A stretch of DNA of 64,000 bases from positions 5,540 through 69,539 of the forward strand of contig CACWWC010000009.1 in NCBI GenBank assembly GCA_902764545.1, read 5' to 3'. The position numbers and the translations under genes were made by a program. The stretch is from an uncultured Erysipelotrichaceae bacterium. Lineage in GTDB: Bacteria > Bacillota_I > Bacilli_A > RF39 > UBA660. Below, one piece after another: positions 1-64,000 of this stretch (within the stretch, counting starts at the first letter, position 1; every line of letters starts with the position of its first letter). The notes beneath the pieces are model-generated. The model was given only the letters and a program-made list of their open reading frames with translations, did no database searches and had not been told where the DNA came from.

Positions 1-106
1 TTCTAATGTATCTTAAGATAAACCTTAATTCTGCTTCTGTAATATTATTCCTATTTTCTCTGATATATTCAACTATTTCATTATAAACGTCAGTATTTGT
101 TTTCAT
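1..106 (-). CDS. hypothetical protein, 5' part only (gene runs off the window edge)
   Basis: Minus-strand ATG at 104-106 preceded by a GGGGAGAT RBS. Translation begins MKTNTDVYNEIVEYIRENRNN. Confidence 0.4.
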   Translation of the reverse strand, partial: MKTNTDVYNEIVEYIRENRNNITEAELRFILRYIR

Positions 107-217
107 ATAATCTCCCCTTTGATAGTTATCATTGTAACATAAAGTCTAATAAATGTTTCATATTTTTATGCATCTATTACTTAGATATATAGAGTATTAT
201 GCAGTTGACAATTCATT

Positions 218-964
218 CTATTCTATTTTCAATCCTCCATCAACTCTAATTGTTTCTCCAACAATATATCTTGACTTTTCTGATGCTAAAAATAGGACGA
301 CATTTGCAATCTCTTCTGGTTCTGCAAAACGTTTTACAAGTATTTTTGACTTTTCTTCCTTCAAATATTCTTTTGGTAAATCATTATTCATTTCTGTGTC
401 TATCCATCCAGGTGCTACGGCGTTAACATTTACATTAGGAGAAAACTCAATGGCTAGGTTTCTTGTTAGATTAATCAAAGCAGCTTTTGATGCATCATAA
501 TCTATGCTATATGTATAGGTTGTATCAATTCCATTTGTCGATGAAATATTTACTATTTTTCCATACTCTTGGTTTTTCATATATTTTCCTGCATACTTTG
601 ATGTTAGAAAAACCCCTATTAGATTTGTGTCTAATGTATCTTTCCAATCTGATACTTCTCTATCTTCAAATTCATTATCAATAGCAATTCCGGCATTATT
701 AATTAGTATGTCAATTCTTCCATACTTTTCTATAATTTGTTCAATCATACTCTTAACTTCATCTTCTTTTGACACATCTGCTTGAATACACATATATTCT
801 TGACCATATGTAGATATTATTTCATAAAGTGCTTCTGCTTCTTTTTTACTACTTTTATAATTAATAATTACATTAGCACCTTCTTTGGCAAAGCTAATGG
901 CAATACTTCTACCTAAACCTCTTGATGAGCCCGTTATCAAGACAACTTTATCTTTAAATTCCAT
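218..964 (-). CDS. SDR-family oxidoreductase, 3-oxoacyl-ACP reductase (FabG)-like
   Basis: ORF track, 248 aa. N-terminal TGSSRGLGRSIA Rossmann motif plus NNAG and catalytic YxxxK signatures of classical SDRs. Confidence 0.8.
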   Translation of the reverse strand: MEFKDKVVLITGSSRGLGRSIAISFAKEGANVIINYKSSKKEAEALYEIISTYGQEYMCIQADVSKEDEVKSMIEQIIEKYGRIDILINNAGIAIDNEFEDREVSDWKDTLDTNLIGVFLTSKYAGKYMKNQEYGKIVNISSTNGIDTTYTYSIDYDASKAALINLTRNLAIEFSPNVNVNAVAPGWIDTEMNNDLPKEYLKEEKSKILVKRFAEPEEIANVVLFLASEKSRYIVGETIRVDGGLKIE

Positions 965-1901
965 CTACTTCACCTTCTTTATTAACTTTCTCTGCATAAT
1001 TATTTAGAAGTATTTCAAAATAGTCATTGTATGTTTTTATTGAATCTAAATTACAATCAACATATCCTAGTGAATATTCATCATTATATGTATCACGATA
1101 AACACAATCTTTATATATTATTATACCGTCATTAAGCTCTTTTAATAATTCTTGTTCATCTAATAATTTGTTTTTATTTATATAAAATATACTGTATGTA
1201 TTTGAAATGTTATTTAACAGTGTTTTAAAAAAGTAGTTATTTTTTAGTTTTTGAAATTCTTCTGTGGTACAAATAAAAATATCTATTAATTTTGCCCCTT
1301 CTTTTAATAACATTATTTTGTTAACTAAATAGTTAATTTCTTTAGAGGAATCATTAAATATTTTCTTTTCATTGTATATATTTATTTCTTTTACTAAATT
1401 GGCTCTGTTTTGTTTATTTTTGCCACTTAACCAATTATATGATTCTGCTATTGAATCAAATTTAAATATCCAATCATTTTCTTTTGTAATACAAGATGTT
1501 GTATCTATACATAATCCATTTGTGTTATCATCATGGTTTATAAAGTCTAAAATTTTTTTATTTAATATAGAATATATTCCTTTTTTGAATAAGAACTCTT
1601 TTTGGGTATCACTATATTCATTTGAATCTTCTATTAGGTTTGTTAATAGATAGTTAATTGTTGCGGATGTTTCTACTTTTCTTTTTTCGTCGCATACAAT
1701 AATTATTGGCACATTTATATCAGATAGCTCTTTTGATATTTCATTATTATCATCAATAAATACAATTTTATTAATACTATCATTGAAGTACTCAAGATTA
1801 TCATGTTCAATATAGTCTATTTTTTCTGTTTTAAACATGTATAAAATTGCTTCAACTAAATGCGTTTTTTTTCTATAAATAAGCATTACTTTGTTATCCA
1901 T
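954..1901 (-). CDS. hypothetical protein (315 aa)
   Basis: Long ORF overlapping the downstream gene by 11 nt. No recognisable motif. Confidence 0.5.
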   Translation of the reverse strand: MDNKVMLIYRKKTHLVEAILYMFKTEKIDYIEHDNLEYFNDSINKIVFIDDNNEISKELSDINVPIIIVCDEKRKVETSATINYLLTNLIEDSNEYSDTQKEFLFKKGIYSILNKKILDFINHDDNTNGLCIDTTSCITKENDWIFKFDSIAESYNWLSGKNKQNRANLVKEINIYNEKKIFNDSSKEINYLVNKIMLLKEGAKLIDIFICTTEEFQKLKNNYFFKTLLNNISNTYSIFYINKNKLLDEQELLKELNDGIIIYKDCVYRDTYNDEYSLGYVDCNLDSIKTYNDYFEILLNNYAEKVNKEGEVDGI

Positions 1902-1980
1902 TTAAATCACCAATTAAATTATATCAAAAATTAAAACTATTTACTACATAGTTATTGGATGTATTATTTATGTTTATTTT

Positions 1981-2555
1981 ATGGTATTATGTAATCAATG
2001 GATGTTGCATATGCCTAATAGAATAACACTTGTAGGGTTAATTAATAATAAACGAATAAAAGATTATGTTAAATGCTTTGGTAATGAGTTGTGTAAAGTT
2101 CCTTTTGGAAAAGTCAATTTTAGTAGAAAAGATGCTGATACACTACCATTTCATTTTACTTTATCAGCTTGGAATATATCTCTTAAACAAGACGTTTTAG
2201 GATTACTTGATAGAATATGCTTTAATTCTTTGAAAATATCAATTAATGATATTAAAATTATGTATGGTAGTGAAAACAGTTATGTTCTTTATTTTTCTAT
2301 CGCGGAAAATAATGATCTTAAAAAGTTACTAGAAGAAATATATAAGATTTTACCTACAAAAAAGTATAATCCTATGTTTTCCAATTTCATATAACTATTC
2401 ACATTGATAAGGATTTAAGTAAAATTGAATATATGAAAAACAAGTTATTAAGAGATTTTATTCCATTTGATATTCAGATAGATGAATATGGTTTATTTGA
2501 AATTTATCCTGCTAAAGAGATTAAAAGATATTCTAATAAGGAGAAAGTAAAATGA
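1981..2555 (+). pseudogene. 2H phosphoesterase (LigT/ThpR-like) split by a frameshift
   Basis: Frame-1 ORF 1981-2394 carries the first HxT motif (PFHFTLSAW). The frame-3 continuation 2370-2555 carries the second (FQFHITIH). The frame-3 ORF ends in an ATGA overlap with the next gene. One extra T in the T4 run at 2377-2380 fuses both into a ~186-aa protein. Confidence 0.55.
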
Positions 2556-3328
2556 AATTATTAAATTTAAATATTTATATGAAAATTGATAATAATGAAA
2601 AAATAATACAATATATAAATGAAAATTCATTTGATATTGTGACCTTTCAAGAATCTATGAGGGCCCTAGATGATAGTGTTTTTCCTATGTATAATAGCAG
2701 TAATATTATAAAGAACAATATCTTATATAAAAATTCTTTTTTTGGTCCACTATATGTTTCAGATAAATTTATAAAAAATGGGATTGTTACAAGAGATTTT
2801 GGAGGTTTTGTTGAACAAGGTAATGAACTAATTACAAATTATAATATTGTTAGTGCAACTAATCATTTTATTCACAACGATTATGGATTGTTTATTAATA
2901 CCGATAACTTTAGAGTTAATGACCATGGTAGAGCATTTACTGATGTCTTGTTGGATTTAGATGGAGAGTTACTACAAATTATAAATATTCATGGTATATG
3001 GAATGAAAATAAGCTTGGAGATTTAAGAACTATTAATCAGATAAACTCCTTATTATTAAAAGTTAGAGATGATATTCCATCTATTGTAGTAGGTGATTTT
3101 AATCTTCTTCCTAATTCTTTAAGTATTTCTATTGTTAATCGCAGAATGAAAAATTTAATTGAAGAGTATAATATTAAAAACACTAGATATGGAACTGAAA
3201 ATATGATTTGTGATTATGTTTTTGTAAATAATAAGATTAAAGTAAATGACTTTAGAGTGGTGGATTCAGATATTTCTGATCATCTTCCTATAATTTTAGA
3301 TTTCGATATAATAAAGAAAAACTATTAA
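2552..3328 (+). CDS. endonuclease/exonuclease/phosphatase (EEP) family protein
   Basis: 258 aa with the IVTFQE, GDFN and SDHLPI motifs typical of the EEP fold. Confidence 0.7.
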   Translation: MKLLNLNIYMKIDNNEKIIQYINENSFDIVTFQESMRALDDSVFPMYNSSNIIKNNILYKNSFFGPLYVSDKFIKNGIVTRDFGGFVEQGNELITNYNIVSATNHFIHNDYGLFINTDNFRVNDHGRAFTDVLLDLDGELLQIINIHGIWNENKLGDLRTINQINSLLLKVRDDIPSIVVGDFNLLPNSLSISIVNRRMKNLIEEYNIKNTRYGTENMICDYVFVNNKIKVNDFRVVDSDISDHLPIILDFDIIKKNY

Positions 3329-3344
3329 CAGTTTGTTAATAGTT

Positions 3345-3998
3345 TTAATCTTGTGGATATTTTTGTTTTAACTCTTGTATCCTTTTTTTGGATAAAACAC
3401 TATTTAGAGCATAATCATCTAGATCAATATTATATATTTTTGATTCTAATAGTGTTTGTCTTTTTCTTTGTAAACACTCTATAAGTGTATCTAAATTAAA
3501 TTTGATAATTTCATATGCTTCTGGATGAGGTGCATGCATTACGCTCTTTATTATTTCATTAACTAATTTATTTTCTTCTTTTGTTCCCCTATCAAATGGA
3601 TGCTTGTCTGTTGTCCTTTCCAACTTAGGATTATACTCTGGAAAGGTTATATTTAGTAGTTTACTAAATGTTATGAATTCTTTATAATTTAATTTTATAT
3701 CAGAATACATTTCACTTAAATATAGATAGTATATCTCTTCTTTTAATTTATCAATTTCTTCTCCATTTGTTTGTTCAAGTATCGATATTGCTTTATAATA
3801 TTCATTTATATAACTCATACCCCAATAAAATAGGCTTTCTTTTCCTTCATAACTCTTTGGAAGTAATGATATATAGTTAGATAATTCGGAATATGTAGAG
3901 TCTTCTATAATTTCTTCTATCTGTTTTATTAAATACTGTCTATAATTTTCAATATTTTTCATAAAAATACTTGAAATAATAACATCCATTTTATACAC
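3345..3998 (-). CDS. hypothetical protein (217 aa), co-operonic with the 937-aa protein
   Basis: ORF track. Lies 17 nt downstream of the 4016-6829 gene on the same strand. Confidence 0.5.
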   Translation of the reverse strand: MYKMDVIISSIFMKNIENYRQYLIKQIEEIIEDSTYSELSNYISLLPKSYEGKESLFYWGMSYINEYYKAISILEQTNGEEIDKLKEEIYYLYLSEMYSDIKLNYKEFITFSKLLNITFPEYNPKLERTTDKHPFDRGTKEENKLVNEIIKSVMHAPHPEAYEIIKFNLDTLIECLQRKRQTLLESKIYNIDLDDYALNSVLSKKRIQELKQKYPQD

Positions 3999-4015
3999 CT
4001 TCTATTTATTAATTA

Positions 4016-6829
4016 TTATTGTTCTTTTATATATTGATAATTATCATCTTCAAACAATTTTCTATATTTGCCATCACTACCCTTATAATATGTATGCATT
4101 TCTTCATCATCTATTTCATACAAGTATTCTAGTATATTATCAAACTCGTTATCATTATAAAGAGTGTGTAGCCAGTCTACAGTTTGAAATAGCTGTTCGT
4201 TATGAGTAAGCTTATCAAAATTACTTCCAGCTCGTGCTTTAGCTATGGCTTTAACAACGTTAGTTGCCCAACTACCACTTCTATGATTAATTGCATATAT
4301 AGCGCCTGGAACTTCTTTAATAATTTGTCTTTTGTGATTTGATTCCAGTTCTTTTTGTTTACCTTGTAATATTAAATAATCCTCATATCTCATTACGTAT
4401 GTTGCATTATTTGTTGCGGTTCCTTTTTTCTTTTTTCTATTTTTAAAAAACCGTTCTGCAATAATTATTGCATCTTTTTTAATGTCATCTCCTAAACACT
4501 TTTCCTGAACTACATAGAAGTTATAGTTATAAAATGGATGTGTTTCGCCAAATTCACTGTATAGAACTTTTTTTGGTCTCCTTGCTTGTAACGCATTTAA
4601 AAAATCAATTCTTGCCTCTGGATCAATTACAGTATCTATATTTTGGTTTGATGGGTTTGATCCGGTTGTATTATTAATAGATTTTAATTCTCTTTTTTCC
4701 TTGATATTAGGTAGGTTTAGATCACTTTTAATGTTTGGAATATCATCATCATCAATAGTTGTAAGACCAATTAAGTTTCTTCCTACTCTTCTTTCTAATT
4801 CTTTAAGGTTCCTATTTCTAATAGTATTATAAGTGCTTTGCTTAATAATTCCATTTCTAAATAATTGTTTAGCTTCTTTTATAAATATATTTCTATTCTC
4901 AAATATTTTAATAATATTTTCATCGGAAATATATCTCTTGTTTATATAATTCATAAGTTCTTCATCGGTTAAAGTTGAACTTAATATACATTTTTCTAAA
5001 TAATTTCTATCAACCTTTTGGTATTTAAATAACTTTTCAATTTCTGTAATATCAATTATATTTTTTGTAAAGAGATTATTAATTACACTCTCTCCACCTA
5101 AATCAGCAACTGTTTCAAGAGAAATCAAACCATTTATGTAGTAAAAATATAAATCTTCTTCATCTTCTATATAATCGATCATATTTTCTTCAGTTTTTCT
5201 ATCAATTTCATTATTCTCACAATTAATAGCTTTATATACTGTTATTAAACTACTCAATTTGTCAGATTCATTAGAAAAATGCTTTGCATCTAAATATAAA
5301 CTGTTTATATTAGATAATGACACTTCATCTAATGTAAGCTCTCTTTTATATTGTTTAAAAAAATCTATTGATAACTTTCCTTGGTTATATAAATTTAAAA
5401 TTTCAGTACTGTTAGTTTTCTTTAACCTATATAATTCAATGATTGCTTCTTCTAATTTAAATATATTGTTAGATTGATATTTTTCTATAGCCTTGTTAAG
5501 TTTATAATTAAGTTTTATTACTACATAAATAAAATTATTTAGACTATAGTTCATTATACTTTCTAATTCTTCATTGGTAAGATATAACATTTCAAAAATA
5601 TTATTTTCAATAAAATCAACATTAATTTTACCTGATAACAATGCGCTTTTTATATAGTTCAGTTCTCTTTTTGATATATATTTTTTATACGACAATCTTT
5701 TTATGAGTTTATCTAAATCCATATTTGTAAATGTATCATTACTATCTTTATCAATAAATTCACATTTGGGATTTTTTAGATGTTTTTTCAATACTGTTAA
5801 TAATTTTAAATATTTATTATATAATTCTTGTTTTTGATCACTATCTGCATTGAGTTCTAATAATTCTTCGCATCTTTTTGCACAAATCAAGATAAATTTA
5901 TCAAAATCTAAATAATATGAAAAGTAATATATTTGATCTGTTAGCTCTTCTATAAAAGATGATATAGGTATGCTTTTATCAATACTTAAGAGAATATCTA
6001 GGTAATCTAAATCTTTTAGTCCTGTTTTTTTTGCATCATAATTTCTAAGGCTTATATTTTTTTTGCCTCTTTCTCCTAATCTTAGTCTATCTTGAATACA
6101 AATTATAATATGTTTTCCAATTTCTTCATTTAAAAATGATTCACAGATATCATCATATGATAACAATGTTATTAGCTCATTAAGTCCTTGAAAGTCATCT
6201 AGTGCATTACCAATTTCTATTAAAGAATCTTTATTTTTCTTCCAAGGTATTTTTTTATTCCTAAAAAGAACATTTGAATCTGCAAATTCTATTTCTCCTG
6301 TCTTTATGTAGATATTAGTATCTGGGATTATTCCTTGTATGTTTTTTCCGACTTTTACTAGTGAATCAAGTAATTTCCCATCAACAGCTTCACTTTGTTT
6401 GGCGTTTTTCATAACATCAAGTGTCTCATTAATGTTAGCTTGATTATTTTTAATTAATTCCTTTGTAATATCATATATTTTCTGATTCCCTTTTTTTGCT
6501 GTTGCACATAGTTTGGCAGCTGATAAAAGATATCTATTTGGGCTTATTTTGTCAGAATTATCAATTGCAAATTGCAATTCAGCTTTTGTTAAATCACTTA
6601 ATTCACCACTATTTTGTATGGCATGTGTATATTCTCTAATTAACTCTATATTATTACTACAAATATCAATGATATTATAAGCGGTCATTGTTGGACAGAC
6701 AATATACTGATAAAAGCTATCTAGGTCTATTTTTTTTGTTTTTTGTTTTTTGTCTAAAGTAATAAATTCTACTGCAACACTAGTTAATGTATTAATAATA
6801 TCCTTCTTTTTATCCTTTTCTTTTTCCAA
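4016..6829 (-). CDS. large hypothetical protein (937 aa)
   Basis: Uninterrupted 2.8-kb ORF with no recognisable catalytic motif. The C-terminal ~200 aa (…INHRSGSWATNVVKAIAKARAGSNF…) looks like a separate domain. Confidence 0.55.
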   Translation of the reverse strand: MEKEKDKKKDIINTLTSVAVEFITLDKKQKTKKIDLDSFYQYIVCPTMTAYNIIDICSNNIELIREYTHAIQNSGELSDLTKAELQFAIDNSDKISPNRYLLSAAKLCATAKKGNQKIYDITKELIKNNQANINETLDVMKNAKQSEAVDGKLLDSLVKVGKNIQGIIPDTNIYIKTGEIEFADSNVLFRNKKIPWKKNKDSLIEIGNALDDFQGLNELITLLSYDDICESFLNEEIGKHIIICIQDRLRLGERGKKNISLRNYDAKKTGLKDLDYLDILLSIDKSIPISSFIEELTDQIYYFSYYLDFDKFILICAKRCEELLELNADSDQKQELYNKYLKLLTVLKKHLKNPKCEFIDKDSNDTFTNMDLDKLIKRLSYKKYISKRELNYIKSALLSGKINVDFIENNIFEMLYLTNEELESIMNYSLNNFIYVVIKLNYKLNKAIEKYQSNNIFKLEEAIIELYRLKKTNSTEILNLYNQGKLSIDFFKQYKRELTLDEVSLSNINSLYLDAKHFSNESDKLSSLITVYKAINCENNEIDRKTEENMIDYIEDEEDLYFYYINGLISLETVADLGGESVINNLFTKNIIDITEIEKLFKYQKVDRNYLEKCILSSTLTDEELMNYINKRYISDENIIKIFENRNIFIKEAKQLFRNGIIKQSTYNTIRNRNLKELERRVGRNLIGLTTIDDDDIPNIKSDLNLPNIKEKRELKSINNTTGSNPSNQNIDTVIDPEARIDFLNALQARRPKKVLYSEFGETHPFYNYNFYVVQEKCLGDDIKKDAIIIAERFFKNRKKKKGTATNNATYVMRYEDYLILQGKQKELESNHKRQIIKEVPGAIYAINHRSGSWATNVVKAIAKARAGSNFDKLTHNEQLFQTVDWLHTLYNDNEFDNILEYLYEIDDEEMHTYYKGSDGKYRKLFEDDNYQYIKEQ

Positions 6830-6936
6830 TGCATCTCACCCCTGTAAAACATGTGTTGTATTATAACATATTTTTCTTATAATTTAAAGTATTAATAAAA
6901 TATTTTTTGTGAAAAAAAATGCAATAATTGCATTTT

Positions 6937-9900
6937 CTATTCACTTCTTAGAGCTAATACTGGATCTTGTTTGGCAGCCTTTCTAGATGGAATTAAACCT
7001 CCCACTAGTGTGAGAACTGTACTTAGTATTATTAAAGTTATACTTGCTTCTAATGGTAATACTGCTGTTATGTCTTTATTATTTGTCAGTGTATGAATAA
7101 TAGTATTTATAGGTATTATCATTAATAGTGATACTCCCACTCCTATTATTCCGGATAGAAATCCTATAATAAATGTTTCAGCATTAAATATACTTGAAAT
7201 ATTTCTTTTTGATGCACCTATCGCTCTTAATATTCCTATCTCTTTTGTTCTTTCTAGTACAGATATATATGTTATTATTCCAATCATAATTGATGATACA
7301 ATTAATGAAATTGATACAAATGCTATCAATACATAACTGACACTATCAACAATTATTTTTACTGATGATATCATTACTCCCGCAAAATCAGTATATTCTA
7401 TTACTTTTGTTTTATCTTTCTTTTTCATTTTTTTATTGAACGATTCTAAAAAATCAATGAACTTTTCTTTAGAGGAAAAATCTTTAAAATAGAATGATAT
7501 TGATGATGGTTCTTCTAAATTTTGATATCCAAGTGAAATTAGATTGCTATTTGCATCTGTAATTGTAGTGTTTGTCATTGCTCCAAAAATTCTTTTTATA
7601 TCATCTTCTGTTAAATTAAATTTAAATGCATTAGCTATTTTACTTTGATCAACATTAAATGCTGTTGACATAGTCTCCATTAATCTAGTCGTCAATTCCC
7701 CTACTTTTGTCAAAACAGTTTTTTTCATTGTCGCTTCTACCATTTGTTTTGCAAACTCATCTGCTGATGTTGTTATGCCACTTGTATTTAATAATGTATC
7801 TACCATGGTATCTACTGCATCTTTGGCAATTACACTTGATGAATCACCACTTATATTAATATATGTCTTTAAAAATGCATTTATTATTTCTCCAAATGTT
7901 GATTTATAAACCTCTTTTGGAATAATATATTTATTTTCTAATTCTTGTAGTTTATTATTAACATTTTCGGTATTTAGGTAATTATTTGTAATAGATTCTA
8001 CATCATTAATATTTATAGTTGCGACCCCGGGCATGCCAGCATTTTGGTGTGTCTCGATATAATCATTAAGTAATCCTTTAGTTATATCACTAAATGTCGT
8101 AAGAAATAGTGTTTTGGCATCGTTTGTATCAGTCGTTATTGCCGAATTTATTTCCGCCATATATCCTTCTGTTGTTTCACTTATATATGTTTCATCAATA
8201 TTTACGTTAAATGCACTTGATAACATATCAGTATCTATGCTGATTAATTCTTCAAAATTCATCCCTGCTGATTCACTTTTATCGTCGAACCTTTTTCCAC
8301 TAAATACATTTATTTCTTTATCTTCTAATTGTTTTTTTACTATGTCTTTATTTGTTGCTTCTTTTATTATGTGTTCAGTTAATTTTGATGTATATCCAAC
8401 ACCTGACATTAAGGATGACATTCCATTAGAATCTTTCATCTTAACAATGCCTACAATTTTTAATCTTTCAGAGTTATCATATAGTTGATTCATATATTCT
8501 TTATCTTTTGACATATCTTCATACAAGTTATACTTATCATTGTATTTATATTTATCGGTTTGATTTATTAGTTTTAATTCAACATTTAAAAGTTCTTTGT
8601 AAGATATCTCTTTTTCATCTTTAGTAGACTCTATTTTTTCTCCGGCCATTATTTTTGAAATCATACTATTTACATTAGAAGAATCTTTAAGTCCAAGTGA
8701 ATAAAGTAATATATCAGATATGTGATTTTCATCTGGAAGAACTATGATTACTTCATCATATTTTTTTGGAAATCTTCCTGCAATTATTGAATAGTCCTTT
8801 TTCATCATACTCTCATCTGAAGATAATTCTTGAAATACATTCATATTCATTCCTGAAGATGCAGACATACCTCCCATAAGTCCTGAAAATAGGTCACTGG
8901 GATTTAGTTGGGTTAACTCGTTATTTATATTTTTTGTATAGATATTTGGAATTACCTCATATGAATAATTAATATTCGTAGTAAGTTTATTTACTTTTTT
9001 ATTTTCTTTTTCAATGTATGTTTTAAAATATTTCATATCATTTGTTCCAACTGATGACAACATATTTTCAAGATTTTTTGATTCTTTTACTGTTTTCTTG
9101 TCTTTTTTGTTTTTTTCTTTGTCATTTGACATTGTGGATAAAAGAATCTTTGTTATATCTGTTGTGTTTTTTTCTATTGTTAATGGATATGATGTTAATG
9201 TATCTTGTTGAACTTTATCAATGTATTTTTGAAATCCATTTGATAGTGATAAGATTAGGGCTATTCCAATTATTCCAATGGAACCTGCAAATGCAGTTAA
9301 TAATGTTCTTCCCTTTTTTGTTAACAGATTATTTAAACTTAGTGAAAAAGCAGTTAGTAGTGACATTGACGCTTTACCTAAATTTTTATACTTTTGCACT
9401 TTTATTTTTTCTGTTATTTCAAAAGGATTAGAATCATCAATTATTTTTCCATCTTTTAATTTTACAATTCTATTTGAATACTCTTCTGCGAGTTCTGGAT
9501 TATGTGTTACCATTACAACCAATTTATCTTTAGCAATCTTTTTCAATAAATTCATAACTTGAATACTAGTTTCGGAGTCAAGGGCTCCAGTTGGCTCGTC
9601 GGCAAGCAGAATGTCTGGATTATTAACAAGTGCACGCGCAACAGCTACTCTTTGCATTTGTCCACCGCTCATCTGATTTGGCTTTTTATGAGCCTGTTCT
9701 TTTAAACCTACTTCCTTCAATGCTTTAAGCGCCCTTTTCTTTCTTTCTTTTCTAGAAATGCCACTTATTGTTAAGGCAAGTTCAACATTTGATAAAATGG
9801 TTTGATGTGGAATCAAATTATAACTTTGAAAAACAAATCCTATTGTATGATTTCGATAAGAATCCCAATCTCTACTTTTATACTTTTTTGTGGAAATATT

Positions 9901-10095
9901 ATTAATTATTAAATCTCCACTGTCATATCGATCTAGTCCCCCAATGATGTTTAATAAAGTTGTTTTTCCACTTCCTGATGGTCCTAAAATAGAAACAAAT
10001 TCATTATCTCTAAAATTTAGGCTTACCTTATTTAGAGCAGTTTGTTTTAAGTCACCAGTTTTATATACTTTAGATATATTCTTAATCTCTAACAT
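6937..10095 (-). CDS. ABC transporter, fused ATP-binding/permease protein (MacB/FtsX-like) with a large extracytoplasmic domain
   Basis: N-terminal Walker A GPSGSGKTT, LSGGQ signature and Walker B LLADEPTGALD. The C-terminus is a FtsX-type 4-TM permease. About 600 aa of Asn/Thr-rich extracellular domain lies in between. Confidence 0.8.
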   Translation of the reverse strand: MLEIKNISKVYKTGDLKQTALNKVSLNFRDNEFVSILGPSGSGKTTLLNIIGGLDRYDSGDLIINNISTKKYKSRDWDSYRNHTIGFVFQSYNLIPHQTILSNVELALTISGISRKERKKRALKALKEVGLKEQAHKKPNQMSGGQMQRVAVARALVNNPDILLADEPTGALDSETSIQVMNLLKKIAKDKLVVMVTHNPELAEEYSNRIVKLKDGKIIDDSNPFEITEKIKVQKYKNLGKASMSLLTAFSLSLNNLLTKKGRTLLTAFAGSIGIIGIALILSLSNGFQKYIDKVQQDTLTSYPLTIEKNTTDITKILLSTMSNDKEKNKKDKKTVKESKNLENMLSSVGTNDMKYFKTYIEKENKKVNKLTTNINYSYEVIPNIYTKNINNELTQLNPSDLFSGLMGGMSASSGMNMNVFQELSSDESMMKKDYSIIAGRFPKKYDEVIIVLPDENHISDILLYSLGLKDSSNVNSMISKIMAGEKIESTKDEKEISYKELLNVELKLINQTDKYKYNDKYNLYEDMSKDKEYMNQLYDNSERLKIVGIVKMKDSNGMSSLMSGVGYTSKLTEHIIKEATNKDIVKKQLEDKEINVFSGKRFDDKSESAGMNFEELISIDTDMLSSAFNVNIDETYISETTEGYMAEINSAITTDTNDAKTLFLTTFSDITKGLLNDYIETHQNAGMPGVATININDVESITNNYLNTENVNNKLQELENKYIIPKEVYKSTFGEIINAFLKTYINISGDSSSVIAKDAVDTMVDTLLNTSGITTSADEFAKQMVEATMKKTVLTKVGELTTRLMETMSTAFNVDQSKIANAFKFNLTEDDIKRIFGAMTNTTITDANSNLISLGYQNLEEPSSISFYFKDFSSKEKFIDFLESFNKKMKKKDKTKVIEYTDFAGVMISSVKIIVDSVSYVLIAFVSISLIVSSIMIGIITYISVLERTKEIGILRAIGASKRNISSIFNAETFIIGFLSGIIGVGVSLLMIIPINTIIHTLTNNKDITAVLPLEASITLIILSTVLTLVGGLIPSRKAAKQDPVLALRSE

Positions 10096-10179
10096 AGTAT
10101 CAGCTACTTTCTCTTTTTTCTATTATATTATAATCTTTTTATAAAAAAAATACTACAAAAAAAGAACTATTGTTCTTTT

Positions 10180-10950
10180 CTACTTTTTTATCAAATAAAT
10201 TCCTTTTTCACCTGTTTCAACTGAAAAATCAACTTTCTTTTCTTGAGTAATAAATTCCGGAATAATAATATTATAATCTTTATTATTAGAATTATTAATA
10301 TAATGAACCTGATATTCATTAAAATAATCTGGTAATAAATCCATATTTAGACTTTCTTGTATCATTTCGCTATTAAGCTGAATGCCTTTTGTCGATTTAA
10401 GAGTCGCAGTATGATTCATTGGATAATATTCAAAACTAGTTAAATAGCGTTGTCCATTTTGTTCAATTACTCTTTTTATATTAATGTGGTCAGTAAATAA
10501 ATCTAGACCGTCATCTGGTTTCGATGAGTAAAATATCTTTCTTCTTAAAAATTCAGATGAAAACTCATCCTGTAAAACTTCATCAGCAATTTTTGAAAAT
10601 TTGCCTTGTTTTTTAGAAGGTATAAAAATATCATATTCATCGTTTTTAATATAACACCTACCATTATTATCTCTTACAATCACCCCTATTTCATTTCCCC
10701 ATACATACATATTGAAATGAACTTTTAGCTTTTTTATTCGTCCCTTTAAATTTTTATCATTCCAGGTGACTACACAATGTAATTCAGGTTTTTTTACTTC
10801 TATATCATTACTTATATTATATCTAATGCTTTTAACATTCTCATCCTGTTATATACAAGTTAAGCCCTTTAACAATTGTAATTTTGTTTCTAATTCTTCT
10901 AATTTATCTTTTGTGGAAAGTAGAATTTGTTTCGCTGTATATTTTTCCAT
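10180..10950 (-). pseudogene. paralog of the downstream 257-aa protein, carrying an in-frame TAA (minus-strand codon at 10849-10851)
   Basis: Reading frame is continuous from ATG 10948-10950 to stop 10180. N-terminal part MEKYTAKQILLSTKDKLEELETKLQLLKGLTCI*QDENVKSIRY aligns residue by residue with paralog 10965-11738 (…LSSLTQIEENKNVKSIKY). The stop replaces a Glu codon (GAA->TAA). Confidence 0.6.
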
Positions 10951-10964
10951 ATAAATCCTCCAAA

Positions 10965-11738
10965 CTATTTTTTTGTTAAATAAAATCCTTTTGTGCTTTC
11001 TTCCATTTTAAAAATAATCTTTCCATGTGAAACTCCAAATTCTGGAATTATAATTTTTTTATCTTTTGTATTTGATAAATTTAAAAAGTTCTGTTGATAC
11101 TCATTTAAATTATCTTTTGGAATAGGTATATTAAAGGCATTTTCGATTGTTTCATTAGTTATATTAAAACTTTTAGGTGCTGAAAATGTTATTGTATTGT
11201 CCATAACATTGTAGACTGCATATACTATGTAACTAGATTGTGATGTTCTTTCTATAAACTCCATAATTATTCTATCTGAATAAACATCGATATTGTCATT
11301 TGCACTATAAGAATATAGTGGATTATTTATAAAAAATCTTCTTACAAATTCATCATCTACCAAATTATGATAAATGTCTTGAAACATGTTTTGATTATTA
11401 TCTGGAATGACAATATCTATTTTTTTGTTCATTATATACATTCTATCACTATTGTCTCTAACTACTTTACCAGTTTCTATAGAATCCAAATTTCCATTAA
11501 AAAAAGTCTTTAATCTTCTAACTTTTCCACAAAAAGTAGTATCATTATAATTAATGTCACAAAATACCTCTGGCTTAGTAAAAGAGCTTGCAATTCTATA
11601 CTTAATACTCTTAACATTTTTATTTTCTTCAATTTGTGTTAAAGAGCTTAAATCTTTTAATTTTTCTTCTAATTGCTTCAACTTATCTTTAAGTGAAAGT
11701 ATAATTTGTTTACTATTATAATTATTCATATTTTCCAC
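10965..11738 (-). CDS. hypothetical protein (257 aa) with N-terminal coiled coil; intact member of the tandem paralog family
   Basis: Shares the VVRDNxxRxYI, IIIPEF and KGxYLxKK blocks with the 10180-10950 copy. Confidence 0.55.
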   Translation of the reverse strand: MENMNNYNSKQIILSLKDKLKQLEEKLKDLSSLTQIEENKNVKSIKYRIASSFTKPEVFCDINYNDTTFCGKVRRLKTFFNGNLDSIETGKVVRDNSDRMYIMNKKIDIVIPDNNQNMFQDIYHNLVDDEFVRRFFINNPLYSYSANDNIDVYSDRIIMEFIERTSQSSYIVYAVYNVMDNTITFSAPKSFNITNETIENAFNIPIPKDNLNEYQQNFLNLSNTKDKKIIIPEFGVSHGKIIFKMEESTKGFYLTKK

Positions 11739-11739
11739 T

Positions 11740-12570
11740 TCACTTTATTTCATCATAATATTTTAAAAAGCTTTCATACTCTCCATTTCTTTTAGTACCT
11801 ATTGTACAATTTAAATTTACATTGTCAAGTGCTTTATAAATATTATAATCAACATTAGGATTTGATTTTTTCATTTGTTTAATTAAGTTTTTAATTTCCT
11901 TTCTTTTACTTGAATTATTTTCATCATAAAATGTTTCCGATGTAAACTTACAAGCACAATTTATAAAATTTAAGCTATTGTATTTTGCCCATGATATAAC
12001 GCTTTCTTCTTTTACAAGATACATTGGTCTTATTAGTTCTAGTCCTTCAAAGTTATCACTATGTAATTTGGGCATCATTGTTTTAATTTCTGCTCCATAA
12101 AACATAGATAGTAGTGTAGTTTCTATTACATCATCAAAATGATGCCCAAGGGCAATTTTATTACATCCTAGTTCTTCAGCCTTACTATATAGACATCCTC
12201 TTCTCATTCTAGCACATAAATAACATGGGCTTTTATCTACTTGATCTACTATATCAAATATATCGCTTTCAAATATTTCTAAATTAATATTTAATATTTT
12301 TGCGTTTTTTTCAATCAATTCTCTGTTTTGTTTATTATATCCAGGATCCATGCAAACATAATGTGCTTCAAAAGGATATTTACCATGTCTTTTTAATTCT
12401 TCAATACACTTAGCTAACAGAAATGAATCTTTCCCGCCTGAGATGCAAACCATAATTTTGTCATTTTCTTTAATAAGTTCAAACTCTTGAACAGCTTTCA
12501 CAAATTTAGACCATATATCTTTTCTAAACTTTTTTATAATACTTCTTTCTATTTCTTGATATTTTTCCAT
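11740..12570 (-). CDS. ttcA: tRNA 2-thiocytidine biosynthesis protein TtcA family (PP-loop ATPase)
   Basis: SGGKDS PP-loop, CYLCARMRRG, ALGHHFDD and a C-terminal Cys cluster. Colinear with E. coli TtcA. Confidence 0.7.
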   Translation of the reverse strand: MEKYQEIERSIIKKFRKDIWSKFVKAVQEFELIKENDKIMVCISGGKDSFLLAKCIEELKRHGKYPFEAHYVCMDPGYNKQNRELIEKNAKILNINLEIFESDIFDIVDQVDKSPCYLCARMRRGCLYSKAEELGCNKIALGHHFDDVIETTLLSMFYGAEIKTMMPKLHSDNFEGLELIRPMYLVKEESVISWAKYNSLNFINCACKFTSETFYDENNSSKRKEIKNLIKQMKKSNPNVDYNIYKALDNVNLNCTIGTKRNGEYESFLKYYDEIK

Positions 12571-12626
12571 AGACTCAGCTCCTAGGTATATTTTATCATT
12601 AAAAGATGCCTATTACTATAAAAAAA

Positions 12627-12645
12627 GTAAGCATGTATGCTTACC
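12627..12645 (-). terminator. rho-independent terminator (GTAAGCAT-GT-ATGCTTAC plus T-run on the minus strand)
   Basis: Perfect 8-bp inverted repeat followed by a T-tract. Lies downstream of glmS and the small ORF. Confidence 0.6.
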
Positions 12646-12650
12646 TTTTA

Positions 12651-12788
12651 CTATCTCATATTATTGTTATTACCATTAAATCCCCAGAATAGGAAAAAGA
12701 TAATTATAATAACTATAAATATTGCCCACCAACCATTAAATCCATCGTTGTTCTGATTCATTGGGTATGGGTATGCATATCCACACAT
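12651..12788 (-). CDS. small hydrophobic Tyr/Gly/Asn-rich protein (45 aa), YjcZ-like
   Basis: Not in the ORF track. AGGAGA RBS sits 6 nt before the ATG. Peptide is MCGYAYPYPMNQNNDGFNGWWAIFIVIIIIFFLFWGFNGNNNNMR. A terminator hairpin follows immediately. Confidence 0.4.
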   Translation of the reverse strand: MCGYAYPYPMNQNNDGFNGWWAIFIVIIIIFFLFWGFNGNNNNMR

Positions 12789-12836
12789 AAACATTCTCCT
12801 TTCATGATATTATATTGAGAATATTTATGCTTGACA

Positions 12837-14612
12837 CTACTCTACGGTAACTGATTTTGCTAAGTTACGAGGTTTATCTATGTCTAATCCTCTAGAATCC
12901 GCCGTAAAATAACCTATTAATTGTAGTGGTGGAACAATTAAAATTGGTTGAAAATAATCTGATATTTTTTCAACAACATATTTAAAATGGTGTGTTTTTA
13001 AAGTTTTATCATTAGTTATTGTATAAACTTGTGCCTTTCTAGCTTCTACTTCTATAACATTAGATTCCGTTTTATCTTTTATCTTTTTATCTGTGATGAT
13101 TGCGAAAACTGGCATTCCATCTTCAATTAAAGATATAGTTCCATGTTTTAATTCACCGGCTTGATAGGCATCACTGTGAATATATGATACTTCCTTTAAT
13201 TTTAGACTTCCTTCTTGACACATTGAATAGTCTATACCTCTACCGATGAAGAAGGCATCATCTTTGTGCATTAATTCTTTTCCAACTACCTTAAATATAT
13301 TTTTATCATTTAAAACTTTTTTTAGTTTTTCTGGCAATAATTTTGCTTCTTGTAATATATCATCATATTCCTTTTCAAGTCCTTTTTTATTTGCTGCTTT
13401 AAGTGCAATGAGTGAGAACATTGCAACTTGAAGCAAATAGGCCTTTGTAGTTGCAACTGCAATTTCAGGTCCCGCTTCAATAAATAACTGATATTTTGCT
13501 TCTCTTGCAATGGTTGAAGTTTTAACATTAACTATAGCCAGTGTCTCAATACCACATTCATGTGCTTTTCTCATCGCAGCAATTGTATCAGCAGTTTCTC
13601 CAGATTGTGATACTAAAATTACTAATGTTTTTCTATCATAGATAACTTTTTTATATCTGTATTCGCTTGCACATTCTGTAATACATTTAATATTAGCTTT
13701 TTCTTCTAGAAGGTTCTTTCCAATCATTCCTGCATATAAAGCTGAGCCACAGGCTACTATATGAATTTCATCATAATTAGATACATCAAAAATATCATCC
13801 ATTTTATTAATATATTTATTAATGGTTCTTTGCAATACAATTGGTTCTTCCATAATTTCTTTTAGCATAAAATGTTTATAATTACCCTTATTTGCTTCTT
13901 CTATAGACATTGTTGATATTTCGATTTTTTTACTTATCTTTTTTCCATTCTTGTATACGTTTACTCCATCTTGACTTAGTTCAACAATTTCATTATCTTC
14001 AAGTAATATATATTTATCGGTATATTTTATAATGGCTGCAATATCAGATGCAATGAAGTTTTCATGAGTTCCAATCCCTACTATTAGCGGAGAATCTTTC
14101 CTTACTGCATATAATTTATTTTGATCGTTAAAAATAATGCCAAATGCGTATGATCCATTTAGAAGTTCCATTGCCTTGGTTATTGCTTCTATTGGATCTT
14201 TTTGATAACAGTTGTTTATTACTGCTGCTGCTACTTCTGTATCTGTCTCACCTTTAAAGATTAGATTTTTGTTGATTAATTCTTCTTTTAGTTCTCTTTC
14301 ATTTTCTATTATTCCATTATGAACTATTGTGACTTTTCCAAATTGGTGGGGATGAGCATTTGTCTCATTTGCTTCTCCGTGCGTTGCCCATCTAGTGTGT
14401 GCAATTCCCAGTTTTGACTCTATTAAAGAACTATTCTCAACTTTCTTTTCTAAATCACTTATCTTACCTTCGCTTTTTATAATTTGGATATTATCTTGAG
14501 ATTTTATAGCAATACCACTTGAGTCATATCCTCTATACTCTAGCTTATTTAAACCTTCTAGAAGTATTTCTGTTGTTTTTCTATCACCTACATATCCAAC
14601 AATTCCACACAT
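12837..14612 (-). CDS. glmS: glutamine--fructose-6-phosphate aminotransferase (isomerising)
   Basis: N-terminal MCGIVGY Ntn-amidotransferase start, two SIS domains and the C-terminal …SVTVE ending, 591 aa. Confidence 0.9.
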   Translation of the reverse strand: MCGIVGYVGDRKTTEILLEGLNKLEYRGYDSSGIAIKSQDNIQIIKSEGKISDLEKKVENSSLIESKLGIAHTRWATHGEANETNAHPHQFGKVTIVHNGIIENERELKEELINKNLIFKGETDTEVAAAVINNCYQKDPIEAITKAMELLNGSYAFGIIFNDQNKLYAVRKDSPLIVGIGTHENFIASDIAAIIKYTDKYILLEDNEIVELSQDGVNVYKNGKKISKKIEISTMSIEEANKGNYKHFMLKEIMEEPIVLQRTINKYINKMDDIFDVSNYDEIHIVACGSALYAGMIGKNLLEEKANIKCITECASEYRYKKVIYDRKTLVILVSQSGETADTIAAMRKAHECGIETLAIVNVKTSTIAREAKYQLFIEAGPEIAVATTKAYLLQVAMFSLIALKAANKKGLEKEYDDILQEAKLLPEKLKKVLNDKNIFKVVGKELMHKDDAFFIGRGIDYSMCQEGSLKLKEVSYIHSDAYQAGELKHGTISLIEDGMPVFAIITDKKIKDKTESNVIEVEARKAQVYTITNDKTLKTHHFKYVVEKISDYFQPILIVPPLQLIGYFTADSRGLDIDKPRNLAKSVTVE

Positions 14613-14624
14613 ATTTATAATTCC

Positions 14625-14780
14625 TCCAGTTTATTTTTAGTAATGATATATTTTTTGTTATAATATTGATTTTATTTTTTGTAATATATCTTTCGAATAA
14701 CTTATCCGTAGTAGCATCCGCCGAATTTTCGATTAACTACTAACCTCGTCAACTCTTAATAGTTCTGGCGCTTAACAATT
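14625..14780 (-). ncRNA. glmS ribozyme (GlcN6P-responsive self-cleaving riboswitch) in the glmS 5' UTR
   Basis: Minus-strand RNA AAGCGCCAGAACU…GACGAGG…UUAAUCGAAAAUUCGGCGGAUGC matches the conserved glmS ribozyme core. It lies directly upstream of glmS. The region is locally GC-richer. Confidence 0.75.
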
Positions 14781-14844
14781 ATTACAACCTTTCTTATAAT
14801 TGTTATATAATAATTATACATAAAATTAAAAAAGATGACAAATT

Positions 14845-16002
14845 TTATCTTAGTATGTCATCTTTAATAATAATATAGTTTAGTTTTTCACTCTTATTTT
14901 TTCTCTTTTTTATTAGTACATCTTCTTTTTCAGCTTCATCTACTATATCTTCATAATCACTTTTTATTTTATTTATTTGTGTTAATAGTTCTTTTTCTTC
15001 TCTTGAGATGGTATTGTTTCTGTTTTTATTTTGTAGTTCTTTTAGATTTGCATTTGCTCCAACAATTTCTACAGATGTTTTATTATCTTTAAAGTATATA
15101 TATTTATATTCATTATTGTCTTTAAGTTTAAAGTAAACGTCATATGATTTAGTTGTGTTTGTTACTCTAACTTGGCATACCGCTTCGTCTAATTCTCCAT
15201 TAATGTTTTTTTCAGATAATAGTCTATTACTATATTTTGTCATTGACTCACAATTTGCTTTATTTTCACTGTTTTCTTGCCAAAACTTTCTGTTTTCGAA
15301 ATTCAGATGGAAACTGTAATATGTAAATATCATAATAATTAAGAATAGTGCGAAAATCACTAGAGTAACAATTATATTTACTCCACCTTTTTCTTTACAG
15401 ATTTCTTCTATATTAAAATCATCAGTTCCGTAGTTCTTCTTTTTAATTATCGATATTCTTATATGTATATATAATCTATAAATCCAATTAAAAGTTAGTC
15501 CTGATATAATCATGACTGCTGGAATATAATAAATTAAATCATTTGGAAATAATCTGATTATTATTCCTGTTAGAATTAATCCCAATGTACCTATTATGTA
15601 CATTTTTCTATATATAAAGTAGATCCAACTTAGAAGCAATGCATAGATATTGATTGGTCTTCTAATTACCCATTTATAATCTTCTCCAATAAATGCTTCT
15701 CTGAAACGTTCTTCCTGAAAGTTACCTAATTTTTTACCCTGATCATTATTTCTTATATCGATGTTTGTATTATTTATTAGATTTAGTTGAACGTCATCTT
15801 CTTCTCTTTCCTCTTCATAATCCTCATCTAAGTAGTCATCATCTTCTTCTTTTTCTTCATCAAATAGATCATTATTTTGTGGTTCTTCTATTTCAAATCC
15901 TTCAATATCTGGGTTATTATAATATCCACATACATTACAGAAGTTTTCTCCTTCTTTTAACCTCTTTCCACATTTTCTACATAGCATAGGTTTACCCTCC
16001 AT
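14845..16002 (-). CDS. zinc-ribbon domain membrane protein (385 aa)
   Basis: N-terminal CRKCGKRL…CNVCG zinc ribbon, an acidic linker, two or three TM helices and a C-terminal extracellular domain. Confidence 0.5.
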   Translation of the reverse strand: MEGKPMLCRKCGKRLKEGENFCNVCGYYNNPDIEGFEIEEPQNNDLFDEEKEEDDDYLDEDYEEEREEDDVQLNLINNTNIDIRNNDQGKKLGNFQEERFREAFIGEDYKWVIRRPINIYALLLSWIYFIYRKMYIIGTLGLILTGIIIRLFPNDLIYYIPAVMIISGLTFNWIYRLYIHIRISIIKKKNYGTDDFNIEEICKEKGGVNIIVTLVIFALFLIIMIFTYYSFHLNFENRKFWQENSENKANCESMTKYSNRLLSEKNINGELDEAVCQVRVTNTTKSYDVYFKLKDNNEYKYIYFKDNKTSVEIVGANANLKELQNKNRNNTISREEKELLTQINKIKSDYEDIVDEAEKEDVLIKKRKNKSEKLNYIIIKDDILR

Positions 16003-16086
16003 CTATTTATTATTATATCTTATATAGTTAGTTATTTTTTTAATAGTTACTTGTTTTATGTCAAATTTGTGTAAAAAAGAAACAGT

Positions 16087-17076
16087 TTAGACTGTTTCTT
16101 CAGATAATTTTTCAAAGTCCCCTTGAATGTTTTTTCTATATTCTTCAATCTGATCTGCAAACACTGTATCAAACTGTGGCATGGATTTCTTTATAACATC
16201 TGGATATATATTTTTGCTGTTCATTATGGCTTGTTTGATATCTAGTATGTTTACTTCTCTTCTATTATCAAATAACGCATTAGAAAATGCCTGTTGGACT
16301 ATTGTTAAAGATACATCTGGATATCTAGACCCTATTTCATAAATTCTTTTAAATTCACTGGTAATATCTGTTATAAATTCCATTATTTTTCTTTGAATAA
16401 ATGGTGTATACATTAATTTTGCACCTGTTCGTATTTCTATTTTTGGTAGTGTTCCAATTAGTATTTGAATATTTTCTTCTCTAGTTGGTTCAAATAATTC
16501 TACTTTTTGGAAACGTCTTACAAATGCTTTATCTCTTAAAATATATCTCTCATATTCTTCGGTTGTAGTAGCTCCTATTACTTTTATATCTCCTCTATCT
16601 AATGCTGGTTTAAACATATTAGCAAAGTCAAGCGCTTCACCTTTTGTACCCATCAATGTATGTATTTCATCAATAAATAATATAAGTTTTGTTTTGTCTT
16701 TTAATTCATCAATTAAAGTTTGGACTTTAGATTCTCCCGTTATGGGATCAACACCTAATAGAGCTGCTGTATTTAATTTAATTACTTGATAACCTTTTAG
16801 TACATCTGGTACTTCATTTCTTTGTATTCTATAGGCTAGGCCTTCTACTGTTGCTGTTTTACCAACACCTGGCTTACCTATTAATACTGCTGACTTATCA
16901 GGTGTAAGTAATATTAATATTAGCTGTTTGATTTGTTCATCTCGACCTATTGCAGGGTTTGTAATATAATCATTTTTTTGGAAGTTTTCACCATAGTTTT
17001 CTAACATGCTTATTCTTTTTGATTTTATATCAAACTTTTCATTTGTGTTATTATTAAATAGTTCTTCTTGCTTCAT
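16087..17076 (-). CDS. AAA+ ATPase, stand-alone ClpA/ClpB D1-like domain (329 aa)
   Basis: GRDEQIKQLILIL…LIGKPGVGKTATVEGLAYRI…VP matches the Clp/Hsp100 D1 Walker A region. No second AAA domain and no N-domain. Confidence 0.65.
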   Translation of the reverse strand: MKQEELFNNNTNEKFDIKSKRISMLENYGENFQKNDYITNPAIGRDEQIKQLILILLTPDKSAVLIGKPGVGKTATVEGLAYRIQRNEVPDVLKGYQVIKLNTAALLGVDPITGESKVQTLIDELKDKTKLILFIDEIHTLMGTKGEALDFANMFKPALDRGDIKVIGATTTEEYERYILRDKAFVRRFQKVELFEPTREENIQILIGTLPKIEIRTGAKLMYTPFIQRKIMEFITDITSEFKRIYEIGSRYPDVSLTIVQQAFSNALFDNRREVNILDIKQAIMNSKNIYPDVIKKSMPQFDTVFADQIEEYRKNIQGDFEKLSEETV

Positions 17077-17148
17077 TTTATCACTTCCTAATCTACACTA
17101 TTATATCATAGTTTATTTTTTATATGTATATAAAATACAATGTATTAT

Positions 17149-18219
17149 TTATATTTTATCTATTTTATCAATAAAGTTATTCATATAATTTTGTTTTTGT
17201 TTCATTTCAGTTTCATCATTTTTTAATTCTACTATTTTGTCAAATGAATAGTTATTAATAAGATTATGCCATGCAGTGTTAATGCATGTTCTTGAAATAA
17301 TTATATTGCCTTTCAAAACAGATAAATCTTTTGTACAATAAAAATAATTACTCTTTATAATTAATGCCTTGTTACATCCTTTATAGTACTGTAATAACCT
17401 TTTATAGATATAGTCAAATGAATTTTTTAAGTTCAGTTCTTTTTTATTATCTTTATAAATATATTTATACAATTTTCTATTTTTATTCATTGATAAATCA
17501 TCTATATCTATTACAATATATTCATTATTATAATTTGCATTAAATAACTCACTTTTATCACTTCCGGGCAATCCAGTTAAATTAATTATATTCTCTTCTG
17601 ATATATATTTAATATAGGGATCTTTGTCAATATCATCAGTAATATATAAATCTTCTTTTCTGAAAAGTTCCTTCAAAAATTCTTCTTTATTTAAAGTATA
17701 ATTGACGCATTCTTCTTCTTTTTCTTTAAATGTATATTTGACCTTTCTTGTACTGTTTTGTTTTTTAAATCCCAATTTTTCCATTAAAAGATAACTTGGA
17801 GGATTATTTTTGGATGCACATGTTTCTATTTTTGAAATACCAACTTCAATAAACATATATTTTAAAATTTCTCTTGTGGCTTCAAAGCAATATCCTTTTC
17901 TTTGATATTTACTGTCTATGAACCATCCTATGTCTTTAACATCTTCTATTTCAGTATCAACTATATCGATTTGTCCAATAACTTCATGTCTTTTTGTTTC
18001 TATTGTCCATCTAAAGACATCTTTGTTATCTGCTTTAGCCAACTTTTTATATTGCCACTGTTTTTCTTTTTCCCAATCATCGTGAATTACGCTTGTTAAA
18101 TATAGATTTGATATTTCCTTTTTTAAAAGAATACTCCAAAGTATTTTTAGATCTTTTTCTTCAGTTTTATGTAGAAACAATCTTTCTGTTTCTAAACTTT
18201 TACTTCCTAAATATTTCAT
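17149..18219 (-). CDS. GNAT-family N-acetyltransferase fused to a C-terminal P-loop kinase-like domain
   Basis: RimJ/RimL-like GNAT core (…QRKGYCFEATREIL…). Residues ~200-356 contain the Walker-A-like GLPGSDKS. Confidence 0.5.
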   Translation of the reverse strand: MKYLGSKSLETERLFLHKTEEKDLKILWSILLKKEISNLYLTSVIHDDWEKEKQWQYKKLAKADNKDVFRWTIETKRHEVIGQIDIVDTEIEDVKDIGWFIDSKYQRKGYCFEATREILKYMFIEVGISKIETCASKNNPPSYLLMEKLGFKKQNSTRKVKYTFKEKEEECVNYTLNKEEFLKELFRKEDLYITDDIDKDPYIKYISEENIINLTGLPGSDKSELFNANYNNEYIVIDIDDLSMNKNRKLYKYIYKDNKKELNLKNSFDYIYKRLLQYYKGCNKALIIKSNYFYCTKDLSVLKGNIIISRTCINTAWHNLINNYSFDKIVELKNDETEMKQKQNYMNNFIDKIDKI

Positions 18220-18220
18220 A

Positions 18221-18448
18221 TTACATATCTCTTAAATATTTCATATAATCAATCTGCATTAACTTATTTGTGTTTTCTTTTATTTCAGCTAATAGTTTCT
18301 CTTTAATATTTAATGCTAACGATAAATCTTCTTTCGAAATATCTCCTGTTTCATATGCATTATATAATTCATCTTCATCAAGAAATAATTTAATTTGATA
18401 TTTTTCTGCTTCATTTAAGTAAGTATTTGTAATTAGTTTTTTTTTCAT
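18221..18448 (-). CDS. hypothetical protein (75 aa)
   Basis: ORF track. Its 4-nt overlap with the upstream gene suggests translational coupling. Confidence 0.4.
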   Translation of the reverse strand: MKKKLITNTYLNEAEKYQIKLFLDEDELYNAYETGDISKEDLSLALNIKEKLLAEIKENTNKLMQIDYMKYLRDM

Positions 18449-18795
18449 GAAATCAACTCTTTATATTCATTTTCTTTATAACCAACTATAATTTTATCTT
18501 CTGTTATTAATAGTGGTCTTTTTATTAGCATACCGTCACTACTTAGAATTTCTATCTTTTCGTCATCATTTATAGATTGAAGCTTTTCTTTTAAATTTAG
18601 TTCCCTATATTTCATTCCGCTTGTATTAAATAATTTTTTAATATCAAGATTATATTTTTTTATCCATTTTTTTAATTCTTCTTTTGTAGGATTATCTTCT
18701 ACTATATGTCTGTTTTCATACTTTATGTTATTATCGTCTAAATATTTTTTTGCTTTTTTGCAAGTAGAACATTTTGGATACTCTATAAATAACAT
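18445..18795 (-). CDS. ArsC/Spx-family protein (thioredoxin-like fold, CxxC)
   Basis: 116 aa. N-terminal YPKCSTCKKAKKYL with the Cys pair is characteristic of the ArsC/Spx/YffB family. Confidence 0.6.
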   Translation of the reverse strand: MLFIEYPKCSTCKKAKKYLDDNNIKYENRHIVEDNPTKEELKKWIKKYNLDIKKLFNTSGMKYRELNLKEKLQSINDDEKIEILSSDGMLIKRPLLITEDKIIVGYKENEYKELIS

Positions 18796-18806
18796 TTTAT
18801 CACCTC

Positions 18807-19874
18807 TTATTTTTTTCTATTTCTCAAATATTCTATAAAACCTTCTATTAGATATTTTTTTTCTTCTTTTATCCATGAAATTTTATTTAATAATTTGATT
18901 GCTTCATTATATAGTTCATTCATCATATCATTGGCATAATCATATGATTTTGATTTTATTAGGATTTCTTTTACTTTATCGATATCTTCATCTGTTAAAT
19001 TTTCATTTCCATAATATTTTATAAATTCATCTTTATACTTTGTGTTTACTACATGTGAATAGAGAATTGTTTGTTTAAATTCTTTAATATCTGATCCTTT
19101 ATTTCTTTTCATTTCATTAGGAAAAATGCCTAAAATATCATCTTGAATTTGAAAAGCTATTCCAACTTTTTCTCCAAATTTTTCGATATCTTTAATCATA
19201 TCTTCTGTTCCACCTGCGAGAATAATCCCTACTGACATTGGACCAATAATTGTATAATGTGATGTTTTTAATCTATATATCTCTAGAATTGTTTCTTCTA
19301 AACCTTCTTTATCAAATAAATTGTATTTGCTTTCAAAAGGAAGAATAGTATCAAGTATTTCACCTTTAATTGTTGTTATAATTGTTTCATTAAAGTTTTT
19401 TAGTACTTTTCCAAGATTATTATCATTCATATAATTATCAACTATTATCTTATTTGCTTCAAATAATCCATAATCACCAATGCATATTGCAATTGACTCA
19501 CTTAAATGTTTTGCTTCTTTTGAATACTTTTTATATTTATTGTAGTTTGCATAGTGTACTGTATCTTTGCCCCTTCTCTTATCATCATTATCAATGATAT
19601 CATCATGGGCTAATATTGCCGTTTGGGCAACTTCATATGCAACTGATAAGCCTAGTGAATAATCATTATCATCCTTCAATAAATGATATCCTAAATTCAC
19701 TAATGTTCCTCTTACTAACTTACCTTCCGAATTTAGATTACTAAATAATTCTAAATTATATTTTATTAAATCATTATCTTGATGAATTATATTTCTATTA
19801 TATTCTGTTAATTTTTTATTAATCTTTTCTTTTGTCTCATTATAGTAATTTTTAAATATCTTTGTTGTATCCAT
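18807..19874 (-). CDS. polyprenyl diphosphate synthase (trans-isoprenyl diphosphate synthase family)
   Basis: First DDxxD motif in LAHDDIIDNDDKRRGK and second in FQIQDDILG. Confidence 0.75.
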   Translation of the reverse strand: MDTTKIFKNYYNETKEKINKKLTEYNRNIIHQDNDLIKYNLELFSNLNSEGKLVRGTLVNLGYHLLKDDNDYSLGLSVAYEVAQTAILAHDDIIDNDDKRRGKDTVHYANYNKYKKYSKEAKHLSESIAICIGDYGLFEANKIIVDNYMNDNNLGKVLKNFNETIITTIKGEILDTILPFESKYNLFDKEGLEETILEIYRLKTSHYTIIGPMSVGIILAGGTEDMIKDIEKFGEKVGIAFQIQDDILGIFPNEMKRNKGSDIKEFKQTILYSHVVNTKYKDEFIKYYGNENLTDEDIDKVKEILIKSKSYDYANDMMNELYNEAIKLLNKISWIKEEKKYLIEGFIEYLRNRKK

Positions 19875-19888
19875 AAATCCTCCTATTT

Positions 19889-20371
19889 TTAATTATCTTT
19901 ATTTATCATTTTTTCTTTAGAAAAAAATAAATTCAAAATAATAAGCAATGTTCCTATTGTAATACAAATGTCTGCAAAATTGAATACTGGAAAACTATAA
20001 TTAATTATTTTAAATGATAAATAGTCAATTACTCCTTTATGAATAATTCGATCTATTAAATTACCAAATATTCCACCCATTATTAATCCAAATGATAATA
20101 TATCTATTTTATTAAGACTATTTTGTTCTTTTCTAATATATTTGTCTAGTATTATTATAAAAATTACACTTATTATTATCAAAATGAATGTTGAATCTTT
20201 AAATAGTGAAAAAGCTGCTCCTGTATTTTTTAAATATAGAATTGAAAAAAAGTTCTTTATTATTATTATTTCATCATATAAATTCATATTATATTTTATT
20301 ATGATTTTTATAATTTGATCTAAAATTAGTAAAGTTGAAGCTATTTTATATATATTTTGTCTATTCTTCAT
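19889..20371 (-). CDS. lspA: lipoprotein signal peptidase (signal peptidase II)
   Basis: 160 aa, 4 TM, NTGAAFSL and FNFADICITIG motifs. Confidence 0.8.
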   Translation of the reverse strand: MKNRQNIYKIASTLLILDQIIKIIIKYNMNLYDEIIIIKNFFSILYLKNTGAAFSLFKDSTFILIIISVIFIIILDKYIRKEQNSLNKIDILSFGLIMGGIFGNLIDRIIHKGVIDYLSFKIINYSFPVFNFADICITIGTLLIILNLFFSKEKMINKDN

Positions 20372-23312
20372 AATTATCTCCTTGTAATCTTTTTATTTTA
20401 TCAACAATTATCTGCGTCTCATCTAGCCTTTTTTCAACTCTACCTCTTATTTTTAATAAATCTCCTATATTAGTGGATTCATATTGTTTATATACTTTTG
20501 GAAATAATATAAACTCTTTTGATGCAGTTTCATCACTTCCTGTTACAAACGCCATTTTATCTCCATTTTTTGTATTTATAACTTTTATTTTTTCAACTAG
20601 AATTAATACATCTACTTTTTTATCAAAAAAATTATCAATTTCATTAATAGATATACAATATGGATTATCTTTTTTATATATTGTGGTTGGGTGGGATGAT
20701 AAATAAAAACCAAATACTTCTTTCTCCTTCAATAATAATGTTTGTATATCATATTCATCTATAATTTCTAATTCTGGTTTGATTACTAATGATGGATCTA
20801 TATCTTTTGTAAGTTCTGCATAATTATATAAGCTATCTAAATTTTCAATGAGAGTTTTTCTATTAATATTAAACTCTTTAAAAAGATCAGCATATATCAA
20901 AGTTTCTATTGTTTTTTTGCTTACGCCTGAGATGCATAATCTACTTATACAGTCATATATATCAATAAATTTACCATTTGTTTTTGCATTATTTATCTCA
21001 TCTGCAACAACTGATCCTATTCCCTTTATATTTGATATTGGATATATTATTTTATTATCTATAACTTTGTATGTATTATCACTATTATTTATTGTGGGTT
21101 TTACAATTTCAATGTTATTGGCTTTAGCTTCCATGATATATTCATTAGTCTTGCTTTCAGAACCTATTACGTTAGTTAGAAGGTTGGCAAAGAAAATTGT
21201 TGGATAATATCTTTTTAAATACGCCATTTTATAAGCAATAATTGAATAAACTACTGAATGTGATTTATTAAAACCAAAACCTGCAAAGTTTAAAACTAAT
21301 TTGAATAGCTGTTCTGCTTGTTCTTTTGAATGATTATTTTCAATACTTTTTCTTATAAACTTTTCTTCTTCCGATTTTAGTAAGTCTAGTTTTTTCTTAG
21401 ACATTGCTCGTCGTAAGATGTCAGCCTCTCCTAGAGAGTATCCTGCATATACATTTGCCAATTGCATTATTTGTTCTTGATAAATTAATATTCCGTAGGT
21501 ACTTTTAGTTATTTTCTCTAGTGACGGGTCTAGGTATTCTACTTTTTCTTCATTATGTTTTCTTTTTATGTATGTATCTATATTTGATGCTGCTCCTGGT
21601 CTGAATAAGGCTATTGCCGCAAAAATATCATCTATTGAATTTGGTTTTAATCTTTTTAGGAAATTTTTCATCCCAGTAGATTCAAATTGAAATATGCCGC
21701 ATGTATTAGCTGTTTCAAATAATTTTAAAGTTTCTTGATCGTTTAATGGTATTTTTGAAAATTCGATTTCTTCGTTATGAATTTTCTTTATATCTGTTAG
21801 AATGTTATCTATTAATGTTAAATTTTTCAATACTAGAAAGTCCATTTTTAGAAGTCCTAATTCTTCTAAATATTCCATGGAATAGCTTGTAAGATACATG
21901 CCATCTACTTTTATTAGTGGAACAACTTCATCAAGATCTATTTGAGACATAATAATTCCAGCTGCATGTTGTGATGTATGGCGTGGAAAACCTTCTAATT
22001 TAGATGCAATTCTAAACATATTTGTAAGAATTGAGTCACTATCAATTCTTGTTTTAAAAGATGAATTATTATTATACAATTCTGTTAAAGTTTCTTTAGA
22101 TTGGCCTATTAATTTTGATAGAGAGTCTACTTTATATAAGGGAATATTTAATACTCTTGAAACATCTCTTATAACCTGTTTTGAAGCCATTGTTCCAAAA
22201 GTTATAATACCACTTACTCTTTTATCTCCATATTTTTCTCTAACATAATCAATAACAAGCGCTCTTTTATTATCAGGGAAATCCGTGTCTATGTCTGGCA
22301 TAGTTTTTCTGGCTGGATTTAAAAACCTTTCAAAGAGCAAATCATATTTAATTGGATCTATATCTGTAATACCTAGGGAATATGCAACGAGGCTACCAGC
22401 GGCACTTCCTCTTCCTGGCCCGACTAATATTTTATTTTTCTTCGCAAACTTTATGAAATCATAAACTATTAAAAAGTAATTTGGAAACCCCATCTCATTT
22501 ATTACTTTTAACTCATATATTAATCTTTCCTTATAATTGTCTGGTATTTCTCCTTGAAGTCTTTTCTTTAATCCAACTTTACATAATTCAAATAAATATT
22601 CTTTCGGATTATCACATTCATATATTGGTAATAAGTTTTTTACTTTTGGAAATTCAATTTTACATTCATCTGAAATTTTTAAAGTATTTAGTAATCCTAT
22701 ATTATCTGTGAGGTCTAGAATGTTATCTATTTTTAATTCATGATTTTGTATATCATAGCTAACATCATCCAATATTGTTTTTCCATCTCGTATTCTATAT
22801 AAGTATGACAATATTTCTTGATTGTCTTTTTGAAAGTACAAATTTCTTCTGAAAAATACTACATTTTTTGTTAACAATAAAGCTTCCATTTCTTCTTTCT
22901 TATTTGTATATCCTAAATACAGTTCATCATATATTTTTTTAAGTTCTGGTAATTTACCTTTGTTTTTAAATTCTATTACGGAAATTATATTATTATTATA
23001 TTTTTGTAAATCATTAGTATCAACTTTTCTTTCATTTTGAATCGTTGAGAGTTTCATTAAGTTTTGATATCCGGAATAGTTTTTTGCATATAATACAAGA
23101 CTATAATCATCTGTAATAACTTCTAATCCAATAATTGGTTTTATATTGTTTTTTTCACACTTTTTTATAAATTCCATAACTCCAAACATATTAGAATCTG
23201 AAATTGCTATTGAGGTAGTATTATTATCTATAGCGTATGTTATTAATTCATCTATTTTTAATAGTGATGATAGTAATGTGTAGTTTGTTGTATTAAATAA
23301 TGGTATATACAT
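20361..23312 (-). CDS. dnaE: DNA polymerase III alpha subunit (DnaE-type)
   Basis: N-terminal PHP domain, polymerase core (GFPRHTSQHAAG, PDIDTDF) and C-terminal OB fold, 983 aa. Confidence 0.85.
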   Translation of the reverse strand: MYIPLFNTTNYTLLSSLLKIDELITYAIDNNTTSIAISDSNMFGVMEFIKKCEKNNIKPIIGLEVITDDYSLVLYAKNYSGYQNLMKLSTIQNERKVDTNDLQKYNNNIISVIEFKNKGKLPELKKIYDELYLGYTNKKEEMEALLLTKNVVFFRRNLYFQKDNQEILSYLYRIRDGKTILDDVSYDIQNHELKIDNILDLTDNIGLLNTLKISDECKIEFPKVKNLLPIYECDNPKEYLFELCKVGLKKRLQGEIPDNYKERLIYELKVINEMGFPNYFLIVYDFIKFAKKNKILVGPGRGSAAGSLVAYSLGITDIDPIKYDLLFERFLNPARKTMPDIDTDFPDNKRALVIDYVREKYGDKRVSGIITFGTMASKQVIRDVSRVLNIPLYKVDSLSKLIGQSKETLTELYNNNSSFKTRIDSDSILTNMFRIASKLEGFPRHTSQHAAGIIMSQIDLDEVVPLIKVDGMYLTSYSMEYLEELGLLKMDFLVLKNLTLIDNILTDIKKIHNEEIEFSKIPLNDQETLKLFETANTCGIFQFESTGMKNFLKRLKPNSIDDIFAAIALFRPGAASNIDTYIKRKHNEEKVEYLDPSLEKITKSTYGILIYQEQIMQLANVYAGYSLGEADILRRAMSKKKLDLLKSEEEKFIRKSIENNHSKEQAEQLFKLVLNFAGFGFNKSHSVVYSIIAYKMAYLKRYYPTIFFANLLTNVIGSESKTNEYIMEAKANNIEIVKPTINNSDNTYKVIDNKIIYPISNIKGIGSVVADEINNAKTNGKFIDIYDCISRLCISGVSKKTIETLIYADLFKEFNINRKTLIENLDSLYNYAELTKDIDPSLVIKPELEIIDEYDIQTLLLKEKEVFGFYLSSHPTTIYKKDNPYCISINEIDNFFDKKVDVLILVEKIKVINTKNGDKMAFVTGSDETASKEFILFPKVYKQYESTNIGDLLKIRGRVEKRLDETQIIVDKIKRLQGDNYEE

Positions 23313-23475
23313 AATATTACCTCCTTTAGTTATATTTTATCATATATTGTATTTTACTTGTAGAGAAGTTTTTTATTATTCAGCATGTTTGTTTTTTACT
23401 GATTTTATTTGACTTTGCTTTCTTTTTATGTTAAAGTTATTAAGCAGTGAAGGAAATACCGAAGGAGGGATATTA

Positions 23476-23655
23476 ATGGCAAAAAATATTACTACAAGAA
23501 AAGATAATGTAAAAAATATTAGATCTCATGCTTTAAATGCAACAAAAAAGAGACAAAATTTAAATTTACAAGTTTATAGACTTGAAGATGGTACTAAAGT
23601 TAGACTTTCAGCAAGAGAGATTAGAACTTTAGCAAAGAATGAAAAAGCTGCATAG
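23476..23655 (+). CDS. rpmB: 50S ribosomal protein bL28
   Basis: NIRSHALNATKKRQNLNLQ matches the bL28 core (NRSHALNATKRRFLPNL). GGAGGG RBS 7 nt upstream. I start at the internal Met rather than the ORF-track start. Confidence 0.8.
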   Translation: MAKNITTRKDNVKNIRSHALNATKKRQNLNLQVYRLEDGTKVRLSAREIRTLAKNEKAA

Positions 23656-23683
23656 TAAAATGTGGCTTATTTTTTTATCAATA

Positions 23684-23712
23684 AAAATGAGTAGATTTTT
23701 TCTACTCATTTT
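23684..23712. terminator. bidirectional rho-independent terminator (AAAATGAGTAGA / TCTACTCATTTT)
   Basis: 12-bp perfect inverted repeat flanked by A/T runs on both sides, between convergent rpmB and the 395-aa gene. Confidence 0.65.
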
Positions 23713-23716
23713 AAGT

Positions 23717-24904
23717 TTATGTATTTTCTATTCCATATCTATCTTTTGTAAATCCAAAATTTATCTTTATTTGATTTCCAGCTATTAAATCATAGTTGTC
23801 TATATCTTGTCCTTCTAACCATATATAAACTCTTACTTTAGTTATAGAGTTACCAGCTAGTTTTATTAATTGGTTACTTTGTGTATATGTCATTGATGGG
23901 CTAATTTTATATGAAGTATAACTTAGTAATGGTGAGGTTGATGTGGATGAATAATTTGTTGTTGTATTTGCTGTATACCCGTTTAGCCCATCATAAATGT
24001 CTACGTTGCCTGATGAAGCTACTGCGTGATATACAGAATAAGTATTTCTTTCTGTGGTCGTCGTAATTTGTGTACATGCATCAGATAAATATTCCCCAGT
24101 AGATGTATTTCGCTTTTTGCAGGCATTATTATAGTAATTAACTAAAGCCTGTGTGTGCGAATTATAGTTTGGCTCCCAAATATTCCAATACAACGCTTTG
24201 CTACTACCCTCCGCAGGGCAAAGTTTTTTTGTAGTTGAGGAATTTGCCGTAGAGCATGACAATGCCTGTATATTTGCAATACTTGCTCCTGATGATTTAA
24301 TATTTGCAAGCGAAAAAAATCCAACTCTTACTGAATTTGCTGCTCCATTATTTGTTCCATTATATGTTGCTGAAGAATTTTTAGTTAGATAAATATTTTC
24401 AGCGGCTGATGTTGAATTATCTCCATTGTACGATGCACCTTTACCATTTCTAATAAATAAGTCAAAGACAATGTACCCGTCTTGCTCTGTTGTTGAGTTA
24501 TCAATTGCGTTAGCTATTAATCTGTATCCTCCTTGGGTTGCAGATAAACTGGTCTTTTCAAAAAGTTTAAGTCTTCCTGTTGTTGTATCAAGCACTCCTG
24601 ATGATGATACTGGAGATAATCCGGATGCAGGCCATTTGTTTGTGTTTGTTGAGTATGCTGTAAGGCCTGTCGTTATTGCTGTCTCTGAAATAGTTAGTTT
24701 GTTACTTCCACTCTTCCAGGCACTTCCATCAAGGGATATTTCTAATCCCGGATCTGTATTAACACTTACTGTAAATTCATTTGTAGTAACAGTTGATGTT
24801 CCTACAAACCAGGCATATGTTTCTGTAATAAGGACAATTGTAGTAATAGTTATTACAACAAATAAAAAGAAGATTTTACGTTTTTTTCTTTTATTGCTGT
24901 TCAT
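23717..24904 (-). CDS. secreted Thr/Ser/Asn-rich protein with a SipW-cognate (TasA/camelysin-type) signal peptide
   Basis: Basic N-terminus and hydrophobic span ending …ITETYAWFVGTST, resembling the TxAxF motif of SipW-dependent signal peptides. Confidence 0.5.
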   Translation of the reverse strand: MNSNKRKKRKIFFLFVVITITTIVLITETYAWFVGTSTVTTNEFTVSVNTDPGLEISLDGSAWKSGSNKLTISETAITTGLTAYSTNTNKWPASGLSPVSSSGVLDTTTGRLKLFEKTSLSATQGGYRLIANAIDNSTTEQDGYIVFDLFIRNGKGASYNGDNSTSAAENIYLTKNSSATYNGTNNGAANSVRVGFFSLANIKSSGASIANIQALSCSTANSSTTKKLCPAEGSSKALYWNIWEPNYNSHTQALVNYYNNACKKRNTSTGEYLSDACTQITTTTERNTYSVYHAVASSGNVDIYDGLNGYTANTTTNYSSTSTSPLLSYTSYKISPSMTYTQSNQLIKLAGNSITKVRVYIWLEGQDIDNYDLIAGNQIKINFGFTKDRYGIENT

Positions 24905-25059
24905 ACTACCAATTCCTTTCTATATGCCACGTATTATATGAGTATATTATATTCTAATTTTATTATATATTAATAAGAAAATATAGTCAATTTTGTTTTT
25001 CAGTTTTTATCATAATGTAGTGTTTCAGTTTTTATCATAAAAAAAAGAGTAAATACTCT

Positions 25060-25731
25060 TTATTCACAGTTGAATCCATGTTGTGTTGTGACATCTTGGT
25101 AAATTGATTCTTTTGTAGAATCCTTAATATATATAACATTAAATCTATAATTTTCTTGATTAATAGTTGGAATTGTACTAACATCTAAATTACTATAATC
25201 AACTTCTGTTGTTGTTACGACTCCATTTTCAATATCTTTTACTGATAATGAATACCCATTTTGTTTTCTTAAATATGGTACAAGTGCTGTTTTAAAACTT
25301 TGAATAGCCGCTTGGGCGTTTTGATTACCTTCAACTATTGTTAATGTGTATTCTTTGGTAAGTGAAGATAGTTTATTATCTTTAAATGTATAGTTCACTT
25401 TGATGACTTCATTAGTACCATCGCTATTGACATTGGATTTTGTACAACCAAGTTTCGTTGTATTTACTTCTGGAGTTTCTTTTCTTGCTTGAATATTTGT
25501 ATTGTTTGATTCTTTTCTTTTTTCCATTTGAGATTGTACTATTGGGTAGCTTCCTCCGATAACAATTAATAATAATCCTAGTAGCGCTAAGATTGCAGCT
25601 GGCTTTTTACTATTTACTTTTTCAAAGTGAGCAATTTTTTTAAATGTCTCAAAATTAAGAACTTGTGTTCTTTGTAATTCTTCTTCGCTCATCTGTTGTT
25701 TAACATCATTATTTTTGTTTTGCTGCATCAT
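25060..25731 (-). CDS. membrane-anchored hypothetical protein (223 aa)
   Basis: Single TM (AAILALLGLLLIVIGG) then an extracytoplasmic domain. Terminator-like hairpin downstream. Confidence 0.5.
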   Translation of the reverse strand: MMQQNKNNDVKQQMSEEELQRTQVLNFETFKKIAHFEKVNSKKPAAILALLGLLLIVIGGSYPIVQSQMEKRKESNNTNIQARKETPEVNTTKLGCTKSNVNSDGTNEVIKVNYTFKDNKLSSLTKEYTLTIVEGNQNAQAAIQSFKTALVPYLRKQNGYSLSVKDIENGVVTTTEVDYSNLDVSTIPTINQENYRFNVIYIKDSTKESIYQDVTTQHGFNCE

Positions 25732-25799
25732 ATCATCACCTTACCTTAAATACATTATATTAAATACTTGTTTAATATTCAAGAAAAAAATAACTATTT

Positions 25800-27617
25800 C
25801 TAGTTATTTTTATTTCTTGCGTCCCATTTTTTTCTTTCTTCTGTATTTAAAATTCTTTTTCTAAGTCTTATAAAGTTAGGTGTAACTTCTACTAATTCGT
25901 CCGAATTGATATAGTCAAGTGCATATTCTAGGGTAATTGGTCTTGGTCTTTTTAATACTACAGTATGATCTGATCCAGCTGCACGAGTATTTGTTAATTG
26001 TTTTCCCTTAACAACATTGACTGCAAGATCATTATCTCTATTACATTCTCCAACTATCATTCCTTCGTAAACTTCTGTTCCCGGTTCAATAAACATTGTT
26101 CCTCTATCTTCTAAGTTTCCAATAGAATATGCTGTTGCATTTCCATTCTCCATAGAAACTAAAGCACCTAGTTTTCTTTCACCTATTACAACATTTTCAT
26201 ATGGAAGATACTCTTTAAATGTATGATTCATTATTCCATAGCCTTTTGTAAGTGTCATGAAATCTGTTGAAAATCCTATAAGCCCTCTTGATGGAATTGT
26301 GTAGATCAATCTTACTTGTCCTTCGAAGTTATTCATGCTTTCCATTTTTCCACCACGGATACCTATTTGTTCTATTACTGTACCCATTGATTCTTCTGGA
26401 ACTTCTATTTGTAATTCTTCATATGGTTCACATTTAACTCCATCTATTTCTTTTATGATTACAGTTGGTTTTGATACTTCAAGTTCAAATCCTTCACGTC
26501 TCATGTTTTCAATTAAAATACCTAGATGTAATTCTCCTCGTCCACTCACTAGGAATGACTCATTAGTTGCTTGTTCTACTTTTAGTGAGACATCTTTTTG
26601 AGTTTCTCTTATTAATCTTTCTTCTATCTTTCTAGCGGTTACTATTTTTCCATCTTTTCCAACCATTGGAGATGAGTTGGTTCCAAATGTCATTTGAAGA
26701 GTTGGTTCATCTATGTGTAGTTTAGGAAGTGGCAAAATATTATCATTATTACAAATTGTTTCTCCGACAGATATATCAGCAAGTCCAGCTATAGCTATAA
26801 TATCTCCAGCTTCTGCGCTTTCGATTTCTACTCTATTATATCCGTAGTAACCAAATAACTTTTGAATTCTAAATTGTTTTGTGCTTCCATCTAGTCTGCA
26901 ACAAGTAACCATTTCTCCGGTTTTTATCTTTCCATTATGTACTCTACCTATTCCAATTCTACCAACAAACTCATTATAATCTAATAATGCCGGTTGGAAT
27001 TGCAATGGTGATTCAGAATCTCCTGTAGGTTCGGGAATAATTTCAATAATTTTATCTAATATTTCTTCAAATCCTGGGGTTTGAGTTGACAAGTCATCAC
27101 TTAGTGAACATGTTCCATTTAGAGCTGATGCATAAATTACATCAAAGTCTAATTGGTCATCATCTGCACCTAATTCTATAAATAAATCCAGTACTTCATC
27201 TACAACCGCAGCACATCTTGCACTTGGTTTATCTACTTTATTAATAACAACTATTGGTTTTACTCCTGCTTCAAAAGCTTTCTTAAGTACAAATCTTGTT
27301 TGAGGCATTGCTCCTTCATAGGCGTCTACTACTAAAATAACTCCGTCAACCATATTCATGATTCGTTCTACTTCTCCACCAAAGTCAGCATGACCTGGAG
27401 TATCTAGAATATTAATTCTTACTCCCTTGTAATCTAAAGCAGTAGTTTTTGCAAGTATTGTAATTCCTCTTTCACGCTCTAAATCATTTGAATCCATTGA
27501 AACATTTGACACATCTTCATTATCTCTAAACATTCCTGAACTTTTTAAAATACCATCTACTAATGTAGTTTTTCCATGGTCAACATGGGCTATTATTGCT
27601 ACATTTCTTTTTTCCAT
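25800..27617 (-). CDS. typA: translational GTPase TypA/BipA
   Basis: AIIAHVDHGKTTLVD G1 motif and EF-G-like domain order, ~605 aa. Start set at ATG (MEKRNV…) with an AGAGGTG RBS. Confidence 0.85.
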   Translation of the reverse strand: MEKRNVAIIAHVDHGKTTLVDGILKSSGMFRDNEDVSNVSMDSNDLERERGITILAKTTALDYKGVRINILDTPGHADFGGEVERIMNMVDGVILVVDAYEGAMPQTRFVLKKAFEAGVKPIVVINKVDKPSARCAAVVDEVLDLFIELGADDDQLDFDVIYASALNGTCSLSDDLSTQTPGFEEILDKIIEIIPEPTGDSESPLQFQPALLDYNEFVGRIGIGRVHNGKIKTGEMVTCCRLDGSTKQFRIQKLFGYYGYNRVEIESAEAGDIIAIAGLADISVGETICNNDNILPLPKLHIDEPTLQMTFGTNSSPMVGKDGKIVTARKIEERLIRETQKDVSLKVEQATNESFLVSGRGELHLGILIENMRREGFELEVSKPTVIIKEIDGVKCEPYEELQIEVPEESMGTVIEQIGIRGGKMESMNNFEGQVRLIYTIPSRGLIGFSTDFMTLTKGYGIMNHTFKEYLPYENVVIGERKLGALVSMENGNATAYSIGNLEDRGTMFIEPGTEVYEGMIVGECNRDNDLAVNVVKGKQLTNTRAAGSDHTVVLKRPRPITLEYALDYINSDELVEVTPNFIRLRKRILNTEERKKWDARNKNN

Positions 27618-27704
27618 ACTATACACCTCTTTACACGTCGCATCCCATTATAACATAAGTCAAAAAAAAATACTAGAATTTTCTAGTATTTTCACATTTT
27701 TATG

Positions 27705-28961
27705 TTATTTTTGATTTTTTTGCTGATCAAGAAAATTAGTTAAATATTCTAATTCTTCTTCTGATAACTCCCTTTTTGATGGGTATAATGAAGTTTCTTC
27801 GTAATTTTTAATATCTATTTTTTTGTTATCATTTATGTCTAAAAATATTTTTAAAATATACGTTAATTTATCAATACTCCATAAAACTTCTCTTTTTAAT
27901 TGTTTATTAAATTGATCTTTGTTAAGTCTTATCATGGTTTTTTTGGCTTTTTCGTATGCAAATTTATATTTTTCATCTTCTTTTGAATAACCTTCTTTTA
28001 ATAGAAGGCTATTGGCTTCCCACTCTTCTGATGAAAATTCTCCTAAATAATTATCATCAAAGTCAATAGATAATTTTTCTACTTCTTTTCTCATTAATTC
28101 AAGTTTACTTATGAATCTTCTTGCAACGTCTGGATATAGTTCTACAATACATTTAATATTCTTTCTTATGTTTCCAGTATGAAAATAGCCATATTTGTCA
28201 AAGATTGATCCATTTTGTGCCTTATTTATGAAGTTCATATAATTCTCTTCATATGATAAGCCTTCCTTATACTTAAATACAGGGCTCATTCCACTATCAT
28301 ATGATGAGAATTTGCTTGTATGATAATTAGGTTCATCAATATGCATAAACATTTCAGAGAACTCTGTATCAATAATTGGGGCTACTCTTTCAAATTTATT
28401 ATCTTTTTTTATTAAAGAAACATTTTCATAATGATAATTATCATCTCTTCTTAATATTGAACATAATATTTGTTCTGCTAACTGTTCTCCTAAATCTTTT
28501 CTTTCTGTAAAAAATGTACTTTTTAAAATATTTTCATAATCATATTGAACTTCACAATAATTAATGTAATCGTTTATATCAACAAGAGAATCAGGATACT
28601 TTCTAAATAGTTCTAATAGATTAACTAATTCTTCACCATCTTGTAATATATTTTCAACAATTGTTCCTTTTTCATAGTATTTTGGTTGTTCCTGCGATAA
28701 GTTTTTACATGTTGCGAGAGTATATTGGGGATTTTTTTTATCAATATACTTTTTTAATAAATATGACCAGTATACCTCACTGTATGCAAATAATGGTGTT
28801 GAATATGGTTTTGTTTTGGATAATGGTTTAAATATCATTTCTTTACCATCTACTTCAAATACTGGAAAGTATTTAGTACTAGATACAACACCACTTGATT
28901 TGCTTTCTAAATTTCGTTTTTTATTTTCTATCTCAAATTTTTCAATATTAAAAATCCCCAT
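27705..28961 (-). CDS. hypothetical protein (418 aa)
   Basis: ORF track, no recognisable motif. Confidence 0.5.
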   Translation of the reverse strand: MGIFNIEKFEIENKKRNLESKSSGVVSSTKYFPVFEVDGKEMIFKPLSKTKPYSTPLFAYSEVYWSYLLKKYIDKKNPQYTLATCKNLSQEQPKYYEKGTIVENILQDGEELVNLLELFRKYPDSLVDINDYINYCEVQYDYENILKSTFFTERKDLGEQLAEQILCSILRRDDNYHYENVSLIKKDNKFERVAPIIDTEFSEMFMHIDEPNYHTSKFSSYDSGMSPVFKYKEGLSYEENYMNFINKAQNGSIFDKYGYFHTGNIRKNIKCIVELYPDVARRFISKLELMRKEVEKLSIDFDDNYLGEFSSEEWEANSLLLKEGYSKEDEKYKFAYEKAKKTMIRLNKDQFNKQLKREVLWSIDKLTYILKIFLDINDNKKIDIKNYEETSLYPSKRELSEEELEYLTNFLDQQKNQK

Positions 28962-28980
28962 ATATTCACCTCTTGTGATT

Positions 28981-29586
28981 TCATATCATATCATGTTTTT
29001 TTCTTTTTGAAAATAATTTATATATTGTTCTAACTATTATTACTGCTATTAGTATTCTTATTGGTGTTTTTAAATACGATATATATCCATTTATTAATAT
29101 CCAATTTTCTCCTAAACTATATCCAAAATATACAAATGCTAGTGTCCAAGGAATGGATCCTATTGTCGTATATACTAAAAATTTAATAAACGATTGTTTT
29201 GTTATACCGATAGGAAGTGATATTAGAGTTCTTACTATTGGGAAGTTTCTTCCAATAAGAGCAGATAACATTCCATATTTATTAAACCAGGAATCACTTT
29301 TTTCTATTTCATCTTCTTTCATAAAAAAATACTTCCCATATTTTTTTACAAATGCTTTTCCTCCAAAATACCCCATAAAATAAATTGCAACTGCGCAAAA
29401 AACACTACCAAGTAGTCCTGTTATAAATGCTCCCCAAAATGTAAATATTTTTTTACTAGCAAGTATTCCTCCTGTTGCTAGTATTAATTCACTTGGTATA
29501 ATTATTATTACAGCTTCTAGAACCATACCAAGAAACATTCCTAAGTAACCATAATTTATTATTAAATTTAGTACAAAGTTATCCAT
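28981..29586 (-). CDS. DedA/VTT-family membrane protein
   Basis: 201 aa, multi-TM, GMFLGMVLEAVIIIIPSELIL is DedA-like. Confidence 0.65.
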   Translation of the reverse strand: MDNFVLNLIINYGYLGMFLGMVLEAVIIIIPSELILATGGILASKKIFTFWGAFITGLLGSVFCAVAIYFMGYFGGKAFVKKYGKYFFMKEDEIEKSDSWFNKYGMLSALIGRNFPIVRTLISLPIGITKQSFIKFLVYTTIGSIPWTLAFVYFGYSLGENWILINGYISYLKTPIRILIAVIIVRTIYKLFSKRKKHDMI

Positions 29587-29619
29587 ATTATCACCTATTT
29601 AATAATATGAAAAAAAGAA

Positions 29620-30309
29620 TTAATTTTTCATTAATTCTTCAATATAACTACTAAGAGTATTATACTCTTTGATGTTTAATTCTTCTAATAAGTGATTATG
29701 TTTTTTTAATGTTACTCCATTAAATTCTTTTAACATTTCATAATCATTATCATTATCTCCAATAGTGTATAAGTCGTTTAGATTAAGTTTTTCCAAATTA
29801 AATAGTTTTTTTAAAGCATTTCTTTTATTAACATATTTATTTATAATATTTATATGTGTTCTACTAGCATAGATATGTATATCTAATTTATCTTTTAATA
29901 GTCTAACCATTTCTTTTTTATTATCTTCATCTTTGCAATTAACAACTATTTTTACAACATCTTCTATGTATTCTGTTTTGTTATAGCCATCATCTAAATA
30001 ATAATCACATTTTAATTCATTGAGGATTTCTTTTGTCTTTGTAACATCTTTTTTTTCTAAATATGTTGTTTCAATACAAAAATCCATGTTATTAAAAATT
30101 TTTGCTCCATCCTCACATATCAGATAAGAATATGGTACTTCATACTTATTGAGTAATTTTTTTAGATCAGTATAGTTTCTTCCTGTTATTATACAAAAGA
30201 CGTTACCATGTGAGATAAATTTTTTTATTGATTTAATATTATTTATGGTTTTGTTATTATCATCTTCAAAATATATTGTTTCATCAAAGTCACTGGCTAG
30301 TATCTTCAT
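29620..30309 (-). CDS. HAD-superfamily hydrolase (Cof-like, subfamily IIB)
   Basis: N-terminal DFDETI (DxD nucleophile), ITGR and a C-terminal GDNDND motif. Confidence 0.65.
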   Translation of the reverse strand: MKILASDFDETIYFEDDNNKTINNIKSIKKFISHGNVFCIITGRNYTDLKKLLNKYEVPYSYLICEDGAKIFNNMDFCIETTYLEKKDVTKTKEILNELKCDYYLDDGYNKTEYIEDVVKIVVNCKDEDNKKEMVRLLKDKLDIHIYASRTHINIINKYVNKRNALKKLFNLEKLNLNDLYTIGDNDNDYEMLKEFNGVTLKKHNHLLEELNIKEYNTLSSYIEELMKN

Positions 30310-30375
30310 ATTATCACCTATCTATATTATATAATACCAATATTTTTTTTCAAAGAAAAAACCTTAATTAAGGTT

Positions 30376-32175
30376 TTACTTGTCATTATTTTTTATGTTG
30401 TCTAATAGATCATCACTATTTGTTTCATCATCCACTTGTTCTAATAATTCTTCTTCTTTTTCCCAGGTCTCATTTCCATTTTTCATTTCTTCTTCGTGAA
30501 TTAATACATTATATGCAATTTTACCAACTAACGTTTTTGGAAGTTCAGCTCTAAATTCATATGATACAGGCCATGAGAATCTTGCGAGATTTTTTTCAAC
30601 TAATTGTTTAATTTCAGCTATTGTTTCTTCGTTTTCTTTACTTTTATCGTTTAAGACAATAAATGCTTTTGCTGCGGTTACTTTGTATGGGTGTGGTATT
30701 CCAATTACACATGACATACTTACTGCTGGATGGGAATCTATTACATTTTCAATATTATTTGGATATACGCAATATCCTGATGATATAATCATTCTTTTTA
30801 ATCTACCCTTAAAGTATACAAATCCGTCTTCATCCATCATACCTTCGTCTCCAGTATGAAGCCAGATGCGTCCATCTTTATGTTTTCTTAATGTTTGCTT
30901 TGTTTCTTTTTTATTTCGTATATATCCGGCCATTACAGTAGGTCCTGAAATAACTATTTCACCTTCTGTTCCGTAAGGCACTTCTTTCTCAGTACCGTCT
31001 TCAACAATTTTATAATACATATCTGGGTATGGGATTCCTATACTTCCTGGTCTGTAATAATTAAGTGGTGTAAAACAGCTAGCTGCACAGCATTCTGTTA
31101 ATCCATAACCCTCTCTGATTGTGGTTGGAGAATGATGTTTTTCTAGCCATTCATCAAACTTTTTCTTTAATTCGATTGATAATGAATCGCCGCCTGAAAT
31201 TACACATGTTAAATATTTTAATTTCATATGATTAAAGTTTCTATTATTAGTTATAGCTTCAAAAAGCGTTGGTACACCTACAAGTACATTTGGTTCGTAT
31301 TTTTTTAGTATCTTATCAAATGTCTTAGCATTAAATTGTGGTAACAGGATACTTTCTCCACCAAAATATTGGACACAGTGTATACACACACTTAATCCAA
31401 ATCCATGGAAGATAGGCATAATGGCTAAAACTTTGTCTTTTGCTTTTAAACAAGCAACATGTTCAAAATTCTGCATTGCTGAAGCATTTAGATTTAAGTT
31501 TGTCAGTTTTACTCCTTTTGGTGTTCCTGTTGTACCTCCTGAATATAATATTGCTGCAATATCTTTTCCTTTAAAGTCATCATCTATTTCTTTAGTGTAC
31601 TCTCTTCCTAATTTTATAAAGTCTCTCCATGAAATTTGTTTTGGATTTTTCTCCAACCATATTTTATATCCCTTTGTTGCAATATATATTGGAACCATGT
31701 ACATTGGCATCGAATCTGCCACACTTACTGTAACTATTTTTTTTACTTTGGTTTCATTTACAATATGATTGACTTTATTAAATGCAAAATCAATGGTAAT
31801 TAACCATTCTGTTTTTGATATGTTTAGATAATGTTTTATTTCATTTTCTGCAGATAGCGGATGAATCATACTTGCAATTGCTCCTATTTTATTGGCTGCG
31901 TAAAATGAAATAATTCCTTCAGGGGTATTAGGCATACATATTGAAACAACATCCTTTGGTTTTACTCCAATGGATTTCATTGCTCTTGCTGCTTCATCAA
32001 TTTGTTTTAAGAATTCGTGATAAGTTTTCTTGTTACCATAATAATTATAACTGATATTATTTAAGTGTTTACTGGCTGTGTATTCTATCAATTTATATGC
32101 AGAAAAATCAGGATATTCTAAATGCTCCTTTTCATTATCATAAAATTTTCTCCATGGAGCCTTTAATCTTTTCAT
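30376..32175 (-). CDS. AMP-dependent synthetase/ligase (long-chain fatty acid--CoA ligase-like)
   Basis: AMP-binding box LYSGGTTGTPKGV, and GYGLTE/TGD motifs further along, 599 aa. Confidence 0.75.
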   Translation of the reverse strand: MKRLKAPWRKFYDNEKEHLEYPDFSAYKLIEYTASKHLNNISYNYYGNKKTYHEFLKQIDEAARAMKSIGVKPKDVVSICMPNTPEGIISFYAANKIGAIASMIHPLSAENEIKHYLNISKTEWLITIDFAFNKVNHIVNETKVKKIVTVSVADSMPMYMVPIYIATKGYKIWLEKNPKQISWRDFIKLGREYTKEIDDDFKGKDIAAILYSGGTTGTPKGVKLTNLNLNASAMQNFEHVACLKAKDKVLAIMPIFHGFGLSVCIHCVQYFGGESILLPQFNAKTFDKILKKYEPNVLVGVPTLFEAITNNRNFNHMKLKYLTCVISGGDSLSIELKKKFDEWLEKHHSPTTIREGYGLTECCAASCFTPLNYYRPGSIGIPYPDMYYKIVEDGTEKEVPYGTEGEIVISGPTVMAGYIRNKKETKQTLRKHKDGRIWLHTGDEGMMDEDGFVYFKGRLKRMIISSGYCVYPNNIENVIDSHPAVSMSCVIGIPHPYKVTAAKAFIVLNDKSKENEETIAEIKQLVEKNLARFSWPVSYEFRAELPKTLVGKIAYNVLIHEEEMKNGNETWEKEEELLEQVDDETNSDDLLDNIKNNDK

Positions 32176-32246
32176 ACTATCACCTCAAAAAAATATCATG
32201 ATAATTATACTATTTTTTGACTTTTTTTGCAAATATTACACTAATT

Positions 32247-32275
32247 AAAAAAAGCCATTATATTGGCTTTTTTTA
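32247..32275 (-). terminator. rho-independent terminator (GCCA-TTATAT-TGGC with T-run)
   Basis: Hairpin immediately after the stop of the 520-aa gene. Confidence 0.5.
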
Positions 32276-33835
32276 ATTAATATTAGCATTTATATTATTA
32301 ATTATATTATTTGTTTCTTGAAAGGCTATGTAATCACCATTATTTTTCCATTCACTATATTGTGTAGAATTCCACTCATCAAAACTTATCCATTCTCCAT
32401 CGTAATAAGTTCTTGTTGCATAGAAGTAATAATTTGAACTATTGTAATTTGATGTATAGAATGTTAAATCACAATATTGTGGTACATCCATATCTGAAGT
32501 TTGTTCTTGATCTTGACCTCTATTAAGTATCATCTTATCAAATTGATTTCTATTGAACTTAAATTGTACCGCTGAGCCTCCTGCAGATTCCGTAATAGAA
32601 CTTCCTGGCCAAGATCCATTGTTATTACCTGTTGCATTATTCCATAAATAATATTTTAAATTATGTTTATCTATGGTAAAAAATCTTACTTCATTTGAAT
32701 TGGCTCTATTAGGATAAATTTTAGGTACAAATATTTTTCCCCAATCATTTGATGTGAATTCTAGGTCTATGGTTTGTTTTCTTTTTATGTCATCATTTAA
32801 CCAAGTAATACTTGATTCTTTTCCATTAGTGAATATTATGTCAGTATAGTTTTCTAGGTATGATTCATTTATGGTATATTTGTATATATTTCTTTCATCA
32901 ATCTTAGTCATATCAATACCTGGCCAGACCATATATGCTGTTTCACTTGTTTTATTATATAAATACATTTTCACTGTGTAGTCTGATTCACTATCATCTT
33001 TATACCAATCTGGTGGCATTTGGAAATATATATTGTAGTTTTGATTATACTTTGCGTATAAAGTAATGTCTCCTGTTTTATTATTTAAGTTTGTTACTTT
33101 GTTGCCGCTGAATGTTGAATCTTCATACCAACCTACAAATGTTGCGTTTGTTTTGCTAGCATCTAGTATTTCAACAGTTTCTCCTTCTGCATAATATGTT
33201 GGCTGATTTTCTGCTTGAACTCCGCCGTTTAGTTCATACGTGATGTTATATAGTCTTGTAAATTTAAATTTAATTGTACCTGTTAAATTTCCATCTGTGA
33301 ATGTTTCATTATTATATTTATATTTTACAATGATATTTTTTGAGGATTTTTCTTCTATCAAATCTCCTATTCCAGTTGATGTATCATCAGTAATAACTTC
33401 TGGTACTATATCAGTGTTAGTATAGGCCCCAAGCTCCTCGTTTCCTGTTGTATCATATATAATTCCATCAAATCTATATTTAACATTATCAGTGTTTTTT
33501 ATTTCTACATTTAAAGATACTTCAGAGTCTTTATCTGCCAATATTATTTCGTTAGTTAATAATGTTTCAACATAATGATTAACTTTATATGAGGAATTTT
33601 CGCTCATACTTTCTAGTTTGACATCAGTTATTATTACACCGTCTTGTAAATCAAGTTCTAAATGCCCGTTTGCATATAAATTATATGTTGTTTGAGCAAA
33701 CGCTATTGTTGTAAATAGTAATCCTATAAAAACTATTGCAATTATTTTTGGTGATACCACTGTATTTCTTTTTCTTCTAATTTTTTTCAAATTATCACTC
33801 TCCTGTGTATGGTTCTGATGTAGCTTGAATTTCAA
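32273..33835 (-). CDS. secreted Asn/Tyr-rich protein (520 aa); last gene of the SipW-like operon
   Basis: Signal-like N-terminus …IAIVFIGLLFTTIAFAQTTYNLYANG resembles those of the small paralogs. Overlaps the upstream gene by 41 nt. Confidence 0.55.
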   Translation of the reverse strand: MKFKLHQNHTQESDNLKKIRRKRNTVVSPKIIAIVFIGLLFTTIAFAQTTYNLYANGHLELDLQDGVIITDVKLESMSENSSYKVNHYVETLLTNEIILADKDSEVSLNVEIKNTDNVKYRFDGIIYDTTGNEELGAYTNTDIVPEVITDDTSTGIGDLIEEKSSKNIIVKYKYNNETFTDGNLTGTIKFKFTRLYNITYELNGGVQAENQPTYYAEGETVEILDASKTNATFVGWYEDSTFSGNKVTNLNNKTGDITLYAKYNQNYNIYFQMPPDWYKDDSESDYTVKMYLYNKTSETAYMVWPGIDMTKIDERNIYKYTINESYLENYTDIIFTNGKESSITWLNDDIKRKQTIDLEFTSNDWGKIFVPKIYPNRANSNEVRFFTIDKHNLKYYLWNNATGNNNGSWPGSSITESAGGSAVQFKFNRNQFDKMILNRGQDQEQTSDMDVPQYCDLTFYTSNYNSSNYYFYATRTYYDGEWISFDEWNSTQYSEWKNNGDYIAFQETNNIINNINANIN

Positions 33836-34349
33836 TAGTTACGTCAGCACTTTTTTTACTGTCTGTTGGAACTTTTATAACTTTTCCTTTTATTGTAATG
33901 GTTGCATTTTTTCCAGGAGCTAATGTAGTTGTGTCATTTCCTTCTTCATCTTTTGTAATTTCCTCAACTTCAAAATATTCTGAATCACACGTTACATTTA
34001 TATTGAAATTAGCCGAAAAGTAGTTACTTTCATTTGCTATTGTATACTTTACTACTGCAGTATCTCCATATCCTTTCATACCCGTTACAGTAAACGATGC
34101 AGTTCTATTTGTTACATCATTACTGTCTAAATTTGCATCGATTGTCATATGACTTGGTTGATTTTCTGGGACTTCGACATCAACAAATTTTACTTTAAAA
34201 TCATCTGCAGATTTTATTCCTGTTGCACGGGCAGTTCCATTAATATTTAAAGTGATATTATTTATTTTAGCATATCCTATTGTTGCTATAGCAATAAGTA
34301 ATAATACTAATGTTAGTAGAAACATTTTATTATTAATTTTTTTTCTCAT
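33795..34349 (-). CDS. small secreted beta-rich protein B (184 aa), TasA/CalY-like candidate, paralog of 36854-37387
   Basis: Start set at MRKKINNK (GAAGGTGA RBS). Signal …LLLIAIATIGYAKINNITLNINGTARA parallels GIGYATINSIPLIINGTATA of the paralog. Confidence 0.55.
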   Translation of the reverse strand: MRKKINNKMFLLTLVLLLIAIATIGYAKINNITLNINGTARATGIKSADDFKVKFVDVEVPENQPSHMTIDANLDSNDVTNRTASFTVTGMKGYGDTAVVKYTIANESNYFSANFNINVTCDSEYFEVEEITKDEEGNDTTTLAPGKNATITIKGKVIKVPTDSKKSADVTIEIQATSEPYTGE

Positions 34350-34400
34350 TTTATCACCTTCTATAATGGAATAAATAGACATTTTTATAATGCCTATTAA

Positions 34401-35669
34401 TTATTTTTTAAATTTATATTCAGCTGTCTTATCTAATTGTTCATAAAGATCTTCATCAGAATTTTTAGTACCCATGATGGCATTTTTATCATCTAGAATT
34501 TCTATTTCTGTTGTATTTTTTATATCTTCATTTATTTTATCGATTGTATAGAATTTTTGTACAGGTCTTTGGTTGGTAATGTCTCTTGCATCGTAATCTG
34601 GAGCTTTTGTCCCCCTAATTTCTGATTCAATATCTACTACTCTAATTGCGTATGTATAAATTACCCCGTCTTCTACAGGAATAAGGAAATATGTTCCAGT
34701 TTTTTCTTTGTTTTCAAGCATTAGTAGTGGTTTTTCTGATGATTCTTTGATTTCAATCATATCTTGAAAACTTTCTACCTTACATATTTGTGATGCACCT
34801 AATGGGTAATCTCCGCTTATTTTTTGAATATATGAGTCATATGCTAGAGTTATTTTTTTAATTCTATTTTCATAAATATCTTGTACTGTTCTAGTTTTCT
34901 TAATATATCTATTAATTAAAACAAACATAACTATTGAACATATTATAAATATTATTCCTGTTATTAATATTAAAATATAATTTTTATCAGGTTTTACTAG
35001 TATTCTACTATCGTTTGAATTAAGAGATGTTCCACTTATATCAACATTAACTGTTTTTGTGGTTAATGGTATTGTAATACTACTTTTAGCATTACTAATT
35101 TTAGATAAATCTATATTCTGATGTGTATTTAGATTTCTGACATTAACATCCATTGATACTTTTAATGTATTTGTTGTTTGTGATAAATCATAAGTACTAA
35201 TAAAACTGCTTAACAAATTATTATATTTATTATAATCAATATCAATATTATAATTTATATTCATTCCATTTTTAGTTATTTTATCTTCTGATGTATATAA
35301 TACTTCATTTTTTGTAAATAAAACTTTATCATTGTCACCATCTGTTACATTAAATTCAGCAATTATTCTATAATTATATGAATACTCAATTCCACTTTGA
35401 AGATCTAACTTATAATTAAAGTTTGCAGGTATATAATCAATTAATGATGCAACATATTGATTACCTCTTTCAATGCACTTAGATTCATAGAAATTATTGT
35501 CTTTTAAACATACACTATAATTAACATTACTATCTTCTTGATAATTAATGTAGTGTCCATTACTTAGTATTTTAAACATTAACAGCGAAAATACACCTAC
35601 TACTAAAAGAATTGTAGGCAATAAGTATAAATTTTTAATATTGATTTTTTCTTTTTTATTATGATTCAT
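34401..35669 (-). CDS. two-TM membrane protein (422 aa) with an extracellular Asn-rich domain and a cytoplasmic C-terminal domain
   Basis: TM at residues ~15-35 and ~232-254. Sits between the peptidase gene and secreted protein B. Confidence 0.5.
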   Translation of the reverse strand: MNHNKKEKINIKNLYLLPTILLVVGVFSLLMFKILSNGHYINYQEDSNVNYSVCLKDNNFYESKCIERGNQYVASLIDYIPANFNYKLDLQSGIEYSYNYRIIAEFNVTDGDNDKVLFTKNEVLYTSEDKITKNGMNINYNIDIDYNKYNNLLSSFISTYDLSQTTNTLKVSMDVNVRNLNTHQNIDLSKISNAKSSITIPLTTKTVNVDISGTSLNSNDSRILVKPDKNYILILITGIIFIICSIVMFVLINRYIKKTRTVQDIYENRIKKITLAYDSYIQKISGDYPLGASQICKVESFQDMIEIKESSEKPLLMLENKEKTGTYFLIPVEDGVIYTYAIRVVDIESEIRGTKAPDYDARDITNQRPVQKFYTIDKINEDIKNTTEIEILDDKNAIMGTKNSDEDLYEQLDKTAEYKFKK

Positions 35670-35672
35670 AAT

Positions 35673-36812
35673 TTAACCTCTCTTTACTCTTTCAAAAAAC
35701 TCATTAATCCATATCGTTGGTTGTCCAATTTTTGCTATTTTTAATTTAACTTTTCCTTTGAATGTTTTTCTTGTAACATATCCTGAATCCTGTTGTATAT
35801 TATTGTCACCTTTTGTATATAATCTTATTTCATCATTTATATCTTCTATTTTTACCACTCTATGAACAATAATTTTTGTATTGGTTGAATATAAAATGAT
35901 ATCCCCTTTTTTTATATCTTTTATATCTTTTGAATTTTTATAAATTATTGCATCTCCTTTATCAAGTGTTCCTGTCATCGAGCCTGAGCCTATCACTAGC
36001 ATTCCATATGTAAATTTGCATGATATTAACATTGCGACTATTGCCATTATTACAATACTTATTATTGTTGAGGCCGCTTTTAATTTTCGATTATGTACTG
36101 TTATTACTTTTTTATCTTTTTCATATACACTCTTTAAAACAATATATATTAATAATGGATAAAGCATTCTACATACTGATTTGAAATATATGTATACATC
36201 AGGAGTAAATGGTATTATATATAAATATATTGTTGTAATAATCCTGTAAATGATATTGGGTACAATCCCAAATTCTTCTGATATATAGTTGAAAAGGATG
36301 TTTGATACAATTGATGCAAAAAATATATAGCCTATTGCTTCTAAAAATTCATTTAAATTGAATATATTGTAAATATTAACATACATTACTAAATCAACTA
36401 GTACAGTAAAGATTAGTGTATTTATTCTTGAAGCATTTGTCTTTTCAGATAAAAATTCATTTCTAATTATTTCAGATGTAATTATTATCAATATTGAAGG
36501 AATAATATAATTTATTATTGTATGAATTCCAAATTTGTAGGCCGACACATAATAACCCACATATATTCCAATTACATAATATAGTACAACATATAGAATA
36601 GCAAATATGGTCATATATTTTGTAATATCTTTTTTATATATTGAGGATTGGTGTGTTCTACTAATTATCTTTCTTGTGATAAATGCATATAGGACTAAAA
36701 TTAATGCAATAAGCATTTTATTGGTTAAAACTTTTGATGTAATTAGAATACTTACAAAAAATATAATTATAAATAATTGTAATGCATATATTTTGTATAA
36801 CCCCTTTTTCAT
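35673..36812 (-). CDS. signal peptidase I, SipW-type (S26B), with a ~245-aa polytopic N-terminal extension
   Basis: The C-terminal 130 aa has GSGSMTGTLDKGD (catalytic Ser) and IIVHRVV (His) and is colinear with SipW/archaeal-type SPase I. It is preceded by 7-8 predicted TM helices of unknown function. Confidence 0.7.
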   Translation of the reverse strand: MKKGLYKIYALQLFIIIFFVSILITSKVLTNKMLIALILVLYAFITRKIISRTHQSSIYKKDITKYMTIFAILYVVLYYVIGIYVGYYVSAYKFGIHTIINYIIPSILIIITSEIIRNEFLSEKTNASRINTLIFTVLVDLVMYVNIYNIFNLNEFLEAIGYIFFASIVSNILFNYISEEFGIVPNIIYRIITTIYLYIIPFTPDVYIYFKSVCRMLYPLLIYIVLKSVYEKDKKVITVHNRKLKAASTIISIVIMAIVAMLISCKFTYGMLVIGSGSMTGTLDKGDAIIYKNSKDIKDIKKGDIILYSTNTKIIVHRVVKIEDINDEIRLYTKGDNNIQQDSGYVTRKTFKGKVKLKIAKIGQPTIWINEFFERVKRG

Positions 36813-36853
36813 AACTTTACTCCTTTTTATGTTTTATTAATTCACGGAGTTTA

Positions 36854-37387
36854 TTAATTTACTGGACTTGCTACTAATCTTGTTGTAATAATTGATTCTT
36901 GATTATTTTCTATTGGTGTTTTTACTACCTCAACTTCTATTGCAAGTGTTGTTGTTGCACCAGCATCCAATAATGTTTTATTTTGATTGTTAGCATCAGG
37001 TGTTCCAAACGTTCTAGTAACTTTGAAATACTCCGCATTTGTATTAGAAGTTCCATCATTTGAAATTTCTATTTCTGCATTTAATCCAGTTGATGAATTT
37101 GTAATATTGAAAATAATTATTGCTTTATCGCCTACTGCCGTTAAATCTTTTGTGGTAAAACTTGCACTTAAACCTTTTGAGATAGGTTCAGGATCAAGCA
37201 CAATATTTTGCGGTCCATCTTGATAACCATTAAATTCTACTTTAAAGTTGTTTTGATTTGGGGAAGCAGTTGCGGTACCATTTATAATTAATGGTATTGA
37301 ATTAATCGTGGCATAACCGATACCCAAAACAATTACAGCGATTAGTGCATATAATGCGATGGATAGACTTTTGCTTTTGTGATTCAC
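36854..37387 (-). CDS. small secreted beta-rich protein A (177 aa), TasA/CalY-like candidate
   Basis: GTG start with an AAAGGA RBS. Signal peptide …LGIGYATINSIPLIINGTATA. First gene of the operon. Confidence 0.55.
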   Translation of the reverse strand: MNHKSKSLSIALYALIAVIVLGIGYATINSIPLIINGTATASPNQNNFKVEFNGYQDGPQNIVLDPEPISKGLSASFTTKDLTAVGDKAIIIFNITNSSTGLNAEIEISNDGTSNTNAEYFKVTRTFGTPDANNQNKTLLDAGATTTLAIEVEVVKTPIENNQESIITTRLVASPVN

Positions 37388-37555
37388 CTTAAATCAATCC
37401 TTTCTCTCTATAATTATTTTTCCTATTATCTATTTAATGATACCAAATTTTATAATTTTTGTATATTATTTTTGAAATTTTTGTCGTAAAATTATACTTT
37501 TTGTTGAAGATTTGGATAATATACTCAATAATAATTGATTAAAGGAGTGGTAAGT

Positions 37556-37903
37556 ATGAAAAATAAAAATGCTTATGACAATAATAGAGATTTTATCAAC
37601 AAGATTTTTGATAGATCTGATAATCCGATTGAGGAATTAGAGAGGATTAATAGCGTTGTTCCAATATTTTTTATTGATGAGAATAACATAAACTATATTA
37701 ATGAAGGGTTAGATAAATATGGCTATGAAATCAATCCAAATTATATTTCTGATGTGAAATCACAGTGTCAAATGTATGGTTACCCTGCTTGTGGTGGTGG
37801 CGGTATAGGACATTCTTCTTGTTGTAGTTCACTAAATATTGATAAGCCGTTATTATTGGTAAAAAAGAATAATGGTGGTATTGAAAATGGAATTAGATAT
37901 TAA
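37556..37903 (+). CDS. Cys-rich small protein (115 aa); candidate precursor/partner of the adjacent radical SAM enzyme
   Basis: AAAGGAGTGG RBS. C-terminal QCQMYGYPACGGGGIGHSSCCSS cluster. The 3' end overlaps the radical SAM ORF by 32 nt in another frame. Confidence 0.45.
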   Translation: MKNKNAYDNNRDFINKIFDRSDNPIEELERINSVVPIFFIDENNINYINEGLDKYGYEINPNYISDVKSQCQMYGYPACGGGGIGHSSCCSSLNIDKPLLLVKKNNGGIENGIRY

Positions 37904-38363
37904 AGGAAAAAAATATAATATTAAACCCTATGCCTGTTCTCCCTGTGATGAATTTCCTTTTTATATAAATATTACTAATGTATGTAATGCAAAGTGTAGT
38001 TTTTGTTCTAACGCTTGTAATAAAGATTATGGTAAATTAGACTTAAATTACTTAGAGGAAATTTTAGAACAAATCAGCAATAATATAAGTAGATTCTCTA
38101 TTAGTGGTTGTGAAACACTATTATATCCAAATGATTTAGAAGATTTACTTAAATTATTACAAAAATATGATAGAAGAATAACTTTAAATACTAATGGTAG
38201 TTTTTTAAAAGAGAATGTTGAAATGCTAAATAAATATAATAATATTGAATCTATTCAGCTAAGTAGACATCATTACATCGATGAAAAAAATAATGAAGTA
38301 TTCAATATAGAGACTTTACCTTTTAGTGAATTGAATAAAAAAACTAACCTATTTCTTGATTAG
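37872..38363 (+). CDS. radical SAM protein, minimal activase-like (163 aa)
   Basis: CNAKCSFCSN is a CX3CX2C motif, followed by a SAM-binding-like ISGCETLL. No SPASM domain. Confidence 0.6.
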   Translation: MVVLKMELDIKGKKYNIKPYACSPCDEFPFYINITNVCNAKCSFCSNACNKDYGKLDLNYLEEILEQISNNISRFSISGCETLLYPNDLEDLLKLLQKYDRRITLNTNGSFLKENVEMLNKYNNIESIQLSRHHYIDEKNNEVFNIETLPFSELNKKTNLFLD

Positions 38364-38375
38364 TTATATAAAAAA

Positions 38376-38401
38376 GCTCGAAAAGTTTGAGCATATTTTT
38401 T
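38376..38401 (+). terminator. possible rho-independent terminator
   Basis: GCTCGAAA-AG-TTTGAGC imperfect hairpin plus a T6 run, 13 nt after the radical SAM stop. Confidence 0.35.
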
Positions 38402-38669
38402 ATGGAGCAGTTAAGTAACAGTTTACTCTCTTTCTAAAAATATTGCATATGAATTCTTATTAAATGTCAATGGGAGTATATGAAAAATCGTAAAATAATG
38501 TATAATATATTTTATAGATTATTTTACATTTAATTAAAAGGAGGAGGTAAAAATAGATAGATTAGAAGAAAACACAGTATATTTATATGCTGAATATAAA
38601 ATTAATGATGAAACAAAATGCCAAGTTATTCCTAGTGGTAACATTTCAGATTTAATATATGAAGAAGGA

Positions 38670-40151
38670 ATGAAAGAGGTATGTTTTAAAAATATTATAT
38701 ATGATGATGGTGTTTTAATAGATTGTACATTGAATAATTCAGGTACTTATTCTTTAGGTATTCCAGTAATATCTAAGGAATTTATAGAAATGTATGAAAA
38801 TAATGATTTACGAATTAAAAAAGGTAATACTATCAATGATGCATATGAATATTTTAAAGAGAATCATTTGATGGATGCTAATCTTATTATTATGCCAAAC
38901 AACCAAATAATTTTTAATCTTAATTCAAAATCAGTAATGCCAAAAATAAATGGTGAACCTATTTATATATCTAAATCAGATATTATTAAAGGAAATAATT
39001 ATTGGTATATTGAACTACATGAAGGTAATTCTGTAAAATATGAAAAAACTTACTTAGGGGATAAAAAATATAGAGGTCAAAAATGTGATTATTATTCTTT
39101 CGTTTTAGTAACAGAGTATCAAGTAGATGGTAAAGAAATGCATAAAATCATTCATAGAGATAAAACAAATTATTTGTATAGTGAGTATAATCCTAGTAAA
39201 TTAGACCTGATTATCGACCAAGCAAAAACATTATTGGAATCTCATGACTATAAATTTAAAGATTTTAGTGGAGTTACACCACTTTATAGATTTAATTCTG
39301 AAGATAGCGCATGTGTCTTTATGGATAATAAATCATTAATAACGGGACAAAATGTTGTTACAGTTACAGGAAGTGGTGATGCAATTTTAGATTTATTTAT
39401 GAATGGTGCAAAAAAAATAGTATCATTTGATATTAATTCTATGGCTGCATTTTGGGCAGAATTAAAATTTGTTGCTGCAAAATATCTAAATTATCAAGAT
39501 TATTTAAATTTAATTAATAATCTTAATTATGATATATATAGTAAGATAAGTTATTATTTAAACCCTAATACAAAAAAATTATGGGACGAATTATATAATT
39601 TTTGTGATTTAAGAGAAATAAGAATTGATGGAGAACAATCCAATTTGATATACCACACATCATTTTTAAGTTTTGATTATTCACAAGATAATCTTAATGG
39701 ATACTGCAATGAAGATAATTATTATAGATTACAAAAAATATTAAGTAACAAATCTATTAGTGATGTTAGTTTTGTTACATGTGATATATTTGATTTACCA
39801 AATTCAGCAGATTTAAGCAACTATTCATATGCTTATTTGTCAAATATAATGGATTTTCTTGTAGGTATTGACAAATTAGAAATTGACGAAAGTGCCGTAG
39901 AAAAATTTAAAGATTTTGTTTCTCAATCCTTATTACCATCAATGAAAGAAGATGCCAATATAGATTTGTGTTATATATCTGAAAATTGGCATTTAGGTAA
40001 ATCTAAAAAAATCTATTCTGAAAAATTTTCAGAATATGAAGGATATCGTAAGACACCTTTATCAAATACTAATTGTAAAGCTTGTGTATTATCATTTAGA
40101 TCATATCTAAGAAAAAATTATATACAAAGTACCAGTTCACATAAAAAATAA
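38670..40151 (+). CDS. hypothetical protein (493 aa), possibly with a Rossmann-like nucleotide/SAM-binding segment
   Basis: GGAGG RBS upstream. The VVTVTGSGDAILDLF segment resembles motif I of class I methyltransferases and DUF3419/BtaA-like proteins. Confidence 0.45.
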   Translation: MKEVCFKNIIYDDGVLIDCTLNNSGTYSLGIPVISKEFIEMYENNDLRIKKGNTINDAYEYFKENHLMDANLIIMPNNQIIFNLNSKSVMPKINGEPIYISKSDIIKGNNYWYIELHEGNSVKYEKTYLGDKKYRGQKCDYYSFVLVTEYQVDGKEMHKIIHRDKTNYLYSEYNPSKLDLIIDQAKTLLESHDYKFKDFSGVTPLYRFNSEDSACVFMDNKSLITGQNVVTVTGSGDAILDLFMNGAKKIVSFDINSMAAFWAELKFVAAKYLNYQDYLNLINNLNYDIYSKISYYLNPNTKKLWDELYNFCDLREIRIDGEQSNLIYHTSFLSFDYSQDNLNGYCNEDNYYRLQKILSNKSISDVSFVTCDIFDLPNSADLSNYSYAYLSNIMDFLVGIDKLEIDESAVEKFKDFVSQSLLPSMKEDANIDLCYISENWHLGKSKKIYSEKFSEYEGYRKTPLSNTNCKACVLSFRSYLRKNYIQSTSSHKK

Positions 40152-40191
40152 AAAGAAAAAAATTGAAATCTCTAGGGTTAAAAAAGTTATG

Positions 40192-40222
40192 AACTCCATT
40201 TATAGATGGAGTTATATTTTTA
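40192..40222 (+). terminator. rho-independent terminator (AACTCCAT-TTATAG-ATGGAGTT plus T-run)
   Basis: Perfect 8-bp stem and a T-rich tail downstream of the 493-aa gene. Confidence 0.6.
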
Positions 40223-40450
40223 CTATTATATTAAAGATATATTTTTTTACTATTCATATTTATCTGCGTATAATTAACTGCTTTTATCATTTATAATTTT
40301 ATTTAAATCTTTAATTACTTTATCTAATTTTTTTGACAATTATTATTGTCATTTATTACTAAATGTATTTTTATAAAATAAAAACTTACGAACTTTAATT
40401 AGTCCGTAAGTTGTCTTCAAATGGAGCGGTTGCCGTAGATATCTACAACT

Positions 40451-40848
40451 TTAAAATGATAATATAATCATATTTTCGTCTGGATCTAATATACCAAACT
40501 CAATATTTCCATAGTCTGTGTTTGTCCATTCCATAAAAAATTTTATTTTATTATTTAAAAGCGTGTTATATAAATTTAATAATTCATCTCTATCATCAAA
40601 TTTCAATTTAATTAAGTTACTATTTTTGTTTTCCTTGGATAACTAGGAATTTCTTTACAAACTACCGCATAATTTTCAAACATAATTGAATAATCATCTC
40701 TTCTCATTTTAACCAATGAAATCGGATCACCATCGGTTTCAATAACTTCAAATCCAAGATGTTTATTATAAAAATTAATAGACTTTTCTATATCACTAAC
40801 AGCAAATTCATTTATAATCTCTAAAAGTTTTATATTATTATCCTCCAA
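40451..40848 (-). pseudogene. VOC/glyoxalase-family protein disrupted by a frameshift
   Basis: N-half (40612-40848, …HLGFEVIETDG…) and C-half (40451-40611 in the +1 frame, …EFGILDPDENMIIL) together make a ~130-aa glyoxalase fold. One extra A in the A5 run (plus-strand T5 at 40623-40627) restores a single ORF. Confidence 0.6.
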
Positions 40849-41132
40849 AATTTTTTATATTTATTATATCATTTTTATTATTTTTAGTATATAAATTAGC
40901 AATATTTTGTTTATGACAAAATATTTAACCCCCCTAGGTATTTTGACACAAGTATCAAAATTACCTGTGGGGATTCTTTATTCAAAAAAAATCAGTCGTT
41001 TCAGACTGAAAGTTTATTTAAAGTTCGAAAAAGTTCGAACAGACTTCCCAATAGAGCGATAACTTTACTTATATTCGAAAAATCATACTCCCAAAGTTAT
41101 TTGATTAAATCAACTAAATAAATTATAGCACA

Positions 41133-42050
41133 TTATTTTACTATTATAAAGTCTTTTAAATTTATTTTTGTGGGTTTCATATTTTCTTCGTTATTTGAAT
41201 ATTTAAATCCTGACAAATTAGTTACATACTCTTTTGAATCATAATCGAATGAGAAAGCCATAAAGTCTATCAAGTGATAAGAATCATAATACATAAATAT
41301 ATCGTATGTATTATTAGGTAAGCATGGTATTTTGCATGCTACAATATTATCTGAAGTAACTAGCAATTGACACCCTTCAATATTATTTAAATTTGTTATT
41401 GTATAATGTTTAGAATTTGAAATTATATTAGAAAATTGTGCTAGTTTTATAATATCTTCTTTAGTTAATAATTCTTTTAAAATAGAAATATTATTAAATC
41501 TTTTTTTAGGGTCAAACTTTTTAATTATTTCTTCATAACAATCTTCAATATTTTCGTCTGCATAATATTTAAAGAAAAATGGTATATTTAACAATGTGTC
41601 CAATAATTGCTTTTCTACACCTTCACACATAAGTGTATTTAAAAAACAATCGTATAATTTATAAACATAATCTATTACTTTTCTATCTGACTCAGTTACC
41701 GCAAAGAATGCTTCATTATTCTTATATGTATTCATAAAGATTTCAAAGTTTATAATTTCATTTCTAGATTTATTTATCGTAATGTTTATTTTGTTATTTC
41801 TATCAAATTCTTTTTTTGAAATAAATAGAGATATATTTTTTGAAGAAATGTGAGTAACTATTCCAACTAGTAATGCATCTCCTAAAATATTAAATACTAA
41901 AAAATCCAAATCGTTAAATCCACTAGTAAAAAATAATAAACCATTATAAGACAGTAAGGCAATAATTATGAAGGTTATTATTAAGCCTAATAAAATAATT
42001 TTATATTTATAAGTTTTCAATTTTTCTGTTTTTATTTCAAATATCACCAT
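41133..42050 (-). CDS. hypothetical membrane-anchored protein (305 aa)
   Basis: Two N-terminal TM helices, no recognisable domain. Located in the island-like region. Confidence 0.45.
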   Translation of the reverse strand: MVIFEIKTEKLKTYKYKIILLGLIITFIIIALLSYNGLLFFTSGFNDLDFLVFNILGDALLVGIVTHISSKNISLFISKKEFDRNNKINITINKSRNEIINFEIFMNTYKNNEAFFAVTESDRKVIDYVYKLYDCFLNTLMCEGVEKQLLDTLLNIPFFFKYYADENIEDCYEEIIKKFDPKKRFNNISILKELLTKEDIIKLAQFSNIISNSKHYTITNLNNIEGCQLLVTSDNIVACKIPCLPNNTYDIFMYYDSYHLIDFMAFSFDYDSKEYVTNLSGFKYSNNEENMKPTKINLKDFIIVK

Positions 42051-42147
42051 TTCTAATTAATTTTTAAATATTATACCATTTATTATCTATTAAGTCTTTA
42101 TTATTAGGAAAATAATAGGAAATTTAATAGAAAAATGATAATGAAAT

Positions 42148-42286
42148 CAACAATAACTTTCTTACGACATTTTCTTACGACAAATAATCATATTACTAAA
42201 ACCTTTTACTGACAAAATATTAGGGAATTATAAGAAATTTTAACAACTTTCTTACGACATTTTCTTACGACATTTCTTACGACATG
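42148..42286 (+). repeat. five copies of the 12-mer TTTCTTACGACA in two tandem clusters (2 + 3)
   Basis: CAACTTTCTTACGACATTTTCTTACGACA appears at 42150-42182 and again at 42243-42275, followed by one extra unit. Lies upstream of the 42320 regulator gene. Confidence 0.7.
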
Positions 42287-42319
42287 ATATAATTAGATTA
42301 CAAGAATCAGAAGGTAAAA

Positions 42320-43624
42320 ATGATAGATGTAATTGAAGATGTAAGAAATGAATTTAAAGTTAAATTAACAGATAAGTTTGAAGAAGAAGTTATATCATTT
42401 TTGAATACTAATGGTGGTAATATCTACATTGGTGTTAATGATAAAGGTGATATTGTTGGAATAAATGGTAATATTGATTTATTACAAAGGACTATTAAGG
42501 ATAGAATAAAAGATAATATAATGCCATCAACATTAGGATTATATGATGTTGTTGTATTGGAAGAAAACAATAAAAAATATATTAAAATAATTATTGCTCG
42601 TGGTAGTGATGATCCATATTACATTAAAGGTATGGGAATGACACTAGATAGTTGCTTTATTAGAGTTGGTAGTTCAATACAAAGTATGCCTTATGATATG
42701 ATTAATAATAGAGTTAATAAAAGAACTAGGACATCATTAAGGAATATAGTATCCCCTAAACAAGATTTAACTTTTAGTCAATTAAAAATATATTATGAAG
42801 AAAAAGGTTTTAATATTAATAATAATTTTTTAAAGCAATTAGACTTATATACTGATGATGGTAAATATAATTATAATGCTTATTTACTTGCTGACAATAA
42901 TACAATATCTATTAGATTTGGAAAATATGAAGGAACAAATGCTGTTGATTTAATAGAAAATGAAGATTTTGGTAATTGTTCTATTGTTAAAGCAACAAAG
43001 AATATTTTAAATAAGATAGAAATAGAAAATAGGATATTTACAAAAATAGAATACCCTGAAAGAAAAGAAATTAAAATGTATGATTTTGCCGCAGTAAGAG
43101 AAGCAGTTGTTAATGCAATTGTACATAATGATTGGTCTAACGAATATGCTCCAAAATTTGAAATGTTTAGTGATAAATTAGTAATATCATCAAATGGTGG
43201 TATTCAACCATCTACTACAAAAGAAGAATTTTTAGAGGGATATTCATTACCTAAAAATAAAGAACTAATGAAAGTATTTAATGATTTAGATTTAGTTGAA
43301 CAAATGGGTACAGGTATAATAAGAATACTTCAAAGTTATGATAAAAAATCATTTGAATTTTTTCCTAATTTTATTAGAGTTACATTTCCATTTAATAAAG
43401 ATAAATTTAGAGAAGAAGCAAAAGAAATTACCGAATTAACTGAAACTCAAAAATCTATTATTAATTTAATGTTAGATTCACCAACTATTACACAAGAGGT
43501 GTTGTCAAAACTATTAGGTGTTAATATTAGAACTATTCAAAGAAATATAAAAACACTTATTGAAATGGGATTAATTGAAAGAACTGGTGCTACTAAAAAA
43601 GGTGAATGGATAGTAAAAAAATAA
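42320..43624 (+). CDS. AlbA_2/Schlafen-like putative ATP-dependent DNA-binding regulator with a C-terminal winged HTH
   Basis: N-terminal …EEVISFLNTNGGNIYIGVNDKGDIVGI is the AlbA_2 (divergent AAA-4) signature. A HATPase_c_4-like middle region. The C-terminal TQEVLSKLLGVNIRTIQRNIKTLIEMGLIER is a wHTH. Confidence 0.6.
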   Translation: MIDVIEDVRNEFKVKLTDKFEEEVISFLNTNGGNIYIGVNDKGDIVGINGNIDLLQRTIKDRIKDNIMPSTLGLYDVVVLEENNKKYIKIIIARGSDDPYYIKGMGMTLDSCFIRVGSSIQSMPYDMINNRVNKRTRTSLRNIVSPKQDLTFSQLKIYYEEKGFNINNNFLKQLDLYTDDGKYNYNAYLLADNNTISIRFGKYEGTNAVDLIENEDFGNCSIVKATKNILNKIEIENRIFTKIEYPERKEIKMYDFAAVREAVVNAIVHNDWSNEYAPKFEMFSDKLVISSNGGIQPSTTKEEFLEGYSLPKNKELMKVFNDLDLVEQMGTGIIRILQSYDKKSFEFFPNFIRVTFPFNKDKFREEAKEITELTETQKSIINLMLDSPTITQEVLSKLLGVNIRTIQRNIKTLIEMGLIERTGATKKGEWIVKK

Positions 43625-43701
43625 ACCATTAATATGTTAATTTGTAGAATTATTATAGGATTCATGCTAAAATAAAATAGAAGTAGGAGGAAAAAAATAA
43701 T

Positions 43702-44571
43702 ATGGATAATGATGAAAATATGGATTTAATGCTTAGTGATGAAGAATTAGAAAAGTTAGGTATTTCTTTTCACGAGCCAACACCTGAAGAAATAGAAGAA
43801 AAAAGGATAAATAGAGCAAAAGAATTAGAAAGTAAGGGCTTTTTACCGGAAAATGCTGAACTTAATGAAACCATGTCTAGTCCACAAGAATTAGTTGAAA
43901 CAAATCCGAGAAGATTTATTATTGAGGAATGTATTCCTGCATGTCAAGAATTATGGTCAAAAAATATTTATACTTTTATGGTTAGTGATCATTTAAATGA
44001 GGGGCAATGCTGGATAGAAATAATAGTTGATGGACTTTCAGATGAAAATAAGGAAGTTTTCATGAATTTATCTGGTGATGATGTGATAAAATTTTCATAT
44101 CATAGAGGAACTATTAATTTTGGAGTTAAACTTGTTGGAAAGGAAGGACAGTCAAGATTACTAGAACTAGCACAGCAGTTTCAAATGCAAGATGTTCCTA
44201 TAAATCAATCATATATCTCAATGCAGGATTTTCTATTAGAATATTGTGGTTGCTATGATGAAATACCTAATCCAAATTATATAGAAATGAAACCAGCTTG
44301 GGAAATGGAATTGTCGGTAGAACAGATAGCTGATTATATGCAAAAATATGATGAGTGGCAAGAATCACCAGCAAGCAAAAAAACTTTTAAACAATTTAAT
44401 CCAAATAAACTTACAAAATCTGTAAATGAAGTAGCAGAAGAAAAAGGAATGATTATTGACGGCGATAGAGTTTATTTAAGCAAATTTCATTATAAAAAGC
44501 ATCAAAACTATTTGAATTCATTAGAAAATGTGACAAGTTTGGAGGAAAAAACTGGTCATTCAAAAAAATAA
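43702..44571 (+). CDS. acidic hypothetical protein (289 aa)
   Basis: GGAGG RBS, terminator hairpin downstream at 44584-44620. Confidence 0.5.
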   Translation: MDNDENMDLMLSDEELEKLGISFHEPTPEEIEEKRINRAKELESKGFLPENAELNETMSSPQELVETNPRRFIIEECIPACQELWSKNIYTFMVSDHLNEGQCWIEIIVDGLSDENKEVFMNLSGDDVIKFSYHRGTINFGVKLVGKEGQSRLLELAQQFQMQDVPINQSYISMQDFLLEYCGCYDEIPNPNYIEMKPAWEMELSVEQIADYMQKYDEWQESPASKKTFKQFNPNKLTKSVNEVAEEKGMIIDGDRVYLSKFHYKKHQNYLNSLENVTSLEEKTGHSKK

Positions 44572-44583
44572 TTTAGTTATTAA

Positions 44584-44620
44584 AAATGCTAGATTAAAGT
44601 GTTCTAGCATTTTCTTTTTG
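44584..44620 (+). terminator. rho-independent terminator (AATGCTAGA…TCTAGCATT plus T-run)
   Basis: 9-bp inverted repeat and a T-rich tail after the 289-aa gene. Confidence 0.6.
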
Positions 44621-44905
44621 GATATCTTTATCAAAATTATTAAGATTATTTTGTATGTCTTTGACTCTTTTAGTTATTTCTTTACAATACTTATCATATT
44701 TATAAAGTTCTTTAATTTCATTAATTTCTGCAAGTATTTAAGTTCTTTACTCTGTCTTTATACAAATAAAAGATTTTCTCCTTTCTATAAAGAAAACATT
44801 ATAAAAGTTTTTTCTTTATATTATGTATTACCTTGTCAAGCTAGGTTAGGTTTTATACAATAAAAAACTTACGAACCACTACAGATTCGTAAGATATTTT
44901 TAAAT

Positions 44906-45015
44906 GGAGCGACATTTTGTCATATATACGCAAAATATCACGTTATATAAGGCAATCAAGATTCTCAATTGCTAAATAAAATATAACATATATTATGGAA
45001 AAAGAAAAGAATAGA
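44906..45015 (+). repeat. ~110-bp direct repeat, copy 1
   Basis: About 85% identical to 45371-45480 (GGAGCGACATTTTGTCATATATACGCAAAATATCACGTTA…TCAATTGCTAAAT…AAAAGAAAAG). Contains a TTGCTA-16-TATTAT promoter-like element. Confidence 0.7.
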
Positions 45016-45127
45016 AAATTCATGTGTTCGATTGATTTATACTTGGAATAGTGCTATATTGCAATTAGGAACATTTAGTTGTTGAGTGTCTACCTCTAAT
45101 CTTCTAGAAGAAAGGAGGTTTGATAAG

Positions 45128-45220
45128 ATGAAAACTAAGACTTTTATTATAAGAGTTTTAAAACTCATTTCTATCATTTTATTCCTTCTTATCATTATGA
45201 TAGTAGTAATAAAAAAATGA
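45128..45220 (+). CDS. 30-aa hydrophobic peptide, type I toxin-like (Fst/Hok-like small membrane peptide)
   Basis: Not in the ORF track. AGGAGG RBS 9 nt before the ATG. Peptide MKTKTFIIRVLKLISIILFLLIIMIVVIKK has a single TM and a basic C-terminus. Flanked by the two repeat copies. Confidence 0.45.
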   Translation: MKTKTFIIRVLKLISIILFLLIIMIVVIKK

Positions 45221-45370
45221 CACTCATTCATAGAATAAGTGTCTAAACACATTGGTGGGTAGACATTCAACTCGCAAAAACTGAATGTTCCCATTTTTAT
45301 TTTATGCAAGATTTCTTGCTAGATACATAATAACATAAAAAGGAACTTTTTTCAAGTTCCTTTAATTTTT

Positions 45371-45480
45371 CATGGAGCGACATTTTGTCATATATACGCA
45401 AAATATCACGTTACATAAGGCAATCGACAAACTCAATTGCTAAATGAAATATAACATACATTTTGACAAAAGAAAAGCTC
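45371..45480 (+). repeat. ~110-bp direct repeat, copy 2
   Basis: See copy 1. Preceded by a hairpin (AAAGGAACTT…AAGTTCCTTT) and followed by another (AAGTGGGA…TCCCACTT). Confidence 0.7.
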
Positions 45481-45542
45481 CTAAATTAAAAGTGGGAATT
45501 TGTACTCCCACTTAGCTCGTAATATCTTAATCTTACGATTAT

Positions 45543-45866
45543 TTATATTCTAACTATAAAGAACACAAATCCAATTGTTCCAACAACCATAAATATGATT
45601 CCTACTAATGCAACTTTCTTTCTTCTATCTATTTCATTTTGTTCTTCTTTTGTAATATTCTTTATTGGATATTTTCTTCTATGTAATAGATAAAGAATAA
45701 TTCCCTCTGAACTTTTACCACTTGTTGCAAGTAATCCCATTAATTTTGGATGTTTAATTCCTCTTGCCTTTGCATCTATAACAGTTATTTTATAAATTTG
45801 ATATATTGTTGCAACTACTCCAATAAGATATATCGCTATAAATATTGCTAATAAAATATAATTCAT
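45543..45866 (-). CDS. small membrane protein (107 aa, TM helices at both termini)
   Basis: ORF track. Immediately downstream of the XRE regulator gene. Confidence 0.5.
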   Translation of the reverse strand: MNYILLAIFIAIYLIGVVATIYQIYKITVIDAKARGIKHPKLMGLLATSGKSSEGIILYLLHRRKYPIKNITKEEQNEIDRRKKVALVGIIFMVVGTIGFVFFIVRI

Positions 45867-45874
45867 AATTCCTC

Positions 45875-46282
45875 CTATAATTTTTTAATGATTTGATAAA
45901 ACAAATAAGAAAAACTAATAATAGAAATAGTAAATACTATTACTATAATTGAGATGCTTTCATTTACAGTTATTCCTACTATTACAAATAGAATAATAAC
46001 TAAAATATTTAATAAAATTGCATAAAGTAATTTCTTATTACTTTTTACGACATCTGTGCTATCCTTTAAATATTCCAAAACTTTATTGTCATAACTTAGT
46101 AAGTCATCTAAAGAAATATTAAAGTATTTGCTTATTTTAACTAAAGCATCAATGTCAGGATAAAATTTTCCATTTTCCCAATTAGATATTGTTTGTCTAG
46201 TGACATTTAGTTTTTCTGCTAATTCTTCTTGTGAAAGTTTTGCATTTTTTCTCATTTCAATTATTTTGTTACCTAAATCCAT
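45875..46282 (-). CDS. XRE-family HTH transcriptional regulator with a C-terminal TM segment
   Basis: LSQEELAEKLNVTRQTISNWENG is a Cro/C1-type HTH, followed by a hydrophobic C-terminal helix. Confidence 0.75.
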   Translation of the reverse strand: MDLGNKIIEMRKNAKLSQEELAEKLNVTRQTISNWENGKFYPDIDALVKISKYFNISLDDLLSYDNKVLEYLKDSTDVVKSNKKLLYAILLNILVIILFVIVGITVNESISIIVIVFTISIISFSYLFYQIIKKL

Positions 46283-46442
46283 AATCTTTCTCCTTTCACA
46301 AAAAACTATACATTTTTTATTATTATTTTACTATCAAATATGTTTTACATTTAAAAAATTATAGTAATTATATATAAATTATACCATAAATTTCTACTAT
46401 TGATTTATATCGGAAGTTTACTATTTTATGAGATATTCAAGC

Positions 46443-46469
46443 ATAAAAAAATTAGTCTCACGACTAATT
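46443..46469 (-). terminator. rho-independent terminator after tRNA-Gly
   Basis: ATTAGTC-GTGA-GACTAAT hairpin and T7 run on the minus strand, directly 3' of the tRNA. Confidence 0.6.
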
Positions 46470-46480
46470 GTATTTCTAAA

Positions 46481-46554
46481 TGGAGCGGATGATGGGAATC
46501 GAACCCACGTAGTCAGCTTGGAAGGCTGAGGTTCTACCATTAAACTACATCCGC
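46481..46554 (-). tRNA. tRNA-Gly (anticodon UCC), CCA encoded
   Basis: Minus strand GCGGATGTAGTTTAATGGTAGAACCTCAGCCTTCCAAGCTGACTACGTGGGTTCGATTCCCATCATCCGCTCCA. Cloverleaf with a CUUCCAA anticodon loop. Confidence 0.9.
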
Positions 46555-46596
46555 ATAAATTTTAATCGAATCTTGGATGTCAACATTTTTTTATTA

Positions 46597-46983
46597 TTAA
46601 ATTATTTTTTTTAATACAAAATTCACAATATCACTGTTTACTTCTTGAATTCTTTTATTGTTTTTTAATTCTTCAATACTAAACCATTTATATTCTATAC
46701 CATTTATTTTAAAGGTTTCTAGTGGTAAGTTTTTTTCCAATGTAACTTTGTAAATTATGTGATGGTACAATTTATTTACATGATGTGGAATAGAATATTT
46801 TTGATGTACTATATCATCAAGTAACTCAATATTATTAATTTTATCATTTAGTTTTGTTGATACATATTTTGACAAATCTTCTTTAGTATTTAAAAATAAA
46901 TAACTTTTCCAACGATTATCATAATATTGTAATAATTTATCTTCATTCATAATAACAATTATATAGTGTTTATGTTCTTTCAT
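46597..46983 (-). CDS. hypothetical protein (128 aa), overlaps ispH by 14 nt
   Basis: ORF track, co-operonic with ispH. Confidence 0.45.
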   Translation of the reverse strand: MKEHKHYIIVIMNEDKLLQYYDNRWKSYLFLNTKEDLSKYVSTKLNDKINNIELLDDIVHQKYSIPHHVNKLYHHIIYKVTLEKNLPLETFKINGIEYKWFSIEELKNNKRIQEVNSDIVNFVLKKII

Positions 46984-47848
46984 GGGATCCCCTTTTTAAA
47001 TATAATATAACTTCATCAACTAAATTATCAGGTGTTGATGCACCAGCCATAATTCCTACTTTTGAATCACTTTTAATTTCTATATCTTTTAGTTCCTTAT
47101 AGTCTTGAATTAAATATGTATTTTTACAATTTTCTTTAGAGATAGTTTCTAACTCCTTAGTATTTGAACTTTTTTTACCACCTATAATTATCATGTAATC
47201 TACTTTTTTAGATAAATCCTCTGTTTCTTTTTGACGACTGCTTGTTGCATTACATATTGTCTTATCAACCTCAATAAACAAGTTATATTCATCTGATATC
47301 TTATTTACAAGATATTCAAACTTTATACTGTTAAATGTAGTTTGAGATATTATAAATAGTTTCTTTAATTTTGATTCCTTGATAATATTTTTTAATTGTT
47401 TTATATCATCTTCATCTTCTACTATATATGAATAGTTGCCTGCAAAACTTTTTAATCCTAATGCTTCTGGATGATTTTTTTTACCAATGATTATTATAAA
47501 GTGATCTTTATTTTTTTGAATAATTTTACTTTTAATTACTTTGATTTTTCCACAGGTTAAATCTATCAAATCTATGTTTTTTTCTTTTGCTTTGTCATAA
47601 GTTTCTTTAATCTCTCCATGTGCTCTGATAATAACCTTAGAGTTTTGAGGACATTTATCAATTTGGTTTATTGTTATCATACCTTTTGATTCTAAGTCTT
47701 TAATAACACTTTCATTATGAACAATTTCTCCTAAGCAATATACGTTATGATATTTTTTGATTACTTCATTTGCTTTTTCTATAGTATATTTAACCCCATT
47801 ACAAAATCCGCTTAATTTTCCAACTATGATTTGCATAAATTTCACCAT
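46970..47848 (-). CDS. ispH: 4-hydroxy-3-methylbut-2-enyl diphosphate reductase
   Basis: 292 aa. N-terminal GFCNGVKYTI cluster-binding Cys, and CNAT and ASTPD signatures of IspH/LytB. Confidence 0.8.
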   Translation of the reverse strand: MVKFMQIIVGKLSGFCNGVKYTIEKANEVIKKYHNVYCLGEIVHNESVIKDLESKGMITINQIDKCPQNSKVIIRAHGEIKETYDKAKEKNIDLIDLTCGKIKVIKSKIIQKNKDHFIIIIGKKNHPEALGLKSFAGNYSYIVEDEDDIKQLKNIIKESKLKKLFIISQTTFNSIKFEYLVNKISDEYNLFIEVDKTICNATSSRQKETEDLSKKVDYMIIIGGKKSSNTKELETISKENCKNTYLIQDYKELKDIEIKSDSKVGIMAGASTPDNLVDEVILYLKRGSHERT

Positions 47849-47887
47849 AAATATTATATAACAAAAAAAGTAGAATTACATCTACTT

Positions 47888-48193
47888 TTAATAATTAACT
47901 GTTCCTGTTCCGTTTTCATCTGTTGCTGACATTTTTTCAATTACAGTAGAAATATTACGTACTTGATTTTCTACTGTTGTGATAAAACTAGGAATTTTTT
48001 CTGCTAACTCATCCCATGATTGTCTAAATTCAGTTGCGGCAACACCATCCCATGCTGTTCCATTTGTTCCAACAGATTCTTTTATTTCTTTATCAATATC
48101 TTGCAAGCTAGTTCTTGTTTCTTCACTTGATGTCTTTATATCTGCTAATATTTCTTTTATTTGTTCAAAATTTAACTCATTTGCTAAAGCCAT
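47888..48193 (-). CDS. WXG100-family protein (EsxA/YukE-like)
   Basis: 101 aa. Central TAWDGVAATEFRQSWDELAEKIPSF aligns with B. subtilis YukE WEGASSEAFADQYEQLKPSF. Confidence 0.75.
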   Translation of the reverse strand: MALANELNFEQIKEILADIKTSSEETRTSLQDIDKEIKESVGTNGTAWDGVAATEFRQSWDELAEKIPSFITTVENQVRNISTVIEKMSATDENGTGTVNY

Positions 48194-48207
48194 TTTATCA
48201 TCTCCTT

Positions 48208-48501
48208 CTAATTAAACGAATTTTTAACTGCTGTTGAAGTTTCATCTAATTCCAACATTTTAGAATTTAATTTATTACAGAAATTTGTCATATATTCTCT
48301 TGCATCAAAAAGTGTTTGTCTATTTTCGTTATATTTTGAAACTAATGCTTCATAGATTCCAACCTCTGATGTTTTAAGAGCTTCAGATAATTCCTTTATT
48401 TTTGCATCTAATGTGTTTATTGCATCAGAATATTTTGCAGTTTGTCTTACTGAGTTATCTAATGTAGCTTGCATTTCTGCTAATGAAAATTTTAATGCCA
48501 T
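48208..48501 (-). CDS. small helical WXG100-like protein (97 aa, no W-x-G)
   Basis: Same size, position and helical-hairpin character as Esx partner proteins. Confidence 0.45.
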   Translation of the reverse strand: MALKFSLAEMQATLDNSVRQTAKYSDAINTLDAKIKELSEALKTSEVGIYEALVSKYNENRQTLFDAREYMTNFCNKLNSKMLELDETSTAVKNSFN

Positions 48502-48584
48502 TGCATATCCTCCTTATATTTATTATTACATTTTTATTTTACTAAAGATATTTTTTCATGTCAATATTTCACGTCAATAACATG

Positions 48585-49904
48585 TCAAGTTAATTTTTCA
48601 GCTTGTTCCTTAGTAATTCTCTTATAATTATTGTCATAATATAACGTACCATTTTCCGTATTTATTTGATAGTATAATACATCATTATCATTGTTTGTTA
48701 CAATGTATTCACCATAACTACTCTTATTTAGATATGTATTAATTCCTTCTTTATCTGATTTTACTTCACTCCATGTTTTCGAATAATCTTTTTCAACATC
48801 TTCGGTTGTTGTTTTTTCATTCGTGACATATCTGCCTTCTCTTAAACTTGCCAAATTGTCTAATTCTGTTTCTTGAACGACTATCTGTCCCGGATCTGCG
48901 GTAAAGTCTTGAGAGCGTGTTAATGCAACTGTTGTATTTTCAGATATAGCATTTCCACTGGCGTCATAATAATAATTATGTCCATCCTTGGCTATTGCAG
49001 ATAAAAATAAAATGTTGCCGGCAGAATTTGTGTATATCTTATATTCTGTTCCGTCTTTTGTATATTTGTATGTTGTTCCTGAACCACTAGCAGTTATAAC
49101 TGTTTGACCAGCATTAGCATCTATCCACTTTGAACTATTTTTTTCAATATCGTTTAATAGTTCAGGATTATCTGAAGCATATATTCGATCACTTTCTGTT
49201 GATTTTAAATCTGTTGAATTCTTGCCATATTTTTCATACATTGCTTTAAGATAGTCTTCATAAGTTGGATATTTTTTTCTCAATGCTGGACGTCTACTAT
49301 ATTCTGATTTTGTTGCTATATTTGAACAATTATCTTTTGCGGCATCACTATAGCTACTCCACGCTGTCCATAGTGTCGCTAATCTTTTATTTATTTCTTT
49401 TATCTTAGTTGAGTTCTCGTCTACCAATTTTTTTATTGGACTAATCATATTATTATATTTTACGTTAATCTCTTCTATCATATTAGGTGTTAATGTTGTA
49501 TTATTATCTTGATAACCTTTTATTTCATTAGATTGCTGTGTGTTTATTGAACTAATCTTATCATTTAATGCACTTGTATTTTTTTCGATTTGATTCTTTA
49601 ATCTTATTAGCTCTTCTTCTTCTTTTTCTCTTGATTTTGTATCTATCTGTTTTTTATACTCTTTCAACAGTTCTAATATTGAATTATAGTCTGTAATTAA
49701 ACTTTTTCCATAACTATTAAAATCTGAACTACCACTGAGAATAGTATTTTGTCCCAAACCATTTCCTTCTTGCGTTTCTTTTTGTAACACTGAAATTCTA
49801 TCAGAAATAACACGCATTGCATTATTGATTGGTGTTTCTGCAATATCATCAATATTGTTATGGTTCAATATCTTATCTAATTCTGTTTCTTTAGTAATTT
49901 CCAT
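48585..49904 (-). CDS. hypothetical protein (439 aa), coiled-coil N-terminal half and C-terminal Tyr/Asp/Gly repeats
   Basis: C-terminal TYKYTKDGTEYKIYTNSAGN…YYYDASGNAI…YYQINTENGTLYYDNNYK resembles YD/cell-wall-binding-type repeats. Confidence 0.45.
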   Translation of the reverse strand: MEITKETELDKILNHNNIDDIAETPINNAMRVISDRISVLQKETQEGNGLGQNTILSGSSDFNSYGKSLITDYNSILELLKEYKKQIDTKSREKEEEELIRLKNQIEKNTSALNDKISSINTQQSNEIKGYQDNNTTLTPNMIEEINVKYNNMISPIKKLVDENSTKIKEINKRLATLWTAWSSYSDAAKDNCSNIATKSEYSRRPALRKKYPTYEDYLKAMYEKYGKNSTDLKSTESDRIYASDNPELLNDIEKNSSKWIDANAGQTVITASGSGTTYKYTKDGTEYKIYTNSAGNILFLSAIAKDGHNYYYDASGNAISENTTVALTRSQDFTADPGQIVVQETELDNLASLREGRYVTNEKTTTEDVEKDYSKTWSEVKSDKEGINTYLNKSSYGEYIVTNNDNDVLYYQINTENGTLYYDNNYKRITKEQAEKLT

Positions 49905-49906
49905 AA

Positions 49907-51247
49907 TTATGCCTCGCCCCCTTCAGTATCTTCTATATCATCTAATATGTTGTTTTCTATAGTTTCATTTTCAATTTCAGATTCTAATAATGATTGCTTT
50001 TCTTTTTGTTCTATGTCTCCTTTTGTTTTTTTTACTTTCTTTGCAACTCCTACTCCTCCTCCTGCTATTCCTGCAAATCCTAATATATATGCAATTGCTG
50101 TTACTGAAAGTGTGCTTCCTTTTTTTATTTCTGTATTAGCTTTTGACTCAGGCCTAATTATTTCCGTTATTAAATTATCAGCTATTGTATTTCTTTTTGA
50201 TATTTCACTTAGTGTGTTATTTAAATCATAAATATCCAATTCATCTTTTTGATCTATAACTAGCGCCATCGCTAATTTATCACTGTTTACAGTATTGTCA
50301 TCTTCAAAGATATCAAATCCATATGTATCTTTTAATATATTTCTTAAAGATTTGTTTTTCTTTGCTTCTTTTTCTAATAATTCTTTTAGTTCATCTACAT
50401 CTTTTTCGGCAACATTTATCTCTCCACCAAGGATATTATTTGTCTCTTCTTCAGAATACCCTGCATTTTGTAATTTTTGTTTTATTAAATCTTCTTCTGA
50501 TAAGTCTACTGATGTATTTAATAGATATGGTTTTAGTTCTTCTTCAGGTATATTTTCTTCTAATTTTTGAATACTTTCTGCTATTCCTGTTGCACCTAAG
50601 GTCGTTGCTGCCCCAATACTTGCTCCTGTACCTATCTTAGATGCGGAACTGTAGTCTACACTTTTTGATAATTGTGGAGAGGATGATGCTATCCTTTTTT
50701 CTGTGGTTGATTTTAAGGATGGTGTTTCAGATTTTGTTGGTGTAATTTTGCTAGTTGATGTATCATAATTTGATCCAATATTATCAAGTCTATCTGAGAT
50801 TTCCTGACTAAATGATTGTGGATCATAATCAGCCACTCCAGTTTGAATTGGTGTATATCCACTTGATGTATAGTTTGGACTATATGATTGATTTGCTGAT
50901 GATGCTGGTGAAGAACTAATATTAGTTGATACACTACCATCTTTTTCCGCATTACTGAATCCATTTAATGCAATATCTACTCGATCAGTTAATGCTGCAT
51001 AATTGTCATTTGTCTGTTTCATTGCTCTTGCAATACCATTATTATTTGACACTTCAAAATCCCCTAAAATATCTGATAAGTAATTGTCATGATTTTTACT
51101 TAATTGAGATAGTTCATCAATTAATGCCCCAAATGTATTTGATATTTCAGTATCGTTTGGCATTTGCTGACTCATATTTGTAAGTGTATTGCTTAAGGAC
51201 TCAAGATCAATGTTATTTTCTATTTGCGGCATTTTTCTTACCTCCAA
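49907..51247 (-). CDS. hypothetical protein (446 aa), helical N-terminal domain, Ser-rich linker, single C-proximal TM
   Basis: TM is TLSVTAIAYILGFAGIAGGGVGVA. First gene of the operon that ends with the WXG100 genes. Confidence 0.45.
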   Translation of the reverse strand: MEVRKMPQIENNIDLESLSNTLTNMSQQMPNDTEISNTFGALIDELSQLSKNHDNYLSDILGDFEVSNNNGIARAMKQTNDNYAALTDRVDIALNGFSNAEKDGSVSTNISSSPASSANQSYSPNYTSSGYTPIQTGVADYDPQSFSQEISDRLDNIGSNYDTSTSKITPTKSETPSLKSTTEKRIASSSPQLSKSVDYSSASKIGTGASIGAATTLGATGIAESIQKLEENIPEEELKPYLLNTSVDLSEEDLIKQKLQNAGYSEEETNNILGGEINVAEKDVDELKELLEKEAKKNKSLRNILKDTYGFDIFEDDNTVNSDKLAMALVIDQKDELDIYDLNNTLSEISKRNTIADNLITEIIRPESKANTEIKKGSTLSVTAIAYILGFAGIAGGGVGVAKKVKKTKGDIEQKEKQSLLESEIENETIENNILDDIEDTEGGEA

Positions 51248-51348
51248 TGCTATATCTTATAAGATTATTTTACCACATCTATTTAAATATAACTACATCT
51301 TGACAACCTATTTTACATAGAAAAAAACTATTTGCATAGTTTTTATTT

Positions 51349-52359
51349 TTATTTATCTTTTTTTATTATTTCTACAAGTTGGATGGGCATCCTTCTAATA
51401 TTTCTAACCGACTTTAATCCATACTTTTTTATGATGTCAAAACTATATTTATCTTTTGGATATTTTTCAATTAGTTTTATTTTCATTGTTTTATTTGCCC
51501 AATTTGGATATGGAGATTTTAAATCTATGTCTACTACTTTGCACTTGTAATAGATACATGAGTATGGTTTTCCAACATATATGTATACAATATCATTTAT
51601 GTTAATATTTCTTGGTTGTTTCCACTCAATAACGTTATTATTATCAAAATAATTGATTATATCAAAATATTTTGGATTTGTTGGTATTACCCACTCATTT
51701 ATCTCTATGGTATAGTTGTGACTTTTATCTATCAGTTCCATTATTTTGGAGTCATCTAATGTATCATCTAGTGTTATTGTTACCCAATATTTTTTATTCA
51801 TGTGATATGCTCTATAAAATCCTTTTTTTGTTACCAAAGTATCAATTTCTTCTTTTGGAAGCTTAATATTAATTACTTCTATCATTTTATCTTCATCGGT
51901 CAATTTATTCTTATTAATGTACATAATAATTCCATACCACTTTTTATTATTAGTATTTCTAAATACTGAATTATCCTCATCATTATCCCATAAAAATTCT
52001 GGGTTATCATCATATTTTTTTTTAATTAAATTGCTTATTCTATTTGCTTGATCACCTATATAGTATTTACTTCTGCAACAATTATTTCTTATCTCTTCTA
52101 ATATCTTAATAAACTCTTCTCTAACCCCATTTACAAATTCTCCTACTTGATTCTCAATTCTATAACTCAAATATTCTTCATTTATTTCCTTATCTATTAT
52201 TTTTCCTTTAAGCTTATTATTTTTATATGTAATTATTATTTCTAAGTTTTTATTTGGTATTGTATATCTATATGTTGGGATGTTTTTTTCGATAATAAAA
52301 CCATAGTCTATAAGTTTATTAAAATCTATTTCACATTTTTTAAATATATCTTCTTCCAT
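51349..52359 (-). CDS. MmcQ/YjbR-family DNA-binding domain protein with extra N- and C-terminal domains
   Basis: KWYGIIMYINKNKL…YRAYHMNKKYWVTITLDD matches the YjbR signature (…HMNKKHW…). Confidence 0.5.
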   Translation of the reverse strand: MEEDIFKKCEIDFNKLIDYGFIIEKNIPTYRYTIPNKNLEIIITYKNNKLKGKIIDKEINEEYLSYRIENQVGEFVNGVREEFIKILEEIRNNCCRSKYYIGDQANRISNLIKKKYDDNPEFLWDNDEDNSVFRNTNNKKWYGIIMYINKNKLTDEDKMIEVINIKLPKEEIDTLVTKKGFYRAYHMNKKYWVTITLDDTLDDSKIMELIDKSHNYTIEINEWVIPTNPKYFDIINYFDNNNVIEWKQPRNININDIVYIYVGKPYSCIYYKCKVVDIDLKSPYPNWANKTMKIKLIEKYPKDKYSFDIIKKYGLKSVRNIRRMPIQLVEIIKKDK

Positions 52360-52371
52360 TTTATCACTACC

Positions 52372-53439
52372 TTATTGCTTTCTTTTTTTTAATATGTTTT
52401 TTATTGATTCTCTTTTTTTTCTAAAATTATTATCACTTTTTATCACTTCATATATTAAATTCCAATTTTGTATAATACTTTCTACAAGTATATTTTTATC
52501 AACTGTATATGTACTTGCTAAAAGAAGAATTACATTTTCTTCTGGAGTTAAGTTATTTGTTGCTAATGAATCATTAAAAAAGAAGTCAATAAGATGGTTT
52601 GTTTTTTCATCTTCTATAGTGCTATCAAAATTCAGCTCTTGAACATCATCATTTTGAATCAAATGTGCTAATAGAGTTGTATCATTTCCTAATGATGGAA
52701 AGTATTTTTCATAATAATCTTCCATGTCAAATAAATAATATAGTTTATTGTTTGAATCAGACAATCTATACATTAAAGTTATTAATTGTACATAAGAATA
52801 ATATATTAACTGAGTGTTATTATTAAGATATTGATGTTTTTTTGATAAAAGTAGTCTATAGAAATGATATGAGATCATTTTTCTTCTTTCTTCATCTTTA
52901 ATATAATATTCATTATTTGTATATGATGATCCTATTTCTGAAAATAACATTGTTGGTAAGCCAAAAATTATACTTCTTATGACATTATCCATTGCAGTTT
53001 TATAAATCCTGATGACTTTTTGGAATTTGACTGGAGTTGAGTAGTATAATTCTGTAAAATTTTCATCTAAATATTGTTTTAATACTGGTACTTCTTCATC
53101 GGGAACTTCTTCTGATTCCAATTGTTCAAGCAACTCTTGTAAGTGTGGATTATCTTTTAGTTTTTGCATTGCTATTTCATATCTATTTTGATTAGTTTTT
53201 ATTATACTTGCATATATATCAAGGGCATATGTGTTAAGTGACTTTTCTAAATAATTTAGTAAATTCTTTATATCCTTTGTTATCTCTACTTTTTTAGCTA
53301 ATTCATGTAGATTAAAATATAACCTTAATTTTGAATAATAATATTTTGAGGTCCTTGGGTCGTACAAATCTTCATCTTTCATTGATCCTTCTTTAAATAA
53401 GTAATTAAACGAGGCGTTGATAAGTTCAAAATATGTCAT
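52372..53439 (-). CDS. hypothetical protein (355 aa)
   Basis: ORF track. Confidence 0.45.
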   Translation of the reverse strand: MTYFELINASFNYLFKEGSMKDEDLYDPRTSKYYYSKLRLYFNLHELAKKVEITKDIKNLLNYLEKSLNTYALDIYASIIKTNQNRYEIAMQKLKDNPHLQELLEQLESEEVPDEEVPVLKQYLDENFTELYYSTPVKFQKVIRIYKTAMDNVIRSIIFGLPTMLFSEIGSSYTNNEYYIKDEERRKMISYHFYRLLLSKKHQYLNNNTQLIYYSYVQLITLMYRLSDSNNKLYYLFDMEDYYEKYFPSLGNDTTLLAHLIQNDDVQELNFDSTIEDEKTNHLIDFFFNDSLATNNLTPEENVILLLASTYTVDKNILVESIIQNWNLIYEVIKSDNNFRKKRESIKNILKKRKQ

Positions 53440-53529
53440 ATTGCTTACTCCTTTGTATTTGGTATTATAACATATTTTTTTTCATTGAGAAATAAAAGCC
53501 AACACATGAATAGTGCTGACTATATTTAT

Positions 53530-54780
53530 TTATGATAAGGTAACTTCTACGTCTTTTTCTTTATATTTATTCTTTTCAATATAACTGATTGTCAATTTAA
53601 CTTTATCACCTTTATTTTTTTCGTATAGAATATCTGTAATATCTGACATTGATGATATTTCTTTTCCTTCTATTTTTGTAATTATATTTCCCATTTCAAG
53701 ACCTGCTTTATCTGCTCCAGAATTTTCATTTACTTTTGAAATGTAGAATCCTTGTGGACTGTTGTTGTATTTACTTTGTGACTTTGTAATAATATATCCT
53801 TCTATTCCTATAGTTCCACCTGATTCATCATTACTTCCGTTCATTAATTTTTCAATTAATTTTTTTACATCAGATATTGGTATGGCAAATCCCATTCCTT
53901 CGATACTTGCAGATGATGTAGAACCACTTGATGAATATTTTACGGAGTTTATACCTATTACTTCTCCGGCACTGTTTAAAAGCGCCCCTCCACTATTTCC
54001 TCCATTAATTGCTGCATCTATTTGAATCATCTTATTTTTTGTATTATCTACTGTAACTTCTCTATCTAATGCACTGACAACTCCTGTAGTTACAGATTGA
54101 CCATATCCTAGGGCATTTCCAATTGCTATAATACCGTTTCCTACTTTTAATTTTGAACTGTCGCCTATTGTTGCAATTTTTATTTTACTAAGCGTATCAT
54201 TATCTAGGCTAGATAATTTTACTGAGATGACAGCTACATCTTTTCTTTCAGATGTTCCTTTGATAGATGCATCTACGCTTTTTTCATTTACGAACTGAAC
54301 AGATAGTTCTTCTGCTCCTTCTACAACGTGATTGTTGGTTAATATTAATAATTCTGTGTCAGTTTTACTAATAATAATGCCTGAGCCTGCACCTTCTGAA
54401 TATTGTTCTTGATTAAAGAAGCTTGGTCCATATCTTCCAGTTGATACTAATGTTTTACTAGTTATTGAAACTATCGATGGCATTACTTCTTCTACAACTT
54501 CTGATACATCTGTTATATATACTCCTTCTTTTTGCTTAGTGTTAGTAGTTGTATAGTTTAATTCAGCTTTTTTTCCTGTTGGTAAATTCCCAAAATTTAT
54601 TAGTCCAATATTATTTAGAGCTATTATAAATGCTGCAAAAATTGCAATGATAAATACAACTATTACTATGTATATACCTACGTTTTTTTGTTTTTTGTTT
54701 ATAGAGTTCTTTGATTTTTCTTCTATTTTGACTTCTTCTTTAATTTCACTATTTATTTCTTTTTTTTCTTCTTTCTTCAC
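53530..54780 (-). CDS. htrA: HtrA/DegP-family serine protease with PDZ domain
   Basis: N-terminal TM. Catalytic triad context (TNNHVV; D; GNSGGAL) and a C-terminal PDZ. Confidence 0.8.
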   Translation of the reverse strand: MKKEEKKEINSEIKEEVKIEEKSKNSINKKQKNVGIYIVIVVFIIAIFAAFIIALNNIGLINFGNLPTGKKAELNYTTTNTKQKEGVYITDVSEVVEEVMPSIVSITSKTLVSTGRYGPSFFNQEQYSEGAGSGIIISKTDTELLILTNNHVVEGAEELSVQFVNEKSVDASIKGTSERKDVAVISVKLSSLDNDTLSKIKIATIGDSSKLKVGNGIIAIGNALGYGQSVTTGVVSALDREVTVDNTKNKMIQIDAAINGGNSGGALLNSAGEVIGINSVKYSSSGSTSSASIEGMGFAIPISDVKKLIEKLMNGSNDESGGTIGIEGYIITKSQSKYNNSPQGFYISKVNENSGADKAGLEMGNIITKIEGKEISSMSDITDILYEKNKGDKVKLTISYIEKNKYKEKDVEVTLS

Positions 54781-54843
54781 TTTTTTATCACCTCTTATAT
54801 ATTTATATAACTTAATTGTGAAAATTATATGAAATTATTAAAT

Positions 54844-55791
54844 TTATCCGTGACGTCCTCCACCGCTTGAATGACCCCCACCGGATGAACCACTACTTGA
54901 ATGAAAACTTCCTCCTCCAGAACTTCCTGAGTCAGATGAAATTGTGTGTTGTGTTGTATGAGAAGTTATAAAAACATCTTGCCTATTACTTATCTTTACA
55001 CTTTTCATATCAATATATTGATCTGCTCTAGTTTCTTTCATAATCATTTTATTCTTTTTTATTAATATCAAAATTATTATAAGCGTTATTATACTTGATA
55101 TGCCTAATGCAAGAATTATAGGAGGATGATATTTTTTAGGAGGAGCTTGAAGATAGCCATTTTCATCTATTGTATATCCTTCCATTTCACTGGACTTTCC
55201 GCTATCATAGTATGAATCCATTTTTGATATATAATTATTAAATCCTTCATAATAATTGCCACTATGTAAGTCATTATAAATATCATCTAATACTGATTCT
55301 AATCTATAATAATCAAAATATAATTGAGCTTCCCCAAATGTATAAATATTATAGTATGGGTCTTCTTCATATGTATTTCTGAATAATAAAACTCCACTAT
55401 AATTTTTATCTAGGTCAAGACCAAAATCGTTATAATCATAAAAATCTGCTGCATAATCTTCATTTTGTTTATCGCTTGAATATACTAAGCTATCAGTTAA
55501 AATAATTATTTCCATGTTAGTTTTATTTTTAAATTCTATGGACTTTTGTTTTAATTTTTCTATTTCTTCGTCTGTCATTACATTTGAAAAGTCATATATT
55601 TTTTCTTCTGAATCTACTAACTTTGTTCTTAAAACATTACTTCTATTATTTTCATTAATATTCCATTTTTTATTTACGCCTAGGTTATCTAGTTCTTCTC
55701 TATTTCTTGTTGTTGGAGTCTGTGCATTAACATTTATTAGGCCGATTAATAATATGAATAATACTAATAATATATATTTAAACTTTTTCAT
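54844..55791 (-). CDS. TPM-domain protein (YgcG-like) with a C-terminal Gly/Ser-rich tail
   Basis: Signal peptide, TPM-phosphatase-like domain, one TM and a GSSGGGSFHSSSGSSGGGHSSGGGRHG tail. Confidence 0.6.
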   Translation of the reverse strand: MKKFKYILLVLFILLIGLINVNAQTPTTRNREELDNLGVNKKWNINENNRSNVLRTKLVDSEEKIYDFSNVMTDEEIEKLKQKSIEFKNKTNMEIIILTDSLVYSSDKQNEDYAADFYDYNDFGLDLDKNYSGVLLFRNTYEEDPYYNIYTFGEAQLYFDYYRLESVLDDIYNDLHSGNYYEGFNNYISKMDSYYDSGKSSEMEGYTIDENGYLQAPPKKYHPPIILALGISSIITLIIILILIKKNKMIMKETRADQYIDMKSVKISNRQDVFITSHTTQHTISSDSGSSGGGSFHSSSGSSGGGHSSGGGRHG

Positions 55792-55795
55792 CTAA

Positions 55796-56905
55796 TTAAC
55801 CTCCCATAATAAACATTAGATAGCTTCCTATCATTATCACTGCAAATGATATAGAGAAAATTAGTATTGTGTATATAAGTGTTCTTTTTCCATCAAGCGG
55901 AATATTACCAATAAATTCTCCTGTTTGCCCGTTCATTGCAAAAATATGCATTTTATCTTTATATTTTACATTTACCATCCATACAGGTAACATAGCATAT
56001 TGTTTTTTTGTTTCCGTTGCAGTTAGATTATCTCCTGTGATAACTTTACTTGTATATCTTGTTGCGTCGCTATATAGTCTATCTTTACTGGAGTTTAGTG
56101 CACGCTTTTTGACTTCTTCGTAAACTTTGTCTCCTTCTTCATCATACTTTTCTGCATAAAAACCTGATAAATAAGCATGATTATAATCTTCTAATTCTGC
56201 AAAAGCAAATGGTTCGATAGAATTCATTATATCATTATCAAATCTTGATGAGCCATCTACGGGAATATTATGATAATCCATTGTTCCTCCACGAACAATA
56301 TTATACTTATCAGTTTTTGTATAATGAGTATCTCCACTAGTCCACTGTGTTACAATATTACCGGTCATATTTACGTCACCGGAGATATTAATATCATATA
56401 ACCAAAAAGGAATATATACACCTTTTATTTTCTCTATATTCTTTTCACTATTAAAGTCTTTTGGCATTAAGGGTCTTCCTTTACTAAGCCCTTTAAATGC
56501 TTTAATTGCTTCTTCTTTTTCTTTTTTAAAAGGAATAATTTTATCTGGGGTAAAGTTTCCAGATAGTTTGCTTTTTAGTATTGCTGTATTTCCACAATAC
56601 ACACAAAATGTCGCGGCAGTTTGCTCATCTGCAATAATCTCTGCACCACAACTTTCACATCTGTATGTAATATATGAATTATAATCATCTTTTACTTTTT
56701 GCTCTTTTTTTGGTTTGTTCTTATCATCTGTTGATGCATTGTCACTATGCTGTTTCATTTCTTCTAATGTAAATTCACTTCCACAGTACTCACATTTAAA
56801 TTTTTTTAACTTAGGATTATATTTTATAGATGCTCTACATGCCGGACATCTATTTTCTAGTGTATCCTCATTAACTATTTTCTTTTCCTCGGTCAAATTG
56901 ATCAC
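55796..56905 (-). CDS. double zinc-ribbon protein with a C-terminal TM anchor (369 aa)
   Basis: CPACR…CEYCG and CESCG…CVYCG motifs. C-terminal hydrophobic helix. Confidence 0.5.
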   Translation of the reverse strand: MINLTEEKKIVNEDTLENRCPACRASIKYNPKLKKFKCEYCGSEFTLEEMKQHSDNASTDDKNKPKKEQKVKDDYNSYITYRCESCGAEIIADEQTAATFCVYCGNTAILKSKLSGNFTPDKIIPFKKEKEEAIKAFKGLSKGRPLMPKDFNSEKNIEKIKGVYIPFWLYDINISGDVNMTGNIVTQWTSGDTHYTKTDKYNIVRGGTMDYHNIPVDGSSRFDNDIMNSIEPFAFAELEDYNHAYLSGFYAEKYDEEGDKVYEEVKKRALNSSKDRLYSDATRYTSKVITGDNLTATETKKQYAMLPVWMVNVKYKDKMHIFAMNGQTGEFIGNIPLDGKRTLIYTILIFSISFAVIMIGSYLMFIMGG

Positions 56906-56980
56906 CTTCCATGATTATATTAATTATAGCATATAAATTATTTATATGGTAAAGTAATTGTATTTTTTGATATAATTTCT

Positions 56981-58246
56981 ATGAGGTGTCTTATGAAAGA
57001 TATATTATTAAAAAATAAACCTGTAATCTTTAAAAATAACAATTTTCAATCAATACAAATCAGACTTTTTTTCCCATATGAAAGAAATGAAAATGAATAT
57101 GCTTTATCTGATTTATTACTTTCTATAATACAAAATACTTCATTAAAGTATCCTACGGAAGAGGATTTTAGACTTCAGGAACAAAAGTTATATATACTTA
57201 ATTCTTTTTGTTATAATTCTATAATTGGTGATACTTGTTATTTTGTTATGAATCTGAGTATTCCAAATAAAAGTATCTTAAATAAAGATTTATATGAGGA
57301 ACAATTAAAATTCTTTAGTGAAATGATATATAATCCTAAGGTTAAGAATAAAAATTTTGATTTTGATGAAGTTGAAAGAGAAAAAACTAATTTGCGTAAT
57401 AGAATTGAAAAAATTAATAATGATAGTGAGAGTTACGCTATTATGAAAGCTAGAGAGCTTGTTGATAATGTTGGATTATTGTCAGGATGTACATATAATC
57501 ATCCTGAACAAATTGATTTAATTAATACATCTAATTTATATGAATTTTATTATAAAAATATTTATAATAATCAGCCTGCTATTTATGTAATGGGAGATGT
57601 TTGTGAAGATGAATTTGGTAAATTGTGTAGTAAATATCTTCTAAAAAGAAATTTTCGTGATAAACATATTAAAATTAATCTTAATTATTTAAAACCAAGG
57701 AGTACTATTAGTAATATTATAGAGAATTCAAAGTTTAAAAACTCTGTTATTGTTTACTTATATAAAATAATTGATATGTCTCTCAATGATGTTGTAACAT
57801 TAAATACTGTTAATAATCTTCTATCTTCTATGAGTTCAAGACTTTTAAATAAAAAACTGAGGGATGAAAATGATTTAGTTTATTCATCTCATGTCATTTT
57901 AGATGAGGAATATGGTGTTTTTGGAGTGTATGCACTTATTAATAAAGATAATGAAGATATTGTTAGAGAAAAGATAGTTGAAGTGATTAATGATTTAAAA
58001 GATGAAAAACTTATTACTCCTTTGCTTAATAATATAAAGGAGAGATTTAGAGTATCATTAATTCGTAATCTTGATTTTAAGGGATGTGTATTTAAAAATT
58101 ATATAATAGAAGATTCAGGTATTGATTATACAGATTCTCTGTATTACGAGAAGCTAAAAAATATTACTGCAAAAGATATTTCTCTATTTATAGATAGATT
58201 AGTTCTAGACACTACTTATTTCTTAAGGGAGGATTATAATGAATAA
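56981..58246 (+). CDS. M16-family peptidase-like protein (non-catalytic partner subunit, no HxxEH)
   Basis: 421 aa, overlaps the next M16 gene by 8 nt. Arrangement is typical of YmfF/YmfH-type pairs. Confidence 0.55.
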   Translation: MRCLMKDILLKNKPVIFKNNNFQSIQIRLFFPYERNENEYALSDLLLSIIQNTSLKYPTEEDFRLQEQKLYILNSFCYNSIIGDTCYFVMNLSIPNKSILNKDLYEEQLKFFSEMIYNPKVKNKNFDFDEVEREKTNLRNRIEKINNDSESYAIMKARELVDNVGLLSGCTYNHPEQIDLINTSNLYEFYYKNIYNNQPAIYVMGDVCEDEFGKLCSKYLLKRNFRDKHIKINLNYLKPRSTISNIIENSKFKNSVIVYLYKIIDMSLNDVVTLNTVNNLLSSMSSRLLNKKLRDENDLVYSSHVILDEEYGVFGVYALINKDNEDIVREKIVEVINDLKDEKLITPLLNNIKERFRVSLIRNLDFKGCVFKNYIIEDSGIDYTDSLYYEKLKNITAKDISLFIDRLVLDTTYFLREDYNE

Positions 58247-59483
58247 TTTAGAGACTATTATTTTAGATAACGGACTTAAGATATATTTGTATTCTGACTT
58301 AAGAAAACATTCTACTTTTTTTCAATTTACTACTTTATGTGGTGGTTTAACAAAACATTTTAAATATAGAGGATGTGAATATCATCTTAGCGATGGTATA
58401 AGTCATATTTTAGAACACTATATTGTTGAGTGTAATGATAGTGGTAATTTTCTTGATAAATTAGGAAAGAGGCAAATGAGTACAAATGCATCAACTCAGT
58501 TTAAAGATACTAGTTATTATTTTGAGACTGTTGAAGATGTTTTATTTGGTATTAAAACAATGCTTGAAGGTATAAATAATGTTTCGTTTAAACCTGATAA
58601 ATTGGAAAAACTAAAAAATCCAATACTGCAAGAAATAAGAGGAAAGTATGATAATAAATTTTATCATTTAAATAAAAAAAAGATTACTAATCTTTTTAAT
58701 AGTTTAAATTTTACTGACATTGGTGGAACACTAGAGGAAGTTAAGAATGCTAAAATAGAGGATTTAAAGATACTTTATGATGCTCTTTATCAGCCTAGTA
58801 ATCAATTTATTGTAATTGCTGGTAATTTCAATAAAGATGAAGTTTTAGGTGTAATTAGAAACTTTTATGCGAAGAATAAAAAGAAATATTACCCTTTTGA
58901 ATTAATTAGAAGTAAAGAAGATGTTCATGTTAATAAAAAGAATGATACTATATATTTTCCAACACCTACTGATTACTGTGACCTGTCTTTTAAATTTGAT
59001 GTTTCAAACTACACAAGCAAGCAATTATTAGATTTAGACTTTTTCTTGCATTGTTTTTTTGGTAGTTCGTTTGGAATTACTTCTCCGTTATATAAAAGAT
59101 TTGTTTCTCGCAAAATTATTACGGAGACTATATCTTGTACTATGGTTATTATTAATAAAACTTTAATTATTAGTATTGGAGCATATACATATGATTTAAA
59201 AGCGTTTAGTAAGGGGATCTTGGATGAAGTTAAGACACTTAATAATCTCAGTGAAGAAAAATTTGAATTAGATAAGAAATCCTCCATAGTTGGATTAATA
59301 ATGAGAGATGAAAGTATTTTTAATACAATTTATCCTTTTATTTATAACATTGTATGTTTTAATTATCCTTATATGGATAAAGTTTTGGATATTGATAATT
59401 TGAAGTATACTGATTATGTTGATAGTATTAAGAGATTAGACTTTTCTAATTATACTAAAATTGTTATTAAAGATAAAAAGTAA
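58239..59483 (+). CDS. M16-family zinc peptidase (pitrilysin-like, inverted zincin HxxEH)
   Basis: HILEHYIVE carries the HxxEH motif, 414 aa. Confidence 0.7.
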   Translation: MNNLETIILDNGLKIYLYSDLRKHSTFFQFTTLCGGLTKHFKYRGCEYHLSDGISHILEHYIVECNDSGNFLDKLGKRQMSTNASTQFKDTSYYFETVEDVLFGIKTMLEGINNVSFKPDKLEKLKNPILQEIRGKYDNKFYHLNKKKITNLFNSLNFTDIGGTLEEVKNAKIEDLKILYDALYQPSNQFIVIAGNFNKDEVLGVIRNFYAKNKKKYYPFELIRSKEDVHVNKKNDTIYFPTPTDYCDLSFKFDVSNYTSKQLLDLDFFLHCFFGSSFGITSPLYKRFVSRKIITETISCTMVIINKTLIISIGAYTYDLKAFSKGILDEVKTLNNLSEEKFELDKKSSIVGLIMRDESIFNTIYPFIYNIVCFNYPYMDKVLDIDNLKYTDYVDSIKRLDFSNYTKIVIKDKK

Positions 59484-59522
59484 AAAGCTAAGATTTTTCT
59501 TAGCTTTTCTTATTACTTATAT

Positions 59523-61145
59523 TTACAGTGCTATTAATGAAAAGATTAGGCAAAAAACAGATAATATCAGTCCTAATAAATAGAATGCTTTTGCTAATGG
59601 ATACGTGAATATTTTCTTAGTGACTCCATTTATTTCATAGCTATATATTTCTACATATGGGACTGGGCTTCTACGATACCATCCTTTTACTTTGATATGT
59701 TGATCTATATTATCTTTGTTTTTAAATAGTGCATAGATTTTATTTATAATAAATAATGGTTGATTATAATCAAGAAATATTAATCCTGTTTCATCTTGAA
59801 TGGTCATATCCTCATTAAAGATATATCCTGGATCTCCTCTACCGATTACTTTTCCCTCTAGTGCACATGGAATGGCAGTTATATTTGATACTTTAACTTC
59901 ACTTAATAGGTTTCTAACATTTGTTTTATTATAGTTTTTGTTTGGATGTCTTCTGTTAAATTTTATTATTGATGACAATAGTGATAAAATCAATGTCACA
60001 CTTGCACTGATACCTCCAAGCTTTAAGTTATCTTTACTTAAATATATAACTGAAATAATTAGACCAATAATAAATATAATCATGGGCTGATAACTTATAT
60101 ATAGTTCTAATAAGAAGTCATCAAGGTATGATTCTTCTTTATTTAGATCAAATACTATATATGGCTCTTCATTAAATTCTTTACTTCTTTGTGAGATAGC
60201 TAGTAGTCTTTTTGATATTAGTGGATGAGTTGAATTTAATTCATACCATTTGGCCCATATATTCCATTGTTCCCATTTCATTGCTTCCTTAATGTTTTCT
60301 TTTGATATTTCTCCATTATCATACGATGATACTACTAGTGATTTTGATGTTTTTGAATCAAAAATTCCTAAAGCATTGGATTTTGCTGCGGCACTCTTAC
60401 CATTAGAATTCGTTGATGTAGTTAATCCATATCCTACTTTCACAAGTGCACTTGCTAACGAATTCGGCTTTTTAGTTATTTCTATTGAATAGCTATCTGC
60501 ATAGTATTCTCTTGTTCTTGATAGCCATAAAATTATATAGTTACTAATCACATATAAAATATATGCAATAATTGCAATTAATTGTCCATAGTTATTATCA
60601 TTATTATTACTATTTCCTTTTTTACTATCATCATGAGATGAAAGCATTGTATAAATACCATATAGTACTAATGGTACTAGTTGAGCAACTGTCATAAATA
60701 ACATATCATAGTGTACTGCGTGTCCTAATTCGTGTGCTACGACTGCTTTTACTTCATCTTCATCTAATAGTTCTAATATACCTCTTGTGATAATAATTCT
60801 AGCGTCATTTTTTGTATGTCCATACGTAAATGCATTGGGAGCTCCATCGTCGATTAGTCCTACTCTTGGGTATTTCATTTTTTCATTATTACATACTTCT
60901 TCAATAAACTTTTTTAGGTAGTCTGGGATATCTTTATCAAATTTTGCTTTATAGAACCATTTCATTGATATATCAGTTAAAAATGGTGATACTAGGAATT
61001 GGATGATTAATAATATAATGCTTATTCCAATTCCATAAATGACTGGTTCATGTAATAAAATTGTTACTAGGATAATGATTGCTGACAATAAAACATATAG
61101 TCCTGTAATTGTTAGTAGTGAAACTCCTAATAAATTTTTTTTCAT
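59523..61145 (-). CDS. M48-family zinc metalloprotease (HtpX-like) with an extended C-terminal membrane/soluble region
   Basis: AVVAHELGHAVHYD is an HExxH motif, 540 aa. Overlaps gpmI by 4 nt. Confidence 0.7.
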   Translation of the reverse strand: MKKNLLGVSLLTITGLYVLLSAIIILVTILLHEPVIYGIGISIILLIIQFLVSPFLTDISMKWFYKAKFDKDIPDYLKKFIEEVCNNEKMKYPRVGLIDDGAPNAFTYGHTKNDARIIITRGILELLDEDEVKAVVAHELGHAVHYDMLFMTVAQLVPLVLYGIYTMLSSHDDSKKGNSNNNDNNYGQLIAIIAYILYVISNYIILWLSRTREYYADSYSIEITKKPNSLASALVKVGYGLTTSTNSNGKSAAAKSNALGIFDSKTSKSLVVSSYDNGEISKENIKEAMKWEQWNIWAKWYELNSTHPLISKRLLAISQRSKEFNEEPYIVFDLNKEESYLDDFLLELYISYQPMIIFIIGLIISVIYLSKDNLKLGGISASVTLILSLLSSIIKFNRRHPNKNYNKTNVRNLLSEVKVSNITAIPCALEGKVIGRGDPGYIFNEDMTIQDETGLIFLDYNQPLFIINKIYALFKNKDNIDQHIKVKGWYRRSPVPYVEIYSYEINGVTKKIFTYPLAKAFYLLGLILSVFCLIFSLIAL

Positions 61146-62665
61146 AATACTTCTCCTTTATTTTTTATTAGTGACTCTCCATTTATTTCTACTGGAATTG
61201 GTAAATTCATCAAATTTAATATAGTAGGAGCTATATCTGCAAGTTTTCCGTGTTCTCTTAATTTTATATCTTTTCTAGTTACCATAAATGGCACTGGATT
61301 TGTTGTATGTGTTGTACATATTGTTCCATCTTCATTTACCATAACATCACAGTTTCCGTGATCGGCTGTGATTATCATTGTTCCGCCAATCTCTTCTATT
61401 TTGTCATATACTCTTTTGATACACTTATCCATAAATTCTACTGCTTTTACGGCTGCTTCATATACACCCGTATGTCCAACCATATCACCATTTGCGTAGT
61501 TTAATACTACTATATCTAAATAGTCTTTATCTAACTCTTCTAATAACTTATCAGTTATTTCTTCAGCACTCATTTCTGGTTTCATGTCATATGTGGCAAC
61601 TTTTGGGGATGGTATTAGAATTTGTTTTGCATTTGGAAGATCTAAATCTTTATCTCCATCGAAGAAGTGAGTAACATGAGCATACTTTTCTGTTTCTGCA
61701 ATTCTTAATTGAGATAGCCCTAAATTTGATAAATATTCTCCTAGTCCGTTTGTTATTTCTTGGTGTTTGAAAGCTGTTAGCCCTTTTACTGTTTCATTGA
61801 TTGGCATCATTGAAACAAACTTAATATTATTATATGTTGTCGTCTCCATTGGTGATGCATCGGGATTAGTTATTGCCGTAAACATTTCTCTTAATCTATC
61901 CGGTCTGTAATTCCAAACAATTATACCATCATTATCTGCCAATCTTCCTTCATCGATGATGCTTGGCTTAATAAACTCATCTGTAATTTCTTTAGAATAT
62001 TGATCGTCAAATACTTCTTTCACACTATCATAGTGTTCTCCTATACCGTAACATATTGCATCATATGCAAGTTTTAACCTATCGTAATTATTATCTCTAT
62101 CCATGGCATAATATCTTCCTGATATTGTTGTAATTTTACCTATCTTTGTTTCGTCTATTTTATCTTCTAGTTTTTTTATCCACTGCTGAGCTGTATGAAC
62201 ACCTGTATCTCGACCATCAGTAAATAAATGAAAGTAAATCTCTTTAATACCTTCTTGTTTACACATATCTATTATTGCTAACAAATGTTTTGTATGTGAA
62301 TGTATTCCACCATCACTGATTAATCCCATCAAATGTAACTTTGAATTATTTTCTTTAGTATGATTAATAACCTTTAATATATTTTCGTTTGTAAAAAATT
62401 CTCCTGTTTCAATTGAATGATTAATCATTTCAAGTGATTGATATACTATTCTTCCTGCTCCTATATTCATATGCCCTACTTCACTTGTTCCCATCTGTCC
62501 TTCTGGTAGACCAACTGGTTTTCCTGATGCCTCTAAAATAGTATGTGGATAATTATCTCTAATAAAATCTAGTGTTGTTTTTTTTGCGTTATCAAATGCA
62601 TTATACTTATTCTTTGGAGCAATACCACAACCATCTAGAATACAAAGTACTAATGTCTTTTTCAT
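61142..62665 (-). CDS. gpmI: 2,3-bisphosphoglycerate-independent phosphoglycerate mutase
   Basis: 507 aa. N-terminal …CILDGCGIA… and SEVGHMNIGAGRIV (catalytic Ser region) of iPGM. Confidence 0.85.
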   Translation of the reverse strand: MKKTLVLCILDGCGIAPKNKYNAFDNAKKTTLDFIRDNYPHTILEASGKPVGLPEGQMGTSEVGHMNIGAGRIVYQSLEMINHSIETGEFFTNENILKVINHTKENNSKLHLMGLISDGGIHSHTKHLLAIIDMCKQEGIKEIYFHLFTDGRDTGVHTAQQWIKKLEDKIDETKIGKITTISGRYYAMDRDNNYDRLKLAYDAICYGIGEHYDSVKEVFDDQYSKEITDEFIKPSIIDEGRLADNDGIIVWNYRPDRLREMFTAITNPDASPMETTTYNNIKFVSMMPINETVKGLTAFKHQEITNGLGEYLSNLGLSQLRIAETEKYAHVTHFFDGDKDLDLPNAKQILIPSPKVATYDMKPEMSAEEITDKLLEELDKDYLDIVVLNYANGDMVGHTGVYEAAVKAVEFMDKCIKRVYDKIEEIGGTMIITADHGNCDVMVNEDGTICTTHTTNPVPFMVTRKDIKLREHGKLADIAPTILNLMNLPIPVEINGESLIKNKGEVL

Positions 62666-62781
62666 ATCTTCCTCCTTATATATTGTTATTATAACATATA
62701 TAAGAATATGTTTATAAAGAAAAACAAAAGTTTTCTTTTTTTATTTCAACATAAAAGGATGATTTATATCATCCTAAAATA

Positions 62782-63279
62782 TCATTTTATTCCTGCACTT
62801 TTACCTGATGTTGTTAATTCTTCTATATTTTTCAATTCCGAGACAAAAGCAAGTGTTTTCTTAGTATTATTTGGAAATTGATACGCATTAATTACATCTG
62901 GAATTACATTTTCATTTTTTCTGGTTACTATTAAATACAAGAAATCTTGGTGTAAATATTTCATTAAATTTTCTAAAGTTTTTAGTTGTTCTGGTGATGC
63001 ATCTTCTGATACAGCTAAAAGCATAATTCCCTTCTGATATAAATTAACTGGTATAATTATTGCATCTTTTAATGAGGTTAGGCAGGCAATTTCATAGCCC
63101 GTATAGTTACGTATATCTTGTGGAAAAGCATCTATAATTCCTGGCATTATTTCTCTATCTATTCTTTTAATTAATTGGAAGTGAAAGGCTTCGTAAGAAA
63201 TCCTTTTTACATCTATTTCATTTCCATTCGGTTCTACTATTATCGAGACGTTTTCATAAAATGGATTTTTATTTATCAT
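62782..63279 (-). CDS. hypothetical protein (165 aa), paralog of 63289-63834
   Basis: Shared N-terminus (N)xFYENVxIIxxPNGxxIDxKR. Confidence 0.5.
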   Translation of the reverse strand: MINKNPFYENVSIIVEPNGNEIDVKRISYEAFHFQLIKRIDREIMPGIIDAFPQDIRNYTGYEIACLTSLKDAIIIPVNLYQKGIMLLAVSEDASPEQLKTLENLMKYLHQDFLYLIVTRKNENVIPDVINAYQFPNNTKKTLAFVSELKNIEELTTSGKSAGIK

Positions 63280-63288
63280 TTAATTCCT

Positions 63289-63834
63289 CTATTGTCTATT
63301 TTGAGAGACATTTTCTATATTTATTTCTTTCGTTGATTCTTTTTCAAGCATCGAATCTAACATCTCAACTTTATTCAAATATTCTAATACCTTATTGTAT
63401 GTTTCAAAAAAATTTCCAGTTGGTGAAGATAATGAAGTACTTAGTACTGTTGTTGAATTTCTTTTCTTAAAGGAACAAATGGTTGCATATAAATTCAATT
63501 CACTTATTTCTGATAATATTTCTTTTACTTTTTGACATTGCTCTGGTGTTGGAATCTTTGGTAAGAATAAAATCATATGTTCATTGTTATTGATATCTGA
63601 TGGGCAGAATACACAGTAATTATTTGCAGCAACAAAGCCTGCTAATTCAAAGCCACTACTTATTTTCATATCTAGGACATATTTTTCAAATAAACCAGGT
63701 ATTTGTTCTTTTTCAATTCTTGTAAACGCTTGTGGATGTGAATTCTCATTTCTGTTTCTTTTTGTATCAATTATTTTTCCGTTTGGATCAATAATTGTTA
63801 TTACATTTTCATAAAATCTATTATTTAATTTCAT
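63289..63834 (-). CDS. hypothetical protein (181 aa), paralog of 62782-63279
   Basis: See above. The two are tandem. Confidence 0.5.
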   Translation of the reverse strand: MKLNNRFYENVITIIDPNGKIIDTKRNRNENSHPQAFTRIEKEQIPGLFEKYVLDMKISSGFELAGFVAANNYCVFCPSDINNNEHMILFLPKIPTPEQCQKVKEILSEISELNLYATICSFKKRNSTTVLSTSLSSPTGNFFETYNKVLEYLNKVEMLDSMLEKESTKEINIENVSQNRQ

Positions 63835-63851
63835 ATTATTCCTCTTTTCAT

Positions 63852-64000
63852 TTAGAATGCTTAATTCTATTATATGTTATTTTTCCTTTGTCTTTTTTTC
63901 TTTCTACTTCTCCTAAATATATTTCAAACTTTTCTCTTTCTAAATTCTTCATTAGCCTAGTGAGCTGAATATTTTGTGCTGACGTTCTAACTTTTGGTAT
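63852..64000 (-). CDS. hypothetical protein, C-terminal part only (gene runs off the window edge)
   Basis: Open minus-strand frame …LTRLMKNLEREKFEIYLGEVERKKDKGKITYNRIKHSK* ending at 63852. Confidence 0.3.

Follow-up and report, generated by a model that had tools for sequence, protein, structure and literature searches.

A five-gene operon of an uncultured, low-GC Erysipelotrichaceae bacterium of the gut, lying within a 64,000-nucleotide stretch of contig CACWWC010000009.1 (the window), probably encodes a system for surface fibres or adhesins that needs no sortase and is of the AbpX/Tafi/TasA type, a reading to which we give a probability of roughly 0.58. Its products are two small secreted proteins (A and B), a large secreted protein, a dedicated signal peptidase and a DUF5305 membrane protein. 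Most likely the three secreted proteins, which bear an N-terminal tag, are components of a surface fibre that assembles itself and has a starch-binding adhesin at its tip; that a fibre is formed is something we infer from the features set out below (Table 1).

The operon occupies positions 32273-37387 of the minus strand and is read from 37387 to 32273; the five co-directional, closely packed ORFs that the initial annotation had described are all present, with intergenic gaps of 41, 3, 51 and 4 nt. This spacing, together with a terminal hairpin, suggests that the five genes are co-transcribed. The hairpin is absent from the list of a consensus terminator scan because its G+C stem is short, and the gene after the operon has its own promoter-like site (TTGCAA-17-TATAAT, 32232-32204). 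The operon promoter presumably lies within the intergenic region upstream of gene A; promoter-like hexamers there were no commoner than in shuffled sequences, so that the promoter was not located, and no Rfam element was found in this region.

Table 1. Features of the operon and its borders, with positions in the window
Feature	Position	Strand	Evidence or remark
Upstream AT-rich intergenic region	37388..37534	-	divergent from a + strand gene; holds the gene A ribosome-binding site AGAAAGGA
Gene A, 177 aa, GTG start, candidate major fibre subunit	36854..37387	-	ORF, family conservation, AF2 model
Signal peptide of A, residues 1-26	37310..37387	-	cleavage predicted after G-Y-A
Candidate donor strand of A, TINSIPLIINGTATA	37265..37309	-	conservation; AF2 beta strand at 31-41
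Peptidase gene, 379 aa	35673-36812	-	ORF
Peptidase N-terminal domain, ~aa 1-235, 8 TM helices, CPBP/CAAX-protease fold	36108..36812	-	conserved E114, R117, D140, N171, N175, R190
Anchor helix and ER/archaeal-type signal peptidase I domain, aa 239-379	35673..36098	-	invariant catalytic residues
DUF5305 protein, 422 aa	34401..35669	-	PF17231 E 3.5e-12, 46.7 bits vs GA 29
Gene B, 184 aa, A paralogue with tag TIGYA/KINNITLNINGTARA, candidate minor/adaptor subunit	33795..34349	-	BLAST, profile, ribosome-binding site
Large subunit, 505 aa from TTG 33790, candidate tip adhesin	32273..33790	-	profile of orthologues, E 6e-19 (HMMER filters off)
Flg_new (Listeria-Bacteroides repeat) domain	33050..33250	-	PF09479 E 1.7e-13; TIGR02543 E 8.4e-7
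CBM26 starch-binding module	32816..32983	-	PF16738 E 1.3e-8, 35.2 bits vs GA 28.1 (segment scanned alone)
Second, divergent CBM26-like repeat (YLWN..WPG..IT)	32447..32650	-	internal BLASTP vs first copy, E 7e-4; no Pfam match of its own
Terminator-like hairpin AAAAAGCCA-ATATAA-TGGCTTTTTTT	32247..32272	-	sequence read; T-run after; directly 3' of the last stop codon

Genes A and B are paralogues, as had been proposed (30% identity over 165 aa, E 1e-16), and B matches the subunit profile at E 9e-56. The 184 aa given for B likewise stand: the longest ORF is of 195 aa, and a ribosome-binding site (GAAGGTGA) 5 nt before ATG 34349 supports the shorter product. In A, a signal/anchor helix is followed by G-I-G-Y-A (residues 22-26), a conserved alternating strand (28-41), an NFxVxF motif, a variable linker (53-72) and a beta-sandwich core. 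In the AF2 model of A (pLDDT 71.7 overall, 82-87 in the core), the signal helix leads into a strand at 31-41 and from there through a flexible, variable linker to a beta-sandwich, in which the monomer's own N-terminal strand is placed in cis. Foldseek searches of the PDB with this model gave donor-strand pilins as best matches (EcpA, DaaE, AfaE and a type-1 fimbrial subunit), all weak, with TM-scores of 0.28-0.34. The NCBIfam 'choice-of-anchor D' Ig-like domain matches 25 of 108 family members weakly, which speaks for a common module of surface proteins and not for a TasA jelly roll. Profile searches returned no Peptidase_M73/TasA match for A or B, neither has a DUF1102 or Tafi sequence match, and no sequence or specific fold link was found between the small subunits and those of TasA, AbpX or Tafi. 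The mature cargo proteins are acidic (pI 4.4-4.6). The subunit family numbers 3970 clusters at E<=1e-3, without annotation, and in many members, which are 250-800 aa long, adhesin modules (BspA-type LRR, DUF6273) follow an initial subunit domain; in the large subunit of the window the corresponding modules are Flg_new and CBM26.

Across the family alignment, whose 108 members share ~30-45% identity, the tag reads G-[IV]-G-Y-A, with an alternating strand, L-x-I-x-G-x-A-x-A, after it. Y25 and A26 are retained in 106/108 members and G37 in 107/108; L33, I35, G37, A39 and A41 of A alternate and are nearly invariant, and residues 22-28 form the most conserved segment (3.57 bits per column, against 2.18 in the rest of the mature protein). 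Judged on the sequences, the shared tag is real and far from chance. A is predicted to be cut after G-Y-A, G24 at -3 and A26 at -1 fitting the signal-peptidase rule, and we assume that TasA is cut in a parallel context (..GTWA/AFND, the slash marking the cleavage site). The site in A also parallels that of AbpX, ..GLTYA/QWSE in the preprint supplement (bioRxiv 10.64898/2026.01.04.697558), which with a longer flank reads ..GLTYA/QWSETLSLSATISTGSLDV. Comparison with AbpX by hhalign gave P 2-4e-4 for whole proteins with signal peptides; after removal of the signal peptide P was 0.048, within the range of shuffles. The initial annotation had assigned the motif to A, B and the last protein, which is correct for A and B, the last protein having only a degenerate copy. 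Its proposal that recognition is peptidase-specific, and not that of generic Sec signals, gains support from the conservation of the tag where generic Sec signals would not be conserved. The tag is also nearly unchanged between the small and large subunit classes despite their diverged cores; this conservation exceeds the needs of cleavage alone, which fits docking of the strand into partner subunits, and the N-terminal strand of A may pair in trans.

The peptidase, previously termed a SipW-type SPase I, is assigned to the ER/archaeal (SipW-like) type by TIGR02228 (81.1 bits, cut-off 51.85), with SEC11A/C as its closest solved relatives by sequence (E 3e-17), but with 50.7 bits it falls short of the cut-off (190) of the equivalog model for Bacillus SipW. 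S278 (in GSGSM), H317-R318, D336, N338 and D342 (of GDxNxxxD) are invariant, S278, H317, D336 and D342 among 38 homologues. The ~235 extra N-terminal residues with their 8 TM helices had been missed. Their best structural match is SpdC, which we take to be a non-catalytic scaffold. Unlike the CPBP/CAAX-protease (Abi) family (Rce1, S. aureus SpdC (LyrA), myxosortase), this domain has no sequence-level CPBP match in Pfam, no His conserved among the 38 homologues and neither of the motifs FxxxH and HxxxN, and it is fused to a signal peptidase. Its E114, R117, D140, N171, N175 and R190 are intramembrane polar residues, invariant or nearly so in the same homologues, E114 and R117 presumably lying in TM4 at the place of CPBP motif 1. 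A targeted full-text literature search found no published description of a CPBP-like domain fused to a signal peptidase.

The protein with two TM helices, which had been described as a membrane partner with no equivalent in the Bacillus operons, is a DUF5305 protein, the partner found in Tafi and AbpX loci, and this links the cassette with fibre loci that have been studied by experiment. Its Pfam membership had escaped the initial annotation. TM1 (~15-35) is followed by an Asn-rich extracellular domain, TM2 (~231-254) and a cytoplasmic C-terminal domain of ~165 aa, and the protein is the homologue of TafG, itself a proposed signal-peptidase accessory subunit.

The last gene had been described as encoding a secreted protein of 520 aa. 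Its longest ORF does have that length; the product is probably of 505 aa, with a GGAGAG site before TTG 33790 and gene calls of 505 aa on identical public contigs. The N-terminus comprises a signal with the degenerate tag IAFA/QTTYNLYANGH, and a pilin-like N-domain with a QDGVIITDV motif, and BLAST found no similarity to A. Orthologues in other loci carry the canonical motif IGYAAINSIT.EI.G, and the match to their profile identifies the window protein as orthologous to the large gene that is conserved behind DUF5305 elsewhere.

By means of the subunit motif, 35 related loci were fetched from gut and rumen MAGs. A long peptidase (371-384 aa) lies directly downstream of the small subunit in 27 of the 35, and in 24 of these 27 the peptidase is followed by DUF5305; after DUF5305, many loci have a protein of 408-542 aa whose N-terminus matches the subunit profile, and one (L003) also has a B-like fourth gene. 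The order of small tagged subunit, CPBP-fold/ER-type peptidase fusion, DUF5305 and large tagged subunit forms a conserved functional cassette. In one Clostridia MAG, at least six loci hold arrays of long LRR proteins that bear the tag, and no peptidase was found within 8 kb of them.

According to the fibre model, A, B and the 505-aa protein would be exported by Sec and tethered to the membrane by their signal helix, where the dedicated peptidase and its accessory DUF5305 protein would recognise the tag, G-[IV]-G-[YF]-A, and cut after it; the His-less CPBP-like domain would probably be a substrate-docking or specificity platform, not a protease. Cleavage would free the amphipathic strand L-x-I-x-G-x-A-x-A, which would enter the beta-sandwich of a neighbouring subunit, and we infer polymerisation by such donor-strand complementation. 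A would make up most of the fibre, B would serve as a minor or adaptor subunit, and the large protein would be the adhesin presenting the starch-binding modules. Several points count against this model: the cis placement of the N-terminal strand in the AF2 monomer speaks against strand donation, and the strand may be no more than strand A of an ordinary Ig-like domain; without the signal peptide, the similarity to AbpX is lost; the tag of the window's own large subunit is degenerate; co-transcription is drawn only from spacing and hairpin; and the operon has no cell-wall anchor, TapA-like factor or regulator.

AbpX is known from Pyrodictium abyssi, with AbpX-like loci in Thermoproteota, Bacillota and Chloroflexota, and in archaea and Bacillota the peptidase of these loci is an SPase I with ten TM helices, accompanied by DUF5305, minor subunits and tip proteins (bioRxiv 10.64898/2026.01.04.697558). 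The window operon resembles them in its dedicated TIGR02228-type peptidase, which has about ten TM helices in place of two, in the DUF5305 accessory adjoining it, in having (here as candidate roles) a major and one or more minor subunits besides a larger tip protein, in subunits of ~150-165 mature residues with low pI, and in a cleavage context that ends in Y-A and is followed by an amphipathic strand and Gly. It differs in that position +2 is I, V or L instead of aromatic and a conserved acidic +4 is absent, so that calcium-triggered assembly is not implied for it; no LPXTG/SLH anchor, histidine kinase or c-di-GMP genes lie near it, and the hosts of related loci are uncultured gut and rumen Bacillota. 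The main text of the preprint does not mention a CPBP fold of the extra TM domain.

Tafi, the Tat-fimbriae of haloarchaea, consists of the pilins TafA/TafE, the peptidase TafD and the DUF5305 protein TafG, and Sec-dependent DUF1102 clusters occur in Thermococcales and Archaeoglobales (PMC11821415, PMC12337348). Deletion of tafD in Haloarcula stops TafA processing and fibre formation, TafG being the proposed partner (PMC11821415), and Natrinema TafE assembles by strand donation, as seen by cryo-EM (PMC11821415, PMC12337348). In these clusters, as in the window, a signal peptidase I gene adjoins a DUF5305 gene, and two or three pilin-like proteins of 150-200 aa accompany a multi-domain tip candidate. 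However, TafD has 4 TM helices and an N-terminal peptidase domain, whereas that of the window is preceded by 8 extra helices, and haloarchaeal subunits carry Tat signals. The operon also shares with Bacillus tapA-sipW-tasA, B. cereus sipW-calY and C. perfringens sipW-bsaA-bsaB-bsaC an ER-type peptidase adjoining its cargo, and paralogous subunits with a larger accessory secreted protein; the cargo of those systems is fibre-forming and gives its N-terminal strand to the next subunit. Unlike the described operons of this kind, that of the window has DUF5305 and lacks TapA, its peptidase has a CPBP-like domain that the short SipW does not, its A and B lie outside the Peptidase_M73/TasA group of TasA, CalY and BsaA, and no isopeptide triad was identified in its proteins. 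Chaperone-usher pilins (EcpA, Dr/Afa adhesins, type 1 fimbrial subunits) similarly have an Ig-like subunit and an N-terminal extension with alternating hydrophobics and a conserved Gly; they belong to another envelope and depend on a chaperone in the periplasm and an usher in the outer membrane, and no homology is claimed.

It is conceivable, though on balance unlikely, that the cassette matures and sorts proteins without building a fibre, the tag marking a surface or secreted regulon for a private signal peptidase and the products staying monomeric (an Ig-like stalk with adhesin or CBM modules), with A and B as small secreted Ig-domain proteins. The peptidase-less tagged LRR loci of the Clostridia MAG resemble such a one-enzyme, many-substrates system, the subunit core has weak matches to Ig domains (choice-of-anchor D, ASH-like), and AF2 keeps the strand of A in cis. 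However, the cassette begins with a stand-alone subunit domain as its most constant gene, which is hard to explain unless that domain is itself the structural product; conservation runs 15 residues past the cleavage site and is common to diverged subunit classes; and loci with DUF5305 and a signal peptidase are published, the Tafi fibres of Natrinema and Haloarcula having been observed experimentally.

Much less probable is a two-step or covalent sorting, modelled on myxosortase (a CPBP protease) acting on MYXO-CTERM proteins, in which the CPBP-like domain would be an active intramembrane enzyme despite having no canonical histidines and, with the peptidase, would degrade the released signal peptide or transfer cargo to a lipid or cell-wall acceptor. 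The six conserved polar residues favour this, and a CPBP enzyme is documented as a sorting protease (PMC11980579). However, the cargo shows no evident acceptor or anchoring signal. The missing histidines, motifs and CPBP sequence match also weigh against it, as does the structural match to SpdC, presumably a scaffold. More doubtful again is an uncleaved signal anchor with the peptidase-like protein as a chaperone, like S. pyogenes SipA, which sortase pilus polymerisation requires: SipA, we presume, lacks the peptidase catalytic residues, whereas Ser278, His317 and both Asp are invariant here, G-Y-A fits the -3/-1 rule, and the operon has no sortase or LPXTG motif. Very improbable is a chance neighbourhood of genes with ordinary LepB-type signals, such signals being a case that the initial annotation had set against its own proposal. 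A hydrophobic core with small residues at -3 and -1 is found in generic signal peptides too, but conservation is higher in the tag than in the mature protein and the gene order recurs in 27 independent loci of different MAG lineages, which contradicts it.

The reading that we prefer remains that of a surface fibre or adhesin system. The suggestion that the cassette may be undescribed is out of date, since loci with SPase I, DUF5305 and major, minor and tip subunits have been published (Tafi, AbpX-like); fibre-type systems of this SPase I and DUF5305 kind were first described only in 2025-26.

The operon occupies 32273-37387 on the minus strand of the window and is transcribed from 37387 towards 32273. 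Reading of the ORFs bore out the initial annotation of five co-directional, tightly spaced genes, apart from the strand, which had to be corrected; the successive intergenic gaps measure 41, 3, 51 and 4 nt, and the start codon of the third gene lies 3 nt past the stop codon of the peptidase gene. The first and fourth genes encode the small secreted proteins A and B. For B, a length of 184 aa is favoured over the 195-aa longest ORF by a GAAGGTGA site 5 nt 5′ of the ATG at 34349. The last gene is 520 aa long as an ORF, as originally reported, but its product is probably 505 aa from the TTG at 33790, as indicated by GGAGAG 5′ of this codon and by gene calls on identical public contigs. The gene beyond the operon end has its own promoter-like site. 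A promoter scan of the AT-rich operon DNA was uninformative, and an Rfam search for regulatory RNA found none.

Features of the operon (window coordinates)
Feature	Position	Strand	Remarks
Gene A	36854-37387	-	177 aa; GTG start with AGAAAGGA just upstream
Peptidase gene	35673-36812	-	379 aa; AAGGAG site
Extra 8-TM domain of the peptidase	36108-36812	-	CAAX-protease (CPBP) fold, from predicted structure only
Gene for the 2-TM protein (DUF5305)	34401-35669	-	422 aa
CBM26 and divergent second copy, large subunit	32447-32983	-	PF16738 segment scan; second copy CBM26-like, last in the protein
Hairpin and T-run	32247-32272	-	directly after the last stop codon

The window has a mean of ∼26% G+C and carries the housekeeping genes dnaE, glmS, bipA and iPGM, and the operon therefore lies on the chromosome of a low-GC bacterium. 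A search of plasmids with the peptidase as query gave no match, and an identical copy of this peptidase was found on ENA metagenome scaffolds only. Several other genes of the window are recorded here in their own right. Divergent from the operon, at 37535-38363 (+), a 122-aa ORF with a Cys/Gly-rich stretch (CGGGGIGHSSCCSS) overlaps a 163-aa radical-SAM fragment, and a DUF3419 protein follows at 38670-40151; gene calls disagree among identical public contigs, and the site may hold a radical-SAM gene disrupted by decay or a frameshift, or else a pair for peptide modification. At 42320-43624 (+), where the GC skew is locally reversed (38-44 kb), a gene that may belong to an inserted segment encodes Schlafen AlbA_2, HATPase_c_4 and HTH domains in one protein. 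An ORF of 937 aa at 4016-6829 (-) gave no hit in Pfam; next to it is a 1052-aa protein in which an ABC ATPase and an FtsX permease are fused.

The C-terminal 140 residues of the peptidase constitute a signal peptidase I of the ER/archaeal type (S26B; TIGR02228, 81.1 bits, cut-off 51.85). The earlier designation as a SipW-type enzyme holds for this type, but not for the Bacillus SipW equivalog NF046067, for which the score was 50.7 bits against a required 190. The nearest solved proteins in a sequence profile search are human SEC11C/A (E 3e-17), with bacterial SpsB far behind (E 2.6). Ser278 (in GSGSM), His317-Arg318 and the GDxNxxxD residues Asp336, Asn338 and Asp342 are invariant across 38 homologues, and for this reason the peptidase should, as judged from sequence, be enzymatically active.

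The initial annotation was right about the identity of this protein as a signal peptidase I and needs correction as to its architecture. The AF2 model contains nine TM helices and a C-terminal helix, with the peptidase domain at the C-terminus, after eight extra helices. The long form is found throughout the best 120 homologues (344-387 aa, mostly 370-387 aa). In the predicted structure, the extra domain shows the eight-TM arrangement of the CPBP fold, and its best structural match is SpdC, a CPBP scaffold that is not known to be catalytic. CPBP was matched by 0 of the 38 homologues in Pfam at E ≤ 1 and a profile search was likewise empty, so the assignment is one of predicted fold. Conserved intramembrane residues comprise Glu114 and Arg117 (S-E-x-x-R in TM4), Asp140, Asn171, Asn175 and Arg190. 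No conserved His was present in this domain among the 38 homologues; hence the canonical CPBP catalytic motifs (EExxxR, FxxxH and HxxxN) are absent, with only S-E114-x-x-R117 retained. A targeted literature search found no description of a fusion between CPBP and signal peptidase, and the predicted CPBP fold of the extra domain appears to be new.

The 2-TM protein belongs to DUF5305 (PF17231; E 3.5e-12, 46.7 bits against a gathering threshold of 29). Its sequence reads as hydrophobic helices at about residues 15-35 and 231-254, which fits a 2-TM topology with an extracellular and a cytoplasmic domain. Two further stretches of note (4571-6734 and 9340-9864) lie on the contig of L001, one of 35 fetched loci related to the operon. 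This contig carries a second DUF5305 gene of 340 aa, ahead of which is a gene for a small secreted protein that lacks the N-terminal tag described below, and a standard short LepB-type peptidase, which adjoins rplS just upstream of the cassette.

Proteins A and B are paralogous, as had been proposed (30% identity over 165 aa, E 1e-16), and their n-regions are rich in Lys but contain no twin-arginine motif. They share an N-terminal tag, G-[IV]-G-[YF]-A, at residues 22-26 of A. The tag had been claimed for the last protein too, which carries a degenerate copy and has no BLAST similarity to A. In the AF2 model of A (pLDDT 71.7 overall, 82-87 in the core), a signal helix (6-22) is followed by a strand (31-41), a conserved NFxVxF, a low-confidence linker of variable length (53-72) and a beta-sandwich core. 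Across an alignment of 108 family members, Gly22, Gly24, Tyr25 and Ala26 are retained in 97-106, and Leu33, Ile35, Gly37, Ala39 and Ala41 in 84-107; the information content is 3.57 bits per column at positions 22-28, compared with 2.18 in the remaining mature protein. The tag and the next strand are near-identical between the small and large subunit classes, whereas the cores have diverged. In an alignment of the A family, Asn97 and Lys156 are nearly invariant and residue 119 (Glu119 in A) is commonly acidic; these three could form an isopeptide triad, as in BsaA or archaeal threads.

A word-index search had returned 12 relatives of A, and the tiny family that this implied was overturned by a full profile search of 1.84 billion representatives, in which 3970 clusters (counted at 50% identity) were obtained at E ≤ 1e-3, 1581 at E ≤ 1e-10 and 316 at E ≤ 1e-30. 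Of the best 150 hits, some two thirds are 160-200 aa long; the others, of 203-744 aa, have the subunit domain at the N-terminus, followed in those that were scanned by BspA-type LRR and DUF6273 adhesin-type modules. Every source that was traced is a metagenome or MAG of the rumen, the ruminant gut or the human gut, with Erysipelotrichaceae, Bacilli, ‘Tenericutes’, Clostridia or Eubacteriales as its label, and the closest match to A among the species-representative genomes scanned is in an uncultured Erysipelotrichaceae MAG. Neither A nor B matched a family in Pfam, NCBIfam or PDB sequences. The family profile likewise found no named family in these three collections, and its weak matches to CARDB, DUF1573, DUF11 and choice-of-anchor D (the NCBIfam Ig-like domain of the last being weakly matched by 25 of the 108 members) indicate no more than an Ig-like sandwich. 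With thousands of clusters and yet neither a model in Pfam or NCBIfam nor a solved sequence relative, the subunit family is currently invisible to annotation; this very large unannotated family of gut and rumen Bacillota appears to be new.

The first ∼230 residues of the large subunit match a profile of the large genes that follow DUF5305 elsewhere (E 6e-19, HMMER filters off), and QDGVFITDV is among the motifs common to it and its orthologues in other loci. Next in the protein is a Flg_new repeat (E 1.7e-13). Beyond this, CBM26 (PF16738) was matched at residues 285-340 when this segment was scanned alone (E 1.3e-8, 35.2 bits against a gathering threshold of 28.1), and was not reported when the whole protein was scanned. 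The sequence match suggests that the putative fibre binds starch via CBM26. Adhesin-fused forms of the subunit, the CBM26 tip included, appear to be new.

The cassette is conserved. In the 35 related loci, fetched with eight closer sequences of the A family, the long peptidase directly follows a small subunit in 27, and DUF5305 comes next in 24 of those 27; many of these 24 then encode a protein of 408-542 aa that matches the subunit profile over its first ∼100 residues. A different arrangement is seen in the Clostridia MAG RGIG6403, which has at least six loci (L005, L007, L009, L010, L011 and L014) of long tagged genes, present singly or in tandem arrays of up to four. Their products are 389-805 aa long with the tagged subunit domain first, followed by BspA-type leucine-rich repeats in the single product, of 744 aa, that was run against Pfam. 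No peptidase was present within the fetched flanks of the six loci, and the arrays look like a many-substrate regulon.

The system had been likened to TasA and camelysin, and none of the tests of sequence, signal model and fold bore this out. The HMM checks suggested for the cargo were run without a match: A, B and the large protein did not match Peptidase_M73/TasA in Pfam (E ≤ 1) or the SipW-cognate signal TIGR04088 (E ≤ 1; NCBIfam release 20.0, assumed to contain the model). Peptidase_M73 and TIGR04088 are also absent from the 25 Pfam and the 25 NCBIfam families, respectively, that the 108 members hit most frequently, and a PDB-sequence profile search with the A family did not return TasA at E ≤ 10. 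The predicted structure of A is not specifically TasA-like, and Foldseek against the PDB gave generic Ig-like matches only. The best of these are the donor-strand pilins EcpA, DaaE and AfaE (E 3e-3 or worse, TM-score 0.28-0.34); their enrichment among the hits is weak and was not accepted as proof.

Closer parallels lie elsewhere. In Haloarcula, the DUF5305 protein TafG groups with the signal peptidase TafD and fibre subunits, and when tafD is deleted, TafA is no longer processed and the fibres are lost. Thermococcales and Archaeoglobales have Sec-dependent counterparts, in which the subunits are DUF1102 proteins of 150-200 aa and the tip protein has two domains (PMC11821415). Assembly of Natrinema TafE by strand donation has been seen by cryo-EM (PMC12337348). 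Loci in archaea, Bacillota and Chloroflexota combine AbpX-like major and minor subunits, tip proteins, DUF5305 and a dedicated SPase I with ten TM helices instead of two, as described in a January 2026 preprint, the main text of which makes no mention of a CAAX or CPBP fold (10.64898/2026.01.04.697558). A further SipW-type example is sipW-bsaA-bsaB-bsaC of C. perfringens. The window operon resembles the AbpX-type loci in its dedicated TIGR02228 signal peptidase of about ten TM helices (nine and a C-terminal helix in the AF2 model) and in its DUF5305 accessory gene, here right after the peptidase gene. The proposed cut contexts, ..TAIGLTYA|QWSETLSLSATISTGSLDV in AbpX (preprint supplement) and ..VLGIGYA|TINSIPLIINGTATA in A, both have Tyr-Ala before the cut and then an amphipathic strand with Gly. 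In contrast to AbpX, the A family has Ile, Val or Leu at +2 (if cut after G-Y-A) in 80, 17 and 6 of 108 members, and +4 is outside the columns with ≥60% conservation. The Tafi locus differs in that TafD has its peptidase domain first and four TM helices, whereas the window enzyme has it C-terminal, after eight helices, and in the Tat signals of its pilins, which A and B lack. Placement of A within the AbpX cluster was considered: hhalign of the A family against AbpX, for which a search gave five homologues, gave P 2-4e-4 (probability 37-49%) with whole proteins, and P 0.048, no better than column shuffles, with mature domains from which the signal peptide had been removed. Since the signal stems from the signal peptide, membership of this cluster is not claimed, and A is at most a candidate member of the wider TasA superfamily (TasA, AbpX, AbpA, Tafi, threads and CanA). 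The membrane partner (in Tafi and AbpX loci) and the many-helix peptidase have been described already, as has the cassette type, published in 2025-26; to call the cassette undescribed is therefore out of date, and at the level of the system the idea has precedents.

That a dedicated peptidase is paired here with its cognate cargo was judged correctly from the outset. What the analysis shows is a conserved cassette with an intact ER-type peptidase, joined to a domain of CPBP fold that has no conserved histidine, a partner of the DUF5305 family, a single tag common to the three cargo proteins, and a large subunit that bears adhesin modules. In the mechanism that we favour, the cargo proteins would be exported by Sec and then held by their signal helix. 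The peptidase/DUF5305 pair would recognise G-[IV]-G-[YF]-A and cut after the tag, with the CPBP-like domain probably docking the substrate helix. The freed strand, L-x-I-x-G-x-A-x-A, would then insert into a neighbouring subunit. The resulting fibre would be made of A, while B would be a minor subunit and the 505-aa protein would serve as an adhesin that binds starch. We give this model as a whole a probability of roughly 0.58. The alternating, conserved strand (28-41) and the flexible linker (53-72) of the single-chain AF2 model are compatible with donor-strand complementation. The case for insertion in trans is chiefly that different subunit classes conserve the strand to a degree far exceeding the needs of cleavage; the flexible, variable-length linker after it argues in the same direction.

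The single-chain AF2 model of A itself puts the N-terminal strand in cis. The chief rival to a fibre is that the surface proteins are monomers served by a private sorting system; we consider it a serious but distinctly less probable explanation. That the CPBP-like domain is an active second enzyme is improbable, its canonical catalytic motifs being absent. We rate still lower an uncleaved anchor with a chaperone-like peptidase, the signal helix serving as the anchor and the catalytic residues being invariant. Adjacency of the genes by chance hardly deserves consideration for a cassette that recurs in so many related loci.

On the fibre model, the GYA-tagged proteins might represent unrecognised, widespread pili of Gram-positive gut bacteria, a generalisation that we advance tentatively and hold somewhat below even odds. 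Such pili would be sortase-independent, chaperone-free donor-strand fibres with swappable adhesins (CBM26 here; BspA-type LRR and DUF6273 elsewhere), matured and assembled by an ER-type peptidase fused to a catalytically degenerate domain of CAAX-protease fold, which together with DUF5305 would act as a specificity and assembly platform. The peptidase also bears on the broader question of what lets a dedicated signal peptidase of the ER type choose its cargo. With the CPBP-fold domain and DUF5305 attached to it, the SEC11-like catalytic domain would be a simple bacterial equivalent of the eukaryotic signal peptidase complex, which has multiple subunits. Should the fibre model hold, a third route to surface filaments, beside sortase and type IV pili, would exist in many uncultured Bacillota of gut and rumen, with exchangeable adhesin modules, one of which would here target starch.

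Follow-up and report, generated by a model that had tools for sequence, protein, structure and literature searches.

Why would a signal peptidase carry a large membrane domain in addition to its own anchor? The question is raised by an open reading frame of 379 amino acids (35673..36812, minus strand) in the window, that is, the whole stretch of 64,000 nucleotides that was analysed, which an earlier note had described as a signal peptidase fused to a polytopic N-terminal domain. We propose that the protein is the dedicated processing enzyme of an operon that builds a TasA/AbpX/Tafi-like fibre and that its N-terminal domain docks the signal anchor of the fibre subunits, a reading to which we assign a probability of about one half. 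Fibres of the TasA/AbpX/Tafi type, built by donor-strand complementation, are increasingly recognised as a widespread route to biofilm matrix and pili in bacteria and archaea. In the gut and rumen, a large clade of uncultured Firmicutes appears to carry a compact five-gene version of the fibre locus, the peptidase of which always possesses an eight-helix domain that has no database description.

Gene, start site and domain architecture

The ATG of the peptidase gene at 36812 is preceded, with a spacer of 7 nt, by the Shine-Dalgarno sequence AGGAG (36820..36824, minus strand), which as read from the DNA is a strong ribosome-binding site. A sequence search returned more than 120 homologues of 371-387 amino acids that align to the peptidase from residue 1, and 226 distinct full-length homologues with 25-100% identity were aligned. 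The fusion is genuine and is conserved in these 226 proteins; relatives for which the earlier note had suggested looking indeed carry it as well. A start codon further downstream or a hidden frameshift, named there as the possible undoing of the fusion, is excluded because the more than 120 homologues are colinear with the peptidase from its first residue. The gene occurs in at least 80 species-level genomes, which belong to uncultured Bacilli and Clostridia of the gut and rumen.

According to the AF2 model and conservation, residues 1-231 (36120..36812, minus strand) form an N-terminal membrane domain of eight helices that belongs to no recognised family. This domain is followed by a cytoplasmic linker (residues 232-240) and a ninth transmembrane helix (241-265), together encoded at 36015..36119 (minus strand), and by an extracytoplasmic catalytic domain of the ER/archaeal-type signal peptidase I (35724..36014, minus strand), which is delimited by TIGR02228, Pfam S26 and Foldseek matches. 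The protein ends in a modelled amphipathic helix (364-378, QPTIWINEFFERVKRG; 35673..35723 including the stop codon, minus strand) of which the charge is too high and the length too small for a full membrane span. The full-length AF2 model is of moderate confidence (pLDDT 76.8, pTM 0.62), with a low-confidence stretch around residues 235-270 that makes the packing of the domains against each other uncertain.

The catalytic domain

Residues 248-363 match TIGR02228 with 81.1 bits (cut-off 51.85), and Pfam Peptidase_S26 matches residues 250-320 with 31 bits (cut-off 22.9). The catalytic motifs GSGSM, VHRV and TKGDNN provide a Ser and a His, not a Ser-Lys dyad, together with the Asp residues of the GDN box. 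Ser278 (GSGSM; codon 35979-35981, minus strand) and His317 (VHRV; codon 35862-35864, minus strand) are each kept in 225 of the 226 homologues, Asp336 in 224 and Asp342 in all of them. In a Foldseek search the catalytic domain aligned with SEC11C (7p2q_A, target TM 0.70) and SEC11A (7p2p_A, target TM 0.65) at 24-28% identity. By sequence, the segment 248-363 can be assigned to the Sec11/SipW-like, ER/archaeal-type signal peptidases I (S26B), and both TIGR02228 and the conservation pattern agree with the initial description of a SipW-like catalytic domain at the C-terminal end, with its Ser in GSGSM and its His in VHRV. In the predicted topology this Sec11-like domain would be placed outside the membrane, behind an anchor helix with N-in orientation. 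The peptidase is not an orthologue of SipW itself, since its score with the corresponding equivalog model NF046067 is 50.7 bits, below the cut-off of 190.

Helices, topology and conservation of the membrane domain

When modelled alone, the N-terminal domain reached a pLDDT of 82.7 and a pTM of 0.82, with helices at residues 5-24, 32-49, 60-85, 96-121, 126-148, 153-181, 184-199 and 208-231. These eight helices in residues 1-231, to which the anchor helix 241-265 adds, and the seven clearly hydrophobic segments found in a hydropathy scan correspond well to the 7-8 transmembrane helices predicted at the outset. The ninth helix is the membrane anchor of the signal peptidase itself; its hydropathy peak lies at 247-265 and it ends in the conserved motif L-I-S-C-K-F, of which S264 (220/226), C265 (192/226) and F267 (220/226) are kept. 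Directly before this helix, the linker 232-240 is variable and positively charged (rich in Lys and Arg). The mean pairwise identity is 54% in the catalytic domain, 48% in the N-terminal domain, 38% in the anchor and 25% in the linker. Positive charges gather in alternate loops and in the segment 232-245, a distribution that is consistent with an N-in orientation and a catalytic domain outside; it is from such predictions that we infer the membrane topology of the peptidase.

Among the 226 homologues, the nearly invariant residues of the N-terminal domain are G82, P105, E114, R117, D/E140, N171, N/H175, R/K190, P201, P204 and P219. The conservation of E114 (225/226) and R117 (223/226) is on par with that of the catalytic Ser278 and His317, and D/E140, N171, N/H175 and R/K190 are likewise conserved like the catalytic residues of the peptidase. 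In the predicted topology, each of these six polar positions is in the helix half on the side of the inner leaflet. The N-terminal domain is thus under strong constraint and nearly as conserved as the catalytic domain, which makes some coupled role in substrate handling reasonable. The Cys-Arg pair in KSVCRML, to which the earlier note had drawn attention as part of a loop, falls within the predicted helix 8 (208-231) and finds no support as a functional site: Cys214 is kept in only 39 of the 226 homologues, and residue 215 is R or K in 197.

A conserved five-gene operon

The peptidase gene sits in a conserved five-gene operon, in which all genes are on the minus strand. Upstream of it lies the gene for a secreted protein of 177 amino acids (36854..37387), the candidate major fibre subunit; 52 of 80 related loci have a homologue of it immediately before the peptidase gene. 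On the other side, separated from the peptidase stop codon by 3 nt, starts the gene for a DUF5305 protein of 422 amino acids (34401..35669; PF17231, 46.7 bits, cut-off 29). Of 77 loci, 76 have a DUF5305 gene as the next gene after the peptidase, in the same orientation, and the spacing in the window suggests that its translation is coupled to that of the peptidase gene. The DUF5305 protein, with membrane spans at about residues 14-34 and 232-250, is by analogy the proposed accessory subunit of the signal peptidase, a role that was put forward for DUF5305 proteins in two earlier studies (bioRxiv 10.64898/2026.01.04.697558; PMC11821415).

Further downstream, a second small subunit that aligns with the subunit family is encoded at 33795..34382. 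It probably starts with the ATG at 34349 (MRKKINNK...), and its signal ends in IGYA, followed by KINNITLNINGTARA; this candidate minor subunit has homologues in 34 of the 80 loci. The last gene (32273..33835) encodes a secreted protein of 520 amino acids with a signal ending in ...TTIAFA and with Listeria-Bacteroides repeats (PF09479, 50.9 bits; TIGR02543), homologues of which are present downstream in 16 of the 80 loci; it is a candidate tip or adhesin component. A scan for promoters and terminators in the operon was uninformative, with 63 sites against 51.5 expected in DNA of 26.6% GC. In its gene content, the locus agrees with the donor-strand fibre loci of the TasA/AbpX/Tafi type.

The 177-amino acid subunit consists of the signal peptide MNHKSKSLSIALYALIAVIVLGIGYA, the amphipathic strand TINSIPLIINGTATA and an acidic mature part, the mature protein having a pI of 4.4. 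In the alignment of the subunit family (28 sequences; median pI 4.4, median Asp+Glu content 11%) the hydrophobic region of the signal counts 15-17 residues in every member, and it leads to a (near-)invariant G-Y-A motif followed by A-[IV]-[ST]-x-[IV]-x-L-x-I-x-G. The mature subunits have I or V at position 2 and a non-acidic residue at position 4. For AbpX subunits a pI of about 4 and about 15% Asp/Glu were reported (bioRxiv 10.64898/2026.01.04.697558). An hhalign comparison of the subunits with the solved AbpX fibre protein of P. abyssi gave an E-value of 4e-4 and a probability of 35%, with signal peptide and donor strand in register and the match confined to that region; the common register speaks for the proposed fibre operon, the narrow extent and the probability of 35% against it. 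Phmmer and profile searches of the subunits against PDB gave no match to TasA or any solved fibre protein, and Pfam returned only weak Ig-like matches for the 28 family members.

Comparison with known signal peptidases and fibre loci

The closest counterparts are found in AbpX loci, which harbor a ten-helix signal peptidase I, a DUF5305 accessory protein, minor subunits and a tip protein, and which occur in Bacillota and archaea (bioRxiv 10.64898/2026.01.04.697558). Similar to the AbpX-locus peptidase, the enzyme described here is a signal peptidase I of the TIGR02228 type with about ten helices (eight, the anchor and the short C-terminal helix), and it is likewise encoded beside small subunits, a DUF5305 protein and a larger tip-like protein, the membrane domains being compared by description. 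Unlike those of AbpX loci, the present subunits resemble AbpX over the signal and strand region only, and the hosts, uncultured gut and rumen Bacilli and Clostridia, differ from those in the preprint. That report of January 2026 mentions the peptidase with ten transmembrane helices in one sentence, gives no conserved residues and no function, and lists as examples A0A1M6GRN4, A0A2R7Y7S8 and WP_338249487.1 (bioRxiv 10.64898/2026.01.04.697558). The multi-helix peptidase is not a new principle, since it already appears in this 2026 preprint (bioRxiv 10.64898/2026.01.04.697558).

Like SipW of Bacillus subtilis, the dedicated signal peptidase of the fibre subunits TasA and TapA, with which it shares an operon, the present peptidase is an ER/archaeal-type Ser-His enzyme whose gene accompanies those of fibre subunits. 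SipW is a protein of about 190 amino acids with two membrane helices, and unlike the present enzyme it lacks the eight-helix domain and has no DUF5305 partner. Where the signal of TasA closes with G-T-W-A (aromatic residue at -2, Ala at -1), the subunits described here have G-Y-A.

Structurally, the catalytic domain is matched best by SEC11A and SEC11C (PDB 7P2P, 7P2Q) of the human signal peptidase complex. SEC11 works inside a multi-subunit membrane assembly whose additional helices mould the membrane near the active site; in the human complex these helices are contributed by the separate subunits SPC12, SPC25 and SPC22/23 and are not fused to the enzyme. The Streptococcus pyogenes protein SipA, a signal-peptidase homologue required to polymerise pili, is devoid of catalytic residues and serves sortase-built pili as a chaperone. 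It resembles the present peptidase in its use of a signal-peptidase fold in a pilus assembly system (PDB 4N31; structural hit with E 7e-4), but the present peptidase keeps its catalytic residues.

Haloarcula hispanica likewise combines a dedicated signal peptidase I, TafD, with a DUF5305 protein, TafG, in a locus for donor-strand fibres, the Tat-fimbriae; when tafD is deleted, TafA is not processed and no fibres are formed (PMC11821415). By analogy, we regard this deletion as the best experimental parallel to our proposal. TafD differs from the present enzyme in that it has four helices, an N-terminal catalytic domain and an extra C-terminal extracellular domain, and lacks the eight-helix N-terminal domain; its substrates use the Tat pathway (PMC11821415). 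Since other fibre systems work with peptidases of two or four helices, docking by a large domain is not obligatory.

Proposed role in fibre assembly

The small acidic subunits would be exported with a uniform signal anchor, composed of a Lys-rich N-terminus, a hydrophobic stretch of 15-17 residues and G-Y-A, and would be cleaved behind G-Y-A by the extracytoplasmic Sec11/SipW-type domain with its residues Ser278, His317, Asp336 and Asp342. Cleavage would free the amphipathic N-terminal strand, which could then insert into the adjoining subunit by donor-strand complementation. The eight-helix domain would serve as a permanently attached membrane platform that, together with the DUF5305 protein, docks and orients the signal anchor for cleavage. 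Its nearly invariant residues may be divided in two groups, one located in the outer helix halves, on the same side as the active site of the peptidase, whereas the other, Glu114, Arg117, Asn171, Asn175 and Arg190, would lie together in the inner leaflet, at the place where the signal peptide is expected to have its Lys-rich end. The platform may additionally hold the basal subunit during growth of the fibre. We infer the cleavage site, fibre formation by donor-strand complementation and the docking role from this combination of features; the most likely role of the N-terminal domain is signal-anchor docking or scaffolding. The Glu/Arg pair, invariant like catalytic residues, offers a concrete and cheap mutational target, and mutants in these positions could test whether signal cleavage is coupled to docking, to signal-peptide clearance or to fibre polymerisation. 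As an invariant and buried pair, these two residues resemble a catalytic or transport site more than a passive scaffold.

Fold searches and other possible roles of the membrane domain

That the N-terminal domain belongs to no recognisable family, as supposed at first, was borne out by Pfam, which gave no match even at E<=10; a profile of the domain likewise found no PDB sequence at E<=10, none of the transporter or enzyme families in Pfam and NCBIfam matched, and a tblastn search of plasmids with the domain returned nothing. The families proposed earlier for a fold comparison (exosortases/archaeosortases, CPBP proteins and rhomboids) did not fit by sequence either: their motifs are absent and the hhalign comparison with CPBP was negative. 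In case of the exosortases and archaeosortases, there is no conserved His, Cys214 is too variable (39/226) and no Pfam or NCBIfam model matches; in case of the rhomboids, the GxSG signature is missing, residues 1-240 contain no invariant Ser or His, Pfam gives no match and none of the 50 structural hits listed is a rhomboid.

The structural lead that did emerge concerns the CAAX protease Rce1, and with it the alternative that the N-terminal domain holds a second active site, being a divergent Rce1/CPBP-like intramembrane hydrolase that uses Glu114 for a second cut on the same substrate. Such a site could act as a built-in signal-peptide peptidase that breaks down the signal peptide after its release, or it could trim the cytoplasmic end of the signal anchor. 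Rce1 (4cad) was the top PDB match of the domain in Foldseek (probability 0.89, TM 0.41-0.42, E 0.17), and the next-highest TM score (0.34) was shared by 7tm3 chain 6 and 5a63 chain C, which we take to be TMEM147 and APH-1, both with the Rce1 fold; all remaining hits listed, transporters and rhodopsins among them, had TM scores of at most 0.26. Rce1 has eight helices with both ends cytoplasmic, as is predicted for the present domain, and carries the Glu/Arg of its motif in helix 4, which presumably is the position that E114 and R117 occupy in helix 4 of the present domain. The six conserved polar positions in the inner-leaflet halves of the helices, E114 to R/K190, would also suit an active site. 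However, no Foldseek hit reached E<=0.001 and all TM scores were below 0.5. In APH-1 and TMEM147, moreover, the same fold serves as a non-catalytic scaffold. The resemblance to Rce1, APH-1 and TMEM147 is therefore a weak, model-based lead, without support from sequence profiles. For a second processing or tethering step, as imagined in the earlier note, the hints are this fold match and the invariant Glu/Arg site predicted in the inner leaflet.

Membership of the CPBP/Rce1 family (PF02517) by sequence was rejected. Of its motifs EExxxR, FxxxH and HxxxN/D, the domain has as counterparts only S-E-x-x-R (E114, R117) and N171-x-x-x-N/H175, so that motif one reads ExxR and not EExxxR, both motif His of motifs 2 and 3 are missing and no His is conserved anywhere in the domain. 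PF02517 gave no match at E<=10, and hhalign returned probabilities of 0.06% against a thin core alignment of six CPBP core fragments and of 0.45% (E 0.13) against 83 full-length PF02517 proteins, the comparison proteins having been retrieved with a consensus query. A motif search of the 1,423 ORFs in the window and the related loci supplied no CPBP protein for comparison. On balance a second active site appears doubtful. Its most specific form, in which Glu114, Arg117, Asp140 and Asn171 replace Glu/His/His/Asn in an unrecognised intramembrane site on an Rce1-like bundle, is unlikely; if true, the enzyme would be a two-step machine in which the outer site frees the donor strand and the inner one goes on to cleave or release the signal anchor that was retained, so that one enzyme would control both growth of the fibre and its release from the membrane.

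Signal-anchor docking has also to be weighed against an unrelated membrane function, linked to the peptidase by co-expression only, such as a small transporter or ion channel, for example for calcium used in fibre assembly, or a lipid-handling enzyme. The domain is a compact eight-helix bundle in which invariant charged and polar residues (E114, R117, D/E140 and N171) are buried, a trait of many transporters, the variable interdomain linker (25% identity) is as expected of two separable modules, and AbpX fibres are calcium-dependent (bioRxiv 10.64898/2026.01.04.697558). Against this stands, besides the lack of a transporter or enzyme family match and the low TM scores (<=0.26) of transporters and rhodopsins, the strict association with the peptidase. 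A profile search with the N-terminal domain gave 957 clusters at 50% identity, and among the best 150 matches, nearly all of them fusions of 364-384 amino acids or fragments, the domain was never convincingly found alone or with a partner other than the peptidase. Six matches of 241-254 amino acids resembled stand-alone genes for the N-terminal domain; the two that were traced (P0139, P0184) turned out to be frameshift-split genes on contigs of 1.6-2.1 kb. The strict fusion, seen in two bacterial classes, speaks for a function connected with cleavage, and an unrelated function is quite unlikely.

Finally, the idea that the long N-terminal region is a misannotation, with a start further downstream or two genes merged by a sequencing error, has next to no chance of being correct: it is already refuted by the start site with its strong ribosome-binding sequence and by the colinear homologues, and no in-frame stop is present. 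The one observation in its favor is a split of the homologous gene near the linker in two short metagenome contigs. In the 2.1-kb contig (L081) an A-run precedes the break and the second piece would have its start within the anchor helix, and in the 1.6-kb contig (L082) the rest of the gene is broken into two more short ORFs; both splits look like sequencing errors or decayed genes.

The predicted fibre operon and its signal peptidase

The ORF at 35673-36812 (-) encodes a protein of 379 amino acids. There is good support for the view that this protein, whose catalytic residues are intact, serves a fibre operon of the donor-strand type as its dedicated signal peptidase. The reading frame has no internal stops, an AGGAG lies upstream of its ATG at a spacing of 7 nt, and the gene is separated by 41 nt from the end of the upstream gene and by 3 nt (stop codon to start) from the downstream one. 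TIGR02228 (archaeal/ER-type signal peptidase I), which has a cut-off of 51.85 bits, scores 81.1 bits over residues 248-363, and Pfam Peptidase_S26 covers residues 250-320; the SipW equivalog model gave 50.7 bits, where 190 are needed. The catalytic serine and histidine are S278 (GSGSM) and H317 (VHRV), and D336 and D342 come from a TKGDNN box. Foldseek ranked human SEC11C and SEC11A highest for the full-length model (target TM 0.70 and 0.65, 24-28% identity). An earlier note had located a SipW-like catalytic domain in the C-terminal third, which is correct in view of the family matches, the catalytic residues and the SEC11 fold match.

The operon consists of genes for a small secreted subunit (36854-37387, -), the peptidase, a DUF5305 protein (34401-35669, -), a second subunit (33795-34382, -) and a Listeria-Bacteroides-repeat protein (32273-33835, -), flanked by housekeeping or unrelated genes. 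This layout recurs across 80 species-level genomes of uncultured Erysipelotrichaceae-like and other Bacilli as well as Clostridia, from rumen and gut. In 76 of 77 loci the DUF5305 gene comes directly after the peptidase gene and has the same orientation; among the 80 genomes, a small secreted protein is encoded upstream of the peptidase in 52 loci, a second small-subunit copy occurs in 34 and the repeat protein in 16.

Subunit signals were compared in 28 sequences, comprising both subunits of the window and the upstream genes of the related loci. They are strikingly uniform: the N-terminus is rich in Lys, an h-region follows, and the G-Y-A is (near-)invariant. In all 28 the last charged residue is separated from the Gly of G-Y-A by 15-17 residues. 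Since the length of the hydrophobic core is unusually fixed, these sequences suggest a length-measuring recognition step. After G-Y-A a strand pattern A-[IV]-[ST]-x-[IV]-x-L-x-I-x-G follows, and the mature subunits, of 139-189 aa, are acidic (median pI 4.4). They gave no convincing Pfam family and no sequence match in the PDB. In an hhalign comparison with the solved fibre protein AbpX of P. abyssi, its sequence taken from a preprint supplement (bioRxiv 10.64898/2026.01.04.697558), the subunits matched in register over the signal peptide and the donor strand (E 4e-4, probability 35%), which paired IGLTYA|QWSETLSLS of AbpX with GIGYA|AISxxxLxI of the subunits. The aromatic-2 and acidic-4 residues specific to AbpX are missing from the subunits.

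The N-terminal membrane domain

The N-domain (residues 1-231) was modelled confidently on its own by AlphaFold2 (pLDDT 82.7, pTM 0.82), with eight helices at residues 5-24, 32-49, 60-85, 96-121, 126-148, 153-181, 184-199 and 208-231. The full-length model (pLDDT 76.8, pTM 0.62) adds a helix at 241-265, which is the anchor, and a short amphipathic one at the C-terminus (364-378). Lys/Arg clusters occur at the N-terminus and around residues 47-64, 117-129 and 228-245; because of these, and because the catalytic domain must be extracellular, the protein would have its N-terminus inside, nine spans and the catalytic domain outside.

Conservation of the N-domain comes close to that of the catalytic domain, with mean pairwise identities of 48% and 54%, respectively, and 25% in the linker (26-sequence alignment). 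Among 226 distinct full-length homologues with 25-100% identity to the query, E114 is present in 225, R117, G82, P105 and R/K190 in 223 each, P219 and D/E140 in 222 each, N171 in 207 and N/H/Q175 in 203; the catalytic S278 and H317 are each found in 225. Conserved surfaces are predicted at both leaflets. Judged from helix positions, E114, R117, N171, N175 and R190 probably occupy the inner-leaflet half of the membrane, and a second set (Y74, Y79, G82, P105, Y198-x-x-P201-x-x-P204-D/N and P219) the outer half, predicted to be on the side of the peptidase active site. The Cys-Arg pair (KSVCRML), earlier predicted to lie in a loop, does not hold up: it sits in predicted helix 8 instead, Cys214 is found in only 39 of the 226 homologues and a basic residue 215 in 197.

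The peptidase probably cuts the subunits after G-Y-A, which would free the amphipathic strand for polymerisation. We propose that the fused eight-helix domain, together with the DUF5305 protein, could form a platform in the membrane on which the uniform signal anchor is docked. The platform may also retain the basal subunit while the fibre grows. The conserved membrane domain offers clear mutational targets, and the finding would gain substantially if the domain is catalytic or couples cleavage to polymerisation.

Relation to known folds

The main alternative is that the invariant Glu/Arg site forms a second, Rce1-like catalytic centre acting on the signal anchor or the released signal peptide. 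Rce1 likewise consists of eight helices, with both termini in the cytoplasm and a Glu/Arg conserved in helix 4, and the CAAX protease Rce1 (4cad) provided the top two Foldseek matches of the N-domain (E 0.17-0.28, probability 0.80-0.89, TM 0.41-0.42). The only others listed with TM above 0.3 were 7tm3 chain 6 and 5a63 chain C, which we take to be TMEM147 and APH-1; both are non-catalytic relatives of Rce1. Fold match and Rce1 features together may be regarded as a lead rather than a result. Genuine members of the CPBP family (PF02517, intramembrane glutamic proteases including Rce1) were gathered for profile-profile comparison by hhalign: six core fragments gave a probability of 0.06% against the N-domain, and 83 full-length proteins against the 226-sequence alignment gave 0.45% (E 0.13) with the motifs unaligned. 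Because these comparisons were negative and the CPBP His residues are missing, membership of the CPBP family is unsupported. A distant Rce1/APH-1-like fold is possible; a second catalytic centre we consider unlikely.

Slightly less probable still is an N-domain with an unrelated transport or enzymatic function. The remaining Foldseek matches listed, which include rhodopsins, transporters and receptors, stay at TM 0.26 or below, and none in the PDB reached E≤0.001. As the earlier note had stated, the domain belongs to no recognisable family: Pfam gave no match even at E≤10, NCBIfam matched the peptidase part only, and the N-domain profile found nothing among PDB sequences.

Distribution of the fusion

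A search with the peptidase sequence returned 616 proteins, the best 120 of which range from 344 to 387 aa, with nearly all at 371-381 aa, and match 87-100% of the query length at 40-100% identity. The N-domain profile alone found 957 clusters (50% identity) among 1.84 billion representatives, 144 of them at E≤1e-30, and among the best 150 essentially every protein is either a 364-384-aa fusion or plainly a fragment. Two apparently stand-alone matches of ~250 aa were traced to metagenome contigs of 2.1 kb (L081) and 1.6 kb (L082). In L081 (1229-2139) the peptidase homologue is split after an A-run near the linker before the anchor helix and continues in another frame; in L082 (336-1621) it is split near the same linker, the rest forming two further short ORFs. 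Both splits have the look of sequencing errors or gene decay, and they give rise to database entries of ~250 aa that seem to be N-domain proteins standing alone. With full-length homologues throughout, a wrong start codon and a hidden frameshift are excluded, and an annotation artefact in which the long N-terminal region is not real has a negligible probability. The observation of a peptidase fused to a polytopic domain is confirmed, and its earlier interpretation, a coupling of substrate handling to signal cleavage, is partly supported.

Comparison with described systems

The signal peptidase I of bacterial and archaeal AbpX loci was reported to have ten transmembrane helices, not two; these loci also contain AbpX-like minor subunits, tip proteins and a DUF5305 protein, the latter a proposed accessory subunit of the peptidase (bioRxiv 10.64898/2026.01.04.697558). 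TafD, the peptidase of the Tat-fimbriae locus, is experimentally required for processing of the major subunit and for fibre formation; it pairs with DUF5305, and the two are occasionally fused (PMC11821415). Our literature search found no further paper on TIGR02228 or multi-helix SipW-type enzymes. As the AbpX preprint alone mentions a multi-helix enzyme in the literature searched, the architecture has been noted, in one sentence, without analysis, conserved residues, fold assignment or proposed function. The peptidase belongs to a type that was noted only very recently; its spread in gut and rumen Firmicutes is wide and so far undescribed.

Other features of the window

Divergent from the fibre operon lies a cluster at 37535-40151 (+). 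Its first gene encodes 122 aa with a Cys/Gly-rich C-terminal part (...YPACGGGGIGHSSCCSS...), and the second a 163-aa radical-SAM ORF (PF04055, 57.8 bits) with an early stop at 38363, followed by ~300 nt without a plus-strand ORF of at least 25 aa and then a 493-aa DUF3419 protein. These genes may be what is left of a cluster that made a modified peptide. A 434-aa protein (42320-43624, +) carries Schlafen AlbA_2, HATPase_c_4 and winged-helix domains; Pfam gave no match for the neighbouring 305-aa ORF (41133-42050, -) or for a 418-aa ORF at 27705-28961 (-). The Rfam scan of the window found a glmS ribozyme/riboswitch (14635-14783, -; 71.4 bits), a tRNA gene (46484-46554, -; 71.7 bits) and nothing else. 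The G+C content of the window is very low (26.6%). The closest peptidase homologue in the species-genome collection, only 69% identical, is encoded on an 'uncultured Erysipelotrichaceae' MAG contig from rumen (locus L001) where synteny extends past the operon, with identities of 95% for the TypA/BipA homologue and 71-78% for the acyl-CoA synthetase, HAD hydrolase and VTT-domain genes.

Follow-up and report, generated by a model that had tools for sequence, protein, structure and literature searches.

The locus at positions 37556–38363 of the window, the 64,000-nucleotide stretch of DNA that was analysed, is very probably the decayed remnant of a conserved cassette of two genes, which encodes a Cys/His-repeat precursor and a 275-aa radical SAM (rSAM) enzyme and is inactive here. 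The initial annotation had described a 115-aa open reading frame (ORF1) with a C-terminal Gly/Cys cluster, overlapping a minimal rSAM gene, and had offered two readings: (a) a precursor-like peptide with a small activase or maturase, or (b) a single gene split at an A6 homopolymer. ORF1 and its cluster are as it stated; the rSAM gene is a remnant of a longer one. The features of the locus are collected in Table 1.

Table 1 Features of the precursor-rSAM locus (positions in the window)
Feature	Position	Strand	Details
Promoter-like TTGAAG-17-AATAAT	37504–37532	+	5' of ORF1; consensus scan; weak evidence, the count of promoter-like sites equalling the shuffle expectation given AT-rich DNA
Ribosome-binding site AAGGAG	37542–37547	+	8 nt 5' of the ORF1 ATG; direct sequence reading
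ORF1, precursor-like protein, 115 aa	37556–37903	+	Short repeat-contracted allele
ORF1 parts			Leader, aa 1–75; core, aa 75–92; tail, aa 93–115
ORF1 core GYPACGGGGIGHSSCCSS	37778–37831	+	One degenerate G-H-P-A-C-G unit and terminal GHSSCCSS
ORF1 codon 76, TAC (Tyr)	37781–37783	+	C225T; family alignment
A6 homopolymer	37861–37866	+	Within ORF1 tail (LLLVKKNN); not a frameshift site
rSAM gene remnant	37887–38363	+	Codons 1–151 of 275, then 7 unrelated codons and stop
CX3CX2C motif (CNAKCSFC; C33, C37, C40)	37983–38006	+	For the SAM-cleaving [4Fe-4S] cluster
rSAM codon 75, TGT (Cys)	38109–38111	+	G553T; GGE to GCE, SISGCETLL vs SISGGETLL
Deletion junction, 7-nt microhomology AATAAAA	38334–38340	+	Comparison with L027-type allele
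Terminator-like hairpin GCTCGAAAAGTTTGAGC and T run	38376–38402	+	1 site found, 0.3 expected

ORF1 is one of a family of conserved proteins, 115–155 aa long, which share a helical leader of ~75 aa, one to five G-H-P-(S/A)-C-G repeats, a GHPSCCSS element and an LLL(V/I)(K/R)KN...IRN tail. The leader carries the signature (I/V)F.RS..P ... P..F ... N..L...G..(I/L)N, and the four invariant positions of the precursor alignment all fall within the leader, as do most of the near-invariant ones; the core differs between members in sequence and in the number of repeats but in every case retains Cys in surroundings rich in Gly/Ser. Twenty-two clusters of such precursors were found in a set of 5.8 billion proteins. 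The window ORF1 aligns with the family over its full length and has the leader, the core, the LLL-type tail and a 17-nt overlap with the next gene, counted from the homologue-supported rSAM start at 37887. A protein 100% identical to it (P0074) occurs on at least 10 contigs and matches the family profile with an E value of 2e-37. The C-terminal part reads ...QMYGYPACGGGGIGHSSCCSS...GIRY before the stop, forming a Cys/Gly tail. Longer conspecific alleles (126 and 143 aa) contain one or two GHPACG units more; relative to them, the allele of 115 aa reflects an 84-nt loss between PACGGGG repeats. At codon 76, L001, L042, L043 and other family members have the His (CAC) of G-H-P-x-C-G. This His is also missing from the precursors of five more distant loci (L009, L010, L013, L034 and L036), and the GHPxCG unit is therefore not universal in the wider family.

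In the AF2 model of P0060, the 143-aa allele, residues 4–74 form a helical N-terminal domain (block pLDDT 84–89), core residues 77–123 are disordered, and the LLL tail contributes a short strand at residues 129–131. The leader domain had no match in the PDB, either by sequence or by fold, and the window ORF1 and its homologues from up to four other loci matched no Pfam or NCBIfam family at E ≤ 0.1; PADLOC likewise returned nothing for the precursor. At the DNA level, an Rfam scan of 35000–42000 found no credible regulatory RNA, only a chance mir-216 match, and a repeat search of 37500–38700 gave only chance AT-rich matches.

The ORF1 family always lies directly upstream of the rSAM family. The question raised at the outset, whether orthologs are fused or separate, was answered against a fusion: of 26 related loci, 15 have a distinct ORF1-like gene whose end lies 17 nt (14 nt in two cases) within the rSAM gene, another three have an ORF rich in Cys that stops 13–25 nt upstream of the rSAM gene or is split by a frameshift, and none is fused. 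The arrangement recurs across many divergent genomes and metagenomes, and these two genes are the only neighbours common to divergent loci; across the loci compared, no conserved protease or exporter lies beside the pair. Judged by sequence comparison, the ORF1-rSAM pair is not a chance arrangement of ORFs, and the start of the second gene 17 nt before the stop of the first suggests translational coupling. From gene adjacency, the overlap and the pattern of a conserved leader and variable core, we infer that the precursor is the substrate of the rSAM enzyme. Since no protease or exporter is conserved and the precursor is large and lacks a signal peptide, the end product may be the modified protein itself and not a peptide released from it.

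The ~38 close full-length homologues of the rSAM protein are all about 275 aa long and all begin with MELDIKG, and the wider family comprises 157 representatives at E ≤ 1e-30. CX3CX2C is invariant in an alignment of 49 sequences. Four further Cys residues (C17, C162, C232 and C234) are invariant in 22 close homologues and could hold an auxiliary Fe-S cluster; a C-terminal SLF.D..GL..GY motif is likewise invariant. The 275-aa homologue P0001, 99% identical to the window rSAM, scored 61.4 bits against Pfam Radical_SAM. Neither P0001 nor P0036 matched SPASM (PF13186) or a Twitch Pfam signature, and C162, C232 and C234 are the only Cys conserved 3' of the rSAM core, fewer than the SPASM 7-Cys motif. 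An N-terminal RRE (PqqD-like) is absent, only ~25 residues preceding the cluster motif, and the loci compared contain no conserved third gene for a separate RRE protein. In Pfam, NCBIfam and PADLOC the enzyme had only generic (Radical_SAM) or sub-threshold matches; the suggested assignment to a subfamily thus succeeded for the Radical_SAM domain and failed beyond it, with NrdG2 (48.7–52.3 bits vs 131), PFLA (26.6–38 bits vs 232; fragment and full-length in both cases) and the peptide-maturase models all below cut-off. Searches of the PDB by sequence and by fold gave no close relative of the enzyme. Its predicted structure (mean pLDDT 94) matched best, among solved folds, MoaA, SuiB, BlsE, viperin and EpeE/YydG, with SkfB also among them. 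We found neither protein described in the literature, including an rSAM-RiPP compendium.

Several known systems resemble the cassette in part. As in sactipeptide and ranthipeptide systems (AlbA-SboA, SkfB-SkfA, CteB-SCIFF, PapB-PapA and streptosactin GggB), an rSAM gene adjoins that of a precursor which contains Cys and combines a conserved leader with a variable core, and the best fold matches of the enzyme include SuiB and SkfB. In PapB/freyrasin and streptosactin, repeated Cys units are each modified on their own. However, the present enzyme is a 275-aa protein without a SPASM/Twitch signature or N-terminal RRE and scores 21–46 bits against NCBIfam cut-offs of 300–850, the precursor, at 115–155 aa, combines a folded leader of 75 aa with a conserved tail at the C-terminus, and a thioether is only putative. 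MoaA, the GTP 3',8-cyclase, is the best match both among solved structures (TM 0.62–0.68) and in NCBIfam (TIGR02666) for the full-length enzyme, and both proteins have a C-terminal region with extra Cys beyond the core barrel; yet the score is 61.9 bits against a cut-off of 284, sequence identity is 18–20%, and the enzyme gene is tightly coupled to one for a Cys-repeat protein, not to molybdopterin genes. The epipeptide epimerase YydG/EpeE, a small rSAM enzyme of Firmicutes that acts on a ribosomal peptide, is the best PDB match by sequence (E 3e-12), but this alignment is limited to the N-terminal ~100 residues and the present enzyme scores 43 in NCBIfam, where the cut-off is 300. The YydG/EpeE substrate, YydF, is short and has no Cys/His repeats. 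The His-Xaa-Ser system (HxsA with HxsB/HxsC) also combines a repeat precursor with rSAM proteins, H-P-S and H-S-S in the present precursors formally fit its motif, and HxsC was a sub-threshold match (45 bits vs 268). Here, in contrast, there is one rSAM protein and not a pair, the HPAC and HPC variants lack Ser, the constant residue is Cys, and the precursors match no NCBIfam model.

The kinship with MoaA bears on what the enzyme acts upon. We consider it unlikely, though worth weighing, that the Cys/His-rich protein is a partner (a metal or Fe-S scaffold, a carrier or a regulator) of an rSAM enzyme that acts on a nucleotide or small molecule. The closest relatives in sequence and fold include the nucleotide-acting MoaA (GTP) and viperin (CTP), so that a non-peptide substrate is possible; the enzyme has no RRE and no conserved protease or exporter nearby, and the folded 75-aa domain and the His/Cys repeats could bind metal. 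On the other hand, the scores of the MoaA and viperin models lie far under the family cut-offs, the peptide-modifying SuiB, EpeE/YydG and SkfB are top matches as well, and a conserved leader joined to a hypervariable core of variable repeat number is typical of modified-peptide precursors.

In the window, the second gene is incomplete. An rSAM ORF spans 37872–38363 and, as initially read, encodes 163 aa and shares 32 nt with ORF1; homologues and gene calls on related contigs nevertheless place the start at MELDIKG (37887), so that the true product and overlap are 158 aa and 17 nt, respectively. The reported CX3CX2C motif and lack of SPASM were confirmed. A tblastn search with the full-length rSAM protein found only residues 1–151, and the missing 3' half had no match anywhere else in the 64 kb window, which rules out its displacement within the window, for example by an insertion. 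The fragment matches Pfam Radical_SAM (PF04055) at 57.8 bits, above the cut-off of 29.5, but covers only model positions 1–110 of 166. In addition, G75 of the SAM-binding GGE, invariant in both rSAM homologue alignments (the larger of 49 sequences), is replaced by Cys. The window protein thus has neither a complete core barrel nor an intact GGE: it is short because it is 3'-truncated and not because it is a minimal enzyme, and the truncation together with the GGE-to-GCE change means that the pair is not functional in this genome.

Comparison with the L027-type allele revealed the origin of the truncation. In L027 the order is rSAM, ydjC and then sequence equal to window 38329–38499; relative to it, the window lacks ~1,274 bp, comprising rSAM codons 152–275 and the ydjC gene. 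When the proximal, distal and junction sequences were compared, AATAAAA was present at both breakpoints, and the last 7 codons of the window rSAM ORF are unrelated sequence made by the junction. The terminator-like hairpin sits 3' of ydjC in the undeleted arrangement. Homology to contig L001, which is 99.45% identical to the window, ends at 38346. A microhomology-mediated deletion of ~1.27 kb thus took away codons 152–275; with GCE for GGE as well, and a precursor short of repeats and of the first-unit His, the enzyme cannot work in this genome.

These observations leave very little room for the notion that the 158/163-aa protein is a complete, functional minimal enzyme, such as an NrdG/PflA-like activase acting on ORF1. 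The truncated product is indeed close in size to NrdG-type activases, has CX3CX2C near its N-terminus, and gave NrdG2 as its best NCBIfam match (E 5.6e-13) with a weak, sub-threshold match to Fer4_12. NrdG2, however, scored 48.7 bits where 131 are required, and just the first ~110 positions of each model were matched. The protein lacks 124 residues conserved in all homologues, including C162, C232, C234 and SLF.D..GL..GY, its GGE is mutated, and its final 7 codons derive from the junction. The full-length enzyme is likewise unlike NrdG/PflA in its 275-aa length, its C-terminal Cys-containing beta region and its scores of 38–52 bits against cut-offs of 131–232. The glycyl-radical motif RVxG[FWY] is absent from ORF1 on reading of the sequence, and neither such a motif nor a glycyl-radical enzyme gene was found nearby. 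The word "minimal" must therefore be dropped, and reading (a) holds in kind, as a precursor-like peptide with an rSAM maturase, but not as a small activase, the maturase here being an inactive remnant.

Decay of the cassette extends to other conspecific alleles. Of the alleles compared within the species, 13 show both genes, and each of these has at least one inactivating lesion; four independent kinds of lesion were distinguished: a 1-nt deletion in the precursor gene (L001, L044), a +C frameshift at rSAM codon 19 (L026, L042, L043), a 4-nt deletion at rSAM codon 51 (L017, L022, L024, L027, L028, L029) and the 3' deletion of the rSAM gene (the window, L016, L021, L024, L025, L026). Phase variation was rejected as a source of the frameshifts, the 4-nt and 1.27-kb deletions not being reversible homopolymer slips. 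Metagenome-derived assemblies can carry indel errors and chimeric joins, and the truncation and frameshifts might accordingly be assembly or sequencing artefacts that conceal an intact cassette in the real genome. We give this explanation scant credence: the identical deletion junction is found in at least five other independent assemblies from different projects, the 4-nt deletion lies outside a homopolymer and recurs in six contigs, and the lesion combinations differ, as expected for segregating alleles.

Least credible of all, and refuted by the comparative data, is reading (b), a single rSAM protein of ~270 aa with an N-terminal Cys-rich domain whose A5 was misread as A6: the A6 tract exists and, as initially noted, the two frames become one if a single A is deleted, with no stop in between, but the tract is identical in L001 and ten aligned conspecific assemblies from different projects, the LLL(V/I)(K/R)KN..IRN tail is conserved across it in the ORF1 frame, and the ~275 aa of the close homologues, which start at MELDIKG, are due to a C-terminal and not an N-terminal extension, the ORF1-like gene keeping its own frame.

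We thus return to a precursor and its maturase, decayed in this genome. In intact relatives, the enzyme would dock on the precursor at its leader, its tail or both, cleave SAM to the 5'-deoxyadenosyl radical and modify each repeat at or beside its single Cys. Our best guess, by analogy with sactipeptides and ranthipeptides, is an intra-repeat thioether-type cross-link, that is, Cys-centred chemistry. A broader proposal, which we put forward tentatively and consider somewhat less probable than its negation, is that the cassette represents a new class of rSAM-modified peptides or proteins, in which a 275-aa MoaA-fold maturase without SPASM or RRE, bearing a new four-Cys auxiliary site, recognises a folded 75-aa leader and/or the LLL strand and introduces a novel Cys-centred modification in each G-H-P-x-C-G repeat, the cassette having suffered at least four independent knock-outs in one Clostridium-like species of the gut. 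If true, such repeated inactivation would suggest selection against the product.

The "minimal radical SAM" gene is a remnant for which a pseudogene annotation is fitting, and the A6 tract is not an error. The independent knock-outs within one nearly clonal population provide a clear natural example of the loss of an accessory cassette. Beyond this genome, the locus indicates that gut Firmicutes harbour a compact and apparently undescribed family of paired enzymes and precursors. The enzyme has neither SPASM/Twitch nor the RRE, the two hallmarks of the peptide-modifying rSAM maturases known so far; if the repeats are modified, the family would be a small and tractable system in which to study new radical chemistry at Cys/His motifs.

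Re-reading of the region confirmed the sequence features on which the initial annotation had rested, namely a Cys-rich ORF (ORF1), an overlapping ORF with a CX3CX2C motif, and an A6 run at which the two frames can be joined. ORF1 has no Pfam domain. The 26 related loci that we gathered come from GTDB genomes or JGI metagenomes and include Clostridium, Clostridiales and Bacilli gut MAGs. At 15 of the 26, a separate ORF ends 17 nt (14 nt in two) inside the radical SAM gene, and at none of these 15 is it in the radical SAM frame or fused to that gene; three further loci have a Cys-rich ORF that stops 13-25 nt short of the radical SAM gene or is interrupted by a frameshift. When flanking ORFs were compared all against all, the precursor-like ORF and the radical SAM gene were the only neighbours common to divergent loci. 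A precursor profile recovered 22 clusters when run against a large protein set. The exact sequence of the window's ORF1 is among them (P0074, on at least 10 contigs), and none of the 22 has a name or Pfam domain in any source. The two genes are separate, their 17-nt overlap is conserved, and the partner belongs to a conserved family; ORF1 is a real conserved gene, the constant partner of this radical SAM family.

Features of the window and lesions in conspecific alleles
Feature	Position	Contigs	Description
SipW-type signal peptidase region	32273-37387, minus strand		peptidase 379 aa, with ~240-aa multi-transmembrane N-terminal extension
ORF1 (precursor)	37556-37903		115 aa; AAGGAG ribosome-binding site upstream; C-terminal end ...QMYGYPACGGGGIGHSSCCSSLNIDKPLLLVKKNNGGIENGIRY, then stop
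GHPACG-type unit	37778-37795		GYPACG
A6 run	37861-37866		minus one A, both frames joined
Radical SAM ORF	ends 38363		CNAKCSFC (CX3CX2C)
G75C	38109-38111 (TGT)	window, L016, L017, L019, L020, L021, L023-L026	invariant SAM-binding motif GGE to GCE
Hairpin	38376-38392		originally 3' of ydjC
DUF3419 gene region	38553-40151		called from ATG at 38670, 493 aa
ORFs adjoining Schlafen gene	41133-42050; 43702-44571		no family
Schlafen AlbA_2 protein	42320-43624		434 aa; also HATPase_c_4 and winged helix
Precursor 1-nt deletion, radical SAM gene intact		L001, L044	51-aa fragment P0077 on 24 contigs
+C frameshift, precursor intact (126 aa)	radical SAM codon 19	L042, L043
4-nt deletion (ATTA)	radical SAM codon 51	L017, L022, L024, L027, L028, L029
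1.27-kb 3' deletion		window, L016, L021, L024, L025, L026
R127I	radical SAM codon 127	L018	in invariant LSRHHY

All four invariant positions of the precursor family (R20, P36, N49 and N60) and most near-invariant ones (I17, F18, S21, P24, E29, F39, L52 and G56) fall in a leader of ~75 aa, which is followed by one to five G-H-P-(S/A)-C-G units with Gly/Ser/Tyr-rich spacers between them, a terminal GHPSCCSS, and the tail LLL(V/I)(K/R)KN..G..N(E/G)IRN. In more distant partners the leader is retained and the unit replaced (for example by SSCGSS, GGCGS or GGHPCG), the constant feature being a Cys among small residues. In an AF2 model of the 143-aa allele P0060, the leader is confidently helical (residues 4-74, block pLDDT 84-89) and the core is disordered (77-123, pLDDT <50), while the LLL motif forms a short strand (129-131); neither structure nor sequence searches of the PDB found a relative of the leader. 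This combination, in which a conserved leader precedes a variable, repetitive core and a radical SAM gene follows in tight coupling, is the classic mark of a peptide or protein that is made on the ribosome and modified after translation, so the initial proposal of a precursor-type peptide paired with a radical SAM enzyme was right in kind; the small maturase that it included is instead a truncated remnant. At one locus (L009:518-1260), the gene ahead of a radical SAM homologue of 61% identity does not encode a GHPxCG protein; its product, truncated where the contig stops, is long and carries at least 11 copies of ITTCSGS, which suggests that different Cys-repeat proteins act as substrates for this enzyme family. 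Intact precursors of 129 or 142 aa in another species (L002/L033, the same human-gut contig, versus L030-L032) differ by one GHPSCGPSTGYPS unit, and the older assembly has the precursor split (48 + 79 aa); repeat-number variation and precursor frameshifts are thus not limited to the window's species. A literature motif search also surfaced a resemblance of GHPACG to the CC(H/N)PACG core of alpha-conotoxins, almost certainly a coincidence.

The full-length radical SAM protein (model mean pLDDT 93.9, pTM 0.90) best matched the solved structures of MoaA (TM 0.62-0.68), SuiB, BlsE, GDGT-MAS, viperins, EpeE/YydG and SkfB, at 13-25% identity; by sequence, the best PDB match was YydG/EpeE over the first ~100 residues only. 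It lacks a SPASM domain, its N-terminus is too short to accommodate a recognition domain, and no NCBIfam model comes near its cut-off (top MoaA, 61.9 bits versus 284). Nine of ten more distant representatives lack a curated family, and the tenth, P0118, matched HemN-like models under their cut-offs via a fused N-terminal domain. P0118 (737 aa) is a natural fusion of a HemN-like radical SAM domain (top NCBIfam match the STM4012 family, 160 bits versus 380) with a C-terminal domain of the present family (442-723). Searching 1.84 billion cluster representatives with a profile gave 157 hits at E<=1e-30, rising to 908 at E<=1e-10, mostly 280-310 aa long; the wider family is sizeable. Outside CX3CX2C, C17, C162, C232 and C234 show no variation within the close subfamily and are >90% conserved more widely; they could bind an auxiliary Fe-S cluster.

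We infer that the precursor would be the substrate of the enzyme, recognised through the leader and/or the LLL strand, and that 5'-deoxyadenosyl radical chemistry would be aimed at, or beside, the single Cys of each unit. The likeliest outcome, a tentative chemical guess, would be a thioether-type intra-repeat cross-link, since PapB and the streptosactin enzyme GggB modify repeated Cys units. In the main live rival, the small protein would serve the enzyme as a metal-binding partner or a scaffold, and the enzyme would act on a small molecule. This rival draws on the resemblance to MoaA and viperin and on the absence of a protease or exporter; we consider it improbable. On the precursor-substrate reading, the closest functional parallel to the pair is a sactipeptide/ranthipeptide-type cassette. 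The pair differs from that group in the testable features (SPASM/Twitch, RRE and family scores), and the testable membership features of MoaA, NrdG/PflA, YydG and HxsC are likewise lacking.

A single gene broken at the A6 run, the other initial reading, is dismissed by the homologues: a hypothetical fused protein searched against 5.8 billion proteins found 54, all covering the radical SAM part only; at the 15 loci described above the partner ORF is separate, with zero fusions; and the A6 tract is unchanged across ten aligned conspecific assemblies. The ~38 close homologues (52-99% identity, ~275 aa) start at MELDIKG, corresponding to window 37887 rather than 37872, and run 124 residues beyond ...PFSELNK. 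This extension contains INCLL with C162, GF.SM, an RCSC-type motif with C232 and C234, and SLF.D..GL..GY, all invariant in 22 close homologues; in a wider alignment of 49 sequences the three Cys are >90% conserved and GGE (G75, E76) is invariant. The window gene, described initially as minimal, had lost these 124 residues, a truncation that had been missed. Its first sign was that NCBIfam matches, to numerous radical SAM families far under their cut-offs, were each confined to the first ~110-120 model positions; in Pfam, only Radical_SAM exceeded threshold (57.8 bits, positions 1-110 of 166), with Fer4_12 sub-threshold. The window gene is a remnant, neither a minimal enzyme nor fused to ORF1.

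Contig L001, with a complete radical SAM gene, is 99.45% identical to window 32886-38346, where similarity ends abruptly, and tblastn found no match to the C-terminal 124 residues anywhere in the 64-kb window. The undeleted order in conspecific L027 is precursor, radical SAM gene, ydjC, and then sequence equal to window 38329-38499. AATAAAA occurs at both breakpoints, proximal (GAATTGAATAAAATTAAAACTAC) and distal (TTTAATAAAAAAACTAACC), and again at the junction in the window (GAATTGAATAAAAAAACTAACC); the window allele is therefore a microhomology-mediated deletion of ~1,274 bp with its junction at 38334-38340. The ORF's last seven codons and stop (38361-38363) are fortuitous. Downstream, the window has ATA at 38553, 7 nt past a strong ribosome-binding site (GGAGGAGG), where the ATG of close DUF3419 relatives stands (P0101 and P0102, 532 aa, starting MDRLEEN; P0102 on 102 contigs); the other five deletion-allele contigs also have ATA. 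Either the start codon has been lost, or ATA acts here as a rare start codon.

Conspecific contigs (>99% identity, same SipW/DUF5305 flank) from many independent assemblies were found via the exact ORF1 sequence and cluster relatives, and alleles were compared base by base with L001 as reference. Both genes are fully visible in 13 alleles (window, L001, L016, L017, L021, L022, L024-L027 and L042-L044), and every one of them is disabled by one lesion or more. The disabling lesions fall into four independent kinds, to which G75C at an invariant residue is added. L024 combines the 4-nt with the 3' deletion, and L026 the +C frameshift with the 3' deletion. Recurring across sequencing projects in varied combinations, the lesions are real segregating alleles, not assembly errors. 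Whole GHPACG units account for the length differences among the 115-, 126- and 143-aa precursor alleles; the 115-aa form in the window corresponds to an 84-nt loss between PACGGGG repeats, and its first unit has Tyr in place of His. With truncation, motif mutation and repeat loss, the window copy is an inactive, pseudogenised example of the cassette. In L018, a G->T at the second position of codon 127 (our reading of G710T) replaces the Arg of LSRHHY in an allele without G75C, and may be a further independent damaging mutation.

The SipW-type peptidase has as neighbours a DUF5305 protein of 422 aa and two paralogous secreted proteins, 177 and 195 aa long, of TasA/camelysin size. The group resembles a cluster for secretion of fibres or matrix and is unrelated to the radical SAM pair because flanks differ at other loci; near-identical contigs have a Flg_new-domain protein called at the position matching window 32273-33835. 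The region 3' of the radical SAM gene varies among strains. Elsewhere, cassettes that are intact or nearly so have mobile-element genes beside them: an IS110 transposase just downstream in conspecific L044 (3990-5171), and Mob_Pre and serine recombinases downstream in the human-gut contig L002 (7213-12687). In the window, a plus-strand block at 37.5-44.6 kb interrupts the otherwise minus-strand gene order and GC skew; PADLOC matches of its Schlafen protein are weak.

Full-text literature searches, literal sequence motifs included, found no paper on this precursor-radical SAM family within a coverage that excludes figures and most subscription journals. The family is compact and apparently uncharacterised, and the inactive window copy still exposes it, together with a clear case of repeated natural inactivation.
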